Positions 1 to 53,523 of a DNA stretch of 53,523 nucleotides are shown piece by piece; the first letter of the stretch is position 1, and every line of letters begins with the position of its first letter. Origin of the DNA: a virus; IMG/VR virus record IMGVR_UViG_3300029825_000389, positions 1-53,523 of that record; one strand, given 5' to 3'. The notes beneath the pieces were generated by a model that ran no database searches, was not told the DNA's origin, and saw nothing but the letters and a program-made list of their open reading frames with translations. The position numbers and the translations under genes are program-made.

Positions 1-99
1 GAAGTGATTGAAAAAATATATAAGTTCTATGTAGAAGGTAAGAGCCTGCGAGAAATTGCAAATGAACTAAATAGTACAGGAATTAAAACTAATCGCAAT
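1..99. repeat. Terminal overlap copy 1 (identical to 53425-53523); contig closure of a circular molecule
   Basis: Read base by base: gaagtgattgaaaaaatatataag...aaaactaatcgcaat occurs at both window ends, and an ORF runs across the junction in frame. Confidence 0.9.
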
Positions 100-234
100 A
101 AAGACTGGTCTAAAAGTTCAATAAGATTTATATTATTGAATTCTAAAAATGTAACTAATGAATTTATTGACAAAAGTATGTTTGAACGTACAGTTAAATT
201 ACTGAACGATAAAAAACGCCCTAAACTTGAATAA
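4..234 (+). CDS. 3' part of the wrap-around gene that starts at 53116: coiled-coil plus recombinase-type (large serine recombinase 'Recombinase' domain-like) DNA-binding protein with no catalytic domain
   Basis: The frame is continuous with 53116..53523 through the 99-nt overlap. The motif GKSLREIANELNSTGIKTNRNKDWSKSSIRFILLN resembles the DNA-binding domain of large serine recombinases. No N-terminal resolvase catalytic motif is present. Confidence 0.55.
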   Translation: MIEKIYKFYVEGKSLREIANELNSTGIKTNRNKDWSKSSIRFILLNSKNVTNEFIDKSMFERTVKLLNDKKRPKLE

Positions 235-285
235 ATTTGCTTTTAATGCTATTATTTTAGAAAAGCTATATATCTTAACAAATAT

Positions 286-330
286 AAAATAAAACCTGTA
301 CTCTAAATTAGGGCACAGGTTTTATTTTAT
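286..330 (+). terminator. Intrinsic terminator after the recombinase-like gene
   Basis: Stem aaaataaaacctgt (286-299) pairs with acaggttttatttt (315-328), followed by a T-run. Confidence 0.7.
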
Positions 331-493
331 ACATAAATATTTTCCATAACAGTCTTATTCTAATCTTAAAGTTATTTCTATATATGCTATAATATTATCA
401 AGAGAATAAAGTGTTTTTAGTTAGTCATCTCCCAGGATTTATCTCTTGCAAAGAGGTCGTTGCGGTTAATTTGACAACAGAGGGGGTGACAAC

Positions 494-667
494 ATGAGTG
501 ATTCAGTTGTTATTATAGCAATAGTTGCAATTGTAGCCATTGTAGGGATTATAGCATTGATTTCTTTTCATAAAGATATTTGTATTAATTTCAAAAATAA
601 GAGATCGACTAACATAAGTCAAAATGAAGTAGCTATTACAGTTGAAGATAAAAACTCAAAAAATTAA
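494..667 (+). CDS. 57-aa small membrane peptide (hydrophobic N-terminus, charged tail); type I toxin-like
   Basis: SD agagggggtga lies 6 nt before the ATG. Translation: MSDSVVIIAIVAIVAIVGIIALISFHKDICINFKNKRSTNISQNEVAITVEDKNSKN. A terminator follows directly. Confidence 0.5.
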   Translation: MSDSVVIIAIVAIVAIVGIIALISFHKDICINFKNKRSTNISQNEVAITVEDKNSKN

Positions 668-738
668 AATGCACCCTCGCATAAGTGCATTTTAATTAAC
701 TAAAAACATTTTCACATAAAACCGTAACGGCTTCTTTT
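658..738 (-). ncRNA. Putative antisense RNA overlapping the 3' end of the small-peptide mRNA (candidate type I antitoxin)
   Basis: The minus strand has an extended -10, TGaTATAAT (plus coordinates 745-753). Transcription from it would run through the 666-693 hairpin, which is followed by a U-run on the minus strand. Confidence 0.3.
666..693. terminator. Bidirectional hairpin terminator
   Basis: aaaatgcac (666-674) pairs with gtgcatttt (685-693). T-runs flank it on both strands. Confidence 0.65.
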
Positions 739-786
739 AAATATATTATATCATATTTTATGTTTTTTAATCATATTTTTTTCTAA

Positions 787-903
787 GTAATTGCAGGAAC
801 GTATTTTAAAGATAGACTTGAAATTAAAGGCAAATCTTCAGTTGATAAGTTAACTGAAAATGAAATTTCTATAACTGCTGAAGATAAAAACTCAAAAAAT
901 TAA
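787..903 (+). pseudogene. 5'-truncated remnant of a paralog of the 494..667 peptide
   Basis: The frame opens right after a TAA and has no start codon. VIAGTYFKDRLEIKGKSSVDKLTENEISITAEDKNSKN aligns with the C-terminal half of the 57-aa peptide. The TM segment is missing. Confidence 0.5.
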
Positions 904-976
904 AAATGTACTTTTCCGACAAAGTACATTTTTAAACTAAAATATTTTCACATAAAACCGCAATGGCTTCTTTTAA
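856..976. repeat. Copy B of the duplicated segment; ends exactly where IS element 1 begins
   Basis: Same strings as copy A. Similarity stops after cttcttttaa (967-976). Confidence 0.8.
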
Positions 977-1047
977 CCTGTTCTTGTGTGGAATTCTCCC
1001 ATCCTCTATAGGTGGGAGATGAATAGCACTTGCCGTTAGGCAATATA

Positions 1048-1200
1048 TTACTTATTATACTTTTTCAATATTAATTCAATTGCTTCATCAAGTAACCTTG
1101 ACTGTGGTATTTTAGTTTCTCTTGAAAGTCCTTTAAACTTTTTCAACAATTCAATATCAATTGAATTTGTATAGCGTTCTCTGTTTTTTAAATCACTCAT
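1048..1200 (-). CDS. 50-aa ribbon-helix-helix (CopG/Arc-like) protein, divergent from tnpB
   Basis: ORF below the track cutoff. Translation: MSDLKNRERYTNSIDIELLKKFKGLSRETKIPQSRLLDEAIELILKKYNK. SD gaggtgata. Clear paralog of 24470..24628. Confidence 0.65.
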   Translation of the reverse strand: MSDLKNRERYTNSIDIELLKKFKGLSRETKIPQSRLLDEAIELILKKYNK

Positions 1201-1217
1201 AATATCACCTCAAAAAT

Positions 1218-1269
1218 AGTATATAATATATTTAAACTTATTGCAACTTACGTAAACTTATGATATAAT
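1218..1269. promoter_or_regulatory. Back-to-back promoters sharing one palindromic -35 (TTGCAA, 1241-1246)
   Basis: Plus strand: TTGCAA, 17 nt, TATAAT (1264-1269), driving tnpB. Minus strand: TTGCAA, 17 nt, TATACT (1218-1223), driving the RHH gene. AACTTA boxes at 1234-40, 1245-50 and 1254-60 are spaced about 10 bp apart. Confidence 0.6.
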
Positions 1270-1289
1270 AGTATTAAGAGGTGATAAAT

Positions 1290-2378
1290 ATGTTAAAAGC
1301 TTACAAATACAGGATATATCCAAACAAAGAACAAAGAATATTTCTAGCTAAAACCTTTGGGTGTACTAGATTTATCTATAATCAAATGTTAGCAGATAGA
1401 ATTAAATCTTATCAGGAGAACAAAGAATTGGATATAAAAAAAATAAAATATCCAACACCAGCACTATATAAACAAAAATTTCCTTGGCTAAAAGAAGTAG
1501 ATAGTTTAGCTTTAGCCAATGCACAAATGAATTTGGATAAATCCTATAAAAATTTCTTTAGGGATAAATCTGTAGGATTTCCTAAATTCAAAAGTAAGAA
1601 AACTAATTATAATAGCTATACAACCAATAATCAAAAAGGAACGGTATACATTGAAAACAGTCATGTAAAAGTACCTAAGTTAAAATCTATGATTAAAATA
1701 AAACAACATAGAGAGTTCACAGGCTTGATAAAATCCTGCACTATATCACAAGTACCAAGTGGCAAGTATTATATATCAATTTTAGTAGATAGTGAAAATT
1801 TCGTTCTACCAGTTATAAATAAAAAAATAGGTGTAGATGTTGGACTTAAAGAATTTGCAATATGTTCTGATGGGTATAGAGAACCTAATCCAAAACATCT
1901 TAGAAAATCAGAAAAAAGGCTCATTAAATTCCAAAGGGATTTATCGAGAAAGCAAAAAGGTAGTAACAATAGACGTAAAGCTAGGCTAAAAGTAGCAAAA
2001 CTACATGAAAAAATATCTAATCAAAGAGCAGATTTCTTACATAAGTTATCAATTAAACTAATCAGAGAAAACCAATCTATAGTTATTGAGGACTTAAGAG
2101 TAAATAATATGCTAAAGAATCATAAGTTAGCAAAAGCAATAAGCGAAGCTTCATGGTCAGAATTTAGAAGGATGTTAGAGTATAAGGCTAATTGGTATGG
2201 CAGGGAAATAATAATTGCACCATCTAATTATGCTAGTTCTCAATTATGTTCAGTTTGTGGGTATAAAAATAAAGAAGTAAAAAATCTAGCACTTAGAGAA
2301 TGGATTTGCCCTCAATGTGGTACACACCACGATAGGGATATAAATGCTAGTAAAAATCTACTGAAATTAGTTATATGA
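1290..2378 (+). CDS. tnpB: TnpB (OrfB) RNA-guided nuclease, IS200/IS605 family
   Basis: Canonical N-terminus [15 protein letters not shown]...FGCTRFIYN. RuvC-like D in GVDVGLK. C-terminal zinc ribbon CSVCG...CPQCG. The start is moved to ATG 1290 because GTG 1281 lies inside the SD. Confidence 0.9.
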
Positions 2379-2485
2379 TTTTGGTAATAAACTGAGGTTG
2401 GTTCGACCTTTAGAGCATGGGTAAACTTGCTACAGTAGTAGTATTGACCATGAAGCCATCCACTTCTATAAGTGGTGGTAGTTCA
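2379..2485 (+). ncRNA. Probable 3' part of the omega/right-end guide RNA scaffold of tnpB element 1
   Basis: A GC-richer structured tail lies immediately after the tnpB stop and ends in the right-end hairpin 2456-2478. Established biology of IS605 TnpB places the guide RNA here. The 5' end (probably inside tnpB) and the guide sequence are not determined. Confidence 0.4.
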
Positions 2486-2517
2486 CACATATAATGTATT
2501 GTATTGCATACAAAAAT

Positions 2518-2553
2518 AAAGCCTAGAATAGTGTAAAGGCTATTCTAGGCTTT
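2518..2553. terminator. Bidirectional terminator between tnpB element 1 and the end of the lysis operon
   Basis: aaagcctagaata pairs with tattctaggcttt, a 13-bp stem. Confidence 0.7.
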
Positions 2554-2581
2554 GAATTATTACTAAAATTATATTTTAATT

Positions 2582-3163
2582 CTATGCAGAAGCCGGTACA
2601 TTCTGTTCAGTATTTTGTACAGTAGCAATCTTTTGCTTCAACTGTGCATTTTCATTCTGTACAGCTGCTAGATCTTGTTGAGCTTTCTGTATTTGTGCGT
2701 CCTTTTCTGCTTCTGTAGTTGCCTTTTGTACAGGAGTTATAGTCTCTTTCTGTGATTTTATAGTGTCTACTATATCCGAAACATCTTTACTTGCATCAAA
2801 TGCAGGTGCTAAAATCTGACTACTCTTAACCTCTGAATTTACCTTTCCACAAATAGTTTCCCTGAAGTGGTTTAGTTCTTCCTGAGATATTCCTGGAATC
2901 TTCTCAATTAGCAGCTTATCAAATTCTTTTCTTTTCTGTTCCCCTGCCTGTGGTATAAATTTAAACTGCTGCTCTACTATATAGTAAATGTCTTGTGCAA
3001 TTTTATAATCCTCGTTGTATTTATCTACACCTAGTTGTGTTACAAGAGCTTCCCTTTTCTTTTTAAGATAAGTCACCCCTACTGTTACACCATAAGAAGC
3101 CAAAGCTCCTAAAACACTCAATACTCCACTTGAAATTATATTTGCTGCTTCATTTCCTAACAT
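2582..3163 (-). CDS. Holin-like membrane protein (LL-H holin family-like) with a coiled-coil tail
   Basis: N-terminal TM segment (ISSGVLSVLGALASYGVTVGV). It is the last gene of the lysis cassette, after the amidase. Confidence 0.4.
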   Translation of the reverse strand: MLGNEAANIISSGVLSVLGALASYGVTVGVTYLKKKREALVTQLGVDKYNEDYKIAQDIYYIVEQQFKFIPQAGEQKRKEFDKLLIEKIPGISQEELNHFRETICGKVNSEVKSSQILAPAFDASKDVSDIVDTIKSQKETITPVQKATTEAEKDAQIQKAQQDLAAVQNENAQLKQKIATVQNTEQNVPASA

Positions 3164-3273
3164 ACTTTTTCCTCCTAAAATTTAATTTGTATTTTTGATA
3201 ATTTAAAAAAGGCTATTTTACTAGTCTTATAAAACAAAATTCTCATCATATCTTTTGATTTATAAAATGAGAA

Positions 3274-4035
3274 TTAAAATAATACCTTAGATCCACCCTG
3301 ACCTTTGTTATTGTTATAAACTACCACCGGAGCTCCACCTTTACGAATAGTAATATAATTTCCTCTGTCCAGGTGAATTCCCATATCTCCATCAGCCCTT
3401 GGTTCTATATAAAATTTAGTACCTGGAATCTGAAATACTCCTTCTGGAATAGTTTCAGGATATGTAGGTACTGGTTGTACTACTGGCTTAGGTGCAGTTG
3501 GTTGGTTTGATACTGTTTGTCCTGTAATCCCTTTTACTATAGCTGTTGCTAGCTTCTCAGGATTATACTTGTTACAATCGCTTTTAGTATCACAGAAAAA
3601 TGGTTCTATAAGAATAGCAGTCATGTTTGTATATTTTAATACATAAAGTCCAGTTCTTAATTGGCTGCCTCTGTTTCTAAATTCTAATGCATTAGACATC
3701 TCATTGCATACTCTATCAGCATAAGTTTTACCTGAAGCACTTATATACTCTACTTCACAGCCATTGGCCTTATCTGTTTCATAGGCGTTAACATGCATAC
3801 AAATATGAAGTTGTGAGCCTATAGAATTAGCTTTATTAACCCTATAAGCAAGGCTCTGTCCTAAACTTAAGGCTGGGCTTGCTGGTGGCGTACAATCATA
3901 GCAGGTATGCCCTAGTTGCTGCAACTTTTTAATTGCAAGTGCTCCATATTCCCTGCAGTCATGTTCCTCATTTCTATAGCCGGAAGCTCCACGATCTTCA
4001 CCAGTACCATGTCCAAAATCATAAGTTATTACCAT
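3274..4035 (-). CDS. Endolysin, N-acetylmuramoyl-L-alanine amidase (Amidase_3-type) with a C-terminal binding domain
   Basis: DFGHG...GASG, HICMHVNA and CEVEY motifs. Lies in the lysis cassette. Confidence 0.8.
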   Translation of the reverse strand: MVITYDFGHGTGEDRGASGYRNEEHDCREYGALAIKKLQQLGHTCYDCTPPASPALSLGQSLAYRVNKANSIGSQLHICMHVNAYETDKANGCEVEYISASGKTYADRVCNEMSNALEFRNRGSQLRTGLYVLKYTNMTAILIEPFFCDTKSDCNKYNPEKLATAIVKGITGQTVSNQPTAPKPVVQPVPTYPETIPEGVFQIPGTKFYIEPRADGDMGIHLDRGNYITIRKGGAPVVVYNNNKGQGGSKVLF

Positions 4036-4057
4036 AACATCATTTCCTTTCTATTTC

Positions 4058-4312
4058 TTATCTTTTTAATAAAACTCCTATAACAAAAATAGAGACTGTG
4101 ACAAATATGCCAAGTCCCCATTGCATAGCTGATATAAAATCATCCATTTTTTTTATTAAATTTCTTATGTCAGTTTTATTTTCTCTGTTATCTTGCTTAA
4201 TTGAGCTTATTTCTTCATCATGTTTTTTTAACCAAATTTCATGCTCATCTACCGTATCATTTAATGTTTTGTGTTTTTCTTCACATAATTCAGCATCATA
4301 ATTTTCACTCAT
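4058..4312 (-). CDS. xhlA: XhlA-family haemolysin/holin-associated protein
   Basis: CEEKHKTLNDTVDEHE...coiled coil followed by a C-terminal TM segment. Lies directly upstream of the amidase, as in PBSX. Confidence 0.6.
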   Translation of the reverse strand: MSENYDAELCEEKHKTLNDTVDEHEIWLKKHDEEISSIKQDNRENKTDIRNLIKKMDDFISAMQWGLGIFVTVSIFVIGVLLKR

Positions 4313-4525
4313 ATACTACCTCCTGTTAATTTTTTGTATTAAAAAAGAGCCTTGGATTCTTCCAAAGTTCTTAATACCTTAGTTCGCAAAAATATTCTAA
4401 CATTCTTCTTATCCACTTGTAACCATTGGTATCACTTAGTTTACACTAATACAGATTAATAGTTACTTATGTGACACAATTTTAAGAATGAAAAAAGAGC
4501 CCTATTTGAGCTCTTTGTAAACAAC

Positions 4526-5194
4526 TTATAACATTTCCAAATATTCATATGGCATTATTGGGAAGGTTATATCTTCATTCTTATACTTCTCATTAAAAAT
4601 AATTTTAATATCCTTATTTAATTGTGGAATATATTCACCTGGAACTATAATACATACTATATCGTTTTGTTTAGGAATATCTATATAATAATTACTTCCT
4701 ATAGTTTTTAGTAGTTGCTCATCAATAAACTGAGGTAATATTCTCCATTCATTTTCAGTAAAATACTCTAAATCTTTGCAAAAAAGTTCTAAATTAAATA
4801 AAAACATTTCATCTTTATCACGATATTCTTTATTTCTATCTAAAAATTTATCTTTGATATGTGGAAAATAGTTTTCTATAGCTTTACATAGTCCTGAATT
4901 TTTATCAATATAAATAACTGGCTGAGCGTGATAGAAATGAGCCCACTCCTTCGTCATACCTATACCAAACTTGCCATACTTTTCTGTATGATACTTAATT
5001 TCATGTAATCTAATATCAGTCATACATAAAACTGGCACTTTGGTCTTTAATGATGCTAACTCATCTGGTAACCCTTTTCTTTCTTCTAAACACTCAGTTA
5101 ATCTAAAACCATCTCTTAAAATTTTTAATACTGTATCATAATCTTTAGTAAAATGATACAGAAAATCTTTTTCAGTATTCAAAATATACTTCAC
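4526..5194 (-). CDS. AbiGi-like abortive-infection family protein (moron between the fibre and lysis genes)
   Basis: The N-terminal pattern ...FLYHFTKDYDTVLKILRDGFRLTEC... matches my memory of the AbiGi family. GTG start with SD gaaagaagg. Non-coding DNA lies on both sides. Confidence 0.45.
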   Translation of the reverse strand: MKYILNTEKDFLYHFTKDYDTVLKILRDGFRLTECLEERKGLPDELASLKTKVPVLCMTDIRLHEIKYHTEKYGKFGIGMTKEWAHFYHAQPVIYIDKNSGLCKAIENYFPHIKDKFLDRNKEYRDKDEMFLFNLELFCKDLEYFTENEWRILPQFIDEQLLKTIGSNYYIDIPKQNDIVCIIVPGEYIPQLNKDIKIIFNEKYKNEDITFPIMPYEYLEML

Positions 5195-5393
5195 CTTCTT
5201 TCATCCATATTTTTTAAACTCTGCCAGTACATCTGGTGGAAGTGTAATGTTTATACGTACCGCCTTCTCTCCCAATATAACCACCCCCTTTAGAAATGAT
5301 TATATATCTTTTAATTTTGTCTGTCATTTTTATACATATTAATACACACTTATATATATTTATAAGTATAAATATATACGCAAAAATATTCTA

Positions 5394-5540
5394 TTATGAA
5401 GCAATTGCTGTTAATATTTCTGCCTTTTCAGCATCAGTAAGCTTAGTATATCTTGTAATAATCTCTGTTGCTGTTTTATTCTCCTCTATAATTAATACCT
5501 TTATTGCATTAACGAATATACTTTTCTTCCAAGTTGGCAT
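5394..5540 (-). CDS. 48-aa XkdX-position small protein
   Basis: Start overlaps the upstream stop (TAATG). MPTWKKSIFVNAIKVLIIEENKTATEIITRYTKLTDAEKAEILTAIAS. Called mainly from position after the fibre genes. Confidence 0.4.
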   Translation of the reverse strand: MPTWKKSIFVNAIKVLIIEENKTATEIITRYTKLTDAEKAEILTAIAS

Positions 5541-5809
5541 TAGCTAACACCTCCTACTAAATTAGCCATAGCTACATTTAATGCATCCACTTGGCTTTTT
5601 ATAGATGTAAACTCATCAATCGGAGCTGTTGAAACTAGTTCGAATTTATCTGTCGACCATACGCCGTTTTCAAATTTTCTATAGCTATAAGTATTGTTTT
5701 GGTACTCCTGTTCTGTTATTTCAACAGTGTTCAATGGTTGTTCTAGTACCGAACTTTGTGTTCCGATACATATTTTATTTTCATTCAATGTTGCATAATA
5801 TTTTAACAT
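5540..5809 (-). CDS. Tail-fibre-associated protein (XkdW position)
   Basis: Compact operon position; A-rich coding strand. Confidence 0.5.
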   Translation of the reverse strand: MLKYYATLNENKICIGTQSSVLEQPLNTVEITEQEYQNNTYSYRKFENGVWSTDKFELVSTAPIDEFTSIKSQVDALNVAMANLVGGVS

Positions 5810-5821
5810 AAAATAGACCTC

Positions 5822-6490
5822 CTAATTAAATTCTATTACTTGCCAATGATGTGTAGACAAACCATTATAATCGTATTTAATGATTTTCAGTGTTGTACTA
5901 TTTATTAAAATAACACTCTTCATAGGTACATAAACAGGAGAACTGTTTGTTGAACTATATGAAGAAAAAACCATTGATTTTGAAACATTAACACTAGATA
6001 TTGATATGTTTTGGTCTACATCATCCATACTTGTAGTAACAGTTGTTCCTTTTTGTAATGTTTTAACATTATTGAATTCAATAACTTCCCAATAGATAAC
6101 CCTATAAGCATATCCAGTACTATTACCAATATATAATTTTATTTCAGTCGGAGATGTGATTTCTGCTCTAACTAAATCGTTTTGGTCTGTTGACCTTGAG
6201 CAAAAATGAACCATAACAACCGATTTTGTCAAATCAACACTAGATATACTAATTGACAATCCACTTGAAGTTATAGAGTCACTTGCAACCGAACCTCTTT
6301 GAATACTTTTTATATTACTTCCATACAAACTACTATTAACTTTACTTACCAAATCAGCCATACTATCTGTATCACTAGCACTTACACCTTTTGCAACTAA
6401 AGCACTCTTTAAATCTGCCTTTTGATTTATACCTTCTAAGCTTTGAAGTTCTGTTATTATATCATTTAATTTTGCTGTACTATCTAACAT
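5822..6490 (-). CDS. Tail fibre / receptor-binding accessory protein
   Basis: S/T/N-rich beta-type sequence downstream of the main fibre gene. Confidence 0.5.
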   Translation of the reverse strand: MLDSTAKLNDIITELQSLEGINQKADLKSALVAKGVSASDTDSMADLVSKVNSSLYGSNIKSIQRGSVASDSITSSGLSISISSVDLTKSVVMVHFCSRSTDQNDLVRAEITSPTEIKLYIGNSTGYAYRVIYWEVIEFNNVKTLQKGTTVTTSMDDVDQNISISSVNVSKSMVFSSYSSTNSSPVYVPMKSVILINSTTLKIIKYDYNGLSTHHWQVIEFN

Positions 6491-6502
6491 GCTATTTTCC
6501 TC

Positions 6503-7591
6503 CTATTCTATAGCTATATAATTATAATTTATAGCTGAGATTCCTACAGGTAAAACAACACTTGTTAAGTCTGCCTTTGCAGGTGATTGAAGTTTATATG
6601 AATTTCCAACAATATAATTTGGAGAACCAGAATCATAAATAACTATTATTTTCCCATTATTTGAATTTGAAATAGTAAGGTTATTAGCATCGTTTTTAAA
6701 TACTATAGTAGATTGATTGCCTACCGCTATTAATATACTAGGAATAAAAGTTAATCCTGTTATTGTTATTGTACCAGTTGGATTGGTAGTACCGTCTGAT
6801 CTAGTAAAGCTTTGAGTTGTAGTAACTGATGTAACTGTTCCTATTTTGTATTTTTTATTAGTATTGTTCATGTTATTAATTATGTTTTGTATATCAATCC
6901 ATGAACTAGAACTTGTTAAACTACTTCCTGTACCTGTATTTAATCCTGTAGCAATATTAGTTTTAATAGTAGATTGATTTGCTTCTGCATTATTTGTTAT
7001 GTCTATTAATTGTTGTTTTTGTGTAGCTGATATTCCCCTATTGCGCAAGGTAAAAAAAGTCGCATCAGCTACCACCTCCACAAACCCTTTTTCTAATACT
7101 GTAACTGCATTACCGTCAACGTCTTGTAAAGGCTTTGATGTTGTTCCTCCATCTGTAGATATTGTTATTGCTCCACCTGTTAAATCTGAACTAAGTTGAA
7201 AAAATAATCTATTCGTATTTGAAAGTCTATTTATTCTTATTTGAGTACCACTAATAACAGGTATTTGATACATATAATCTGCCTTATGCGAATCAAAATC
7301 TTCCTTTACATCTTCTAAAGTTGTCCCATTTGATGTCTTTATATCACTTGCAGAAAGAGTAATTGTCCCTGTCTTACTATTTACACTTTGAACTGGAGCC
7401 CCACTAGAAGTTATAAAATTACTATCATTGGTTAAATTACTCGTTTTAGTGGGTACTTCTGTTTTCAAGGCTCTTTTATTTATTTCTGCATCTAGTATTG
7501 TATTATCATCAACTAAATCCTGTCTTTTTAAATATTCATTTCCCTGCCATTGATTAAGTCCAATATTAGGAGTTTTATTTACACTTGGCAT
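6503..7591 (-). CDS. Tail fibre protein
   Basis: N-terminus MPSVNKTPNIGLNQWQGNEY... typical of Firmicutes prophage fibres. S/T/N-rich. Start reset to ATG 7591, preceded by SD aggagtgg. Confidence 0.65.
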   Translation of the reverse strand: MPSVNKTPNIGLNQWQGNEYLKRQDLVDDNTILDAEINKRALKTEVPTKTSNLTNDSNFITSSGAPVQSVNSKTGTITLSASDIKTSNGTTLEDVKEDFDSHKADYMYQIPVISGTQIRINRLSNTNRLFFQLSSDLTGGAITISTDGGTTSKPLQDVDGNAVTVLEKGFVEVVADATFFTLRNRGISATQKQQLIDITNNAEANQSTIKTNIATGLNTGTGSSLTSSSSWIDIQNIINNMNNTNKKYKIGTVTSVTTTQSFTRSDGTTNPTGTITITGLTFIPSILIAVGNQSTIVFKNDANNLTISNSNNGKIIVIYDSGSPNYIVGNSYKLQSPAKADLTSVVLPVGISAINYNYIAIE

Positions 7592-7602
7592 TTTAACCAC
7601 TC

Positions 7603-8151
7603 CTATCTTTTATAAGTTTCAAGTTGGTTCCAAGTTAAATTTAATGCTTCTAACTGATCCCAAGTTAAATTATAGCTTTCAAATTGATCCCAAGTTAAAT
7701 AAGTAAAAATATAATCCAATAATAGATATGCAGGCTTTATTTGTTCTACAGCATTTTGCAAGTCACTTATATTTGGCGGGACACCATAAATATTTGTAAA
7801 TTTAACATGGGTGGTACCATCAAAAGTAACTTGTACATCTCCATTACTAAATGAATCACATACAAGTTTAATCATGGTTGCACTAAATTTTCCGCTTCCC
7901 CTTGATTTTGATTTAATTACACTCCTTCTATAATCTAAATCTTTTGTATAATCTATCGTTATCCCTAAATCTTTTTCATAATAATTCAATCCCCATGTGG
8001 CGGTGTCAATATTTAACTGTAATTTAATATCGTCAAGATTGGCATATGAATTATTAAATTCACTTCCTTCTGCATTTAACAATTCATCAAAAGTTTTTGT
8101 CTCTGTAAGCATTGGCGGCAAATATGACTTTAAAGTATCTTTATATGTCAT
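7603..8151 (-). CDS. Baseplate protein, XkdU/YmfQ (DUF2313-like)
   Basis: YLPPML...F..LL motif. Lies after baseplate J. The C-terminus carries three LTW(D/N)Q repeats. Confidence 0.6.
   Translation of the reverse strand: MTYKDTLKSYLPPMLTETKTFDELLNAEGSEFNNSYANLDDIKLQLNIDTATWGLNYYEKDLGITIDYTKDLDYRRSVIKSKSRGSGKFSATMIKLVCDSFSNGDVQVTFDGTTHVKFTNIYGVPPNISDLQNAVEQIKPAYLLLDYIFTYLTWDQFESYNLTWDQLEALNLTWNQLETYKR
7610..7702. repeat. Three tandem 30-bp repeats encoding LTWDQFESYN / LTWDQLEALN / LTWNQLETYK
   Basis: ccaagttaaat recurs at 30-bp spacing. The repeats are visible in the protein C-terminus. Confidence 0.8.
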
Positions 8152-8172
8152 TTATACCCACCCCTTTTTTAA

Positions 8173-9276
8173 TTATGATATAGTAACCGTATCCAGTATT
8201 GGAATCTCACATAAGGTTGACGTTAAAGATATTGGTATATTTGCAGTTCCACTATTTATAGCTAAATTAGAGTAATCAAGTACCCCGGCACTGGCAAGGA
8301 TTGCGGCACCAACCTTGGCATAAGATACAACTGCATTATCTACAAAAGCTATAGATTTTAAGTAAGCAGTTATACTAGCTTTAACATTTGTATCTCTTTG
8401 TTCATCTGTATAATTAGTATCTTTAATTACTGTAAAACTTACACTTATATTTTTACCTTTAGCACCTTCTATAGTTGTAAAAGCTCCATAAGGTGCGGCG
8501 CCATATCCCTGTCCCCAAATGCCATCACCTAATGGGTCCATATACGTTTGTACTTCATTTACTAAATCTGTGCTGGGAACTTCTTTATTAGAATCTATAA
8601 TTACAAGTTTAACAGTGTTATTGCCATTCCATGTAGGGAAAACCTTGCAATCTCCTACTCCTGTATAATCTTTTGCCAAGCTTTTAAAGTGGGCTATATT
8701 ACCTCCCGTATCTGCTTCCTGAAGTTTTTCATAGTATCTCACAAGTAAAGCTGCATCTGTTTCTTCATCAAATCCATTTTCCGTTGCTGCCAAATTAGTA
8801 ACACTTGTTACCCCAGGTATGGTAACTGGCATTACTGTTATTTGTCCTGCTGGTATATTACCACTACTTCCAGCCACTACTGCCTTAACATTAATTGTCC
8901 CACTTGTAGTTATTGTTTTAGGTTCGGTAGATTTAAATTGTACCCCACTGACTGTTTGAATTAAATCTCCTACTGCTATAGTTGGGTTTCCTGCGATGGT
9001 TAAAACGCCTACAGCATATGTAGCTGGCGTCCTGGTTAAACCAGTTCTTTGATACACCGCGCTTGTTAGTTCATCACCTGTTAGGTTACTAATATCAAAC
9101 TTACTTTTCACTTCATCTAGTGAAGATGATATTTTTGAAAACTCTTTACTTGTTGCGGCTATATTGTCATATACAAAATAACCTTCTGTTTTATCTACAC
9201 TGTCTGATATATTGTTTAACATCCTAGTTCTTATAGTTTCTTCACTTTCGCTATACGTCACTGTATTCCACCCCAC
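8173..9276 (-). CDS. Baseplate J-like protein (XkdT)
   Basis: Size, position and general sequence style of baseplate J proteins. Confidence 0.7.
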   Translation of the reverse strand: MGWNTVTYSESEETIRTRMLNNISDSVDKTEGYFVYDNIAATSKEFSKISSSLDEVKSKFDISNLTGDELTSAVYQRTGLTRTPATYAVGVLTIAGNPTIAVGDLIQTVSGVQFKSTEPKTITTSGTINVKAVVAGSSGNIPAGQITVMPVTIPGVTSVTNLAATENGFDEETDAALLVRYYEKLQEADTGGNIAHFKSLAKDYTGVGDCKVFPTWNGNNTVKLVIIDSNKEVPSTDLVNEVQTYMDPLGDGIWGQGYGAAPYGAFTTIEGAKGKNISVSFTVIKDTNYTDEQRDTNVKASITAYLKSIAFVDNAVVSYAKVGAAILASAGVLDYSNLAINSGTANIPISLTSTLCEIPILDTVTIS

Positions 9277-9685
9277 CCTGATCCGTAATTGCAGTAAAAC
9301 TAACTATCAACTTATCATCTTCACTATTTGAAATAAAGTTTTCTATTCCTGTAATATGAGGATTCACGCTTAAACACTTTTCAACTAATCTTTTTGCTTC
9401 ACTAGCAATTAATGCACTTGATAGCCCTTGACCAACTATACTGTCTAAATCGTGGCCATAATTGTCCGAGTAAATACTATAAGTTAGCCTTGTAGTGTGA
9501 AGTGCTTTCCATATCCAAATTTTTAAAGCTTCTTTTCCTGTAACAATTTGAAATTTACCATCCTTTAATAAAAAATCATTATTCTCAAAATCCCATGCAT
9601 ATTCTTTTGGAATAGTTGAGGTTGCCGATACACTCTGGTCTATTACCGTATCCAAATTTAAAACATAATCAGGAAAAATATTCAT
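9251..9685 (-). CDS. Baseplate protein, XkdS-like (DUF2634-like)
   Basis: Position; motif ...GKEALKIWIWKALHTTRLTYSIYSDNYG. Confidence 0.55.
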   Translation of the reverse strand: MNIFPDYVLNLDTVIDQSVSATSTIPKEYAWDFENNDFLLKDGKFQIVTGKEALKIWIWKALHTTRLTYSIYSDNYGHDLDSIVGQGLSSALIASEAKRLVEKCLSVNPHITGIENFISNSEDDKLIVSFTAITDQGGVEYSDV

Positions 9686-9696
9686 AATTTCACCCC

Positions 9697-10125
9697 TTAG
9701 GACGCAAACTTTTTATATTCTCGTAAACTTAACGTGTATTCTATGTCTCTGCACATTGCAATTTCCTTATGCGTAAAATTTTCTATACTGCAAAGCATAT
9801 TTATAGGTGTATCTGTGATAACCAAACGAATTACAGCTGACCAAAACCTCCAACTATCAATTAATTCTACATAATCATAAGGGTTATCTTTCGGAGTACA
9901 TTCGCAAAAATTATATTTTTGAGCAGGAAATAAGCTACTAATATCAATAGTAGCTAACTTTCTTTTCCCTATAAAACTAATTTCTCCTAAATTTTCAGTA
10001 TTGAAGGTTTCACTAATTGTACCCTTTGTCATTTCTATTGTCCCTGGATTCACTGGGAGTTGAAATATTTGTCTATCATCTAAAGGCATACCGTCTTCTC
10101 TATTATCCATCAACCAAAATTCCAT
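9697..10125 (-). CDS. Putative baseplate/tail protein
   Basis: Operon position only. Confidence 0.45.
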   Translation of the reverse strand: MEFWLMDNREDGMPLDDRQIFQLPVNPGTIEMTKGTISETFNTENLGEISFIGKRKLATIDISSLFPAQKYNFCECTPKDNPYDYVELIDSWRFWSAVIRLVITDTPINMLCSIENFTHKEIAMCRDIEYTLSLREYKKFAS

Positions 10126-10143
10126 ATAAGTCCACTCCTTTAT

Positions 10144-10458
10144 TTATGTTAATTTGTCAAAGACAAAAAGCTTTTGATTGTCTTCTGAAGATATAGCGGC
10201 AACTTTATCCCTTTGTTTCAATCCCTCATGCGTAATAGTTCCACTAACTGTTCCATCTGGTGATGTTAGTGTAAATGGTATTTGATATTCTGTTGCATTT
10301 TTACATACATACAAAGTGTCACCAGTAAAAAGTGCTTTTCCTCCATAAATACTTACAGTTAGAGGATTTATACTTTCTACAATTCCAACTACAGTTCCAA
10401 TATAATCTTTATTATCTCTAAGTTTAAATTCTTTAGCTAATTCTGTATATTGGCTCAT
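10144..10458 (-). CDS. Small baseplate protein (XkdR position)
   Basis: Start reset to ATG 10458 behind SD ggggggtga; operon position. Confidence 0.5.
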   Translation of the reverse strand: MSQYTELAKEFKLRDNKDYIGTVVGIVESINPLTVSIYGGKALFTGDTLYVCKNATEYQIPFTLTSPDGTVSGTITHEGLKQRDKVAAISSEDNQKLFVFDKLT

Positions 10459-10472
10459 AATTTCACCCCCCA

Positions 10473-11864
10473 CTAAATAACTCTTACTACTGCATTACAT
10501 TCATTTGCATAATAGCCACTAAATGTACTTATTTTAACGACATCCCCTGTGTGAGGGCAATGGATAAACTGGTCATTTCCTATATAAATACCAACATGGC
10601 CTGTATTGTCGAAAAATACCATATCGGCAGGTTGTATATCACTCATATTTACTTGTGTACCTTGTTTTATCATGTCCCATGTATATGCTGTAAGGTTGTA
10701 ACCAAAATGGTTAAATACATAAGCTACAAAACTACTACAATCAAAGCTTTTCGGAGGATTACCCCCGCCGCTTACATATGGCACGCCTAAGAATTGCTTT
10801 GCATAAGCAATAATATCACTTGCTTTTCCACTAACACTGCCACTTACACTAGATATAGTTGTTTGACTAGAATTACCCGCTGCTGCAAGCTCTGGAGGGT
10901 CAACAAAGGTTGCACCTGAAAAATCTATGGTTACTGCTATTTTATAAATACCATTATTTAGTGTATGTTGAGCGGACTTTACTTTGTAATAACCTTGTAC
11001 TCCATATTTTGAAACAGATATAGGTATTGACCTTTTCGCCCTAATATTTTCGCAACCTTCTACATCAGTAAGGGTAACAGTTAATTCTCTTTTAGTCGCA
11101 TTGTAATTGTCTAAATATTTATTTGCCACATTTTGAGCTTGGCTTGCATTTGATGCGTCTATGCTTAGTACTTTACTTAACAGTCCAAAAATACCTATAG
11201 TATTATTATCTCTAGCATTGGCATACACACCCTTATCACTTTCCTCACTAGCTATTACAGAAACGTTATTATACATTTCTTCCATACTTCGAGTAACAGA
11301 ATAATCATCATCCATTACATATTTACAATCTGCCTTTAAATTACTTACTTTGTCTATCCAAAGTACATTCCCTCGCATTTCTTTAACAACTTCCTGGCCA
11401 AGTTCTTTCGTACATTGATCCAGGATATCGTCTATAATATCACTTACTGTTTTGCCTTTATAGACTTTATTAATTGTAGTGTTTAACGTCGTTACTGCAC
11501 CGCCTATTCCATACTTTCCAAGTAAACTATATATGGCTTGTTTTGCATTTGCATTATTAAATTGTATTAAATCTTCTTCATTTTTGTTTAAATAGAAAGC
11601 ATAATCTTGTGCAGTGTAGGTGGATATATTCTTTTTATTTTCTTTTTTCGTTACAACTCCCATGAAGATAGGATCTTTATTGCCTTCTCTTTTTAAAATC
11701 AAATGACTTCGTCCTTCGGCTAGATCCAACGCACTATCAAAAGTTAGTGTTACAGCTAAAGTATCAGAATCGCTTGTCCATTGTAAGTTACCTGTTTGAT
11801 TTAATATTTCAGTAGAAACATATCCCTTGCCTATTACATAACTAGAATATAAATACCATGCCAT
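10473..11864 (-). CDS. Tail protein (XkdQ-like) fused to a C-terminal NlpC/P60 endopeptidase
   Basis: The C-terminus ...FDCSSFVAYVF...GHVGIYIG...FIHCP carries the Cys-His NlpC/P60 signature. Confidence 0.7.
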   Translation of the reverse strand: MAWYLYSSYVIGKGYVSTEILNQTGNLQWTSDSDTLAVTLTFDSALDLAEGRSHLILKREGNKDPIFMGVVTKKENKKNISTYTAQDYAFYLNKNEEDLIQFNNANAKQAIYSLLGKYGIGGAVTTLNTTINKVYKGKTVSDIIDDILDQCTKELGQEVVKEMRGNVLWIDKVSNLKADCKYVMDDDYSVTRSMEEMYNNVSVIASEESDKGVYANARDNNTIGIFGLLSKVLSIDASNASQAQNVANKYLDNYNATKRELTVTLTDVEGCENIRAKRSIPISVSKYGVQGYYKVKSAQHTLNNGIYKIAVTIDFSGATFVDPPELAAAGNSSQTTISSVSGSVSGKASDIIAYAKQFLGVPYVSGGGNPPKSFDCSSFVAYVFNHFGYNLTAYTWDMIKQGTQVNMSDIQPADMVFFDNTGHVGIYIGNDQFIHCPHTGDVVKISTFSGYYANECNAVVRVI

Positions 11865-11876
11865 ATAATCACCTTT

Positions 11877-13061
11877 TTACATATTGGCCAATGCAGTTCG
11901 GACTTCTTTTATAATATGTTCACCTGCTTTGTCGAAAAATTCTTTTTCACCTATAGTTAAGCCATTAAAATTAATTATTATATTTATATCTTTTGAATCT
12001 TTTGAGTCTTTTTTATCACCGTTTATATAACTATCTGCTATATCTAAAAGTTGTTGGGAACGAGAATTATTTTTCTTTAAAGGAATGGCGGCTTCAGGAT
12101 ATTGACCTTCACCAAAAATTGATGCCCTATCTGCTATACCACCATTGGCATATCCTAAATAATTTCCTCCACCCATAAGGCCAGGGATGTTGTAAGGATT
12201 TCCACCCCAACTTTCTCTTATTTCTCTTATAGCTGCACGTACAGACATAACAGGATCAAATATTCCCTCGTCTGTACCAAAATAACTCCTAAAAGTTGAA
12301 GGTAGTACTTGCATTAATCCTGTTGCATATTCATTTCCAACACCAACACCATTTACAAGAGTAGGATCACCTGTACCTAACGTGCCAGGATTTCCACTTT
12401 CACGACTTGCTATCATTTCAAGTGGAAGTAACCAACTCATAGGAGCGCCTTCGGCTATCATACCAGCTAAAATCCATTCAGATACATTTCCATTTACAAC
12501 TCCGCCGCTAGATAAACTTCCTAAGCCACCATGAATTAAATTATAAACCATACTGATAATGCCTTTATTGTCACCCTTATCGAACATAGGTTGTAAAATG
12601 CCCCCTATTGCACTTCCTAAACCATTTTGAGTAAGGCTTGACGTATCACCTATCCATTTCTTTATAAATGCCGCCATATCTGTGTCTTGCAATCCAAGTA
12701 TAAATCCTTCTGGAATATGATTTGCGAGTGTACGCATTACAGCAGACGGAGAATGTATCCCAAAAGTAGTTTTAAACTGGTCAATAACTTTATTTCCTAA
12801 GTCACTTACTATTTGAGTAATATTGCTTGTGCTGTCTTGTATTCCTTTTCCAAATTCCTGCATAGCCTGGGTTGCTGAAACATTACTTTTTGTAGTTAAG
12901 TCTGAATATATGTTTTGAACCCCGGTACTCATATTTGTAGTTGGATCGGTTACAAGCTTTGTATTGTTTGTTATCCCAGTTCCGAATGTTTTCATCATAT
13001 CCACTGGATAAGTATCAAAATCACTTACATTTATACCCTCTCTTTCGAGATACTTAAACAC
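11877..13061 (-). CDS. Tape-measure-distal segment with a lytic transglycosylase (SLT) domain; probable downstream exon or partner of the tape measure gene
   Basis: GIHSPS motif and SLT-like EYATGLMQV. The N-terminus DFDTYPVDMMKTFGTGI resembles the sequence that normally follows the HFxxPDxGPL tape-measure motif. The annotated GTG start has no SD. Confidence 0.6.
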   Translation of the reverse strand: MFKYLEREGINVSDFDTYPVDMMKTFGTGITNNTKLVTDPTTNMSTGVQNIYSDLTTKSNVSATQAMQEFGKGIQDSTSNITQIVSDLGNKVIDQFKTTFGIHSPSAVMRTLANHIPEGFILGLQDTDMAAFIKKWIGDTSSLTQNGLGSAIGGILQPMFDKGDNKGIISMVYNLIHGGLGSLSSGGVVNGNVSEWILAGMIAEGAPMSWLLPLEMIASRESGNPGTLGTGDPTLVNGVGVGNEYATGLMQVLPSTFRSYFGTDEGIFDPVMSVRAAIREIRESWGGNPYNIPGLMGGGNYLGYANGGIADRASIFGEGQYPEAAIPLKKNNSRSQQLLDIADSYINGDKKDSKDSKDINIIINFNGLTIGEKEFFDKAGEHIIKEVRTALANM

Positions 13062-14762
13062 TTATTTAAAAGTGGGATTAGACTATCTCACACTCTTTTT
13101 ATAAAGAGTCCATGCACTTCCAAACTATGATTTTCACATAGAATGTACGAGATTTCTCTCTAGTCGTTACACCCGATTAAACTTGGCACGGTATTGCCAT
13201 AATATATAAATATTGTATAAAAAAAGAGCATTATATAATGCTCTTTAATATTTCTTCTATATTATTAAATTTTGTATATGGTATACGAATTAATCTGATA
13301 TTATTTTCTTTACAAAATATATCTTTTATATTATCTCTTTTCTGAACAATTTTAAGCTTGTCTAAATTTTTCTGCTTATTTTTATTAAATCTAAAAGGTT
13401 TATAATGTCCTTCACCATCATACTCTATACACATATTAATATCATCTAAATAAAAATCAAAAGGCAACTCTTTTTTAAATTTACAATTTGGGAATTTAAA
13501 TTGTGGAATATATGAAATATTGTTATCATCTAACCATTGGGATATTTTTTTCTCGCCCTTACTTTCTACACACTTAGGGCATCCACAACCCCTTAATAAA
13601 GTAGAAGGCCTTGCTTTCCATGTATGTCCGCATAAATTGTGCTTTATTAAAATTTTGGTATTTGAATTTTTATACTCACTTAATACTTCATATTCATTCC
13701 CATATTTACTAGAGACTTCTTCTTTAAATATGGTTGTGTTCTTCTTAACATTCCCAGCACATTTAGGACACCTAACCCCTTTTCTTAATGTACTAATAGT
13801 TGTTTCCCAAATGTAATTTCCACAATTAAAAGAATTGTGTTGTAATTTTAATTTAGTGTGTGCATCTTTATACTCATTAAGTAAAGTGTATTCATCTCCT
13901 ACAAGTTTATGTATCTCAGATTTAATTTCTTCGGTATTTTTCTTAGAATTACCACCGCATTTGATACATCCATGTCCTCTTAATAAATTTGTGGGAGTAC
14001 TTAAATATTCATATCCACATTTGTTGTGCCTAATCATAATTTTGGTGTGTGTATTTTTATATTCTCCAAGCACTTCATACTCGCCTTTATATAAATCATA
14101 AATTTCTTGCTTAAATTGCTTCGTAGTTTTTTTAATACATCCTGCACATTTGGGACAACGTTTCCCACTTAAAAAATTACTGGGACGTACTTTATAAATA
14201 TGCCCACACTTATTATGTTTAACTTTTATAAGAGTATTATTGGTTACATAAGCTTCTAAAAAAGTATATTCGTTACCAACTAATTGATATACTTCTTGCA
14301 AAAATTGTTTATTGGTTTTTCTTGCATTGGCTGCACATCTAGGACACCTTTGACTTAAATCTATAAAATTATGTGGCTGCATGTTAAATGTATAACCGCA
14401 TTTATTATGCTTAATTTCAATTTTGGTTTTACTGTTTAAATATTGTCCTAATATCGTATATTCATTGCCTACCTCTTTAAAAACCTCTTTAATAAATTGT
14501 TCATGTGTCTTATTTTTGCACATAATTTTTAAACCTCCGATAGTTTTATTTTTTCCGAGTATTTAACTTTAAATTAAAGGGAAGGAGTCTCGGAAAACTC
14601 TTTTCAATAAGGGTAATTAAGCCTTATCTATCCCTAACTATATTATACCATATTTAAATTTAATATATAATATTTATATACGTTAGGTTTTCACCGTTAG
14701 CAGTATTTTTACATACCACACCCACTATTTAGTGGTTCACATGGTTCTCATAACACATTGCT
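13060..14762 (-). ncRNA. Group I intron (IA-like, with P7.1/P7.2) carrying a homing-endonuclease ORF
   Basis: Coordinates are plus-strand; RNA is read on the minus strand. R-like element GUAACGACUAGA (13159-13170). S-like element GAGAUAGUC (13081-13089). P7 is GACUA/UAGUC. P8 hairpin 13092-13109. GAAA-tetraloop hairpin 13149-13160. Second hairpin 13125-13141. P1-like 8-bp helix CAUAACAU/GUGUUAUG closed by U.G (14763-14770 with 14749-14756). Splice sites are provisional. Confidence 0.6.
13231..14523 (-). CDS. Intron-encoded homing-endonuclease-like protein: five zinc-ribbon repeats plus a C-terminal PD-(D/E)xK (Vsr/DUF559-like) nuclease domain
   Basis: Five repeats of about 65 aa (...KHNKCGxxF...RCPKCAG...). 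The C-terminus reads LPFDFYL...IEYDGEGH. It has its own SD (ggagg). Paralog of 18554..19531. Confidence 0.65.
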   Translation of the reverse strand: MCKNKTHEQFIKEVFKEVGNEYTILGQYLNSKTKIEIKHNKCGYTFNMQPHNFIDLSQRCPRCAANARKTNKQFLQEVYQLVGNEYTFLEAYVTNNTLIKVKHNKCGHIYKVRPSNFLSGKRCPKCAGCIKKTTKQFKQEIYDLYKGEYEVLGEYKNTHTKIMIRHNKCGYEYLSTPTNLLRGHGCIKCGGNSKKNTEEIKSEIHKLVGDEYTLLNEYKDAHTKLKLQHNSFNCGNYIWETTISTLRKGVRCPKCAGNVKKNTTIFKEEVSSKYGNEYEVLSEYKNSNTKILIKHNLCGHTWKARPSTLLRGCGCPKCVESKGEKKISQWLDDNNISYIPQFKFPNCKFKKELPFDFYLDDINMCIEYDGEGHYKPFRFNKNKQKNLDKLKIVQKRDNIKDIFCKENNIRLIRIPYTKFNNIEEILKSII

Positions 14763-14765
14763 ATG

Positions 14766-16985
14766 TTATGCCGCTAAAGTTAACGGCCCTTTGTCTGGTG
14801 CAGTAAAATGTATTAATTCTTTTATCTTGGCAGCCATAAAAGTTGTAGCATCCGTTACAGATTTAGTGTTATCTTTAATTCCTTTTGCCATACCCTCTGG
14901 AATGTCTTGTCCCCACTTAGTAGATTGTGAAGACATAGAACTCATAGAGCTTGAACTATTAGAAAGGTTCATATTAGGCATCTGGTTAGAGTTATTCATC
15001 ATGTTCATTGACTGCCTATTGCTTAAAATTTTGCTTCCTCCTGGGAGCTTTAATACTTCAGGTCCATTTTCACCTACCCAAGTTTCTCCACCTTCAAAAT
15101 AGCTTGTACCTAACGCATTTTTTTTCTTGGGAATGGGTATAGGAATAGACAGCCCAGGTATTGAAGTAGGAGCACTTACCGTTCCTGCATTGTCTTTATA
15201 GCTTTTTATTATATTAATTGTACCTTGGATTGGATGCTTGAAAAAGTCTATTAAACCATTCCAAGCATCTTCTACGTCTTTAATAACTTCATTAATATAA
15301 GTACGGCATCCGCCAAAATTTGTTTTCCATGCTGCATATAATCCCACAATTGCAAGAACAATCAAACTAATAGCTAATACTATAGGATTAGCTTCAAAGA
15401 AAGCTGTAACAGTACCAAATATACTCATCATTCCAGTTGCAACAGTTCTCATTAATCCAAGTAATTTTACTTTAAGAACACTTCCTATAACCCCAACCCA
15501 TAAATTAAAAGTTCCGGAAAAAGTGGTTAAGACTGCCGGTATTGCTTTAAACACTCCAGTAAATCCCAAACCGAATACTTTAGTTGCTGTTAAAATTGTA
15601 CTGAGTTCCGGAACTATATTTTTAAAAATTCCAACTATAGTAGAAATTCCTTTTATTCCTTCTATCCCTAAAAATAAATTCACAAATAATTTTGGATGTG
15701 CTGCCACAAGTTTTATAATAGGTTCTAATACTTTCCCCACGGCTAATAAAGCAGAACCAAACTCTTTCGCAATTTGAAATCCTGCTTTTACATCACTTAT
15801 AAAGGTTTTAAAATTTGATTCATATTCTTTTAGAGTTTTAGGATTATCAAAGGATTTTAAAAATGTTGTTAGTTTTTGACCTCCTTCTGTAGCCAATTGA
15901 CCTATGTCTTTTTGAAGTTGTGAAAAGGCTTTTGAATCTTGTACTTTATTTAACAATGGCATAATTACTTGTAATTGTTGCTTAAAATTATCAAATAGAC
16001 CACCTTTCATAATAGCACCATTAGCATCTATTCCGGCAAGTCCTCTACCCATACCATTGATAGTATCACCTATATTGCTAATCATTCCTCCTGCTGTGCT
16101 TGATTGCCTAGTCATTAACCCACCATATTTTTCTTGCATAATTTTAGTAACCATATCAACGTTCTTTTGCGGGTCTGTTTGCATTAATTCACCTTGTTTG
16201 CTAAATGTAGCACCAGCCTTTTTCCAGTCTGTATTTGATATACCTAAATCTCTAAACATATCTACAGCTATACCATTTTGACCACTTTTTAACTTTGCCA
16301 TAGCTGCCATAGCTTGTTCCAGTGGCTTATTCATGGCTGCTGCTGTATCCCCTAATGGCATTAAATATTTAGTGTAATCCAATCCACTGGTTGCAAGTTG
16401 AGTTACACCGGAAACTACTTCCTTGGCATCAAAAGGCGTTGCTGCTGCTTGATTATAACTCCATTTTAAAGCTTCACTACCTTTTTTATCACTATGCAGC
16501 ACAGTCTGTAATGTACTTAAATACTTTTCATTACTTATTGCATTTCCTAGTGTTAAATCAAAAGCTTCCTTTCCAGTTGCCCCTAAAACAATTCCTGCTG
16601 CCAATGTTTTTAAATTAAAAATGCTATCTCTTATGCCAGTTATAACAGACTTAGTTTTATCCAATGCTGTTATTTCTAGTTGATAATTAGATTTAATTAA
16701 TGTTTCTGCTTTACTTTTAATACGTTCCATGCTTTCTGTGGCCATATCTTTTGCTGCAACAACTATAGCAATATTCTTTTTAAGCTTATTCATACTTGCT
16801 TGTAATTCTGTGATTTGGCCTTGTGATCTTGTAGTATCTATGTTAATTCTAGCTTCAGACAAAGCTCTTATAGAATTTCTTGCAGCTTGAACTTGCCTAT
16901 CAAATTCAGTTAAATTGCCATTAATTCGTTGAAGTTCTACTGACATGCTATCTTCTAAAATTATTCTTGCACGTATCTCTGCCAA
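14766..16985 (-). CDS. Tail tape measure protein
   Basis: Long coiled-coil/TM-rich protein after the chaperones. C-terminal HFTAPDKGPL motif. Start set to TTG 16985 after SD aaggaggtga. Confidence 0.85.
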   Translation of the reverse strand: MAEIRARIILEDSMSVELQRINGNLTEFDRQVQAARNSIRALSEARINIDTTRSQGQITELQASMNKLKKNIAIVVAAKDMATESMERIKSKAETLIKSNYQLEITALDKTKSVITGIRDSIFNLKTLAAGIVLGATGKEAFDLTLGNAISNEKYLSTLQTVLHSDKKGSEALKWSYNQAAATPFDAKEVVSGVTQLATSGLDYTKYLMPLGDTAAAMNKPLEQAMAAMAKLKSGQNGIAVDMFRDLGISNTDWKKAGATFSKQGELMQTDPQKNVDMVTKIMQEKYGGLMTRQSSTAGGMISNIGDTINGMGRGLAGIDANGAIMKGGLFDNFKQQLQVIMPLLNKVQDSKAFSQLQKDIGQLATEGGQKLTTFLKSFDNPKTLKEYESNFKTFISDVKAGFQIAKEFGSALLAVGKVLEPIIKLVAAHPKLFVNLFLGIEGIKGISTIVGIFKNIVPELSTILTATKVFGLGFTGVFKAIPAVLTTFSGTFNLWVGVIGSVLKVKLLGLMRTVATGMMSIFGTVTAFFEANPIVLAISLIVLAIVGLYAAWKTNFGGCRTYINEVIKDVEDAWNGLIDFFKHPIQGTINIIKSYKDNAGTVSAPTSIPGLSIPIPIPKKKNALGTSYFEGGETWVGENGPEVLKLPGGSKILSNRQSMNMMNNSNQMPNMNLSNSSSSMSSMSSQSTKWGQDIPEGMAKGIKDNTKSVTDATTFMAAKIKELIHFTAPDKGPLTLAA

Positions 16986-17054
16986 ACTTCTCACCTCCTT
17001 AAAAAAGGCAAAAATAAAAAGAGGTTGCCCTCTTATATTAATTTTACTTGATTG

Positions 17055-17216
17055 TTATTTAAGATTAACTAATAAAAACATATAAATAATAAATCCACTA
17101 AAGGCAACTAAAGATACCAATTCTAACATCCCTAATATTTTTTTACTTTTATCTATTCTATCCCAATCTTTTTCAGTAAGGTTTTTCTTTTCTTTTCTTT
17201 CTTTAATGGTAGCCAT
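17055..17216 (-). CDS. 53-aa small membrane protein between the chaperone and tape measure genes
   Basis: MATIKERKEKKNLTEKDWDRIDKSKKILGMLELVSLVAFSGFIIYMFLLVNLK; below the track cutoff. Confidence 0.35.
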   Translation of the reverse strand: MATIKERKEKKNLTEKDWDRIDKSKKILGMLELVSLVAFSGFIIYMFLLVNLK

Positions 17217-17266
17217 ATAAAATTCCCTCCTAATATATTATTATAATAATATCATATTCAGAGGGG

Positions 17267-17443
17267 TTATATTACTTCTGTTAAAAATACTGGAACCTTA
17301 TTATTATTTATTTCCCTTCTTCCTTTGTTTCTTTCTTCGATTTTCTTCTCGTAGAACGCTCTTAGGCACAATTTATCTCCTATAGATGCGTTCCAATATT
17401 CAGAAGGAAATTTAATTCTTTTTTCTTTCCAGAGATAGTACAT
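17267..17443 (-). CDS. Second tail-assembly chaperone ORF (XkdN-downstream type; possibly joined by frameshift)
   Basis: A 58-aa ORF starting 6 nt past the stop of the chaperone gene. This is the conserved position of the chaperone pair. Confidence 0.4.
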   Translation of the reverse strand: MYYLWKEKRIKFPSEYWNASIGDKLCLRAFYEKKIEERNKGRREINNNKVPVFLTEVI

Positions 17444-17448
17444 TAAAT

Positions 17449-17871
17449 TTACTTCTGGATCTTCGTCGATGTTTTTTTTAATTCTTTTACCGCATCTTTA
17501 TTGAATCCGCTTAACTTATTTATGATATTAAATAGTCCAGTGATTTCGCCTGGCAAAAAGCAATTGACTACCGCTTCTGTTGCATTTATAGCATCAAATT
17601 TTTCTATTACTTTCATGCTACTAAAGTCAGGATCTCTTACACCCTTAACTACATATTTGGCTTGAATATTTTTTTCAATGTTTATTTCACCATCTGTATT
17701 TGCTGTCAAACTTTCTTGAATCTCTGAAAATTCGTCTCCTGTAATTGATTGTACTGTAACTGTAAAAGTTTCTCCTAATGCTTCCGAAAGCCTTTTTATC
17801 TCAACATCTACTGTAGGTCTAACTAATTTTGTTTTGTCTAATTTTAACAATAAATCCATTGCATTACTCAT
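17449..17871 (-). CDS. Tail assembly chaperone (XkdN-like)
   Basis: Lies between the tube and tape measure genes. Start reset to ATG 17871 behind SD taggagga. Confidence 0.6.
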   Translation of the reverse strand: MSNAMDLLLKLDKTKLVRPTVDVEIKRLSEALGETFTVTVQSITGDEFSEIQESLTANTDGEINIEKNIQAKYVVKGVRDPDFSSMKVIEKFDAINATEAVVNCFLPGEITGLFNIINKLSGFNKDAVKELKKTSTKIQK

Positions 17872-18074
17872 ATATTTTTTCCTCCTAAAATTTAAAAGCA
17901 TCTATTCTTTAATAGATACTAATTATTGTTTTTATAATCCATAAACTTTTAAATGTTCTCTTGCTTTTGAAACTTAAAATTTAGTAATTATTCAAGCAAG
18001 CTAAAGGGTAATAAAAAATACCCACTAAAGGATAATTCGTTCTTTTGTAGAATTATTCCTTAGGAGGTGATATT

Positions 18075-18296
18075 GTGCAAAAACAAGTCACATGTACTTA
18101 TAGACTTCAATGTCCACACTTAAATAAACTTCACGAGATAAATATTACTTATGCTCAAGTTCCTATGTGCGGCACTACTAAAGAAGTCTATAAAAAAGTA
18201 GAATCGTATTGCTCAGAAGATTCAAAATGTAATCTTAAAGATCAATATGGCCGTTGTCCTGTTTATTTAAAGGCTCCTGAACAACCTCATTTTTAG
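18075..18296 (+). CDS. 73-aa Cys-rich protein A1 (unknown family), paralog of 43065..43262
   Basis: SD ggaggtgat followed by GTG. The shared pattern CP..N....INI.Y..V.MCG..K..YKK...YC......CNL....CP.Y.KAP aligns the two copies. Confidence 0.65.
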   Translation: MQKQVTCTYRLQCPHLNKLHEINITYAQVPMCGTTKEVYKKVESYCSEDSKCNLKDQYGRCPVYLKAPEQPHF

Positions 18297-18522
18297 ACAT
18301 CCCTGCTAAATTAGAAAGTTTATAAAATGTAGGCCATGGGTCTACGGCATTTTCACTTGCACTGCAATGGCGGTTACAATCATAGCACGCATTAGGCACG
18401 TTCTCTTTTTTATCCCAATTGGTAAGTATAAATTCTCTTAAGTGCCTAAAAATACATTCAAGTTCATTTTTATTTAACTGCCCTTGAATTTCTTGGGCAG
18501 CTTCTTTTTTATTTTTATTCAT
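18235..18522 (-). CDS. 95-aa Cys-containing protein B1 (unknown family), paralog of 43266..43544; convergent with A1 and overlapping it by 62 nt
   Basis: Shared L.C....L..FI...C..C....C...F..L..L.G pattern with B2. Confidence 0.55.
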   Translation of the reverse strand: MNKNKKEAAQEIQGQLNKNELECIFRHLREFILTNWDKKENVPNACYDCNRHCSASENAVDPWPTFYKLSNLAGMSKNEVVQEPLNKQDNGHIDL

Positions 18523-18553
18523 ATTTTTCCTCCTATATTAAAAAGCCTCCTGG

Positions 18554-19531
18554 TTAAAGGATGCTTAATTGTATTTCTTTGTTTAATTTTTTAAGTTCGT
18601 TATCTAAATATTTCTCTATGTTCTTAACTGTGCAAGGTATTCTTATAAGTGGTATGTTATGTGCTAAACAATAATTTGTTTTTATCGCATCATTATGTTG
18701 CGTTCTTTTAAGAGTTTTTATACCGCCAAAATGTGCTACAGCTTCTTTGTGTTGTTGTCCATCATACTCTATTAAAGCTGTTAGTTTGTTTTTATTAAAT
18801 ATTGCAAAGTCAAAAGGTAATTGTTTCTTATTAACACACCCTTTAATTCTGAACTGTCTTTTAAATTGAATGTTATTATGTTGCAAATATTCAGTTACAA
18901 TACGTTCTCCGTGGCTTTCATCACATTTTGGGCATCTACTATTAAAATATAAAAACCTTTTAGGTGTTACTTCCCATTCTGTACCACATTTATTATGTTT
19001 CATTTTAATCTTTGTAGTATTCTTTATATAACGCCCCATTACTGTATATTCTGTGCCTACTTTTTCAAAAACATCTTTTAAAAAGGTTTCATGAGTTTTT
19101 CTCAATTTTTTACCAATAGCTTGTGGTGCACATTTAGGGCACCTTGCTGATTTCGTAATAAAATCGTTAGGTGTAATATCCCAAATGGTATTACATTTAC
19201 AATGCCTCATAGCAATTTTTTTATGTGCTCCTTTATATTCACCCATGACTTCATATTCGTTGCCTGTAAGGATATATACCTCTTTCTTAAAAGTTTCAAT
19301 GGTTTTCATTTGTCTTTTACGGTCTATTTCAGCCTTGCATATAGGGCATCTTGAAGGATATTTTGATTTTAAAAAATTATTAGGTATTACTTCAAATATA
19401 TTATTACAAATATTATGTTTCATTTTAATTCTTCTTGCAGTGTTTATATATTTACCAATTACCTCATATTCATTACCAACTAAATTGTAAACTTGTTGTA
19501 CAAATTCTTCATGCGTTTTTCTCTTAACCAT
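18554..19531 (-). CDS. Free-standing homing-endonuclease-like protein: three zinc-ribbon repeats plus a PD-(D/E)xK (Vsr/DUF559-like) domain
   Basis: Same repeat type (KHNxCN...RCPxC) and C-terminus (LPFDFAIF...IEYDGQQH) as 13231..14523. Interrupts the tube-chaperone junction. Confidence 0.65.
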   Translation of the reverse strand: MVKRKTHEEFVQQVYNLVGNEYEVIGKYINTARRIKMKHNICNNIFEVIPNNFLKSKYPSRCPICKAEIDRKRQMKTIETFKKEVYILTGNEYEVMGEYKGAHKKIAMRHCKCNTIWDITPNDFITKSARCPKCAPQAIGKKLRKTHETFLKDVFEKVGTEYTVMGRYIKNTTKIKMKHNKCGTEWEVTPKRFLYFNSRCPKCDESHGERIVTEYLQHNNIQFKRQFRIKGCVNKKQLPFDFAIFNKNKLTALIEYDGQQHKEAVAHFGGIKTLKRTQHNDAIKTNYCLAHNIPLIRIPCTVKNIEKYLDNELKKLNKEIQLSIL

Positions 19532-19574
19532 TAATAACCACCCCTTAAATTAATTATACATCATTAGTCATTTA

Positions 19575-19636
19575 CTTTCAAGTACTTGCCTAATTAAATA
19601 AGTTGATTTCATTTACTAATTGTAATATAATATAAT
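19575..19636. promoter_or_regulatory. Divergent consensus promoters for the endonuclease (minus) and the RHH gene (plus)
   Basis: Minus strand: TTGAAA (plus 19575-80), 17 nt, TATAAT. Plus strand: TTGATT (19602-07), 18 nt, TATAAT (19626-31). Confidence 0.5.
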
Positions 19637-19651
19637 AAAGAGGTGATAAAA

Positions 19652-19810
19652 ATGTTAAGTAAAGATAAAGTTCAAATATCTGTTACGCTCCCAAAAGCAG
19701 TAGTTAAATTACTTGATGAACAAGCCAAAAGTCAACTAAGAACTCGCTCAATGGAAGTTGCTAAAATCATAATGGACTATTTTAAAGAGCAAAAAGAAAA
19801 ACAAATATAG
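19652..19810 (+). CDS. 52-aa ribbon-helix-helix protein
   Basis: MLSKDKVQISVTLPKAVVKLLDEQAKSQLRTRSMEVAKIIMDYFKEQKEKQI shows a beta-strand followed by two helices. SD gaggtgata. Confidence 0.6.
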   Translation: MLSKDKVQISVTLPKAVVKLLDEQAKSQLRTRSMEVAKIIMDYFKEQKEKQI

Positions 19811-19829
19811 TTAATCTGTAGTTGTTTTT

Positions 19830-20288
19830 TTATGCTGTTATTGTTGATGGGTCGATAGTATCTAAGGCTTCAGCCGTCTCGAAAGTAAAGGGAATTGATT
19901 CTGTTCCTAGCTTACCACTTGACCAATCAATAAGTGTTAATTCATCAAACTTTACCCCACCTAATTTAATACGTTCTGTTCCCCCATTGCCAGGATCAGT
20001 TAATTTAGATATAAGCGTACACGGTTTCTCTATTCCATTATTCATATTATCCATTAATAGCAAAATAAATCTTGAACTAACTTTATTCGCAACAAGAGTT
20101 CCTGAACCATCCCATCCCACTTTTTTATATTTTTTGGAATTTGTTCCACACATTGGTACTTCAACTTTATTAGCTTTCATTTTAGCTTGGACACTTGTAG
20201 CCTCAAATAATTGCTCATCATCCAGAAAAACCGTACCATTATTACCATAGATCGTCTTTTCTTCATTATAATAGCCTGTTCTATTCAT
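19830..20288 (-). CDS. Tail tube protein (XkdM-like)
   Basis: Position after the sheath gene; size. Confidence 0.7.
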   Translation of the reverse strand: MNRTGYYNEEKTIYGNNGTVFLDDEQLFEATSVQAKMKANKVEVPMCGTNSKKYKKVGWDGSGTLVANKVSSRFILLLMDNMNNGIEKPCTLISKLTDPGNGGTERIKLGGVKFDELTLIDWSSGKLGTESIPFTFETAEALDTIDPSTITA

Positions 20289-20303
20289 GCCTTACACCTC
20301 CTT

Positions 20304-21389
20304 CTAAACTGCCACTGCGAATTGAATGTCTTCCATAGCATCTATTTCCTTAATTGATGCACCTATAAATACTTTTTCATCTGTATCTGCTTCTTTTATT
20401 TCCTGTTCTGTCATTTCATCAACTGTTTTACCGTCTGTAGTTGTATAATTTATAGATTTTAAATAGGCTGTTTGTGCTGCAACGTCTATATACACTTTAC
20501 TTGTATCTTTCTGCAATAGTCCTTGAAGTTCCATTTGCTCAAAATAAATTTGAATTGCACTATTTAAAAGCACTTTATGGTCATAATCATTAGGTATTTT
20601 TCCTATATAACTATCTTCTATAGTGCAAGTTATATCGTATTTTGCTTGATCCATAATATCTATTAATTTTATCTTTTTAAACTTATACCCCTTGGTGTCT
20701 GTGGTAGTTATTAAACTATTTACTGCCTTTGCAATTTTAACTTTTCTACCATCATTTATAACTATTAGCTTACCCTCATCAATGGCAGTGGCTGCATCAG
20801 TTTTTGCTAAATGGTCACAATCAGTTATTTCTGAAAGTGGCGCATAAGTAGCACTAATAGTTAACGGTGTGCTTGCAAGTAAACCCGCAATTCTAGCACA
20901 ATATTGTTTTGCAGTATAAGTATTTCCTCCAACCTTCAAATTAGATGAAGCAAAATTTATTATCCCTTCGTAATCCCCTGCACAGTTTGGTAATACTGAT
21001 TTAACAGGCTTATTTAAGTTATCTCTTAAACTCTTTTCCCATGCTTTAAATACATCTACTTCAGTATCTGCAATATCAGGAAAAGCGAAATAGTTCCATG
21101 ATATCGTCTCTAGATATTTTTGTGCGGCTGTATAATCTGTAGTAGCTGCAGTTACTACATAAGCAATAACTTGTTTTGGCGGCTTTTCATAACCTTCAAA
21201 AGCTAAAGTTAGTTGTTCTTGATTTGCGTCAGTTAATGTTTTCGGTACATCTGTAACAGTATTCATAACAATAGGATTAGTAGTGGGAACAGTGTCCTTT
21301 AATAATACAGCTACTATACCTCTTTCCCCTCTTGCTATTGCAGTAGAACCTAATTGTTGAAATATTATATTCAGCGAAGGCAACCCCAT
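20304..21389 (-). CDS. Contractile tail sheath protein (XkdK-like)
   Basis: Size and position upstream of the tube gene. Confidence 0.8.
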   Translation of the reverse strand: MGLPSLNIIFQQLGSTAIARGERGIVAVLLKDTVPTTNPIVMNTVTDVPKTLTDANQEQLTLAFEGYEKPPKQVIAYVVTAATTDYTAAQKYLETISWNYFAFPDIADTEVDVFKAWEKSLRDNLNKPVKSVLPNCAGDYEGIINFASSNLKVGGNTYTAKQYCARIAGLLASTPLTISATYAPLSEITDCDHLAKTDAATAIDEGKLIVINDGRKVKIAKAVNSLITTTDTKGYKFKKIKLIDIMDQAKYDITCTIEDSYIGKIPNDYDHKVLLNSAIQIYFEQMELQGLLQKDTSKVYIDVAAQTAYLKSINYTTTDGKTVDEMTEQEIKEADTDEKVFIGASIKEIDAMEDIQFAVAV

Positions 21390-21393
21390 AAAA

Positions 21394-21855
21394 TCATCTC
21401 CTTGTTATATTAAAGTTAATTTCACCCATAGTTTTAGTTGGGTGGGTTTCGTCATAATCTTGTCTAGTACCATAAGTTGTATCTAATTTCAATTGAAGAA
21501 ATATATCTTTATCACTTGTATAATCAATATTTGTTTTTAATAAATGTGCAAATTTATCTCCAAATTTAACACCCTGGCTGCACATAAAGGCATGTTTCAA
21601 AGTATCAATAACATTGGCTTGATCTGCTTTATTTGCTATGTTTTCATACTTGTCTAATGGACTAAAATAGTCTATCTGGATTATTGAATCAGTGTTATAG
21701 GTCCATCTATTCATTGGCGTATCCAAATCACTAATTCTGTAAATAAAGAAAGAAGGCCTCTCAAAACCTTCTTTCTCTTCAATTTCATCTATATATATAG
21801 TGTATTCAAATTTACCAGCTATAACTGCGGCTATAGCGTTTATTAGTTCATCCAT
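21394..21855 (-). CDS. Tail completion / terminator-type protein
   Basis: Operon position. Confidence 0.5.
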   Translation of the reverse strand: MDELINAIAAVIAGKFEYTIYIDEIEEKEGFERPSFFIYRISDLDTPMNRWTYNTDSIIQIDYFSPLDKYENIANKADQANVIDTLKHAFMCSQGVKFGDKFAHLLKTNIDYTSDKDIFLQLKLDTTYGTRQDYDETHPTKTMGEINFNITRR

Positions 21856-21858
21856 AAA

Positions 21859-22221
21859 TTACACCCTACTAAATAATTCATCTACCCATCTGTTAATTTC
21901 AGCATCCATTTGTGGCTCTGCGGCTTGAAGCCCCTTTTCCATATAATGCTGGCCTTTTACAAATCCACCATTACGTGTTTTATGTCCATAGTTTACAGCC
22001 TCTGCATAGGGAGCTTCAGCACCCGGTCCTACTTCACTTGTACTTGGATTAATTATTTTATGAGTAATAGATCTTTTTAACGTTCCGGTTAGGACTGGAG
22101 TTACTGATTTTATATTACCTTCAGCTATATTAGTTATTACCTCTAATTCCTTTTCTTTTCCATTATTAAAATCGTCTGCTATTTTTGATAACTTATTCTT
22201 AAATGATTCAAAATCATCCAT
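21859..22221 (-). CDS. HK97 gp10-family head-tail joining protein
   Basis: LTGTLKRSI motif; position. Confidence 0.6.
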   Translation of the reverse strand: MDDFESFKNKLSKIADDFNNGKEKELEVITNIAEGNIKSVTPVLTGTLKRSITHKIINPSTSEVGPGAEAPYAEAVNYGHKTRNGGFVKGQHYMEKGLQAAEPQMDAEINRWVDELFSRV

Positions 22222-22537
22222 TGTCGCCTACTACCTCCTTACACATTAATTCCATATGGTCATCCCATGGTATTATTGCATTAACTAAATAATTTATCTT
22301 TTCAGAATTATCCTTTAACACGCTACCCATTTTTATATTTGTATCCACATCTGTAAAAAGCCTTTTAGTACATTCCTCATCAAGTCCATATTCCTTTTTT
22401 AAAAGTTCTGAAGAATAAGGTTGTATATCTACATTTATATCTTTTACAAAGGCATCTGAACCTTTGACCCATACATTGTTAGTTCCCTTATGCCCTGCTA
22501 TTGTATTCCATAAATCTAAATTTTTATTATAAAACAT
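22214..22537 (-). CDS. Head closure / head-tail adaptor protein
   Basis: Operon position and size. Confidence 0.5.
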   Translation of the reverse strand: MFYNKNLDLWNTIAGHKGTNNVWVKGSDAFVKDINVDIQPYSSELLKKEYGLDEECTKRLFTDVDTNIKMGSVLKDNSEKINYLVNAIIPWDDHMELMCKEVVGDNG

Positions 22538-22538
22538 A

Positions 22539-22865
22539 TCACCCCATCATCCTAACATAAGGCAAAGGTAACAGAGAAGTTACATTCTCACTTAACCCAT
22601 TTTGGGTAGTGCCGTAAGTTATACTTCTTGACCCCTGCGTAAACTGTTTGATACCTTCATTGCCTTTCTTTTGAAACTGCTCCATTACATAGGCAATTAC
22701 CGCATCCGGATAATTTGCTTCAATTGATGCATTATTTAAACCATTATTAAGATATTTTGAAATAGATGTATCTGCTCTACGGATATAAATGTTTAATATA
22801 CCATCCTGAGATATATCATCAATAGGTATATTTTTAAGTGTTTTTATATCATCTAAAACCGCCAT
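22539..22865 (-). CDS. gp6-like head-tail connector protein
   Basis: The N-terminal DDIK..L.I style and position match the connector family. Confidence 0.55.
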   Translation of the reverse strand: MAVLDDIKTLKNIPIDDISQDGILNIYIRRADTSISKYLNNGLNNASIEANYPDAVIAYVMEQFQKKGNEGIKQFTQGSRSITYGTTQNGLSENVTSLLPLPYVRMMG

Positions 22866-22873
22866 AATTTCAC

Positions 22874-23047
22874 CTACTCTACTTCAATAATTTTTTTCGA
22901 TTTAAATTTATCTAAATCTTTATCTGCAATTTCAATACGGTCTCCTACTTTACAAATATCAGTCCCATATTTTATGCACTTTAAAAGTTTATATGTTTTC
23001 TTTTCAACTGGTTTTACTTCTGGATTAGCCTCGGCCATTATAATCAT
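22874..23047 (-). CDS. 57-aa hypothetical protein
   Basis: Short ORF MIIMAEANPEVKPVEKKTYKLLKCIKYGTDICKVGDRIEIADKDLDKFKSKKIIEVE; weak SD. Confidence 0.3.
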   Translation of the reverse strand: MIIMAEANPEVKPVEKKTYKLLKCIKYGTDICKVGDRIEIADKDLDKFKSKKIIEVE

Positions 23048-23218
23048 TCCGTTACGTAAAACTTATAAAACTCTATAAAAACTTTATAAAAGTTAATGTT
23101 CACTTCCTCATTCAATGTGTCCGATTTTACCTAAGCTACTTTCGTTTGCTATAACACTCCAAAGGCATAAATTCGGATGTAAACTCACCCTACATATTAG
23201 TAGTATCTTTTAAAATGA

Positions 23219-24376
23219 TTAAACTACTAATTTATATCTTGATAAATTGATACTTGCTTGAAAATCTCTATCCATAACATTTCCACATTCACATTTATAT
23301 ACTCTATCTGAAAGTTTTAAATCTTTCTTAATAGCTCCACAACATGAACATAGTTTTGATGATGGAAACCACCTATCTGCTTCTACAAATTCAATTCCAT
23401 ATCTTTCAGATTTATATTTAATCATAGTTTTGAATTTATCTAATCCTTGTTGTGCTATTGCTTTAGATAAATGTCGATTTTTCATCATGCCTTTAACGTT
23501 TAGACATTCCATGACTATCCTTGACGGCTTGTTTCTCACTATCTTAGTAGACTCTTCATGTCTATAATTGGTACGAATGTTTGCAAGTTTTATATGCAAT
23601 TTAACAATTTCTTTTTCAAGTTTTATAATATTGCTTGTTTTTACGTAACTTTCTCCTTTCTTATTTTTAATATATTTTCTTGATACTCTGCGTTGCAATC
23701 TACGCATTTTCTTTTCTAATTTCTTAACTCTATGCGTTTTGTTAATATTTTTAGATACAATACCATTGCTACATATTGCTAAATCTTTTACCCCAACGTC
23801 TATTCCAATACTCTCTGTAGTTAATTCAGGCTTAATATCCTCAATCTCAACCCCAACAGATATATACCAATTCATACCGTCAAAACTAACCCTTGGATTG
23901 ATATATTTGACATCTGTAGGTATTCTATTTTTTTCAGAAAGTTTAACCCAATTAAGTTTTTGCTTATTCTTCTTTTTGCTACTTGCAAAACCTTCAAACT
24001 TAACATGAGTTGCAGTAAATTGAATTTTATCAGTATCTTGATAAAATTTAGGTGGTGAATGTTTTTTACTTTTAAATTTTGGTCTTTTAGCTAAACCTTT
24101 AAAAAATCTTTTATAAGCTTCACAAGCATCTTTTATGGCTTGTTTAGACACGTTGTTACTAATATTGTTTAGCCATTTATATTGTTGTTGTTTCTTTAAT
24201 TGAGTAAGTTCTTTTCTTAAATCACCATCATTAATAAACTTCCCACCATTTTTATAATTTTCCTCTTGTTTTGCAAGTGTCCAGTTATAAATAAATCTAG
24301 CTGTACCTGCATATTGAAATAATTTAGTTTTTTGTTTATTGTTAGGCTCTAATCTAACTTTAATCCCCTGTATCAT
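23219..24376 (-). CDS. tnpB: TnpB (OrfB) RNA-guided nuclease, second and divergent copy
   Basis: KVRLEPNNKQKTKLFQYAGTARFIYNW..., GIDVGVK, and the C-terminal CSCCG...CECG zinc ribbon. Confidence 0.9.
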   Translation of the reverse strand: MIQGIKVRLEPNNKQKTKLFQYAGTARFIYNWTLAKQEENYKNGGKFINDGDLRKELTQLKKQQQYKWLNNISNNVSKQAIKDACEAYKRFFKGLAKRPKFKSKKHSPPKFYQDTDKIQFTATHVKFEGFASSKKKNKQKLNWVKLSEKNRIPTDVKYINPRVSFDGMNWYISVGVEIEDIKPELTTESIGIDVGVKDLAICSNGIVSKNINKTHRVKKLEKKMRRLQRRVSRKYIKNKKGESYVKTSNIIKLEKEIVKLHIKLANIRTNYRHEESTKIVRNKPSRIVMECLNVKGMMKNRHLSKAIAQQGLDKFKTMIKYKSERYGIEFVEADRWFPSSKLCSCCGAIKKDLKLSDRVYKCECGNVMDRDFQASINLSRYKLVV

Positions 24377-24400
24377 ATTTACACCTCCCTTTCTAAATTT

Positions 24401-24452
24401 ATTATATCACAATGTCCAAGGACTTGCAAGGACTATTCTAATATAATATACT
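24401..24452. promoter_or_regulatory. Back-to-back promoters sharing a palindromic -35 TTGCAA (24424-24429)
   Basis: Minus strand: TTGCAA, 17 nt, TATAAT (plus 24401-06), driving tnpB. Plus strand: TTGCAA, 17 nt, TATACT (24447-52), driving the RHH gene. Direct repeats AAGGACT at 24418-24 and 24428-34. Confidence 0.6.
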
Positions 24453-24469
24453 ATTTTTGAGGTGATAAC

Positions 24470-24628
24470 ATGGCTAACAAAGATTTAAAAAATAGAACTC
24501 CTTTTTCAAATGCAGTTAATACCGAATTACTCAATAAACTAAAAGTTTATTCTAAAGAAACTGGAATACCAATTTCAAAACTATTAGATAAAGCAATAGA
24601 GTTATTTCTGAAGTCTACTAGAAAATAG
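24470..24628 (+). CDS. 52-aa ribbon-helix-helix protein, paralog of 1048..1200
   Basis: MANKDLKNRTPFSNAVNTELLNKLKVYSKETGIPISKLLDKAIELFLKSTRK. The upstream string atatactatttttgaggtgata is shared with element 1. Confidence 0.65.
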   Translation: MANKDLKNRTPFSNAVNTELLNKLKVYSKETGIPISKLLDKAIELFLKSTRK

Positions 24629-24697
24629 TAGGCTTTTATAATTTCTTATAAGTTTTCTTTAACTGTTACCAGCCTTCCTAAATTAATTAGTCCACTT

Positions 24698-25738
24698 TTA
24701 TGCTATCGTCCCTATAAATACGCTGTCTATTGCTTCAAAACTTGGTAAAGCCACCATTGAAGCTTTTGTTAATACATTTACTGGATCAGTCTTCTTAATG
24801 GTTGTAATTGCGACACCTGTGTTTACAATTTCAACACTTGCGTTACTACCTGCCATAAGATCACTTTCTTCCGGGGTCGTACCATAATAAGTATTACCAA
24901 GATTTCCATCTGGAATAAGTGTGAATGTTTCATCCGGGAAGAATAACGTTGCAACTCCTGCACGAGTGAGGAACTTTTTATTATATACAGCAACATTTAT
25001 ATCAAGTTTGTCAAACAAGTAAGTTTTAAGCATTGCATCAGTAAGGATTATATTCTGACCACTTGTAACATTCATATCAAGTTTAATTTTTTGGTTATGA
25101 AGTAGATAGTTCCAAGTCTTCCTTGTGCATATTCCACCTGTAGGTCTTACTCCTGTATCATCCTCAATTGTATCCTGCCATCTTTTAATGTCTTCAATAG
25201 GATCTGAATTTACATAATCACTCCACTTTGCAGTTGTTAAAAGTATCTCTTTGTGAGAACTTTTAAACTTATAATCATAGTTATAAGCTTGCCTGTTCGC
25301 TGAAATACCAATCAAACCAGTTGAAAGTAACTGCATCCTCATTCTCTCTGCTGTTACATCTGCACTATTAACGAGATTCGCACCATCAGCATATATTCTT
25401 TGGATAATAGGCATAATATAAGCAGCATTTGCGGCACCCATGGCTTTATTAATTTCAATCCTGTCTCTCTCTTTAATAAGAAAACCATCTTTAAAAAATG
25501 GCATTTCGGTTTCTATTTTGTCTACTCCGATTCTGTTTCTTATAGTTGTTTCTGTATCAAATGCTGCAGGACTTAATTCAACTGGCAAACCGTCAGAACC
25601 TTTGAACCAACTAAGATCTATTCCGAGTTGTTTCTGTGGTGGAAATAAAGTTGCGCCTAAATATGGTATTTTGTTTGAACCTACTGTACTCCAATATGTT
25701 GCTATTTCTTTTGGGTTCACTAAATCAAAAACATTCAT
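24698..25738 (-). CDS. Major capsid protein (phage capsid E-like family)
   Basis: The N-terminus MNVFDLVNPKEIATYW...YLGATLFP... is typical of the E-like capsid family; position. Confidence 0.8.
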   Translation of the reverse strand: MNVFDLVNPKEIATYWSTVGSNKIPYLGATLFPPQKQLGIDLSWFKGSDGLPVELSPAAFDTETTIRNRIGVDKIETEMPFFKDGFLIKERDRIEINKAMGAANAAYIMPIIQRIYADGANLVNSADVTAERMRMQLLSTGLIGISANRQAYNYDYKFKSSHKEILLTTAKWSDYVNSDPIEDIKRWQDTIEDDTGVRPTGGICTRKTWNYLLHNQKIKLDMNVTSGQNIILTDAMLKTYLFDKLDINVAVYNKKFLTRAGVATLFFPDETFTLIPDGNLGNTYYGTTPEESDLMAGSNASVEIVNTGVAITTIKKTDPVNVLTKASMVALPSFEAIDSVFIGTIA

Positions 25739-25760
25739 TATTTAATCACTTGCCTTTCAA

Positions 25761-26171
25761 TTATTTTATAAACAGAACTCTGCCTTTTAAAGCCGTAACT
25801 GCATCAGCCACTGGTACAGCTGGTAAATTGTCTAAACCTATAAAACCATGTATAACCATTGACCCACTTGCTGGACCATATGTGACATCAACGTCTTCTA
25901 AAAGCACACCTTCCGCGTCCACTCCTGCACCTGCCGTACCAGTAGCTCCACCTTGAGTATTATGCTCAGTAGCTTTAATAGTGTCATTTGCTAATATAGC
26001 ATTTGCTCCGCCTGTTCCACCTATAATAGTTCCTGCTGATACAATCTTTTTTCCATCTGAATTAGCTGTAATTCCTGTATCATCTACAGTTACACCAATT
26101 GCAACAAAATGGTTAGAAAACTTAAGTATATCCTTTGAACTTAAATAGTTAGTTGTTACAAATTTACTCAT
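25761..26171 (-). CDS. Capsid-associated / head decoration-type protein
   Basis: Lies between the scaffold and capsid genes; G/T/A-rich. Confidence 0.45.
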   Translation of the reverse strand: MSKFVTTNYLSSKDILKFSNHFVAIGVTVDDTGITANSDGKKIVSAGTIIGGTGGANAILANDTIKATEHNTQGGATGTAGAGVDAEGVLLEDVDVTYGPASGSMVIHGFIGLDNLPAVPVADAVTALKGRVLFIK

Positions 26172-26186
26172 TTTATTACCCCCATT

Positions 26187-26822
26187 TTATTTAAAATAAG
26201 ATTCTCTAGCCTGTTCTAAGTTAGTATTCGTTTTTGCCATATTGTCAGCTATCTGTTTTGCATAACCACCAGTTGGCTTGTCTCCGCCATTTGGATCTCC
26301 ACCTGGTGTATACATATTACCCTTAATAAAGTCAGCCTTTAAAGCTTCATCATGTGTCTTAAATATATTTTCAAGTGAAGCCAATGCACTATTGGCTTTA
26401 GTTTCATCTTCATTTACAACAAAGTCTACAAGTTCACTGGGGAGTTTCTTTTCGGTAAGTGTCTTTAACGCTGAACTTTTAACTTTTTCAATTTTTGATT
26501 CTTTCTGCATTTGTGCAAGTTGTTTTGTTAATTTTTCAACCTCGGGATTTTTACTTTCATCTTCTGGATGCTTTTTTAAGTATTCTTCATCAATTAGCTT
26601 TTGCAGATTATCTTTTTTAAAATTTTCTACAGCTGTATTAGCACTCTTTTGCGCAAAATTATTAATAAAGTTTTTACCTTCATCATTTTCAGATAGAAAT
26701 TTTTTAACTCCATCAATTTTTATCTCTGGATCTGTTGGCTTTAACCCCTTGATATAGATTGTAAGAGCATCCCCGCCTTTTGCGGCTTCCGTATTTAATG
26801 CTTGTATTTCTTCACTTGTCAT
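26187..26822 (-). CDS. Scaffolding protein
   Basis: Charged helical protein upstream of the capsid genes. Start reset to ATG 26822 behind SD ggaggt. Confidence 0.6.
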   Translation of the reverse strand: MTSEEIQALNTEAAKGGDALTIYIKGLKPTDPEIKIDGVKKFLSENDEGKNFINNFAQKSANTAVENFKKDNLQKLIDEEYLKKHPEDESKNPEVEKLTKQLAQMQKESKIEKVKSSALKTLTEKKLPSELVDFVVNEDETKANSALASLENIFKTHDEALKADFIKGNMYTPGGDPNGGDKPTGGYAKQIADNMAKTNTNLEQARESYFK

Positions 26823-26872
26823 ATTTTTTACCTCCAATTTTCTACAAAATAAAAAAGCCTTATTCCTAAGAC

Positions 26873-27157
26873 TTATGTATTTGCAATCTCTTTGTTTATT
26901 TTTTCAACTATTTCATCACATACTTTATCAATATCAGTTTCACAATTTATCTGTATGTTATGGTTAAAATTTGGACTTGAATTATCTTCTCTTCCTATAA
27001 TAAAAGCTGAGAAAAAGCCATTACTCTGTTGATATTGGATTTCAACTTTCAATCCTGCATTTTGCATCAGATTTATTAACGTATTTACATTGTTATAGAA
27101 TTCATTCGCTTTATCTAAACTACAATAATTGTGAGCTGTTTGAATTATTTTCCCCAT
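26873..27157 (-). CDS. Hypothetical protein
   Basis: ORF in an operon position. Confidence 0.5.
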   Translation of the reverse strand: MGKIIQTAHNYCSLDKANEFYNNVNTLINLMQNAGLKVEIQYQQSNGFFSAFIIGREDNSSPNFNHNIQINCETDIDKVCDEIVEKINKEIANT

Positions 27158-27159
27158 TA

Positions 27160-28053
27160 TTATTCACCTCCAATACTTCTATCTTTAAGCCATTGGTCAT
27201 AATCCTTATAATCAATTATTTCCTTTGTGGAGTTATCAAGTCTTTTCGCAGGGCTCCATCTATCGCACGGAATATTTATATAACAAGACCTACAATTTGG
27301 ATGTGCTGGAATCTCTGGTTTATTATCGTCGTCAATATTATATATTTTTCCATCATGCTCTTTACAAAACTCTGACGTTTTATTATCAAGTGTTGCTGAA
27401 AATAACACTTTTTTAATCCCGGTACTTCTTCCAATATCTAAACCTGCCTGAGACTGTACCCTTGTAAGCTCTGTAACCATAAGTCTTTTACTTTCATATG
27501 CTGATACATTAAATGTTTTTTGTATCATGCTTCCAGCTTTATCAATAGTAGTATCACCCTTAGTAATCTCAACCAATGACTTATGAAGTTTATCTATCAT
27601 ATCAGCTTTATTTTGCCAAATGCGGTCTGAAAAAAGTTCACCATTGAATTTTGTATTTACTGCAGCATTAACAAGTTTATCATTTAAAACATTAAATTTT
27701 AAATTCACATCAAAGCTCTTATCCATAACAAAAGCATTTTTATAATAAACATCACTATAGGATTTTTTTAATATCTCAGTAACCTTATTTACCTCTGTTT
27801 CCCCTAAATCTTTTCCCATAGCTTTTAACTTAGAATTAATTTCAGCCATTACAGAGACTTTTACAGCCTTTGAAAGGGTTAATAGACCATCTATAGCATA
27901 CTTAATATAAAGAAGTCCTAGAAAGGTATGTAATTCATCAAGATGATATTTTTGATTCTTATATACAGTTTGCATTTGTTGATTGGCAAAATCCTCACCG
28001 TCAGCATTAATTTGCTCAATGGCACTTCTATATTCCTCAGGTACTTTATTCAT
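27160..28053 (-). CDS. Head morphogenesis protein (SPP1 gp7 / Mu F-like)
   Basis: C-terminal PAHPNCRSC motif. Lies after the portal gene. Confidence 0.75.
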   Translation of the reverse strand: MNKVPEEYRSAIEQINADGEDFANQQMQTVYKNQKYHLDELHTFLGLLYIKYAIDGLLTLSKAVKVSVMAEINSKLKAMGKDLGETEVNKVTEILKKSYSDVYYKNAFVMDKSFDVNLKFNVLNDKLVNAAVNTKFNGELFSDRIWQNKADMIDKLHKSLVEITKGDTTIDKAGSMIQKTFNVSAYESKRLMVTELTRVQSQAGLDIGRSTGIKKVLFSATLDNKTSEFCKEHDGKIYNIDDDNKPEIPAHPNCRSCYINIPCDRWSPAKRLDNSTKEIIDYKDYDQWLKDRSIGGE

Positions 28054-29353
28054 TTACAGCACCACCATCACTGGAATCAGAAACACTATTAAAAATTTCT
28101 TGTCCCACTTTATTAGGTTCATTTTCTGCATCACTTTTTTTAACTTCATTTTGTGGGTTAGATATAAAGCTAAATAAACTATACGTTGTTTCTTTTGGGA
28201 AGAAATCAGTACCAACTGCAGCAATCATTTGAGCTGTTGTTAAATCATCCTGCGGAATATTCGGTGTAAATTTAAGCTTTATGTCTCTAAAATCATAAAT
28301 CTCACCTTTTTCAATTTTTAGCCATAAAAAAAGCAATTGTAATCGTGTAATTATACAGTCTGCAATTGCTTTTTGATTGAGTTTACATTTTTCTTCAAGT
28401 GATATTAATCGAGATCTAAGGGCAATGCCTGAAAGATTACTCTGCATTTTTTCATTGTGATTAATATGCGCTGTTAGTTGATACATTTTATCTTCAATGG
28501 TAGTTAAAGTATTTTGTATGAAACTATCATTTATATTTTTAATAAGCCATGAAGCAACGCTTTTTTCTCCTGGAAGATTAATTATACCTAATTCTTTCAT
28601 TTTCGTAATCTGTTCCTTATCAAGCTCACAGCCTGCAAATGTAAGATAAGCATTTCTAAAATCAGATATTTCATTAGATATATCACTTAAATTGGTTTCA
28701 TATGCATCCTGTAAGCCTTTTATTGCATCATAGATAGTTCCATCTATCTTTGCAATTCCTACTGGCACTATACCAAATATATTAACTGTAGGAGGAGCTA
28801 TTTCACCAAATGCAAGGTCACAATGATATATAAATTGTGGTGTATATACATCAATAAAAGTCTTGGCATTAAACTTCTTTTGAAATATATGAAGAAAATA
28901 AGCAACCTTCCCTTTTTCGTCTAAATATGCGTAGCCATGCTGAGGGCTTATAATCTTGCATGAGAATTGATTACTACCCTGCAAATCTTCTTCAATATAA
29001 TAAAGTTCATAAACTATTCCATATTTATACAGCGTTTTACCGAGCTTACTATCATGTGCCGTACTCCAATGAGCCAAACTATAAGTAAGTGCATCTATTA
29101 TATTCTTATCTCCAGAGTTTGAAAGGTAAGCAATTTCATTTCCTAAACTGTAAGAGACTTCTTCATCAATAAATTTTTTTATAAAATTACATTTAGCTTT
29201 GTTGTTTGAACGTTCCGTAATAAGCTTGTAATTTTCCATTGCATCAGTATCACCCTTATAATAATCATGCATTTTATCATACTTAACATTTTTATATTGA
29301 TACTCTAAATAACAATTATGTAATAATGTCAATGTATCTGCGTCAAAAGCCAT
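28046..29353 (-). CDS. Portal protein
   Basis: Size and position directly after TerL. Confidence 0.8.
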   Translation of the reverse strand: MAFDADTLTLLHNCYLEYQYKNVKYDKMHDYYKGDTDAMENYKLITERSNNKAKCNFIKKFIDEEVSYSLGNEIAYLSNSGDKNIIDALTYSLAHWSTAHDSKLGKTLYKYGIVYELYYIEEDLQGSNQFSCKIISPQHGYAYLDEKGKVAYFLHIFQKKFNAKTFIDVYTPQFIYHCDLAFGEIAPPTVNIFGIVPVGIAKIDGTIYDAIKGLQDAYETNLSDISNEISDFRNAYLTFAGCELDKEQITKMKELGIINLPGEKSVASWLIKNINDSFIQNTLTTIEDKMYQLTAHINHNEKMQSNLSGIALRSRLISLEEKCKLNQKAIADCIITRLQLLFLWLKIEKGEIYDFRDIKLKFTPNIPQDDLTTAQMIAAVGTDFFPKETTYSLFSFISNPQNEVKKSDAENEPNKVGQEIFNSVSDSSDGGAVNE

Positions 29354-29370
29354 TATATCACCCCGTTTCC

Positions 29371-31158
29371 TTAAATTCCTAATAACCTTCTATCAAATAA
29401 TTTAACTTTCCGAATAACTTCTATACTTCCAATCCTATTTGCAAACTCTGCTGTTATATCCGGGGCATCATCATGAATTGAAAATTTTTGACCCCTAAAA
29501 TCTAAAATCTGATCAATAAATTCCTGATCCTCTTCAGCAAAAATAATCTGTCCTTTATTCATGTAAGGAATAATCGTGCTGATTTTATCATCCTTATTTT
29601 TTCTCTGCATTTCATTTATAATTTCAATATTTCGTACCCTTAAAACATCATCAGCATTAATTTTATTTTCTAATAAATTAGCATCTGCACCATTAAAAGT
29701 GTTTTTTTCAATATAAATATGAGTAATATCAGGGTATTCCTTTAAAAGCTCAATGCCATGGTCAATGTATTTATCAAAGTCAGTTCTAGCATTTATCCTT
29801 GCAAGTTCTGCTTTACGGGCATATTTTAAGTTGTTTTCACCCTCGGAACCCACTAAATAAGCACTATAATCTGATTTTCCGTTTGCAGTTGAAGCAGGAT
29901 CTATTAAAAGCATTGTTTTTATGAAGCTATGTGTTTCAATTTCTGCCCTTTTTTCTGTAGCAACTGTCTTAAACCACTTTTCGCCTATAGAATCAACATC
30001 ATTTTGCATTTCTTGTTTGTAGCTTGCAGGATTTTCATAATATTTTAATGCTTCATCTAGGCAGTCCCAGAACTCACTCCATAGCATAGGAAACTGCATA
30101 TCTTTTTCATGTTTCCAATAGAATTCTTTAGCATTTTCTAGATGATTTTCATCCTTAAAATTAAAAAGAACCTTATCAAATTCAAGCCATAAGCCTGTAT
30201 TAAAAAGATTGTCTAAGCCATTAACCTTTTCACCTTTCTCATTTATAAAATCATCAATTAAAATACCTTTTTTCTTTATAAATTTCCATGTAGGTTGCTT
30301 TAATAATCTCGAATAGAAACATTCTTTATGCTGCAAGGTTCCAAGAGCTATAAGTGTTGTACCTTTTTTAACTGTCTTGCCATTACGGATTACCGGCTTT
30401 TGAATAGCATACTTAACATCATCACTAAACCTCTTCCATTTTTTCTCTCTGGCTTCTTCTGTCTTAACATCTGGTTCAGATTGATAATCGTCTAATATTA
30501 TTAAGTCTGGTCTATTATTACCATATTTTCTACCTCTCATTGGAGAACTTGAAGAAATAGCTTCTATAAAAGTTTTGTTAGTAAATTCTAGCTGTGTGGA
30601 ATTACAAATATACCTTTTGTCCTTATCATCAAGCAGTTTCCCAAATGCTTTCTCAATATATTTATTTTCAAGAAAAGTATTCTTTATATCCTTGATGAAC
30701 TTTTCAGCAGTTGAGCCTATATCAGAACAAATGAGAGTATATTTTTTTATTCCATAGGCATGACACCAGCAAGTAGGAGCAAAATCAGCAAAAGCACTTT
30801 TACCGGTACCACGAGGTAAAATCCAGCCTCTTTGATTATTTCCGTCACCAATTATACTTTCCTGAATATCTCTCCAAATCTGATAGTGAACATCTGCAAG
30901 TGGAGCCGCAGTGTTATTTTCTTTCGGTAAAAATGTGTCCTGAAGAAAATACATACAAAAAAACTCGAGAGACTTAGCCCCAAGTGCCCACGCCAATCCG
31001 TGATAGTTAAAAAGATTATTAGAATTTTTTAAAATCATTTCTTCGGCTTTTATTTCTGAATTTTCTTCAGCCATTCCTACATCTATAAATATTTTTTGTA
31101 AATATTTATATAATAAAAATATATTTCTTTGATTGTCATTTTCAAATAAATCATCCAT
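29371..31158 (-). CDS. terL: Terminase large subunit
   Basis: Walker A-like LPRGTGKS. DD motif in IILDDYQ. Size of 595 aa. Confidence 0.85.
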   Translation of the reverse strand: MDDLFENDNQRNIFLLYKYLQKIFIDVGMAEENSEIKAEEMILKNSNNLFNYHGLAWALGAKSLEFFCMYFLQDTFLPKENNTAAPLADVHYQIWRDIQESIIGDGNNQRGWILPRGTGKSAFADFAPTCWCHAYGIKKYTLICSDIGSTAEKFIKDIKNTFLENKYIEKAFGKLLDDKDKRYICNSTQLEFTNKTFIEAISSSSPMRGRKYGNNRPDLIILDDYQSEPDVKTEEAREKKWKRFSDDVKYAIQKPVIRNGKTVKKGTTLIALGTLQHKECFYSRLLKQPTWKFIKKKGILIDDFINEKGEKVNGLDNLFNTGLWLEFDKVLFNFKDENHLENAKEFYWKHEKDMQFPMLWSEFWDCLDEALKYYENPASYKQEMQNDVDSIGEKWFKTVATEKRAEIETHSFIKTMLLIDPASTANGKSDYSAYLVGSEGENNLKYARKAELARINARTDFDKYIDHGIELLKEYPDITHIYIEKNTFNGADANLLENKINADDVLRVRNIEIINEMQRKNKDDKISTIIPYMNKGQIIFAEEDQEFIDQILDFRGQKFSIHDDAPDITAEFANRIGSIEVIRKVKLFDRRLLGI

Positions 31159-31171
31159 TCTATCACCTTAG

Positions 31172-32107
31172 TTATTTAGATAATATTTTCCACTTTAATG
31201 GTCTCCCGTTTAACTTTCCACAAGGTTTGTTATTCTTGATATTATTCGAAAGATTACCAAGTGACTTAATACCATAATACAAACAACCTTCTTTCATTGT
31301 ATTAAAAACTTTGCCAGTTGTAATGCAAACAACCTGTTTTGCACGAGGATTATTTTTGCCTTTTGCTATGCCTTTTTCCTTCCTAGTTTTACTTATTTTA
31401 ATTTTAATATCCTCAGAAAGATGTTTTCCTTTAAATGGAGCTACAATTTCACCATTTTTATACTTGTCTTTCATAGTATTGCTTTGTTTTTGTTTTGAAA
31501 TTTCACTTTGATGTTTGCCATAATTATGGTGGCTTCTACCGCAAATGTGTATGCCATACATAGGATTATTTTTGCCTTTTGCTACTTTTTTTAATATTCT
31601 AGTTTGACTAATTTTTCTTTTAATTTCTTCATCTAACATTCGGCCAGTTAAAGCTATACTCATCTTTTTACGAGTTTCAAACGAAAATTTTCTATTCTTT
31701 AAAGCTTTACTTATTTTTATTCTAGTTTCTATTTTTACTTTAGTTCCTAATCTAGCATTTCTAATTTTATTTCTTATAATATCCATTTCTTCGTTTGTTT
31801 TTCCGATAAAGGTATTACCACTATTACCACCGTCAGCAACATTATAATAGTCTTCGCTTTTAATAGCATTATAGTTTTTAATCCAATCTATCTCCAATCT
31901 ATTCAATTCATCAAACGAGTAAGCTATATCAACTATATTCCTATTGAAGTTTTGTCTGCCGTATTTTTTAATTGCTTTTAATAGCACTACTCCACTACCT
32001 AAATAGCTTTTCCATTTACCACTAAATATTTTCTGCCCTATATATCTTTTCCCATTAATCATATTAGTCGTAATATAGATGAAGCCATATGGATTAATTA
32101 TTTGCAT
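31172..32107 (-). CDS. GIY-YIG homing endonuclease with repeated NUMOD3-like DNA-binding motifs
   Basis: GFIYITTN...YIGQ...YLGSG motif. Repeated ...ETRxKIS.../GKNNP(M/R) modules. Start reset to ATG 32107 behind SD aggtggtga. Confidence 0.8.
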   Translation of the reverse strand: MQIINPYGFIYITTNMINGKRYIGQKIFSGKWKSYLGSGVVLLKAIKKYGRQNFNRNIVDIAYSFDELNRLEIDWIKNYNAIKSEDYYNVADGGNSGNTFIGKTNEEMDIIRNKIRNARLGTKVKIETRIKISKALKNRKFSFETRKKMSIALTGRMLDEEIKRKISQTRILKKVAKGKNNPMYGIHICGRSHHNYGKHQSEISKQKQSNTMKDKYKNGEIVAPFKGKHLSEDIKIKISKTRKEKGIAKGKNNPRAKQVVCITTGKVFNTMKEGCLYYGIKSLGNLSNNIKNNKPCGKLNGRPLKWKILSK

Positions 32108-32127
32108 TATAATCACCACCTAATAAT

Positions 32128-32178
32128 ATTATATCACAGTGATATCACTTTGTAAACATTGTGATATTGTGATACAAT
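32128..32178. promoter_or_regulatory. Back-to-back promoters with overlapping -35 hexamers and GTGATAT operator-like boxes
   Basis: Minus strand: TTTACA (plus 32151-56), 17 nt, TATAAT (plus 32128-33), driving the GIY-YIG gene. Plus strand: TTGTAA (32150-55), 17 nt, TACAAT (32173-78), driving the RHH gene. Both spacers contain GTGATAT(C) copies. Confidence 0.6.
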
Positions 32179-32196
32179 ATTATTCGAGGTGATAAC

Positions 32197-32340
32197 ATGG
32201 GTATTTCTAAGGATAATACCAGAACACTAATAACTATGTCTAAAGAGTTAAAGCAAAAATTAGAAGTAAAGGCTAAAGAAGAAAATAGAAGTTTTAATAA
32301 TTTTATAATTACTATATTAAAAAAATATTTAGAGGGATAA
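32197..32340 (+). CDS. 47-aa ribbon-helix-helix protein
   Basis: MGISKDNTRTLITMSKELKQKLEVKAKEENRSFNNFIITILKKYLEG; SD gaggtgata. Confidence 0.55.
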   Translation: MGISKDNTRTLITMSKELKQKLEVKAKEENRSFNNFIITILKKYLEG

Positions 32341-32370
32341 TTTAAAATTATTCCTTTGTTTTGTTCATCT

Positions 32371-32490
32371 TCATTTTGAAACATTATCATCATTTCCTTT
32401 ATTACTGTGGAACCAGTATCCAATAGAATCAGCTAATATAACTAAAACAAAAAATGTCATCCATGGATGCTGCATACACCAGTTATACAT
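32371..32490 (-). CDS. 39-aa putative membrane peptide
   Basis: MYNWCMQHPWMTFFVLVILADSIGYWFHSNKGNDDNVSK. SD aggtgga. Start abuts the upstream stop. Confidence 0.3.
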   Translation of the reverse strand: MYNWCMQHPWMTFFVLVILADSIGYWFHSNKGNDDNVSK

Positions 32491-32491
32491 T

Positions 32492-32650
32492 TTAGTTTCC
32501 ACCTACTTTCTTAACTTCGTGATTCTGAAAATACATAGGAGCTTTAAATCCATCAACTAGAACATGAAGTCCAGGGTAATTACAAGTCATAGTTCCATAG
32601 CCTTTTACGTCCCAAGCCTCTACATAAACTCTTTCTCCTACATCAAACAT
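32492..32650 (-). CDS. 52-aa hypothetical protein
   Basis: Strong SD tagaggtga followed by ATG. MFDVGERVYVEAWDVKGYGTMTCNYPGLHVLVDGFKAPMYFQNHEVKKVGGN. Confidence 0.45.
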   Translation of the reverse strand: MFDVGERVYVEAWDVKGYGTMTCNYPGLHVLVDGFKAPMYFQNHEVKKVGGN

Positions 32651-32920
32651 AAAATCACCTCTACTTTATATATGTCCAACCCATTTGAGCACTGTTAGGA
32701 GGCTTGACTGGATTTTCGGTTTTTAAAATTTATCACAGAAAATATGATGTCCATGACCGGCCTATTTCCATCTTCCCAAATTAGAAGGTACCCTGGGCAG
32801 GAACTCCACCCATCATGCTCTTAAACTATACCATTTTAGTTAACTTCGCTAAATTTTAATTTAACGACGTTCATTAAATTTCTCTCAACCCTAGTCATAC
32901 CAAGGCTTTCAAGCTTGTAT

Positions 32921-33325
32921 TTACTTAATAATTTTCAACTTTTTGAACTTATTTAGCTGCTCTTCGAGCTCATTCTCATTTACATTTCCATTATCTGTGT
33001 TGCTTTCTTCATCAACTACAGCCGTTGGATTTCCATATACTCTATTAAGTAAGTATTGATTAGCACTCAGACATACACGTTTATCGCTCTTATCCTTTGC
33101 TAATGCCTTAATACTATCTATATAAGTGTATACATCCTTTAAGATGTAGTTGTTACCTTGGTTTGCGAGGTCTTGTCTACGCCGGTCAAGCTCAGCCCTA
33201 GCATCATCATTATCTTTCCATGAGTAAATAGTCTGCCTACTTACTCCTATCTTTTTAGCAATATCAGTTATCCTCTCACCTTCAATAAGCATTGTAATCA
33301 TCTTCTCTTGATCTTTAGTAAGCAA
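32921..33325 (-). CDS. terS: Terminase small subunit (HTH)
   Basis: ITDIAKKIGVSRQTIYSWK HTH motif. Position follows the late regulator. TTG start behind SD aaggaggg. Confidence 0.65.
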   Translation of the reverse strand: MLTKDQEKMITMLIEGERITDIAKKIGVSRQTIYSWKDNDDARAELDRRRQDLANQGNNYILKDVYTYIDSIKALAKDKSDKRVCLSANQYLLNRVYGNPTAVVDEESNTDNGNVNENELEEQLNKFKKLKIIK

Positions 33326-33468
33326 CTCTATCCCTCCTTTACACTTAACACAGATAAAGACACCTAGAATTAGCTAAGTGTCTTTCTAAATACTTTCTAT
33401 GATAGTATAATAACACAGATTGTATTATATATATCTAATATAAATCTAATATATTTCTATGATTTTAC

Positions 33469-33882
33469 TTAGACATATATTAGAGGAATAAGTTTCTTTA
33501 TTATTTTACTCTTTAAACAAACACAATACATTTCATTTCTATCAATTATTTGTGCTATTACTTTAAATTGAAGCTTTCTAAAATATCTTAATTCTACTAA
33601 CTTCATTTCATCATCAGATAAAGTTTCTAAAGCATTATCAATCTTTTCTAATTGAACTTTAAGTTTATGTATCCTCTTCTTCAATTGATCTGGTCTCAAT
33701 GTTTCATTTTCAACTACACTATTAAATTTATTTGTAGGTGCTGACTTCTCTTCATAATTTATAGCTTTACATCCCGTACCTTCATTTTCTAACTCTTGTA
33801 ATTCAAGATCTATATTTTTAATTTCAGCCTTTATAGCTTTATAATTATATAAGTTTGATTCTACTCCTTTATAGTATTTCAT
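33469..33882 (-). CDS. ArpU/RinA-like late transcriptional regulator (sigma region-4-like)
   Basis: LYNYKAIKAEI..., ...LSDDEMKLVELRYF... Lies immediately upstream of the packaging genes. Confidence 0.6.
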   Translation of the reverse strand: MKYYKGVESNLYNYKAIKAEIKNIDLELQELENEGTGCKAINYEEKSAPTNKFNSVVENETLRPDQLKKRIHKLKVQLEKIDNALETLSDDEMKLVELRYFRKLQFKVIAQIIDRNEMYCVCLKSKIIKKLIPLIYV

Positions 33883-33910
33883 AGTAAACACCTCTTTTCA
33901 AAATGTCATT

Positions 33911-34051
33911 TTACTCATTCAGTTTCTTTTTACATTCTGCTTTTTCTGCCTGAAGCTTGGCAACTTGCTTAAAATCTTTTCTATTCTCAGCATCTAAAAT
34001 ATCAACTTCAATTTGCTTTATTTTTGTTTTATAAAAATCAGTAATTTCCAA
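33911..34051 (-). CDS. 46-aa coiled-coil hypothetical protein
   Basis: SD gaggtga followed by TTG; EITDFYKTKIKQIEVDILDAENRKDFKQVAKLQAEKAECKKKLNE. Confidence 0.3.
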   Translation of the reverse strand: MEITDFYKTKIKQIEVDILDAENRKDFKQVAKLQAEKAECKKKLNE

Positions 34052-34174
34052 TTTAGCTCACCTCATTTTGTTTACATTTAATTGAATTAATTGTTTTAAA
34101 TAACTTGTAATTAGTCCCATGTAATATTTTTACACAATATTTTTATATAAAATCGCTTATTTTTTAAATTTATC

Positions 34175-34556
34175 TGTAACCCTTTATAAACGTTGGCATC
34201 ACAATATTTATAAGCATTTTTACACCTCAAGGTTACTCTTTTGGTTACCCTTTTGAGTAACCTCTAAATCCTAGTGTTTTCAACAGTTTAAGGTATATTT
34301 TTTATGGTTACCCTTTTTGAAAAATAATGTGTGTATGTAATATATGTGTGACTATATTTCTCACGTAGAAGATATATATTTATATTTTGAGTAACTTATA
34401 TATATTGATATATATAAAGCATTGGAAACACTGGAATTAAGGCGGTTACCCAAAAGTAACTTTTGAATATTCATAATATTTTTAAAATAACCTTTAACCT
34501 ATGTAATGCCAATGCTTTTATATGGTTACTAAAAAGTTACTCTTAGGTTACCTTTT
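34175..34556. repeat. Iteron field (at least 9 copies of GGTTAC/GTAACC, often as GGTTACCCTTTT) around an AT/TA-rich block; probable phage replication origin
   Basis: Copies seen near 34178, 34231, 34243, 34254 (inverted), 34306, 34391, 34444/34455 (inverted pair), 34524, 34536 and 34546. A TATATA-rich core spans 34340-34420. Lies directly upstream of the primase-helicase gene. Confidence 0.6.
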
Positions 34557-37181
34557 TTATTTAAATGGAATTATGTTATCTTCCAATTCAGTAACATCCT
34601 CAAGCTCAGGTGGAACTATAGAATTTACTTTTAACTTTCTAAGTAATTCTTTATCATAAGTATCAAATTTAATTCCTTTATTATTAATTTTTATAACTTT
34701 ATTTGATACACTTTTTAAGTACCCGGCCTTCATTGCCTGTTTTCTAAAGTCCTTAATCCCCAAAGGTATTATGTCAATATTTCCAACTTTATTTATATAT
34801 TCATTTATTTGATTTATCATTTCAGTAGTTTTTATAAAGATTCCATCACCTCTATATCTAACTACATTTTCACAGTTATAAGCTCGGCCATCTTCTATCA
34901 AGTCATTATATAAATTAATCATACTTTCCACTGCTGAATATGTCTCAACTCCATTTTCCAGTACCTCCGTTTTAATATTTTCCATAACATAATCCACATA
35001 ATTACCTATTGGAGTTATATCATTTTTTTTAAGTAAGATATTAAATATCTCTATGCCGCAGCATATATTTACTGCAGTATTTGAAGGTCTGTCTTTTAAT
35101 CCTTTAATGAGAGGAATAACTTTTTTTCTAATCTCCCTATATTCCTCTACCGTTAAACTTAAAATGGTATCAATTAAGCTCCTTCCAAACTTATTTAAAA
35201 TATCTTCATGCTCAATGATCCACTCCATGGCCTGGGTATGTTTTTCAGTTCGTTCCCTTTTCCCTAAATAAACTATGCAGCTTCTTTCAATTAAAGCTTT
35301 TTCCTGATTAGGATAGCTTTCTTCTCCTGCAATTATCACAGGTCTATTTAATTGGTAATACTCTACATTTAAAGACTTATTTCCTCTGGAAACTGTATCT
35401 CTATCATATAGATTCCTTAAAATATCCGATATTCTCAATATCTTATACCTGTCCATTCTTGAAGGTTTAAATTCATCATATATTTTAGGGTAATTTCCTA
35501 GACTCAATCCCTTTATCATTCCGAAAGGGCTTGCGGCACCTATAGCCTCTTTAGCATTTTTAGGATAATTTAGAATTGGAATTATAACATTTTCCACTAT
35601 AGTAGATTTACCACTCCCTGATTCTCCAACAATTAATAAGTGATGTAGCTTTTGCTTTATCTGTTGGTTTTGATAAACTGCTAAATCATTTATTACAGTT
35701 CCAATTATGGGAATTGTTTTATCTGGAGTAGCAAACTTAAAAATATGTTTTTTTATATCTTTCAATTCTTCTTTGCTTATAGGATCTATTTCTATTATGT
35801 TTACATTGTCTTTTCCATTAGACTTTATATTTTTAAATACTTTTCCATTTCCTATAGCCCCGTCATTAGTTATAAAAATAATCTCTCCATTTTTCTCGGT
35901 GAATTTAACTCCTTGGTGGATTTGTTCTAATTCCAGGGAAAAATATTTATTTATCCAATCCTTTAGGTCCACTAATTCCTCAACTCTGCCCTTAAAACTC
36001 AGATCCAACGTTCCTAAGAAATTTCTGAAACTTCTTACATCATCAAACACTGTCGAGGGTCCTATTTTTTCTATTAAATGCCCTGTAGGAGATTTCAGAA
36101 CTAATTTAACTCCCTCTTGATCTTCATCTTCAAACATGATTCTAGTTGCTTCAACTAAATTGAAATTAGTTAAATATTTTTTATACTTTTCAGCATCTTC
36201 ACCCTTGCCTTTATATGCAATTTTATATACTCCACCTTTATTTTGTTGAAGTTCATATTCAGACTTTAAATCTAAGCTTCTTTCAAACGCATTTAATAAA
36301 TCATTTTTGTCATGACCAGCTTCCAGCCAGTCAGTAACATCTTTGTTATCTCCTAGATTTTTTATCCCAGGTAAATTTATAAATTTGAATGACTTAGCTG
36401 CGCGGAATAGCTTTTTATATATTGACCACTTATATTTTTCTCCGGCTTCTCCAGTATCACCACAAATGTATAAGTATGCATTTTCATACATATACAAATC
36501 TTTTACATTTTTAACACTGGTAGCAACATAATCACTTCTTTTAAGTACAGAGTTAATGTTATTTACATCTTTTTCACCTTCACATATAATTAGTACCTTA
36601 TCTTTTTTAATACCTTCTATAGCGTTATACAGGTTATATGGAAGTTCCTCGGAGCCACGTTTATTAATTACCTTGTCGTTCTCTATATGATAGTAAGAAA
36701 GTCGTTTTTCTCCACTCCCGTTCCTGAATTTAGCTTTAAAATATACTATTTCGTCTTTATCGTTCACAAACGGGAATAGTCCTATAAGCTGCTCATTTTG
36801 CCTGAACTTAGATATTTCCCACTCTATATATCCTTTTACCTTTTCAACTTGTTGCTCTTGGATACTTTTTTCAACTGTAATCCCTAAGTATTCTCTAGCT
36901 TCGTTATATTTCATATTCTTAAGCTTTATTATGAAGTCAATAGCATCTCCAGACTCACCGCAGCCAAAACATTTAAACCTTTCTTTGTTTATATCTGGAT
37001 AAAATTTTACTGCCAGGGAAGGTGTTTTTTCGTTATGGAAAGGGCACTTAATGTACCCCTGTCTATTAAAATGTTCTCCTGTTTCTCTTTCTATTAAATC
37101 TCTTAAGTCAATATCTTGCAGTTCCACCTTCTCACCTCTTTTCCAAAGTACCAATTCTATTTGTTTGCTAACAATTCTCAA
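34557..37181 (-). CDS. Bifunctional primase-helicase (CHC2 zinc finger, Toprim, P4/D5-type helicase)
   Basis: CPFHNEKTPSL...CFGCG zinc finger. ICEGEKD Toprim motif. Walker A GESGSGKST. Confidence 0.85.
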   Translation of the reverse strand: MRIVSKQIELVLWKRGEKVELQDIDLRDLIERETGEHFNRQGYIKCPFHNEKTPSLAVKFYPDINKERFKCFGCGESGDAIDFIIKLKNMKYNEAREYLGITVEKSIQEQQVEKVKGYIEWEISKFRQNEQLIGLFPFVNDKDEIVYFKAKFRNGSGEKRLSYYHIENDKVINKRGSEELPYNLYNAIEGIKKDKVLIICEGEKDVNNINSVLKRSDYVATSVKNVKDLYMYENAYLYICGDTGEAGEKYKWSIYKKLFRAAKSFKFINLPGIKNLGDNKDVTDWLEAGHDKNDLLNAFERSLDLKSEYELQQNKGGVYKIAYKGKGEDAEKYKKYLTNFNLVEATRIMFEDEDQEGVKLVLKSPTGHLIEKIGPSTVFDDVRSFRNFLGTLDLSFKGRVEELVDLKDWINKYFSLELEQIHQGVKFTEKNGEIIFITNDGAIGNGKVFKNIKSNGKDNVNIIEIDPISKEELKDIKKHIFKFATPDKTIPIIGTVINDLAVYQNQQIKQKLHHLLIVGESGSGKSTIVENVIIPILNYPKNAKEAIGAASPFGMIKGLSLGNYPKIYDEFKPSRMDRYKILRISDILRNLYDRDTVSRGNKSLNVEYYQLNRPVIIAGEESYPNQEKALIERSCIVYLGKRERTEKHTQAMEWIIEHEDILNKFGRSLIDTILSLTVEEYREIRKKVIPLIKGLKDRPSNTAVNICCGIEIFNILLKKNDITPIGNYVDYVMENIKTEVLENGVETYSAVESMINLYNDLIEDGRAYNCENVVRYRGDGIFIKTTEMINQINEYINKVGNIDIIPLGIKDFRKQAMKAGYLKSVSNKVIKINNKGIKFDTYDKELLRKLKVNSIVPPELEDVTELEDNIIPFK

Positions 37182-37758
37182 CCTCTGGACTTATATCTGC
37201 ATCCAATTCCTTTAAAAAGTTCCTAACGCTGTAGTAAAGTTTCCTATATATCTCAAAACCAGCATCTTTTCTATCTACAAAAAGCGTGTCATGTAAATAC
37301 AAATCCTGTATGCTGCTTAACCTACCCAAGAAAGCTTTAGGCAGGTACAAGCTTCTGTACTCGCCTGCCTTTATATGCTTCATAGCATCTTTATCCTCGA
37401 TTATTAAATATATCTTAACCCCCTTTGCCTTTGCTCTTTGAAGTTCACGTATGAGCCTTATATCATCATGTGTGTCGGTTTTTTCTGAAAGATTTCCTGC
37501 CAGTTCATCAACTGAATTTTTCCTCTCAATGGCTACTGGGAAATATATATCTCTGTATATCCCCATTTCAGGCCTTTTGGTTATTATTGCAGTATAATCA
37601 CCCTCGTCAATTTTCTTTCTTTTATAAGGCACTTTTACACTGTCAAAGTAGGCTAATATATGGCTGTTTTGCTGTTCACGAGTATCAAAAATTATTTCAA
37701 AATTTTCCTTTAGGAGCTTCTTAATCTCTGTTTCTGAAAATTTATAATGTATTTGCAT
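37168..37758 (-). CDS. ERCC4-type (Mus81/Hef-like) structure-specific nuclease
   Basis: FDTREQ...GDY...VAIERKNSVDELAGNL matches the ERK nuclease motif. Confidence 0.6.
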   Translation of the reverse strand: MQIHYKFSETEIKKLLKENFEIIFDTREQQNSHILAYFDSVKVPYKRKKIDEGDYTAIITKRPEMGIYRDIYFPVAIERKNSVDELAGNLSEKTDTHDDIRLIRELQRAKAKGVKIYLIIEDKDAMKHIKAGEYRSLYLPKAFLGRLSSIQDLYLHDTLFVDRKDAGFEIYRKLYYSVRNFLKELDADISPEVENC

Positions 37759-37770
37759 TTAATCACCTGC

Positions 37771-37926
37771 TTAACTTTCTTTTTCGTTAAAATAATCTTC
37801 AAACAATCTTTCAAAGAAATGTAATTGCTCTAATAATTGTTCATCTGTCATTTTTTTATAGTCCGGTCCATGTCCTGGGGTAAATTTATATTGAGATAAT
37901 TTTTCTAAAATTTCCTTTCTATTCAT
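37771..37926 (-). CDS. 51-aa hypothetical protein
   Basis: SD agggag followed by ATG; MNRKEILEKLSQYKFTPGHGPDYKKMTDEQLLEQLHFFERLFEDYFNEKES. Confidence 0.4.
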   Translation of the reverse strand: MNRKEILEKLSQYKFTPGHGPDYKKMTDEQLLEQLHFFERLFEDYFNEKES

Positions 37927-37952
37927 TTAATTGCTCCCTTATTGCCCTTTTA

Positions 37953-38396
37953 TTAAGCAGCTTGACTAACTGCTATTTTAAAAGGGATGTCGTCCCCGTC
38001 GTCTATTTCCGTATACCCTTCATTACTATTATTTTGCTGTGTATTTTGATTGGAGCTGTAGTTGTTATTGTCATTTCCTTTATCTTGCATAAACTCAAAA
38101 TCACTTACAACAACATCAGTACTCCATCTATTATTACCGTCCTTATCAACGTACTTATTAATTTGTAACCGTCCAACAACACCAAATCTATGTCCTTTTT
38201 GAACATAATTTGCTATTGCTTCAGCTCTCTTCCCAAAACATACACAATTTATAAAATCTGCCTCCTGGGGCTTGTTTTTATCAAATCGTGGCCTATTTAC
38301 TGCAAGAGTAAATTTTGTTATTGCAAGGCCATTGCCAGGAGTATATGAAAGCTCTGGATCACGTGTTAGTCTGCCTACAAGCTGTATATTATTCAT
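37953..38396 (-). CDS. ssb: Single-stranded DNA-binding protein
   Basis: MNNIQLVGRLTRDPEL... OB fold and an acidic C-terminal DDIPF tail. Confidence 0.9.
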   Translation of the reverse strand: MNNIQLVGRLTRDPELSYTPGNGLAITKFTLAVNRPRFDKNKPQEADFINCVCFGKRAEAIANYVQKGHRFGVVGRLQINKYVDKDGNNRWSTDVVVSDFEFMQDKGNDNNNYSSNQNTQQNNSNEGYTEIDDGDDIPFKIAVSQAA

Positions 38397-38411
38397 ATTG
38401 CAATCACTCTC

Positions 38412-39020
38412 CTATGATTTAAGTTTCATTTGCTTTGAATTTTCACCTGGTTCTAAATGTACCTCTAATAAATAACTTGTTTCCATGTCTGCTGTGTAAA
38501 GTGCAACTGCTGCTGGAAATATACTATAGGTGTTATTTAAATTCATTTGCATTTCTTTAGGCTCTGAAGCTCCCATATGCCACCTTATTAAAAATATTTC
38601 TTCTCTAGTCAACCTTATAAAATTTTGTAACATGATTACTGACTTCTCACCATGCCCTATAGGGAAATTGTCTTGTACTTTATAACCTTGGTAACTTTCC
38701 CATCTATTACTATCATTTTTCCTCCAGCATGTTTGTTTATTGTAGAAATTAATTTTACAAAAATCATGTAATAAAGAAGCTATAATTACCGTTTCTTCAG
38801 ATAGTCCTAGATCAAATCTCTTATTCTTTTCTGAAAACAGTGTATAAACATTTAAACTATGCTCTGCTAATCCTCCATCATAATTTCCATGATATTTAGT
38901 TGAGGCAGGGGCTTCAAAGAAGTCACTGTCCTCCATATACTTAACTACTCTCTCTATGCCTTTCCTACTAGTATTTATCAGTAAATCAATTATTTTATCT
39001 TTAATTTCTTCTGGTTTCAT
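38412..39020 (-). CDS. HD-domain phosphohydrolase
   Basis: H...HD pattern (KYHGN...LLHDFCK). Confidence 0.65.
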   Translation of the reverse strand: MKPEEIKDKIIDLLINTSRKGIERVVKYMEDSDFFEAPASTKYHGNYDGGLAEHSLNVYTLFSEKNKRFDLGLSEETVIIASLLHDFCKINFYNKQTCWRKNDSNRWESYQGYKVQDNFPIGHGEKSVIMLQNFIRLTREEIFLIRWHMGASEPKEMQMNLNNTYSIFPAAVALYTADMETSYLLEVHLEPGENSKQMKLKS

Positions 39021-39029
39021 ATTCTCCTC

Positions 39030-39806
39030 CTATAGGTCCATATAAAATATGGTTCTTTCTAATTTCTTTGTAGCTCTGCAATAGTCACATTCTTCACAAC
39101 GTACAGGCCGTTCTCTGCCTTGCCAAACAGCCTTTACTCTATCCATAAGTATTTCAGTTTCAAGAAGCTTGCATTCTATGAATTCCGTACCTAAAAGTAT
39201 AACTGCTTTGTCAGGTATATCCTCCTTAGAAACGGCTATTATATGAGGTTGGAAATAATCATCTGCTTTACGATTTATACGGTCAATTTCACAGTAAATA
39301 GCCATCTGAAGCAGGTAATCATAGTGAGTTATAAAATTTTCATTTCCGTTGAATTTTGAATGAATATTTTTTGTAGTTTTTAAATCGACAATAACTTTTT
39401 TATCAGGGTTATATATATCAAACATGGCTTTCCATGGAATTCCAAACAGTTCCGCAGTTTGAATAACTTCTTTTTGCCCTTCTCTAGCTTGTTTAACTAA
39501 TTCATCATCCTTTAGAGTGTCAATCATCCTATCTGCAATTAAGAAAGTGGATTTTAATTTACCTTTAGTAGCTCCTCTAGATGAATACATTTCTGGATGT
39601 TCGGATTTGAATTCTTCCAGTGTTCCTTCACTCCATGCGTGAACATAACTTCCTAATAAAAGAGCGTCTTTGTTATCGTCTTCCCATTCACTATTAAGCC
39701 TTGCTATTGCTTTGGCTTCACACTTTTTAAAAGATTTAAACAAGCTTACAGACATATATTCTTTGTCATTATCAGGTGTAAAATAATTTTCCTTAGTTAC
39801 TGGCAT
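39030..39806 (-). CDS. PD-(D/E)xK recombination exonuclease (Cas4/YqaJ-like) with a C-terminal Cys cluster
   Basis: IVDLKT motif and CEECDYC. Adjacent to recT. Confidence 0.65.
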   Translation of the reverse strand: MPVTKENYFTPDNDKEYMSVSLFKSFKKCEAKAIARLNSEWEDDNKDALLLGSYVHAWSEGTLEEFKSEHPEMYSSRGATKGKLKSTFLIADRMIDTLKDDELVKQAREGQKEVIQTAELFGIPWKAMFDIYNPDKKVIVDLKTTKNIHSKFNGNENFITHYDYLLQMAIYCEIDRINRKADDYFQPHIIAVSKEDIPDKAVILLGTEFIECKLLETEILMDRVKAVWQGRERPVRCEECDYCRATKKLERTIFYMDL

Positions 39807-40607
39807 TTACTCACCATCCTCAGAAACATTGCTTTCAATATCTTCCTCAACCTCTGCATCAGCTTCAGCTATTTTATTCTCGTCAATGTCTTTTTTATCA
39901 AAGTTTGAAACCTCATGCTTAGGCTCATCCTCAAACTCAAAATTGGAAGTTTCTTGATATGTTTTTTTGGTTTCAACACTGTCAAAATCAAGTTCAATTA
40001 GTTTACATAAACGCCTAAGAACGGTTTTCTTGTACATTTCACCAGGGGTCTTTGTCCATGCCGGACTATTTGGAGCTTTGGAAAAATTCTTTCTTGTGCT
40101 TTCAATTTCTTGCTTGGCCATTGTTTCATACAGCATACTTCCATCTTGGAAGAGGCACACCGCAAATGCCCCTATAATCTCACCATTATTAAATGGTACT
40201 GGTGTAAAATTTATGGTTTGTTGGCCATTAACAATAGCCTCTTGAAAATCGTCATCCTGCCTTACTATTTTGGCGTATATATCCTTTATAGGATTAAAAC
40301 TGTACTTCTTCGCAAGTTTAATCTCGCCCTTATAATCTGTTTGAAATTGCAAATTATCTTTGTATGGTATTGCATAACATTCCTTATTAAAGAAATCTAA
40401 GCCTAGAAATGCGCCCTTTAGCATTGTCCTTGCTACAGTTATAGGCTGACATTGTTCAATTCCCTTAGTGTCCTGTAAAACTGTCATACAGTTTTGTAAG
40501 AACCTTGCTTTGTTGAAATCCTTTGGTAATGCCTCCTGCTTAGTTTCTAGCAGTTTATTTAACATTGTGTGGCTTTCACTTAAAATCACCATTTTTTTAT
40601 CTGCCAT
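39807..40607 (-). CDS. recT: RecT-family single-strand annealing protein
   Basis: Typical RecT core (...CYAIPY...QFQTDYKG...) with an acidic tail. Confidence 0.8.
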   Translation of the reverse strand: MADKKMVILSESHTMLNKLLETKQEALPKDFNKARFLQNCMTVLQDTKGIEQCQPITVARTMLKGAFLGLDFFNKECYAIPYKDNLQFQTDYKGEIKLAKKYSFNPIKDIYAKIVRQDDDFQEAIVNGQQTINFTPVPFNNGEIIGAFAVCLFQDGSMLYETMAKQEIESTRKNFSKAPNSPAWTKTPGEMYKKTVLRRLCKLIELDFDSVETKKTYQETSNFEFEDEPKHEVSNFDKKDIDENKIAEADAEVEEDIESNVSEDGE

Positions 40608-40617
40608 ATTATCCCTC

Positions 40618-40824
40618 CTAAATTATTTCTCCTTCTTTTATGTCCTTTCCAACTGTTTCTAAATAGCGATCTTTTAATGTGTTTCTTATAAAATCTCTAT
40701 CGCCTATAGAAAGAGTGGGTATACTTATTTCAAAAACCTCGCCATCCTTTAGACATTCAGCTGTGATGTAAGTTACATCTGAATGTCGTGTGATGTGTAA
40801 TATCTTAAATTTCAAGTCATCCAT
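40618..40824 (-). CDS. Hypothetical protein
   Basis: ORF in the early operon. Confidence 0.5.
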   Translation of the reverse strand: MDDLKFKILHITRHSDVTYITAECLKDGEVFEISIPTLSIGDRDFIRNTLKDRYLETVGKDIKEGEII

Positions 40825-40831
40825 ACTTATA

Positions 40832-41020
40832 TCAATCCTCCTTGCAAGTAAATTTCAATTCGTCGTCTTGAGGATCATAAGTAACTTTTTCAATGTAATA
40901 TTCAGGATTCTCAGCATCATAAAGTTTATATCCCGTGTCATTTAACATTTGAATTTGATTATTAATTGTTGCTACCAATGCCTTAAATGGTCTGTTTATC
41001 TCATTTATTGGCTTGCTCAT
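40832..41020 (-). CDS. Hypothetical protein (start reset to MSKPINE)
   Basis: SD gggaggt followed by ATG 41020. Start overlaps the end of the upstream gene. Confidence 0.45.
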   Translation of the reverse strand: MSKPINEINRPFKALVATINNQIQMLNDTGYKLYDAENPEYYIEKVTYDPQDDELKFTCKED

Positions 41021-41246
41021 TCTTTTCAACCTCCCTAGGTATTTCGTACCCTGTAGGAGTAATTTCCAGTTCTTCATCACCTAAAAGCTCTATAGATAAA
41101 TTTAACCTTACAGGATAGTCTTTGTAATTCTTTAGCTCAGGAAGGTTATTCCTAACGAGTTTACCTAAGTCTATACTGTTTATGCTTGCGCCATAATCAT
41201 TTACCTCTAACAAACAATTTTCTGATTTTATATTTAATTTTTTCAT
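41001..41246 (-). CDS. Hypothetical protein
   Basis: SD ggagga followed by ATG. Confidence 0.5.
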   Translation of the reverse strand: MKKLNIKSENCLLEVNDYGASINSIDLGKLVRNNLPELKNYKDYPVRLNLSIELLGDEELEITPTGYEIPREVEKNEQANK

Positions 41247-41310
41247 TTTTAATCCTCCATTGACTTATTTCACAATCTAATATAGAATGTGATTAGATTG
41301 TTAAATTTCT

Positions 41311-41475
41311 CTAGTCCTTATGGTAAGGACTTTCTTTTTTTACTTCAAGCCTAAGATTGCAGGCTCTATTCGTGCTTTTACAGGCATTAGGACATTTTTT
41401 ATTCTTCGTGCAGTAAATGCAGCATAAAGCTTCTTTTAAATCAACTGGACATTTGCCAACCTTACAGTAAATCAA
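41311..41475 (-). CDS. 54-aa protein with 10 Cys (putative metal-binding)
   Basis: The TTG start overlaps the stop of the upstream gene (GTTGA) and follows SD gggtgg. (M)IYCKVGKCPVDLKEALCCIYCTKNKKCPNACKSTNRACNLRLEVKKESPYHKD. A hairpin covers the stop codon. Confidence 0.4.
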   Translation of the reverse strand: MIYCKVGKCPVDLKEALCCIYCTKNKKCPNACKSTNRACNLRLEVKKESPYHKD

Positions 41476-41660
41476 CTTACCACCACCCTTTTTATTACTT
41501 TATAAGCTCTTAACGCTATAAGAGATGCTTCATTTAAGTTTGTCCTTTTACCAAATTTAATGCGGTTTTCCCTTATATCATCTGTTGTAATCTGCGAGAC
41601 TTCCTTAAACTCCTGGTCATTTTTTTCAATACCTCCCTCTTTAAATAATTTTCTTAACAC
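41472..41660 (-). CDS. Hypothetical protein
   Basis: ORF overlapping the end of the sigma gene. Confidence 0.5.
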   Translation of the reverse strand: MLRKLFKEGGIEKNDQEFKEVSQITTDDIRENRIKFGKRTNLNEASLIALRAYKVIKRVVVS

Positions 41661-42192
41661 ACTATCATCTCCCTTCTCAAAATTTCAAATGCTTCTCTTT
41701 TACGTTTATATAGTGTACCTTTAGGTATATTTATTGTCTTTGAGATTTCCTCCCACGTAAATTCATAAAAGTACTTCATTAAAATAATTTTTCTTAAAAA
41801 TTTAGGTAACTTATTTAGTGCTATCTTTAAATCCAAATTACTATATTCCGATACATCACCCATTATTAAATCCACCATTGGAGTACCTTCTTGATTCCCC
41901 ACTAATTTATCAAGTGAAACCGGGGCATATGACTCTTTTGTTCTGTCTTTTACCCTTTTAGCAATATACCAACTATCATTTCGTGCAAGATTAATTACGT
42001 GTCCTTCAACATATTTATAGGCATAATTAAGAAAACTGGGACCTTCAGACTTATTAAAATTCTTAGCAGCCTTCATTAGACCTACACAACCTGCCTGAAA
42101 CATATCATCATAGCTATATCTATATTTGAATTTTGCATATTGCTTACGGGTAATTTGTGTACCATTGGAATATAGTCCTCTACGTTAATCAA
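41654..42192 (-). CDS. Sigma-70-family (ECF/late-gene type) RNA polymerase sigma factor; the reading frame needs a -1 shift at 42154-42156
   Basis: Region 2.2 DDMFQAGCVGLMKAAKNF and region 4 LRKIILMKYFYEFTWEEISKTINIPKGTLYKRKREA. SD ggggagg plus TTG 42192 opens a frame reading INVEDYIPMVHK (region 2.1-like). The main frame then continues ITRKQYAKF... with no start codon of its own. Confidence 0.6.
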
Positions 42193-42380
42193 CTCTTTTT
42201 CCTCCCCTCAATCTCTGTCTTAACTGCTGCAATCCTTGCTTTAACTTTCTGTCCTTCTCTTTCTTCTTTTACTAAACTACCTAGCAGCATATACAGTCTA
42301 AAAAGCTTGGTCTCCTTTAGACCTGTTTTAAACTCTTCACTGCCTATTGGCTGCCTGTACCATGGCTTGTCCTTATTCAT
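42189..42380 (-). CDS. Hypothetical protein
   Basis: ORF whose stop overlaps the sigma TTG start (TTGA). Confidence 0.45.
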   Translation of the reverse strand: MNKDKPWYRQPIGSEEFKTGLKETKLFRLYMLLGSLVKEEREGQKVKARIAAVKTEIEGRKKS

Positions 42381-42394
42381 TTAATTCACCTTCC

Positions 42395-42748
42395 CTATTT
42401 AAATATTAGAAATGCAATAATTGTTAAAAGTATAAATGCAATAATCACAAGTAACCGTCTATCATTCTTTAACACCCTGCAAGACTGTATGAGTTCTATA
42501 TTGTTTTTTCCTGAAGCCTTTAATAAATTCTCATAGCTAAAGCATAATTTTTTCCATTCTGAACAAGTTGTTTGTATTAGTCCTGCTAAAGCTGCCATAT
42601 AACTCTCATTAAGTCTCTTATATTCCTCTAGAAATTCAAGTCTAGATTCCTGGCTTGTTTCATTTTCAATACGTACACTAATTTTCTTTATATCACTATA
42701 TAGTGCATCACATTTTCTATAGCTTTCTATATCACCTGCGTTGCTCAT
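42395..42748 (-). CDS. Hypothetical protein with a C-terminal TM anchor
   Basis: Strong SD ggggggaggagg. C-terminus LLVIIAFILLTIIAFLIF. Confidence 0.55.
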   Translation of the reverse strand: MSNAGDIESYRKCDALYSDIKKISVRIENETSQESRLEFLEEYKRLNESYMAALAGLIQTTCSEWKKLCFSYENLLKASGKNNIELIQSCRVLKNDRRLLVIIAFILLTIIAFLIFK

Positions 42749-42810
42749 TATTCTATATAACCTCCTCCCCCCACCTTATTTATTTGAATATTCTGTCAAA
42801 TAAGTATATA

Positions 42811-42981
42811 TTAATTAAAAGTAACTTCTATCATGTCTATTAATTTGTCATTAATTTCTATCTTATCTCTCAGCTGCCTATTCTTTGATTGCAAATCACT
42901 TATCATTGAATGTTTAACATCATCACTAAAATTACTAAAGTAATTATTAATGAATTCTCCTTCTCTGCCTGTTGTGTTCAT
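42811..42981 (-). CDS. 56-aa hypothetical protein
   Basis: MNTTGREGEFINNYFSNFSDDVKHSMISDLQSKNRQLRDKIEINDKLIDMIEVTFN. Confidence 0.4.
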   Translation of the reverse strand: MNTTGREGEFINNYFSNFSDDVKHSMISDLQSKNRQLRDKIEINDKLIDMIEVTFN

Positions 42982-43064
42982 TTAATTCAGCCCCTTACAT
43001 ATATTTCTAAAGGTTTTTATTCTTATTTTGCAGAACTCTATCATCACTGAAAGGTGGTGATATT

Positions 43065-43262
43065 ATGCAAAAGATTGTCTCTGGTTACTGCCCAAAATAT
43101 AATATTAAGAGTTCCATTAACATTGAATATGAAGAAGTGCGAATGTGTGGACACCCCAAAATTTATTATAAAAAAGGTGGCTTTTATTGTGAAAAATCTA
43201 ATTGTCAAGGATGTAATTTAGATCCTTGTCCTATTTATTCAAAAGCTCCAAATAGTCTTTAA
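43065..43262 (+). CDS. 65-aa Cys-rich protein A2, paralog of 18075..18296
   Basis: SD aaggtggtgat followed by ATG. Conserved Cys pattern. The upstream region is also similar (ttcttattttgcagaac versus ttcttttgtagaat). Confidence 0.65.
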   Translation: MQKIVSGYCPKYNIKSSINIEYEEVRMCGHPKIYYKKGGFYCEKSNCQGCNLDPCPIYSKAPNSL

Positions 43263-43265
43263 CTG

Positions 43266-43544
43266 TTATTCTCTTTTATTGAAACCAAACAAGCCATTTT
43301 TTCTGGCATATTTAAGAGGACTAAATTTTACGCCAGTTAACTTTGTTAATGTTTCAAAATGACTATAGGCATCAAAATGGTCATTTTTCCAACATTGTTT
43401 TTGATATTTGCAAGTTTCACATGGAGTTGCGAAGCTTGCAACCTTTTTCTCCTTCATATCCTCTATAAAATTAGTTAAATGCCATGCTGCACAAAATAAA
43501 TCTTTCTGTTCCTTTTCTCCTAATTCAATTGCTTTCTTACTCAT
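43266..43544 (-). CDS. 92-aa Cys-containing protein B2, paralog of 18235..18522; convergent with A2
   Basis: Aligned CxxC...C core and F..L..L.G motif. Confidence 0.55.
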   Translation of the reverse strand: MSKKAIELGEKEQKDLFCAAWHLTNFIEDMKEKKVASFATPCETCKYQKQCWKNDHFDAYSHFETLTKLTGVKFSPLKYARKNGLFGFNKRE

Positions 43545-43571
43545 TCATTTCACCTTCTTTCATAGCTTGTA

Positions 43572-44399
43572 CTATTTTGCTTCCATCTTGTCATGCAAAC
43601 TTTTAAGTCTTTCCATCCCGGGTAAATCAAAAATACTTGCACTGTCAGCTAATATATCTTTTTCTAATATATCTTTTAATACTGGAACTACAGATTCATA
43701 GTACCTAAATGTTTCAACTTCTTTGCTGGAATACTGGGACTTATCATGAAACAGTTTTCCATATTGTTCAGTTTTTAAATTGTGTTCATTTGCTATCCTG
43801 CCTACTTTATTAGCAGAGATACCTAACACCTTCCCTATCTCTCCAGCTGAATATGTTTTTTCTTCTGCAACTGGTAATGGTATTAATGGCTTGTCTGCTA
43901 TTATTTCACTTGCATAAGAGAAAAGTACCTGCTTATAATTGTTGCTTAGGCTAGGGTTATCTGCTATTTTAAAAAGTATGTTTGCTTCTCTTGCTTTTGC
44001 GTTTCTTAAGCGTGCCTCTGCAAGTTGTTGTTTAGATTCAGATGTTGGCAGTTGTTTTTTTGGTTTTTTTAAGGCTTGTTCCATTTGGTTAAATCTTTCA
44101 ATGTATTTTGCCGTAAATAAAATTCCTTTCTCTCCTGTAAACTTATTTGCTATAAATTCACAGCCCATTTTAGTAAATAGATAACATGAATTAGTTTTAC
44201 CACTTTTATCCTTATATGAAGATTTGATAAAATAATCACTGACACCCAATTGGGCTTTAGCTAATGTAGGAATAATTCCTACATGTGTTGAATCACCTTC
44301 AAGCTTTCTTATTAATTTTGAATGAGTTATTTCTCCCATTTCTGCAATCTCTCTACTGTCTAATGTCATTACTTTACTAGTTTTTACTAAGTTACTCAC
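43572..44399 (-). CDS. Rha-family phage regulatory protein / antirepressor
   Basis: N-terminus ...MTLDSREIAEM...HSKLIRK is typical of the Rha family. Lies in the early operon after cro. Confidence 0.65.
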   Translation of the reverse strand: MSNLVKTSKVMTLDSREIAEMGEITHSKLIRKLEGDSTHVGIIPTLAKAQLGVSDYFIKSSYKDKSGKTNSCYLFTKMGCEFIANKFTGEKGILFTAKYIERFNQMEQALKKPKKQLPTSESKQQLAEARLRNAKAREANILFKIADNPSLSNNYKQVLFSYASEIIADKPLIPLPVAEEKTYSAGEIGKVLGISANKVGRIANEHNLKTEQYGKLFHDKSQYSSKEVETFRYYESVVPVLKDILEKDILADSASIFDLPGMERLKSLHDKMEAK

Positions 44400-44496
44400 T
44401 TTCTTATCTTCCTTCCTTTCCTGAGCTACCCATTACTTATGAGTAGCTTTTTTCTTTTCTCTTTCTTTAATGTCTTTCAGGATTATCCTAAGTTGT

Positions 44497-44751
44497 TCAT
44501 TGGATAACTCTTTTGTTAGTTCTAATAACTTTTTTTTCATTTTGTTCATCTCCTTTTAAGCTTGAAAAAATTGCTTCTCCTAATTCCATTTCCGTACATT
44601 TATAAACCTCAATCATTTTTTTCAATACCCATTTTTTTGGGATTCTACCCTTATTTTCATATCTACATATAGATTGGAAGTTAACTCCAATTTCATTGGC
44701 CGCAGCCCTCAGACTTAAATTCTGTCTCCTCCTTAGTGCTTTAAAGTTCAT
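44497..44751 (-). CDS. Cro-like XRE-family HTH regulator
   Basis: LSLRAAANEIGVNFQSICRYENKGR HTH motif. Divergent from the CI-like gene. Confidence 0.7.
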   Translation of the reverse strand: MNFKALRRRQNLSLRAAANEIGVNFQSICRYENKGRIPKKWVLKKMIEVYKCTEMELGEAIFSSLKGDEQNEKKVIRTNKRVIQ

Positions 44752-44776
44752 TTTTTTTAACCTCCTTTCTTATTTA

Positions 44777-44929
44777 ATTTTATCTCCTTATTGGAGATTT
44801 TTCAAATATAAAAAAAGAGCTTATCTAACTATAAGGCCAAATAAACTCGCTATACCTAGCTATATCTTTGTAGTTCTCCATAATGGAGATATTTTAAAAC
44901 TTGATACTAGTCTCCAATTTGGGTATAAT
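44777..44929. promoter_or_regulatory. Lysis-lysogeny switch region: divergent promoters with TCTCC-N5-GGAGA operators
   Basis: O1 is atctccttattggagat (44782-98), inside the spacer of the minus promoter TTGAAA-17-TAAAAT. O2 is tctccataatggaga (44875-89). A half-site tctccaattt (44911-20) lies inside the plus promoter TTGATA (44901-06)-17-TATAAT (44924-29). Confidence 0.65.
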
Positions 44930-44954
44930 GAATATTGTTGGAGGTGATGATAAA

Positions 44955-45287
44955 TTGGAGCAACCAGAAATATTACTTAAATTAAGAAAAGAAAAAGAAC
45001 TTACATTAGAAAAACTTTCTGAAAAAACTGGATTGAGCAGAAATATGTTGTGGCATTTAGAAAAAGGAGATAGAACAGGAACAGTTGAAACACTTCAAAA
45101 ACTTTCTCAATTCTATGGGGTATCATTAGACTACATTACAAATAATGCCGAAAGAGCAGGATTAATTGATGAATTTATTAAAGGTCTTGTTAGAGACGGA
45201 ATATTAGAGAATGAAAACAATATTCCGTCTGATGTAGAAAAACAAATATTAAATTTAGTAAAATTAAAAATCAAAAATCTTACTTAA
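44955..45287 (+). CDS. CI-like XRE-family repressor
   Basis: LTLEKLSEKTGLSRNMLWHLEKG HTH motif. TTG start behind SD ggaggtgatg, downstream of the consensus promoter. Confidence 0.7.
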   Translation: MEQPEILLKLRKEKELTLEKLSEKTGLSRNMLWHLEKGDRTGTVETLQKLSQFYGVSLDYITNNAERAGLIDEFIKGLVRDGILENENNIPSDVEKQILNLVKLKIKNLT

Positions 45288-45444
45288 CTTTAAGGGAGGC
45301 TGAAATGTCTCTCTTTGTTTCTTTTAATAATATTTTTAATTTTTCAGTTGGAATTTTTGAAGTAATTTTATTTATTTTATCATTCATTTTTATTACCTTG
45401 TTATTTATTTCTTGTTTCTCTAATATTTCACTATTGGTCATCAT
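45280..45444 (-). CDS. 54-aa coiled-coil hypothetical protein
   Basis: SD gggggaaag followed by ATG on the purine-rich strand. It competes with the T-rich plus-strand ORF 45305..45490. Confidence 0.3.
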   Translation of the reverse strand: MMTNSEILEKQEINNKVIKMNDKINKITSKIPTEKLKILLKETKRDISASLKVK

Positions 45445-45659
45445 ATCTTTCCCCCTAGAAATTCTAATAAGTTATCTATATAAAAACTAACACGTGTTTG
45501 TTTGTTTTTGATTCACATATTTTTCACACAATTTATTATATAGTAGCACAAATAATATTCATAGGAGGAATACCGTTCGACTATTTATTCAATTTACCAT
45601 GTTTTTCTTGTTTAAATTTAGAATATTTTGTCGTAAAATGTAATATTGGGGTGATTTCC

Positions 45660-45899
45660 TTGCTAAAAAATATACGAAAAAAACTGGGAATGTCTCAAGA
45701 ACAATTTTCTCAAAGACTTGGCATAAGCCAAAGTTATCTAAGCAAACTAGAAAACAATTCTGTTTATAATCCAAACTATATAAGTATGCCCTTAATGAAT
45801 AAAATATGTGAAGAATTTATGATATGCCCGATATCAGTATTCCTACATTTTTATAAAAGACAATATTATTGTCCTTTTTGTTTTAAAAAGAAAAAATAA
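45660..45899 (+). CDS. XRE-family HTH protein with a Cys-rich tail
   Basis: LGMSQEQFSQRLGISQSYLSKLEN. Start reset to TTG 45660 behind SD ggggtga. Confidence 0.6.
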   Translation: MLKNIRKKLGMSQEQFSQRLGISQSYLSKLENNSVYNPNYISMPLMNKICEEFMICPISVFLHFYKRQYYCPFCFKKKK

Positions 45900-45969
45900 C
45901 TTGAATTACAACGATTATTTCTCCTACTATTATAGACTTGAACTTATATACTAGATTAGGAGGAAATAT

Positions 45970-46254
45970 ATGTTTGGGGATAGATTGAAAGAATTAAGGG
46001 AAGAAAAAAAGCTAACCCAGGAGCAGTTAGGTAAAATGATAAATGTTTCTAGACAATCTATTTCCGGTTACGAATCGCAGGATATTCAGCCTAGTTTAAG
46101 TAATTTGGTTAAACTAGCTGATATATTTGATGTGAGTCTAGATTACTTTCTTTGTAGGACAAAAGAAAAATATAATTTAAATTTAAAAAATAATGAGGAT
46201 AGAAACTTTATAATAGAGCTTGCTAAGATGATAGAAAAACATTATAAAAAATAA
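45970..46254 (+). CDS. XRE-family HTH regulator
   Basis: KLTQEQLGKMINVSRQSISGYES HTH motif. Confidence 0.75.
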   Translation: MFGDRLKELREEKKLTQEQLGKMINVSRQSISGYESQDIQPSLSNLVKLADIFDVSLDYFLCRTKEKYNLNLKNNEDRNFIIELAKMIEKHYKK

Positions 46255-46287
46255 TCCAATTTATTTATATTGGATTATTTTTTTTGA
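46250..46287 (+). terminator. Intrinsic terminator
   Basis: aataatccaat pairs with attggattatt, followed by a T-run. Confidence 0.7.
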
Positions 46288-46406
46288 GACTTGATATAAT
46301 ATAGAATGTTAACTTTACACTAGTTCTTCTTATCCCTTGTATCATTTTCTAGAGTGGTGCAGGGGATTTCCAATTCAATAAATTTCCATTACATATATAT
46401 GGTAAG

Positions 46407-46620
46407 TTGTATTTATTGGGTTGTATTTATTTGGGTGACCCCTCTGTCGTTTTTAATCTGATATAATTTTCGCATTAAAAGTAACTTAATTGTCGCATTA
46501 ACTAAATCAAGGCTTATTGTATTGTATTGATATGTAAAATATGTTAAATATTTATATAAATATCGTTAAATAAATCCAATGAAATTGTATTGAATTTGAA
46601 TTACAAATTTATACAACTAA
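46407..46620. repeat. TTGTATT(T) iterons in AT-rich DNA downstream of the Rep-like gene; candidate plasmid-type origin
   Basis: Tandem gttgtatttattggg / ttgtatttatttggg (46407-46435), attgtattgtattga (about 46516) and attgtattgaatttgaatt (about 46585). Confidence 0.4.
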
Positions 46621-46639
46621 AAAAAGGCGACTCTAATAA

Positions 46640-46750
46640 GCCACCTTAATGTATTTTTTCAAAATTTTTAGTTTACAATATAAATATTGGTTTTCGTATT
46701 TTTTATATTAGTCCTTTAGATATCTTAACATGATATCTTGAGGCCTTTTA
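46640..46750 (+). repeat. Unit 1 of a paralogous non-coding pair (small-RNA-like; ends in a hairpin at 46712-46748)
   Basis: Aligns by eye with 47533-47668 through shared blocks ccttaatgtatttt, aaattttt, aatataaata, tagtcct and atatctta. Confidence 0.5.
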
Positions 46751-46752
46751 AT

Positions 46753-47199
46753 TTATTCTTTTAGCTTTTCTGAATCATAATCCATGTTGCCAAGAAGCAT
46801 ATCTTCTAAATTATTAAAATTATACTTTCTTTGAGTGAAATTATTAAAGGTATTTGATTTAGATTTGGAGTAATTCTTTTTTACTTCATCTATTGTATTT
46901 TTTATTTTATCTACTTCTTTGGGTGTATTCTTTAGAACTACTTTTTTCAGGATATAGTATATATTACTTATAGAACCCCTGCGCTTAACTTTAATTAGCC
47001 CAGCTTGTACTAGCTCTTTTATAGCTCTTTGCACGGTTCTAACACTGACATGGAGTTGTTCTGATATGTATTTTTGACTTGGGAAACAACAGTCTTTGTC
47101 TCCAAAACACATAGAATTTAAGAAACTGAACATTCTATATGCTGTATTTTTTATATTTGATGTTATTATACTATTTTGTATTGATGTAAAATTTTCCAT
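46753..47199 (-). CDS. Winged-helix DNA-binding protein, replication-initiator-like (DnaD/Rep N-terminal style)
   Basis: ...FPSQKYISEQLHVSVRTVQRAIKELVQAGLIKVKRRG... is typical of Firmicutes plasmid/phage initiator HTH domains. Flanked by iterons and small-RNA-like units. Confidence 0.5.
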   Translation of the reverse strand: MENFTSIQNSIITSNIKNTAYRMFSFLNSMCFGDKDCCFPSQKYISEQLHVSVRTVQRAIKELVQAGLIKVKRRGSISNIYYILKKVVLKNTPKEVDKIKNTIDEVKKNYSKSKSNTFNNFTQRKYNFNNLEDMLLGNMDYDSEKLKE

Positions 47200-47272
47200 T
47201 TAAAAATACTCCCCTCATCCTAAAAAAGCAATCAAGGAGGCTAAATTTTGTTTTTTTATGTTGTCATAGATG

Positions 47273-47301
47273 TTGACTATAATTAAATATTATACTATAA
47301 T
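47273..47301 (+). promoter_or_regulatory. Consensus sigma-A promoter TTGACT-17-TATAAT
   Basis: -35 at 47273-78 and -10 at 47296-301. It overlaps a divergent minus-strand promoter (TTGTTT-16-TATAAT, -10 at plus 47289-94) that would serve the Rep-like gene. Confidence 0.6.
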
Positions 47302-47307
47302 AACCCT

Positions 47308-47408
47308 ATGAAACAAAAAAAACAAAGTAGCGTTTAGCTTCTTGGTAACCGTAAAATCTTAGCCTGAGAAACTTTGGATTTTACGGTTTCTTGCTTTTTT
47401 GTTTTTTT
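47308..47408 (+). ncRNA. Predicted small RNA of about 100 nt (consensus promoter to intrinsic terminator)
   Basis: A 12-bp stem aaccgtaaaatc/gattttacggtt (47347-58 with 47386-97) sits inside a longer A/T stem and is followed by cttgcttttttgttttttt. No ORF is present. Confidence 0.5.
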
Positions 47409-47532
47409 ATATATTTAATCTCGAATTAATTTCATGTTTATGTAATTAATGTTATATCAAATTAGAATATTTTGCAATAAAAAGTTTAGAATATTTCGTA
47501 CTATAGAATACATAATTTCACAAAGTCTCCTT

Positions 47533-47668
47533 AAGTCTCCTTAATGTATTTTGGTGAAATTTTTGGCATATAATATAAATACAACGTACTTGCATTGTAT
47601 TTATTCTAATCTTCATATTTTTCGTAATAGTCCTGAAAATATCTTATCACTATATTTTCAGGACTATT
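47533..47668 (+). repeat. Unit 2 of the paralogous non-coding pair; ends in a perfect 15-bp hairpin
   Basis: tagtcctgaaaatat pairs with atattttcaggacta (47627-47665). A TATAAT lies at 47569-74. Confidence 0.5.
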
Positions 47669-47816
47669 TATTAATTGAAAGTTTTTCAGGTATACATACA
47701 AAATACATAATTTTCTTTTAAGATATATTTTATATAAATAAATCCTTCACAAAATCCTTTTAATAAAAAATATAGAAAGAGGGCATGATTCCTAACCCGT
47801 CATGCTCTCTTTTCAT

Positions 47817-48083
47817 TCATACTGGTCTGCGCTTTAATACAGCAATGTCGACTTCATGCCTTCCTAGCATTTCTTTCATTACATCTATGTTTTCATCTAT
47901 ATTTTTTAAATGACCTTCTATGTGAGCAATATCATTATTCATTTTGTCATGCTCAGCTTTATTTACTTCTGAGCTATGTTCCAATGCCTTTAATATTTCA
48001 GTATTTTCCTGAAGCTGTGATTTTATAGGTTCAAGTTTTGCATCTAATAGATCTGCTATAGCTTTTAAATCTTCGGTATTCAT
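47817..48083 (-). CDS. Coiled-coil hypothetical protein
   Basis: ORF with an SD, downstream of the par genes. Confidence 0.5.
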   Translation of the reverse strand: MNTEDLKAIADLLDAKLEPIKSQLQENTEILKALEHSSEVNKAEHDKMNNDIAHIEGHLKNIDENIDVMKEMLGRHEVDIAVLKRRPV

Positions 48084-48170
48084 TTTTTCACCTTCTTAAA
48101 AAAAGTATAGTTTATTATAACACATTCTTCTGCGTTTAGTAATTAATTAGTAAACTATTTTCTTTTTAGT

Positions 48171-48482
48171 TTAATCATCATCAATGTCTATATCATCAGA
48201 GAGATCTTCCAAGTCAATATTTTCATTAATTTCCTTCTTGGAAATATCTAAATTGTTATCAAGCAATAGTGTAGTTACTCTTTCATCCACAATTTTTTCT
48301 ATCTCTTCTTTGGTAACAATTTTATTTATATTATCTTTACTCTTTTCATAAAACCGAATGGCTTCACATACATAATCGTTTTGGTTGAATGTTTCATCAC
48401 ATTTTTTCTCGTTCAATATTTTTAAAACATCTAAATTCTTTTTAGAGAAGGAAATACTGATTGCATCATACCCAGTAGCCAT
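48171..48482 (-). CDS. parR: ParR-like centromere-binding adaptor (acidic tail)
   Basis: Small gene immediately after the parM-like gene. The N-terminus has an RHH-like strand (ISISFSKKNLDVLK) and the tail is acidic (DLSDDIDIDDD). Confidence 0.45.
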   Translation of the reverse strand: MATGYDAISISFSKKNLDVLKILNEKKCDETFNQNDYVCEAIRFYEKSKDNINKIVTKEEIEKIVDERVTTLLLDNNLDISKKEINENIDLEDLSDDIDIDDD

Positions 48483-48484
48483 AA

Positions 48485-49474
48485 TTATCCCTCTTTTTTC
48501 ATCTTTGTATATTTAGCAAAAGCTACTTTATATAATCCCTCTGCTGTAGACCATTGCGAATTTGCAGGGATATAAGCGTTAGGGACTTTTTTTAATAGAA
48601 TATCTTTTAGTTTAATAGTAGTTCCCCCAACAAATACAGGTGAGTCTACTTCGTCTATATGAATATTGTGTCTTGCAATTACATCAAGAGCGTGACTTAC
48701 AAACTTTTCCTTACCATATTTTACAGCTTCGATAGTTTCGGGGATAGGGCTACTATTTTTAGTCATATATCCAACGTCTAAGGCATTTTCGGCTTGTTCA
48801 ACACTTACTATATTGCCATTTTTACATTTAATCAATTCAGTTCTTATGAATTCAGTTAGTGCATCAGATCCAAGCTCTTCAGGAAACCTGTCAGAGGGTT
48901 TACAAACTTTATTTCTATATAAAGCTAAGCCCATATTTAAGCCTCCAAAGTCAGTAACTAGCACTGTTTTATTTTTAAATCTTTCAGGTTCGGTATAAAC
49001 TAAGCCAGATCCTTCGGCTTTTATAGTTATAGCTTCTATTTCAAAATTATAATTTTTTTCATTTACAATAATATTTATTGGACCATCATTTTTTATAAAA
49101 TCTTTGTATTGTTCCTTAGCTGTTTCAACTTTTAGCACGCTTATAGGGCAAGCAAGAGTTAAATATATTTTATTATTTTCAGTGTCTGGTGTTAAAAATT
49201 GAGTAATAGCAGTATATGCTGCTAATTTATGCAATAAATTTGTCTTAGACGTTTCATAGGATTTAGTTTCTCCTTGATCGCCTATAATGTAATTATTTTT
49301 ATCATAAGAGATTTTATAAGAATTTCCTTCTAGATCAACATATCCATTTTTTAAATCATATAACTTTGTTTTAAAGTGTACTCTCCTTATACTTTCAGTG
49401 GTGTCGGATGCGCATCTTCCAATAGCCTTTGTTTCATACTTGCCAACATCTAATGAAATTATATAATCGTTCAT
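48485..49474 (-). CDS. parM: ParM/StbA-like actin-fold partition ATPase
   Basis: N-terminal phosphate-1 motif SLDVGKYETK, then DFGGLN and VGGT motifs. Upstream iteron centromere. Confidence 0.65.
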   Translation of the reverse strand: MNDYIISLDVGKYETKAIGRCASDTTESIRRVHFKTKLYDLKNGYVDLEGNSYKISYDKNNYIIGDQGETKSYETSKTNLLHKLAAYTAITQFLTPDTENNKIYLTLACPISVLKVETAKEQYKDFIKNDGPINIIVNEKNYNFEIEAITIKAEGSGLVYTEPERFKNKTVLVTDFGGLNMGLALYRNKVCKPSDRFPEELGSDALTEFIRTELIKCKNGNIVSVEQAENALDVGYMTKNSSPIPETIEAVKYGKEKFVSHALDVIARHNIHIDEVDSPVFVGGTTIKLKDILLKKVPNAYIPANSQWSTAEGLYKVAFAKYTKMKKEG

Positions 49475-49497
49475 ATGTTACCCTCCATTTTTTATTC

Positions 49498-49594
49498 TTT
49501 ATATAAAGTTTATATAAGTTTTATATAAATGTCAATACTTTTATGAAAAATTATCCAATTATTTATATAAAGTTTATATAAGTTTTATATAAAT
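49498..49594. repeat. parC-like centromere: two 33-bp units, each made of three TTTATATAA(A)G sub-repeats
   Basis: tttatataaagtttatataagttttatataaat occurs at 49498-49530 and again at 49562-49594, directly upstream of the parM-like gene. Confidence 0.7.
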
Positions 49595-49691
49595 ATGTAG
49601 TATATAATAATAAAATTCCACATATATACATAAATTCCTTTAATTTTATATAGAAATAGGAGGAATTTTATAAATAAAGATAGAATTTATA

Positions 49692-49709
49692 TTGTGACAA
49701 CTGTCACAA
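49692..49709. promoter_or_regulatory. Perfect inverted repeat TTGTGACA-AC-TGTCACAA (operator-like)
   Basis: Lies just before the SD of 49724..50308. A further tgtcacaaa copy lies near 50015. Confidence 0.5.
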
Positions 49710-49723
49710 AGGAGGATTTTAAA

Positions 49724-50308
49724 ATGGATAGGAAACAATTTGATAGTTTAAGCATAGATAAACAAATAGAATATATTAATGAAGAACTTAAAAACAGTTC
49801 TTCATTAACTAAAATATGCACTGAAATAGGAATAGATAGAAGTACTATAAGAAAAAGAGCTAAAAAAGTAGGACAAGAATATGACGGTTGTACCAATCAA
49901 TATATAAGTGACAATAGTAAGACATCTGTAACATATGATGAAAGTAAGGCAAATACAATAAATGATATTTGTCAGACAATAGTCCCAAAAGATATCATTA
50001 AAGAAGAGACACTTGTCACAAACAAAGAAGTATTAAAAAATTTATTAAATTTATCTGATAAGTATGATAAGATTATGGAAGTAGTTTCATGGTTTGAGAG
50101 TGACGTAAACAAGACAAATGTCATAGAAGTTAGAGAAGGGATTAAGATAGATTTACCAGAAGAAATAGATCTAGGATTTAGAAAAACAATTAGAATAAAT
50201 AGTGTCGTCTGGCATAAGTTCGCAGAGTTTTGTAAAAAACATAAAGAGTTTAAAGAAAAAGACCTGATTAGTCAGGCCTTACTGGAATACATAAAAAAAT
50301 ATAGTTAA
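49724..50308 (+). CDS. DNA-binding protein with an N-terminal HTH and a C-terminal RHH-like segment
   Basis: SLTKICTEIGIDRSTIRKRAKKVG and IRINSVVWHKFAEFCKKHKEFKEKDLISQALLEYI. Start reset to ATG 49724 behind SD aaggagga. Confidence 0.55.
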   Translation: MDRKQFDSLSIDKQIEYINEELKNSSSLTKICTEIGIDRSTIRKRAKKVGQEYDGCTNQYISDNSKTSVTYDESKANTINDICQTIVPKDIIKEETLVTNKEVLKNLLNLSDKYDKIMEVVSWFESDVNKTNVIEVREGIKIDLPEEIDLGFRKTIRINSVVWHKFAEFCKKHKEFKEKDLISQALLEYIKKYS

Positions 50309-51225
50309 AAATAATTTTTTACCACCACATCAAGCCTGCTGTGGCCAAGGTTCTCGGATGTTATTCTGAGAGCCTTTTTATTATACCTTCGACCTGATCC
50401 ATCTCTGCATATATAGTCAAGGTTTTTTTCTTCTAATCCTTGAAGGGCTTCAATATATTTATGCTGTGCATAATATCTTCTGCAACTATGAACATCCATG
50501 GCATGATGTATTTTTTTAAATACAGTAGCTTGTCCTGCCTTCTCTGCCTTTTCCTTGGCTTTAAGAATAATATTATATGTGCCATGTAAAGGATGTATGA
50601 ACCTCCCGCGGCCGTTCTTAGTCATAACGCGGTATTCCTTCTTAGATTTAAAATCTAAGATCACATTTCCTTTTATATCTTTTTTTATCTGTTCTGGTTT
50701 AATTTGAGCTGTTTCACTTCTTCTCAATCCTGTAGCGTCGCAAAAATCCATTAAATCTTTATTATTTTCCTTAGAAAAATGCTTGTCATATGATACTTCA
50801 TTTCGACTTCTTTTAATTTTAGGTCTATCATTCCTTTTACTGGGCAATTTTATTCCAAAGTCATAAGTATGACAGTACATTATTTTAGCTAATGAAGCTG
50901 CTTTAAGACGTATAGTGTATCCACTTTCTCCTTTGTCTATGCTCTCTTTTAGCCATTCTCCTATATGTTCATTGGGTATATTAGTAAGTATTTTAAATTC
51001 TTTTTCAGGGTGTTTTTTTCTTTCCCATGTAGCAAAATTTAAAGCGTGTTTTTTATAGTTATCACATGTACTTTTACTATAAATGCCTGGAGCTCTTAGA
51101 GAATTTTCTTTTATTCCTAATAATAAATCCATTTCCTTTTGCTCCTTTTGAGCCTGTTTTTTTGATTGGCCAAAATTTTTTAATGAATCTATCCTTTTAA
51201 GAATTTGAAATTTTAAACTAGCCAT
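50305..51225 (-). CDS. Tyrosine recombinase / integrase-family protein
   Basis: GLRRSE (Arg), HSCRRYY (HxxR) and LGHSRLDVVVKNY (His...Tyr). Confidence 0.6.
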   Translation of the reverse strand: MASLKFQILKRIDSLKNFGQSKKQAQKEQKEMDLLLGIKENSLRAPGIYSKSTCDNYKKHALNFATWERKKHPEKEFKILTNIPNEHIGEWLKESIDKGESGYTIRLKAASLAKIMYCHTYDFGIKLPSKRNDRPKIKRSRNEVSYDKHFSKENNKDLMDFCDATGLRRSETAQIKPEQIKKDIKGNVILDFKSKKEYRVMTKNGRGRFIHPLHGTYNIILKAKEKAEKAGQATVFKKIHHAMDVHSCRRYYAQHKYIEALQGLEEKNLDYICRDGSGRRYNKKALRITSENLGHSRLDVVVKNYF

Positions 51226-51530
51226 TATACCAACCTCCTAAAATGAATTGCTTGTAGAGACCAGACCCCTTTATACTCATTTACATTTTTTATGTAAAGA
51301 GTTGCAGTATTCAGGGTACCTTTCTCAAGAGTATCCATCTGCAATAAAATTTGACTTAGGTTATTGGTATAGATCCGTATCAAGTTTTCACTTCTCTGTG
51401 CCTAAGTACCAACATACCATATCTAATATTCAAGTTTATCTATGTGAACGGTGATATAAAAAAGTCTTGTACTAAGCAGTGTGCGTACAAGTCCACCCCA
51501 TCACCGGGATTCTGTTTTAAAATTTGGGTT

Positions 51531-51576
51531 ACTGCGGTTTACTCCCACATTTTTTCATGCGGGAGTAAACCGCAGT
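51531..51576. other. Perfect 16-bp inverted repeat (GC-containing) of unknown role
   Basis: actgcggtttactccc pairs with gggagtaaaccgcagt across a 14-nt loop. Confidence 0.6.
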
Positions 51577-51606
51577 TTTATGTCTAAAGTATTGTGTGAT
51601 TTTGAA

Positions 51607-51645
51607 ATACGGACTACATATTTGCAATTGTTATGTAGTCCGTAT
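51607..51645 (-). terminator. Hairpin terminator after the Xer-like recombinase gene
   Basis: atacggactacata pairs with tatgtagtccgtat, a 14-bp stem, 6 nt from the stop codon. Confidence 0.6.
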
Positions 51646-51650
51646 AAAAA

Positions 51651-52652
51651 TTATTGATTTAACTTTTTGAATTCAGATTTTACGTCTTCATTATTTACAT
51701 CAACATAGATCATCGTTGTGTCAAGATTTGAATGGCCGAGAATTTTTTGGATAGATGTAATTTTCATACCTTGTGCTAGAGCCATAGTCGCGGAGCTATG
51801 TCTTAATTTATGAGGAAACACAGGTATATTAATACCTGCTGCCTTTGCTATTTTAGATATTTCTTTTTCAACAGATCTGTTACTAAGTCGTTTGAATGGA
51901 TATTTTGAAGAAATAAAAAGAGCATTGTTTATAATACCCTTTTTCTCTCTTTCTTTTAAATATTTCTTTATATATAATTTTGATTTTGGATTTAAATAAA
52001 CAGTCCGTTCCTTAGAACCTTTCCCTATAACATTTAGCTCAGATTTATCAAATTTAATATCTTCAATATTTACATTTACCATTTCACTTAATCTGCACGC
52101 TGTACTAAATAGAAACTCCAAGATGCAACGTTGGCGTGTCGTCTTACATGCATCTCGTAATAGCTCTAATTGATCTTGCGTAAGAGATTTTCTAAGATGT
52201 TTGTCTACTTTAATATTTTTAATCTTTTTCATGGGATTTTTAACTATCATTTCTTCATTTTTTAACCATCCAAAAAATGATTTTAATATACTTATTTTAT
52301 TGCTTAACGTAGTTTTTTTAACTCCAGTATTTGTTACAGCCGCAAGGTACATTCTTATATCTACAGTTGTTATAGAATTTATTGGTCCATGGCAAAAACT
52401 TGCAAATTTTAATAATTGTAATTTGTAATTATTAATTGTCAGAGGACTTGCGCCATCTAACTCTTTTACAGCTAGAAAATATTGAATTTTTTCTTCAATA
52501 TCTGAAGCTACAAGAGATTTTTCGACTGGATGAATTTCGTAGTTGACTAAAACTTCATCTATCAAATTCCTGATCTTGATTTGATCTAATTCTGGTAATT
52601 CTAAAGATAATTTCCCTACCAATTTGATTGTTACTTCCTCATTACTGTTCAT
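51651..52652 (-). CDS. XerC/XerD-like tyrosine recombinase
   Basis: N-terminal SAM-like domain. ACRLSE, HKLRHSSAT and LGHSNLDTTMIY catalytic motifs. Confidence 0.85.
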   Translation of the reverse strand: MNSNEEVTIKLVGKLSLELPELDQIKIRNLIDEVLVNYEIHPVEKSLVASDIEEKIQYFLAVKELDGASPLTINNYKLQLLKFASFCHGPINSITTVDIRMYLAAVTNTGVKKTTLSNKISILKSFFGWLKNEEMIVKNPMKKIKNIKVDKHLRKSLTQDQLELLRDACKTTRQRCILEFLFSTACRLSEMVNVNIEDIKFDKSELNVIGKGSKERTVYLNPKSKLYIKKYLKEREKKGIINNALFISSKYPFKRLSNRSVEKEISKIAKAAGINIPVFPHKLRHSSATMALAQGMKITSIQKILGHSNLDTTMIYVDVNNEDVKSEFKKLNQ

Positions 52653-52676
52653 TTTTACCTCCCTGGCCTGCAGAAA

Positions 52677-52713
52677 TAGAATATATCCCTGCCAGCCAGG
52701 GTAGTATATTCTA
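52677..52713. promoter_or_regulatory. Nested palindrome TAGAATATA-T-CCCTG-CCAGC-CAGGG-TAG-TATATTCTA upstream of the Xer-like gene
   Basis: Read directly. It is a GC island in AT-rich DNA. Confidence 0.5.
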
Positions 52714-53115
52714 CCCTGTAGGCATTTTTAATTTTTTTATTTTGTTAGTCTACTAAAACCAATATTTTGTTTGTTACTTTATTTTTAAAGCAAAATATTT
52801 TATTTACTCATTTCTATTGTGTAATCTTTTTGCATAAAAATTTTATTTATAAAAAATATTTTTTATATTTTTTATAAATGTTAGCCCAAAAGCCAAAACA
52901 AAATGTTATCTAAATAGACATTAACTAAATTCTTTTTCATACATATATTATGTGATGTTTTTATTATTTTGAGTTCACATTGACACATGGGAAAAAATTT
53001 AAAATGTTTATATCTCTTTTTTTGGTTTAGTAATTAATTATTGAACTATATCAAAATGTAAGATATACTTAAAATAATGCGGTTTATGAATTAATTGATA
53101 AACGGAGGTAATAAC

Positions 53116-53523
53116 ATGCCAAGGGTAACAATAAAGTCGCTTGAACAGAAAATAGAAGATTTAAAATTTATTAGTGAATATCAAAGTAACGAAATAAATA
53201 AACTTAATACTGAGATAGATACTTTAAAAGATAGTAAAAATGTAGTTTCTGTAGAAGAATATAATTTTCTACTTAAGCAGCTGGAAGTGCAAAAGCAAAG
53301 TACTGCTGAATATAAAAAGTTATATGAAGATCTAAAAGAGAAATATAGTAAGAAATGCTATATAGATAGTTCAGAAATAAAACTGAACGCAAGAAATGCA
53401 GGTAGGAAGATGTATTCTAACAAAGAAGTGATTGAAAAAATATATAAGTTCTATGTAGAAGGTAAGAGCCTGCGAGAAATTGCAAATGAACTAAATAGTA
53501 CAGGAATTAAAACTAATCGCAAT
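53116..53523 (+). CDS. 5' part of the wrap-around recombinase-domain gene (continues at 100..234; about 180 aa in total)
   Basis: SD acggaggt followed by ATG 53116. Coiled-coil N-terminus. In frame with 4..234 through the overlap. Confidence 0.55.
   Translation, partial: MPRVTIKSLEQKIEDLKFISEYQSNEINKLNTEIDTLKDSKNVVSVEEYNFLLKQLEVQKQSTAEYKKLYEDLKEKYSKKCYIDSSEIKLNARNAGRKMYSNKEVIEKIYKFYVEGKSLREIANELNSTGIKTNRN
53425..53523. repeat. Terminal overlap copy 2 (identical to 1-99)
   Basis: Exact 99-nt identity. Confidence 0.9.

Follow-up and report, generated by a model that had tools for sequence, protein, structure and literature searches.

How does a phage come to carry a nuclease gene and a small RHH gene in the middle of its head operon, and what might the two do there? 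The locus lies in a stretch of 53,523 nucleotides from IMG/VR record IMGVR_UViG_3300029825_000389 (hereafter the window), where an initial annotation had described it as the second of two tnpB-RHH pairs in the same genome (elements 1 and 2). The insert is 1.6 kb long (window 23049-24672) and consists of tnpB, a guide RNA and a divergent RHH gene. Its features and the neighbouring phage genes are collected in Table 1.

Table 1. Features of element 2 and of the flanking phage genes (window coordinates)
Feature	Position	Strand	Evidence and remarks
Head-tail connector gene	22539-22865		beyond the DUF7210 gene
DUF7210 gene	22874..23047	-	Pfam; downstream neighbour
Inferred 20-nt guide, AAUGAUUAUAAUGGCCGAGG	23029..23048	-	phage sequence directly past the scaffold end; spans the DUF7210 start codon
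Right-end terminal motif, TTATAGAGTTTTATAAGTTTTACGTAACGG	23049..23078	-	14-locus right-end alignment; motif matches in 28 loci
Predicted guide-RNA (omega RNA / reRNA) scaffold	23049..23218	-	5' flank, RAGATH-18 motif, 55-nt 3' flank ending ...UAACGG
tnpB (tnpB2), 385 aa	23219..24376	-	Pfam HTH_OrfB_IS605, OrfB_IS605, Cas12f1-like_TNB
Bidirectional promoter and putative operator	24401..24452	.	shared -35 TTGCAA, two -10s, tandem CAAGGACT repeats
Arc-like RHH gene (RHH2), 52 aa	24470..24628	+	Pfam RHH_3, E = 2e-19
RHH terminator, hairpin then T-run	24610..24636	+	terminator scan, left-end alignment
Left end of element, CTGGTAACAGTTAAAGAAAACTTATAAGAAATTATAAAAG...	24629..24672	-	imperfect inverted repeat of the right end
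Native phage spacer left of insert, AAGTGGACTAATTAATTTAGGAAGG	24673..24697	-	ends in purine-rich GAAGG (24677-24673)
Major capsid protein gene	24698..25738	-	Pfam Phage_cap_E, E = 8e-42; upstream neighbour, outside the element

The initial annotation had let the element run from 23048 to 24697. The insert is real, but these limits are too wide, as bases 24673-24697 are native phage spacer and lie outside the mobile unit. Homology to independent copies stops at 24662-24682 on the left side and at 23049/23067 on the right, as judged from copies at unrelated sites that bound the homology block (L171-L178, L088, L097, L107 and Bacillus phage LY4). At the right end, the flanks of 14 aligned loci diverge straight after the final GG. 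The first base of the left end can be placed only to within about 4 nt, since GG is present at 24678-77, 24674-73 and 24670-69. Left boundaries at TAAC (24668) and then at AAGG (24676) were both dropped for CTGG (24672), since relatives show 5-6 nt between GG and the conserved AC(A/T)G. The right end thus finishes ...AACGG and the left flank reads AGGAAGG|CTGG..., with no empty site found for comparison. Every contig with an identical capsid protein or an identical RHH has the insert, and a gapped pattern joining both flanks had no match in metagenome or viral contigs. Close relatives were likewise absent from phage records, in which the best capsid match, to Brevibacillus phages, reached 64% nucleotide identity. 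The insertion point is therefore deduced from distant relatives, with capsids no more than 69% identical, and by analogy. Near-identical units do occur elsewhere (L179 and L171-L178), and one Clostridium chromosome contains two copies with differing flanks.

The site itself is a purine-rich stretch ahead of a gene. The GAAGG that ends the native spacer agrees at four of five positions with GAGGG, which together with AGGAG is a published target-adjacent motif (TAM) of the RAGATH-18/IS607 class (PMC11061315). About 15 left junctions of relatives were inspected by eye, and nearly all finish in GAGGG, GGAGG, AGAGG, AAGGG or AGGAG; where relatives keep the left-end core AC(A/T)G, the purine-rich motif lies 5-6 nt upstream of it. 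We infer that GAAGG serves at once as the TAM and within the ribosome-binding site of the following gene. The putative insertion point, the GG in the ribosome-binding site of the gene that follows the capsid gene, agrees with the purine-rich target motif published for this class. Such a position is common among relatives: an ORF starts within 16 nt of the right end in 15 of 25 distinct right flanks, compared with 14% of control GG sites (p = 2e-7).

The gene affected here is the DUF7210 gene, whose predicted ribosome-binding site is split by the insert. Its true start is probably the ATG at 23038-23036 (MAEANPE...). The gene is 54 aa long as called on other contigs, and its relatives begin with MA roughly 6-9 nt past the ribosome-binding site. 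That the insert separates the capsid gene from the connector genes, as first proposed, is borne out by four related phages, which run from capsid to DUF7210 to connector with nothing between (the connector being seen only where the contig extends far enough). The element has the same orientation as the head operon, tnpB is read in the operon direction, and a terminator scan found no terminator-like site on the minus strand. Late transcription reading through the element to the connector genes is plausible on these grounds.

We then asked what kind of nuclease tnpB2 encodes. The two TnpBs of this genome are 32% identical, which agrees with the earlier view that they belong to different subfamilies; we place them in different families. 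NCBIfam assigns tnpB1 to IS200/IS605. tnpB2 is of the RAGATH-18/IS607 class, but it scored 180 bits against the NCBIfam IS607_TnpB model, under its cut-off of 350, and passed only the generic guided_TnpB model (312 vs 100), so the family assignment rests on the RNA motif, the structure 8IAZ and the transposase of relatives. The best solved structure is that of ISFba1 TnpB (8IAZ, E = 1.4e-81). tnpB2 retains an intact zinc finger (CxxC...CxC) and all three catalytic residues (D193, E290 and D371), and ISFba1 TnpB, also of about 385 aa, has its catalytic residues at the same positions (D194, E290 and D371; PMC11061315). A TldR, that is, a nuclease-dead TnpB-like repressor, was rejected because the RuvC triad is intact. 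As judged from these sequence comparisons, tnpB2 belongs to the RAGATH-18-guided IS607 class typified by ISFba1. A serine transposase TnpA is absent from element 2, and no transposase was found elsewhere in the window, where the sole recombinase is a large serine recombinase fragment (4-234). Element 2 thus cannot move by itself. In four relatives (L087, L093, L105 and L106), the gene directly upstream of tnpB encodes a transposase with MerR-HTH and Resolvase domains, and these transposase-bearing relatives share the right end of element 2.

The RAGATH-18 motif at 23165-23104 scores 69 bits in Rfam (threshold 44.9). In an alignment of 18 sequences, its stems show compensatory changes, and a long-range pairing of CGUU(A/G) with (U/C)AACG covaries, with AU in 10 and GC in 8. 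This pairing corresponds to the ISFba1 pseudoknot PK2, of which element 2 keeps four of five pairs. The covarying stems and the PK2-like pairing fix the scaffold end at 23049, which is exactly the right end of the element. The fold of the single sequence is no better than that of shuffled sequences (z = 0.75), so the Rfam match and the covariation carry the argument. The predicted guide beyond the scaffold is unique in the window, and its length of 20 nt is the optimum for ISFba1 (PMC11061315).

The small gene on the opposite strand has at least 249 homologues in a protein search. RHH_3 was present in 120 of the 120 matches listed, and those listed with a source name were few and from clostridia. 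No solved structure matched significantly by sequence (best 2KEL, E = 0.67). The hairpin of its terminator is conserved in other copies and lacks a T-run on the minus strand. Between this gene and tnpB, the shared -35 proposed initially was found as described, with TTGCAA at 24424-24429 and a 17-nt spacer each way to TATACT for RHH (24447-24452, plus strand) and to TATAAT for tnpB (24406-24401, minus strand, with TG upstream). Two direct repeats do flank this hexamer, but their unit is 8 nt long rather than the AAGGACT first given: CAAGGACT, at 24417-24424 and 24427-24434. The -35 lies within the two repeats, which are spaced 10 bp, or one helical turn, apart. Promoter hexamers alone do not exceed chance (16 promoter-like sites in the region vs 11.7 +/- 3.3 in shuffled sequence), so the significance of the promoter derives from the conservation of its layout, which recurs, as had been noticed for elements 1 and 2, in these and in about 35 distinct related loci.

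Across 12 loci whose partner genes differ, a 20-nt block, GTCCAAGGACTTGCAAGGAC, does not change, while the neighbouring spacers vary. RHH proteins that are more alike at the N-terminus also tend to have more similar operators (rho 0.58 between the identities), with no such correlation for the adjacent spacers (rho 0.08), and operator variants follow RHH N-terminal variants. The RHH leader is conserved between elements 1 and 2, as the initial annotation had it, in the form of an identical 22-nt sequence, ATATACTATTTTTGAGGTGATA. The operator 18-mer occurs once in the window. A role of RHH as an end-binding transposition cofactor was rejected, as the operator sequence is absent from both element ends. 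By analogy with its homologues, we infer that RHH is a repressor of both promoters.

The relation of RHH to its nuclease partners was revealed by comparing loci. In element 1 (RHH 1048-1200, minus strand; tnpB 1290-2378, plus strand), the RHH protein aligns with that of element 2 over 44 aa at 59% identity, as expected from the first reading. The genome contains two such elements, unrelated to each other and with different operators, that of element 1 having TAAGTT repeats. Only 7 of 80 viral relatives of tnpB2 have an RHH gene, which makes it an optional accessory. Conversely, about 55 of 69 close RHH homologues in viral contigs do not adjoin tnpB. Loci without tnpB usually have a different selfish nuclease as partner, sharing the same promoter; a homing endonuclease (HNH, GIY-YIG or LAGLIDADG) accompanies the RHH2 homologue in at least 36 of the 69 viral loci, where the promoter layout is the same. 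Whether RHH and TnpB co-evolve had been posed as a check. In a small sample, we found no co-divergence, which suggests that the RHH module is exchanged.

How much of this was known before? Arc-like RHH genes on TnpB elements were first noted by Zedaveinyte et al. (Science 2024). Clostridial Arc homologues have since been found to bind the bidirectional promoter in ChIP-seq and to repress the tnpB promoter (Moon, Zedaveinyte, Wiegand, Sternberg, bioRxiv 10.64898/2026.09.24.754181, Sept 2026). In that preprint, repression is shown for the tnpB promoter only, and autoregulation is its proposal. The arrangement itself was therefore already known from the 2024 report and the 2026 experiments. Like the Arc/IS605-family TnpB elements, element 2 contains a small RHH gene that is read away from tnpB, and the two genes are separated by a bidirectional promoter. 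The preprint's binding motifs overlap promoter elements, and those tested include elements with arc and tnpB but no tnpA. RHH2 homologues of 79% identity adjoin tnpB in Clostridium botulinum, where the operator is identical. Element 2 differs in its location in a phage late operon, in its single shared palindromic -35 inside tandem repeats, and in that the role of RHH2 is predicted.

ISFba1 (Ren et al., Cell Research 2024, PMC11061315; 8IAZ) is a further close counterpart. Its RNA likewise consists of a 5' flank, RAGATH-18 and a 3' flank with PK2-type pairing, its guide lies past the right end, and its TAM is purine-rich. Element 2 differs from it in lacking tnpA and in its putative TAM, GAAGG. 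The paper of Ren et al. contains no mention of an RHH gene, of locations in phages or of ribosome-binding sites. CboIStron, an IS607-family element with a group I intron (Zedaveinyte et al. 2024), shares the serine-transposase family, a GG crossover dinucleotide, putative in element 2, and a scaffold that ends ...CGG beside the guide, and some copies have an Arc-like ORF. A relative in Clostridium sp. BJN0013 (L186/L187) combines a group I intron, an RHH gene, tnpB and RAGATH-18. An IStron was nevertheless rejected for element 2, since there is no Intron_gpI match in the window and the RHH stop codon lies only 44 nt from the left end. Lying between genes, element 2 needs no splicing, unlike CboIStron. 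Free-standing phage homing endonuclease genes are similar in that they too encode selfish nucleases and sit between essential genes of the phage; in element 2, by contrast, the nuclease is predicted to be RNA-guided and the unit has transposon ends. What goes beyond the earlier papers, at the level of sequence comparison, is the apparent association of the RHH-operator cassette with phage homing endonucleases, the way operators follow RHH variants, and the lack of co-divergence between RHH and TnpB.

Taken as a whole, element 2 is best explained as a non-autonomous IS607-family insertion with a RAGATH-18-guided TnpB, repression by RHH and homing at empty sites, a reading to which we assign a probability of about 0.78. 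Judging from homologues, RHH dimers would bind both CAAGGACT repeats and block the shared -35, repressing tnpB as well as the RHH gene itself in a negative autoregulation. TnpB and its guide RNA would recognise the purine-rich motif (here GAAGG) followed by the 20 nt right of the element. The predicted target at an empty site is TTTAGGAAGG|AATGATTATAATGGCCGAGG, and the occupied junction reads …AACGG|AATG…. GAAGG and the 20-nt target are joined only in phage genomes without the insert. Such genomes would be cleaved by TnpB, and repair templated on a copy with the insert would then introduce the element there, providing both homing and retention. Movement to new sites would need a serine transposase supplied from elsewhere. 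Late phage transcription would run through the element to reach the connector genes, while repression by RHH would limit the opposing RHH transcript and the expression of the nuclease.

Other explanations share parts of this evidence. The element might be an immobile relic that the phage tolerates, in which RHH only silences intrusive promoters in the late operon and TnpB no longer homes. The missing transposase is consistent with this, as are the presence of the insert in 8/8 contigs of this phage, with no polymorphic empty site found, and the tnpB of contig L166, which is frameshifted and called as 65 + 310 aa. We consider a relic unlikely, as the window tnpB is full length with its triad and zinc finger intact, the guide-RNA scaffold scores well above threshold and keeps most PK2 pairs, and both ends are conserved, with near-identical units at other sites.

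RHH could also act on the TnpB protein instead of DNA, as an antitoxin-like partner or inhibitor of the nuclease-RNA complex. Altae-Tran et al. (2023) built a model in which an RHH protein binds TnpB and suggested a toxin-antitoxin pairing, and bioRxiv 10.64898/2026.09.24.754181 leaves this open as a possibility. The archaeal RHH/MazE-TnpB pairs, however, have RHH upstream in the same operon, carry a RuvC-III D to H change and are immobile (Altae-Tran et al. 2023), differing in layout, catalytic site and mobility from element 2. Here the genes are divergent, D371 and the rest of the triad are canonical, and there are transposon ends and copies elsewhere, on which grounds a pair of the archaeal kind was rejected. 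The same RHH and operator accompany unrelated nucleases, which points to DNA within the cassette, and not to a protein partner, as the target, and operator variants track RHH variants; an action on the protein is thus quite improbable. That the RHH gene is phage cargo, a small phage regulator that happens to adjoin an inserted tnpB, might be suspected from the many viral homologues not beside tnpB, whose partner is, however, usually another selfish nuclease sharing the promoter. The initial annotation had named an RHH gene without tnpB at this site as the sign of such cargo, and none of the 81 capsid-related phage loci compared had either gene at this position. The conserved ends enclose the RHH gene, the unit of RHH, promoter and tnpB recurs as one block at unrelated sites, and the operator is found only once in the window. 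Phage cargo is therefore scarcely credible, and the RHH gene is part of the element, as first supposed.

Current understanding is not overturned by this locus, which joins an IS607-class TnpB, a RAGATH-18 guide RNA and an Arc-type repressor, all recently described, in a phage structural operon. It does raise ideas that can be tested. The repressor and operator may together be exchanged as a module between TnpB families and homing endonucleases. Operator specificity may follow the RHH N-terminal arm and beta-strand, which, if true, could yield a set of small orthogonal repressor-operator pairs. The purine-rich target motif may steer insertions to the ribosome-binding sites of genes in the same orientation, which would make them tolerable inside operons. 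A more tentative suggestion, which we regard as doubtful at present, is that the RHH-operator cassette gives selfish nucleases of phage genomes a portable switch of the burst-then-shut-off type, similar to the action of Arc on the P22 ant promoter. On entry of phage DNA into an RHH-free cell, the strong promoter would fire, and a brief pulse of TnpB or homing endonuclease would cut insert-less competitors; RHH would then accumulate and silence the cassette, leaving the late operon undisturbed. If this is true, the switch and the ribosome-binding-site target would together account for the persistence of such elements between essential genes and for their spread among co-infecting phages.

Element 2 (window 23049-24672) interrupts the head operon between the major capsid protein gene and a small DUF7210 gene, and combines a TnpB nuclease and its guide RNA scaffold with a divergent ribbon-helix-helix (RHH, "Arc-like") gene. 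The initial annotation identified a real element and described it accurately, including the assignment of its tnpB to a different subfamily than that of element 1, the TnpB-RHH element at the left of the window. The two TnpBs are 32% identical, while the RHH proteins share 59% identity.

Features of element 2, its flanks and element 1
Feature	Position	Strand	Remarks
Major capsid protein gene	24698-25738	minus	Pfam Phage_cap_E; one flank of the insert
RHH2 ORF, 52 aa	24470-24628	plus	RHH_3, E = 2e-19
First CAAGGACT repeat	24417-24424
Shared -35 of RHH2 and tnpB2, TTGCAA	24424-24429
Second CAAGGACT repeat	24427-24434		10-bp spacing from the first
tnpB2 ORF, 385 aa	23219-24376	minus	three Pfam domains of TnpB
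RAGATH-18 RNA motif	23104-23165	minus	Rfam; just 3' of tnpB2
DUF7210 gene, then head-tail connector gene			other flank of the insert
Element 1 RHH	1048-1200
Element 1 tnpB	1290-2378

The best solved structure for TnpB2 was 8IAZ (E = 1.4e-81), the RAGATH-18-guided IS607 TnpB of ISFba1, a class described by Ren et al. (Cell Research 2024, PMC11061315). The nuclease is intact: it retains the zinc-finger cysteines, and its D193, E290 and D371 correspond to the ISFba1 catalytic residues D194, E290 and D371. RAGATH-18 (69 bits, threshold 44.9) was the sole Rfam family matched in the whole window. TnpB2 scored below the NCBIfam IS607_TnpB model (180, cut-off 350) and passed only the generic guided_TnpB model. 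In many viral relatives, a gene of ~200-230 aa lies directly upstream of tnpB and overlaps it. All four such genes that were translated encode a MerR-type HTH and a serine-recombinase catalytic motif, with Pfam MerR and Resolvase confirmed for one, and this gene is the IS607 transposase. Element 2 has no such gene and therefore cannot move by itself. Unlike tnpB2, tnpB1 passes the NCBIfam IS200/IS605 TnpB model (520 bits versus 425), and a Y1 transposase adjoins a 62% identical tnpB1 relative in the related locus L233, so the two elements belong to different transposon families. No RAGATH-18 motif was found in element 1 (window 1048-2560).

When the RNA regions of 18 sequences were aligned, the RAGATH-18 stems showed many compensatory changes. 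A long-range pairing between CGUU(A/G) in the 5' flank and the terminal (U/C)AACG also covaries (AU in 10 sequences, GC in 8) and matches pseudoknot PK2 of the ISFba1 RNA. This pairing fixes the boundary between the two parts of the RNA: the scaffold ends with base 23049, and the guide starts with 23048.

Homology to independent copies extends from 23049 or 23067 to 24662-24682. The sites of these copies are unrelated: those of L171-L178 lie ahead of a tail tape-measure gene, three are in other viral contigs (L088, L097 and L107), and one is in Bacillus phage vB_BceS_LY4, whose annotation identifies the RHH gene. At the right end, ...TTTATAGAGTTTTATAAGTTTTACGTAACGG is common to 14 aligned loci, which diverge immediately past the final GG (window 23049). 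At the left end, the conserved core TAACAGTTAAAGAAAACTTATAAG is found outside the RHH reading frame, past its stop codon and terminator hairpin, which places the RHH gene inside the element. Independent proof that RHH moves together with tnpB comes from the Clostridium sp. BJN0013 chromosome, where two 2.09-kb RHH-tnpB copies are 97.8% identical and have different flanks on both sides; a metagenome provides a third context of this unit. According to the initial annotation, an RHH gene without tnpB at this site in homologous phages would have marked it as phage cargo. Cargo is excluded for this locus: RHH2 lies inside the element ends, and both tnpB and RHH are absent from this position in all 81 capsid-related loci. 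In four of the 81 (L001, L002, L003 and L021), only a short spacer separates the capsid gene from DUF7210, followed by the connector gene in the two whose contigs extend far enough.

Three other arrangements were seen among the relatives. The BJN0013 unit (L186 3264-3590, L187; CP162495.1) contains a group I intron between its left end and the RHH gene (Intron_gpI, 84 bits) and is thus an IStron; its two copies, at different sites, have TG, not GG, as junction dinucleotide. 'Solo' tnpB units occur in viral contigs L085, L089, L091, L092, L094 and L100. Their shared sequence begins only ~15 nt before the tnpB start codon and continues to the right end; they lack a recognisable left end, a transposase and an RHH gene. 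In L088 / L211 (IMGVR_UViG_3300029825_000258), 11 nt are common to the left and right junctions, GGTGATAAAAA, which looks like a 9-nt target duplication. Such duplication is not expected from IS607 or IS605 transposition.

The tnpB2-RHH2 intergenic region spans 93 nt. As initially read, a shared TTGCAA lies 17 nt from TATACT on the RHH side and 17 nt from TATAAT on the tnpB side. The RHH start codon comes after TATACT and GAGGTGATA; the opposite strand reads TG, TATAAT, GGGAGGTG and then the start codon of tnpB. The 18-mer spanning the CAAGGACT repeats that enclose TTGCAA occurs once in the window. In a promoter scan of this AT-rich region, the hexamers by themselves did not exceed chance expectation; conservation is the evidence for the promoter. 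Element 1 repeats the layout, as had been proposed, and 22 nt of the RHH leader are identical in both elements. The same order (partner -10, 17 nt, TTGCAA or sometimes TTGACA, 17 nt, RHH -10, GAGGTGATA, ATG) recurs across nine intergenic regions of RHH-tnpB pairs and, when the comparison was widened to loci encoding RHH homologues, across ~35 distinct loci.

The repeats flanking the hexamer vary in concert between loci: CAAGGACT / CAAGGACT in element 2, GTAAGTT / ATAAGTT in element 1, TGTAGTT / AGTAGTT in Bacillus phage LY4 and TATGACT / AATGACT in L107. The block GTCCAAGGACTTGCAAGGAC is 100% invariant in 12 loci with the RHH N-terminus (N)K(D/E)LK(N/T)RTPxSNA, and the 12 nt following it are freely variable. 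Over all locus pairs, identity of the RHH N-terminus correlated with operator identity (Spearman 0.58) but not with that of the adjacent spacers (0.08), values that are contrasts and not probabilities because the compared sequences are related. In element 1, TTGCAA is again shared, but the RHH operator surrounding it differs (TAAGTT repeats), which suggests that the two repressors are probably orthogonal in this phage. An association of Arc-like RHH proteins with TnpB elements was first noted in 2024 (Zedaveinyte et al., Science 2024). In clostridial TnpB elements, including those with arc and tnpB only, Arc homologues bind the bidirectional promoter in ChIP-seq and repress a reporter driven by the tnpB promoter, and repression is lost when the motif or predicted beta-strand residues are mutated (bioRxiv 10.64898/2026.09.24.754181). 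By analogy with these homologues, RHH2 would repress tnpB2 and itself.

The question raised initially of whether RHH and TnpB co-evolve was answered negatively, as their pairwise identities disagree. Element 2 and L171 share 96% RHH and 65% TnpB identity; element 2 and the C. botulinum locus L183 share 79% and 51%, with an identical operator; and L107 and L183 share 65% and 83%. The 69 viral loci encoding RHH2 homologues include only 13-14 in which a tnpB is adjacent. In at least 36 of the 69, the divergent partner on the same shared promoter is a free-standing homing endonuclease (HNH with NUMOD4, SegE-like GIY-YIG with NUMOD3, plain HNH or LAGLIDADG), and in 12 further loci it is a 285-aa protein with no Pfam match. 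RHH2 homologues divergent to homing endonucleases (IMG/VR loci L196-L252) are up to 79% identical to RHH2. The 20-nt operator of element 2 is identical in nine viral loci, including HNH-, GIY-YIG- and TnpB-paired ones. In another phage, a cassette with the identical operator (L198, 1662-2659) separates the scaffold gene from the capsid gene. The lack of co-divergence and the prevalence of other nucleases as partners argue that RHH, promoter and operator form a module exchanged among selfish nucleases. That RHH genes accompany homing endonucleases is mentioned in published papers, to which this analysis adds the common promoter layout and the correspondence of operator and RHH.

An archaeal RHH/MazE-TnpB proposal (Altae-Tran et al. 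2023) would make the RHH a protein-level inhibitor. This does not fit element 2, where RHH2 and tnpB2 are divergent, the TnpB2 catalytic site is canonical and the RHH is common to unrelated nucleases. It is possible that element 2 is an immobile relic, given that it has no transposase, that no polymorphism was seen and that tnpB is present as two ORFs of 65 aa and 310 aa in a metagenome contig of the same phage (L166 145-1302), although the parts are intact in the window. The split tnpB of L166 is either a frameshifted copy or a low-coverage assembly error.

An empty site of the same phage was looked for and not found, so we infer the junction of element 2. Read by eye in ~15 relatives, left flanks nearly always end purine-rich (GAGGG, GGAGG, AGAGG, AAGGG or AGGAG), 5-6 nt before the AC(A/T)G core where this is kept. 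Published target-adjacent motifs (TAMs) of this class are AGGAG and GAGGG (PMC11061315), and in CboIStron the serine transposase crosses over at the GG ending the TAM and the scaffold ends ...CGG (Zedaveinyte et al. 2024). At the left junction in the window, TTTAGGAAGG meets CTGGTAACAG. The reconstructed empty site would join ...TTTAGGAAGG to AATGATTATAATGGCC..., a putative ribosome-binding site 10 nt before the DUF7210 ATG; related phages have AAAGGTGAT, AAAGGAGAT or GAGGAAAGTGAT at the same place, ~6-9 nt before ATGGCA. The insert appears to have turned AGGAAGG before the DUF7210 gene into ...AACGG, weakening its ribosome-binding site. ORFs of >=50 aa start within 16 nt of the right end in 15 of 25 distinct right flanks, versus 14% at control GG sites (p = 2e-7). 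We infer that insertion at ribosome-binding sites is a general habit of this TnpB class; the target motif would explain both the orientation of the element in the late operon and its intergenic position. Ribosome-binding sites do not come up in Ren et al. (PMC11061315), and the only literature found that joins IS607, TnpB and Shine-Dalgarno was a single TldR/flagellin paper, in two versions.

Judging from homologues, the guide would be made from the 20 nt adjoining the right end, AAUGAUUAUAAUGGCCGAGG, which is unique in the window. TnpB2 with this guide would cut insert-less genomes at GAAGG plus target, driving retention and homing, and new sites would need a serine transposase from elsewhere. 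Late transcription probably crosses element 2: a terminator scan found no terminator-like site on the minus strand, and the RHH2 terminator is one-directional. A terminator-like hairpin lies right after the capsid gene in the related phages L001, L002 and L021 but not in this phage (window 24673-24697), which suggests that downstream expression depends on unattenuated read-through, now across the insert. TnpB binding or processing could affect the DUF7210 gene, because the guide portion of the RNA contains its start codon. The 136-aa gene that separates the scaffold gene from the capsid gene (window 25761-26171) has homologues that are split by a ~330-nt insert in many related phages, including L005, L025, L030 and L032.

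Arc-like RHH proteins in TnpB elements (Science 2024; bioRxiv September 2026) and RAGATH-18/IS607 TnpB (Cell Research 2024) were already known. The modest additions made here are ribosome-binding-site targeting, a cassette common to homing endonucleases, the correspondence between operator and RHH, and the presence in one phage of two unrelated Arc-TnpB elements with different operators.
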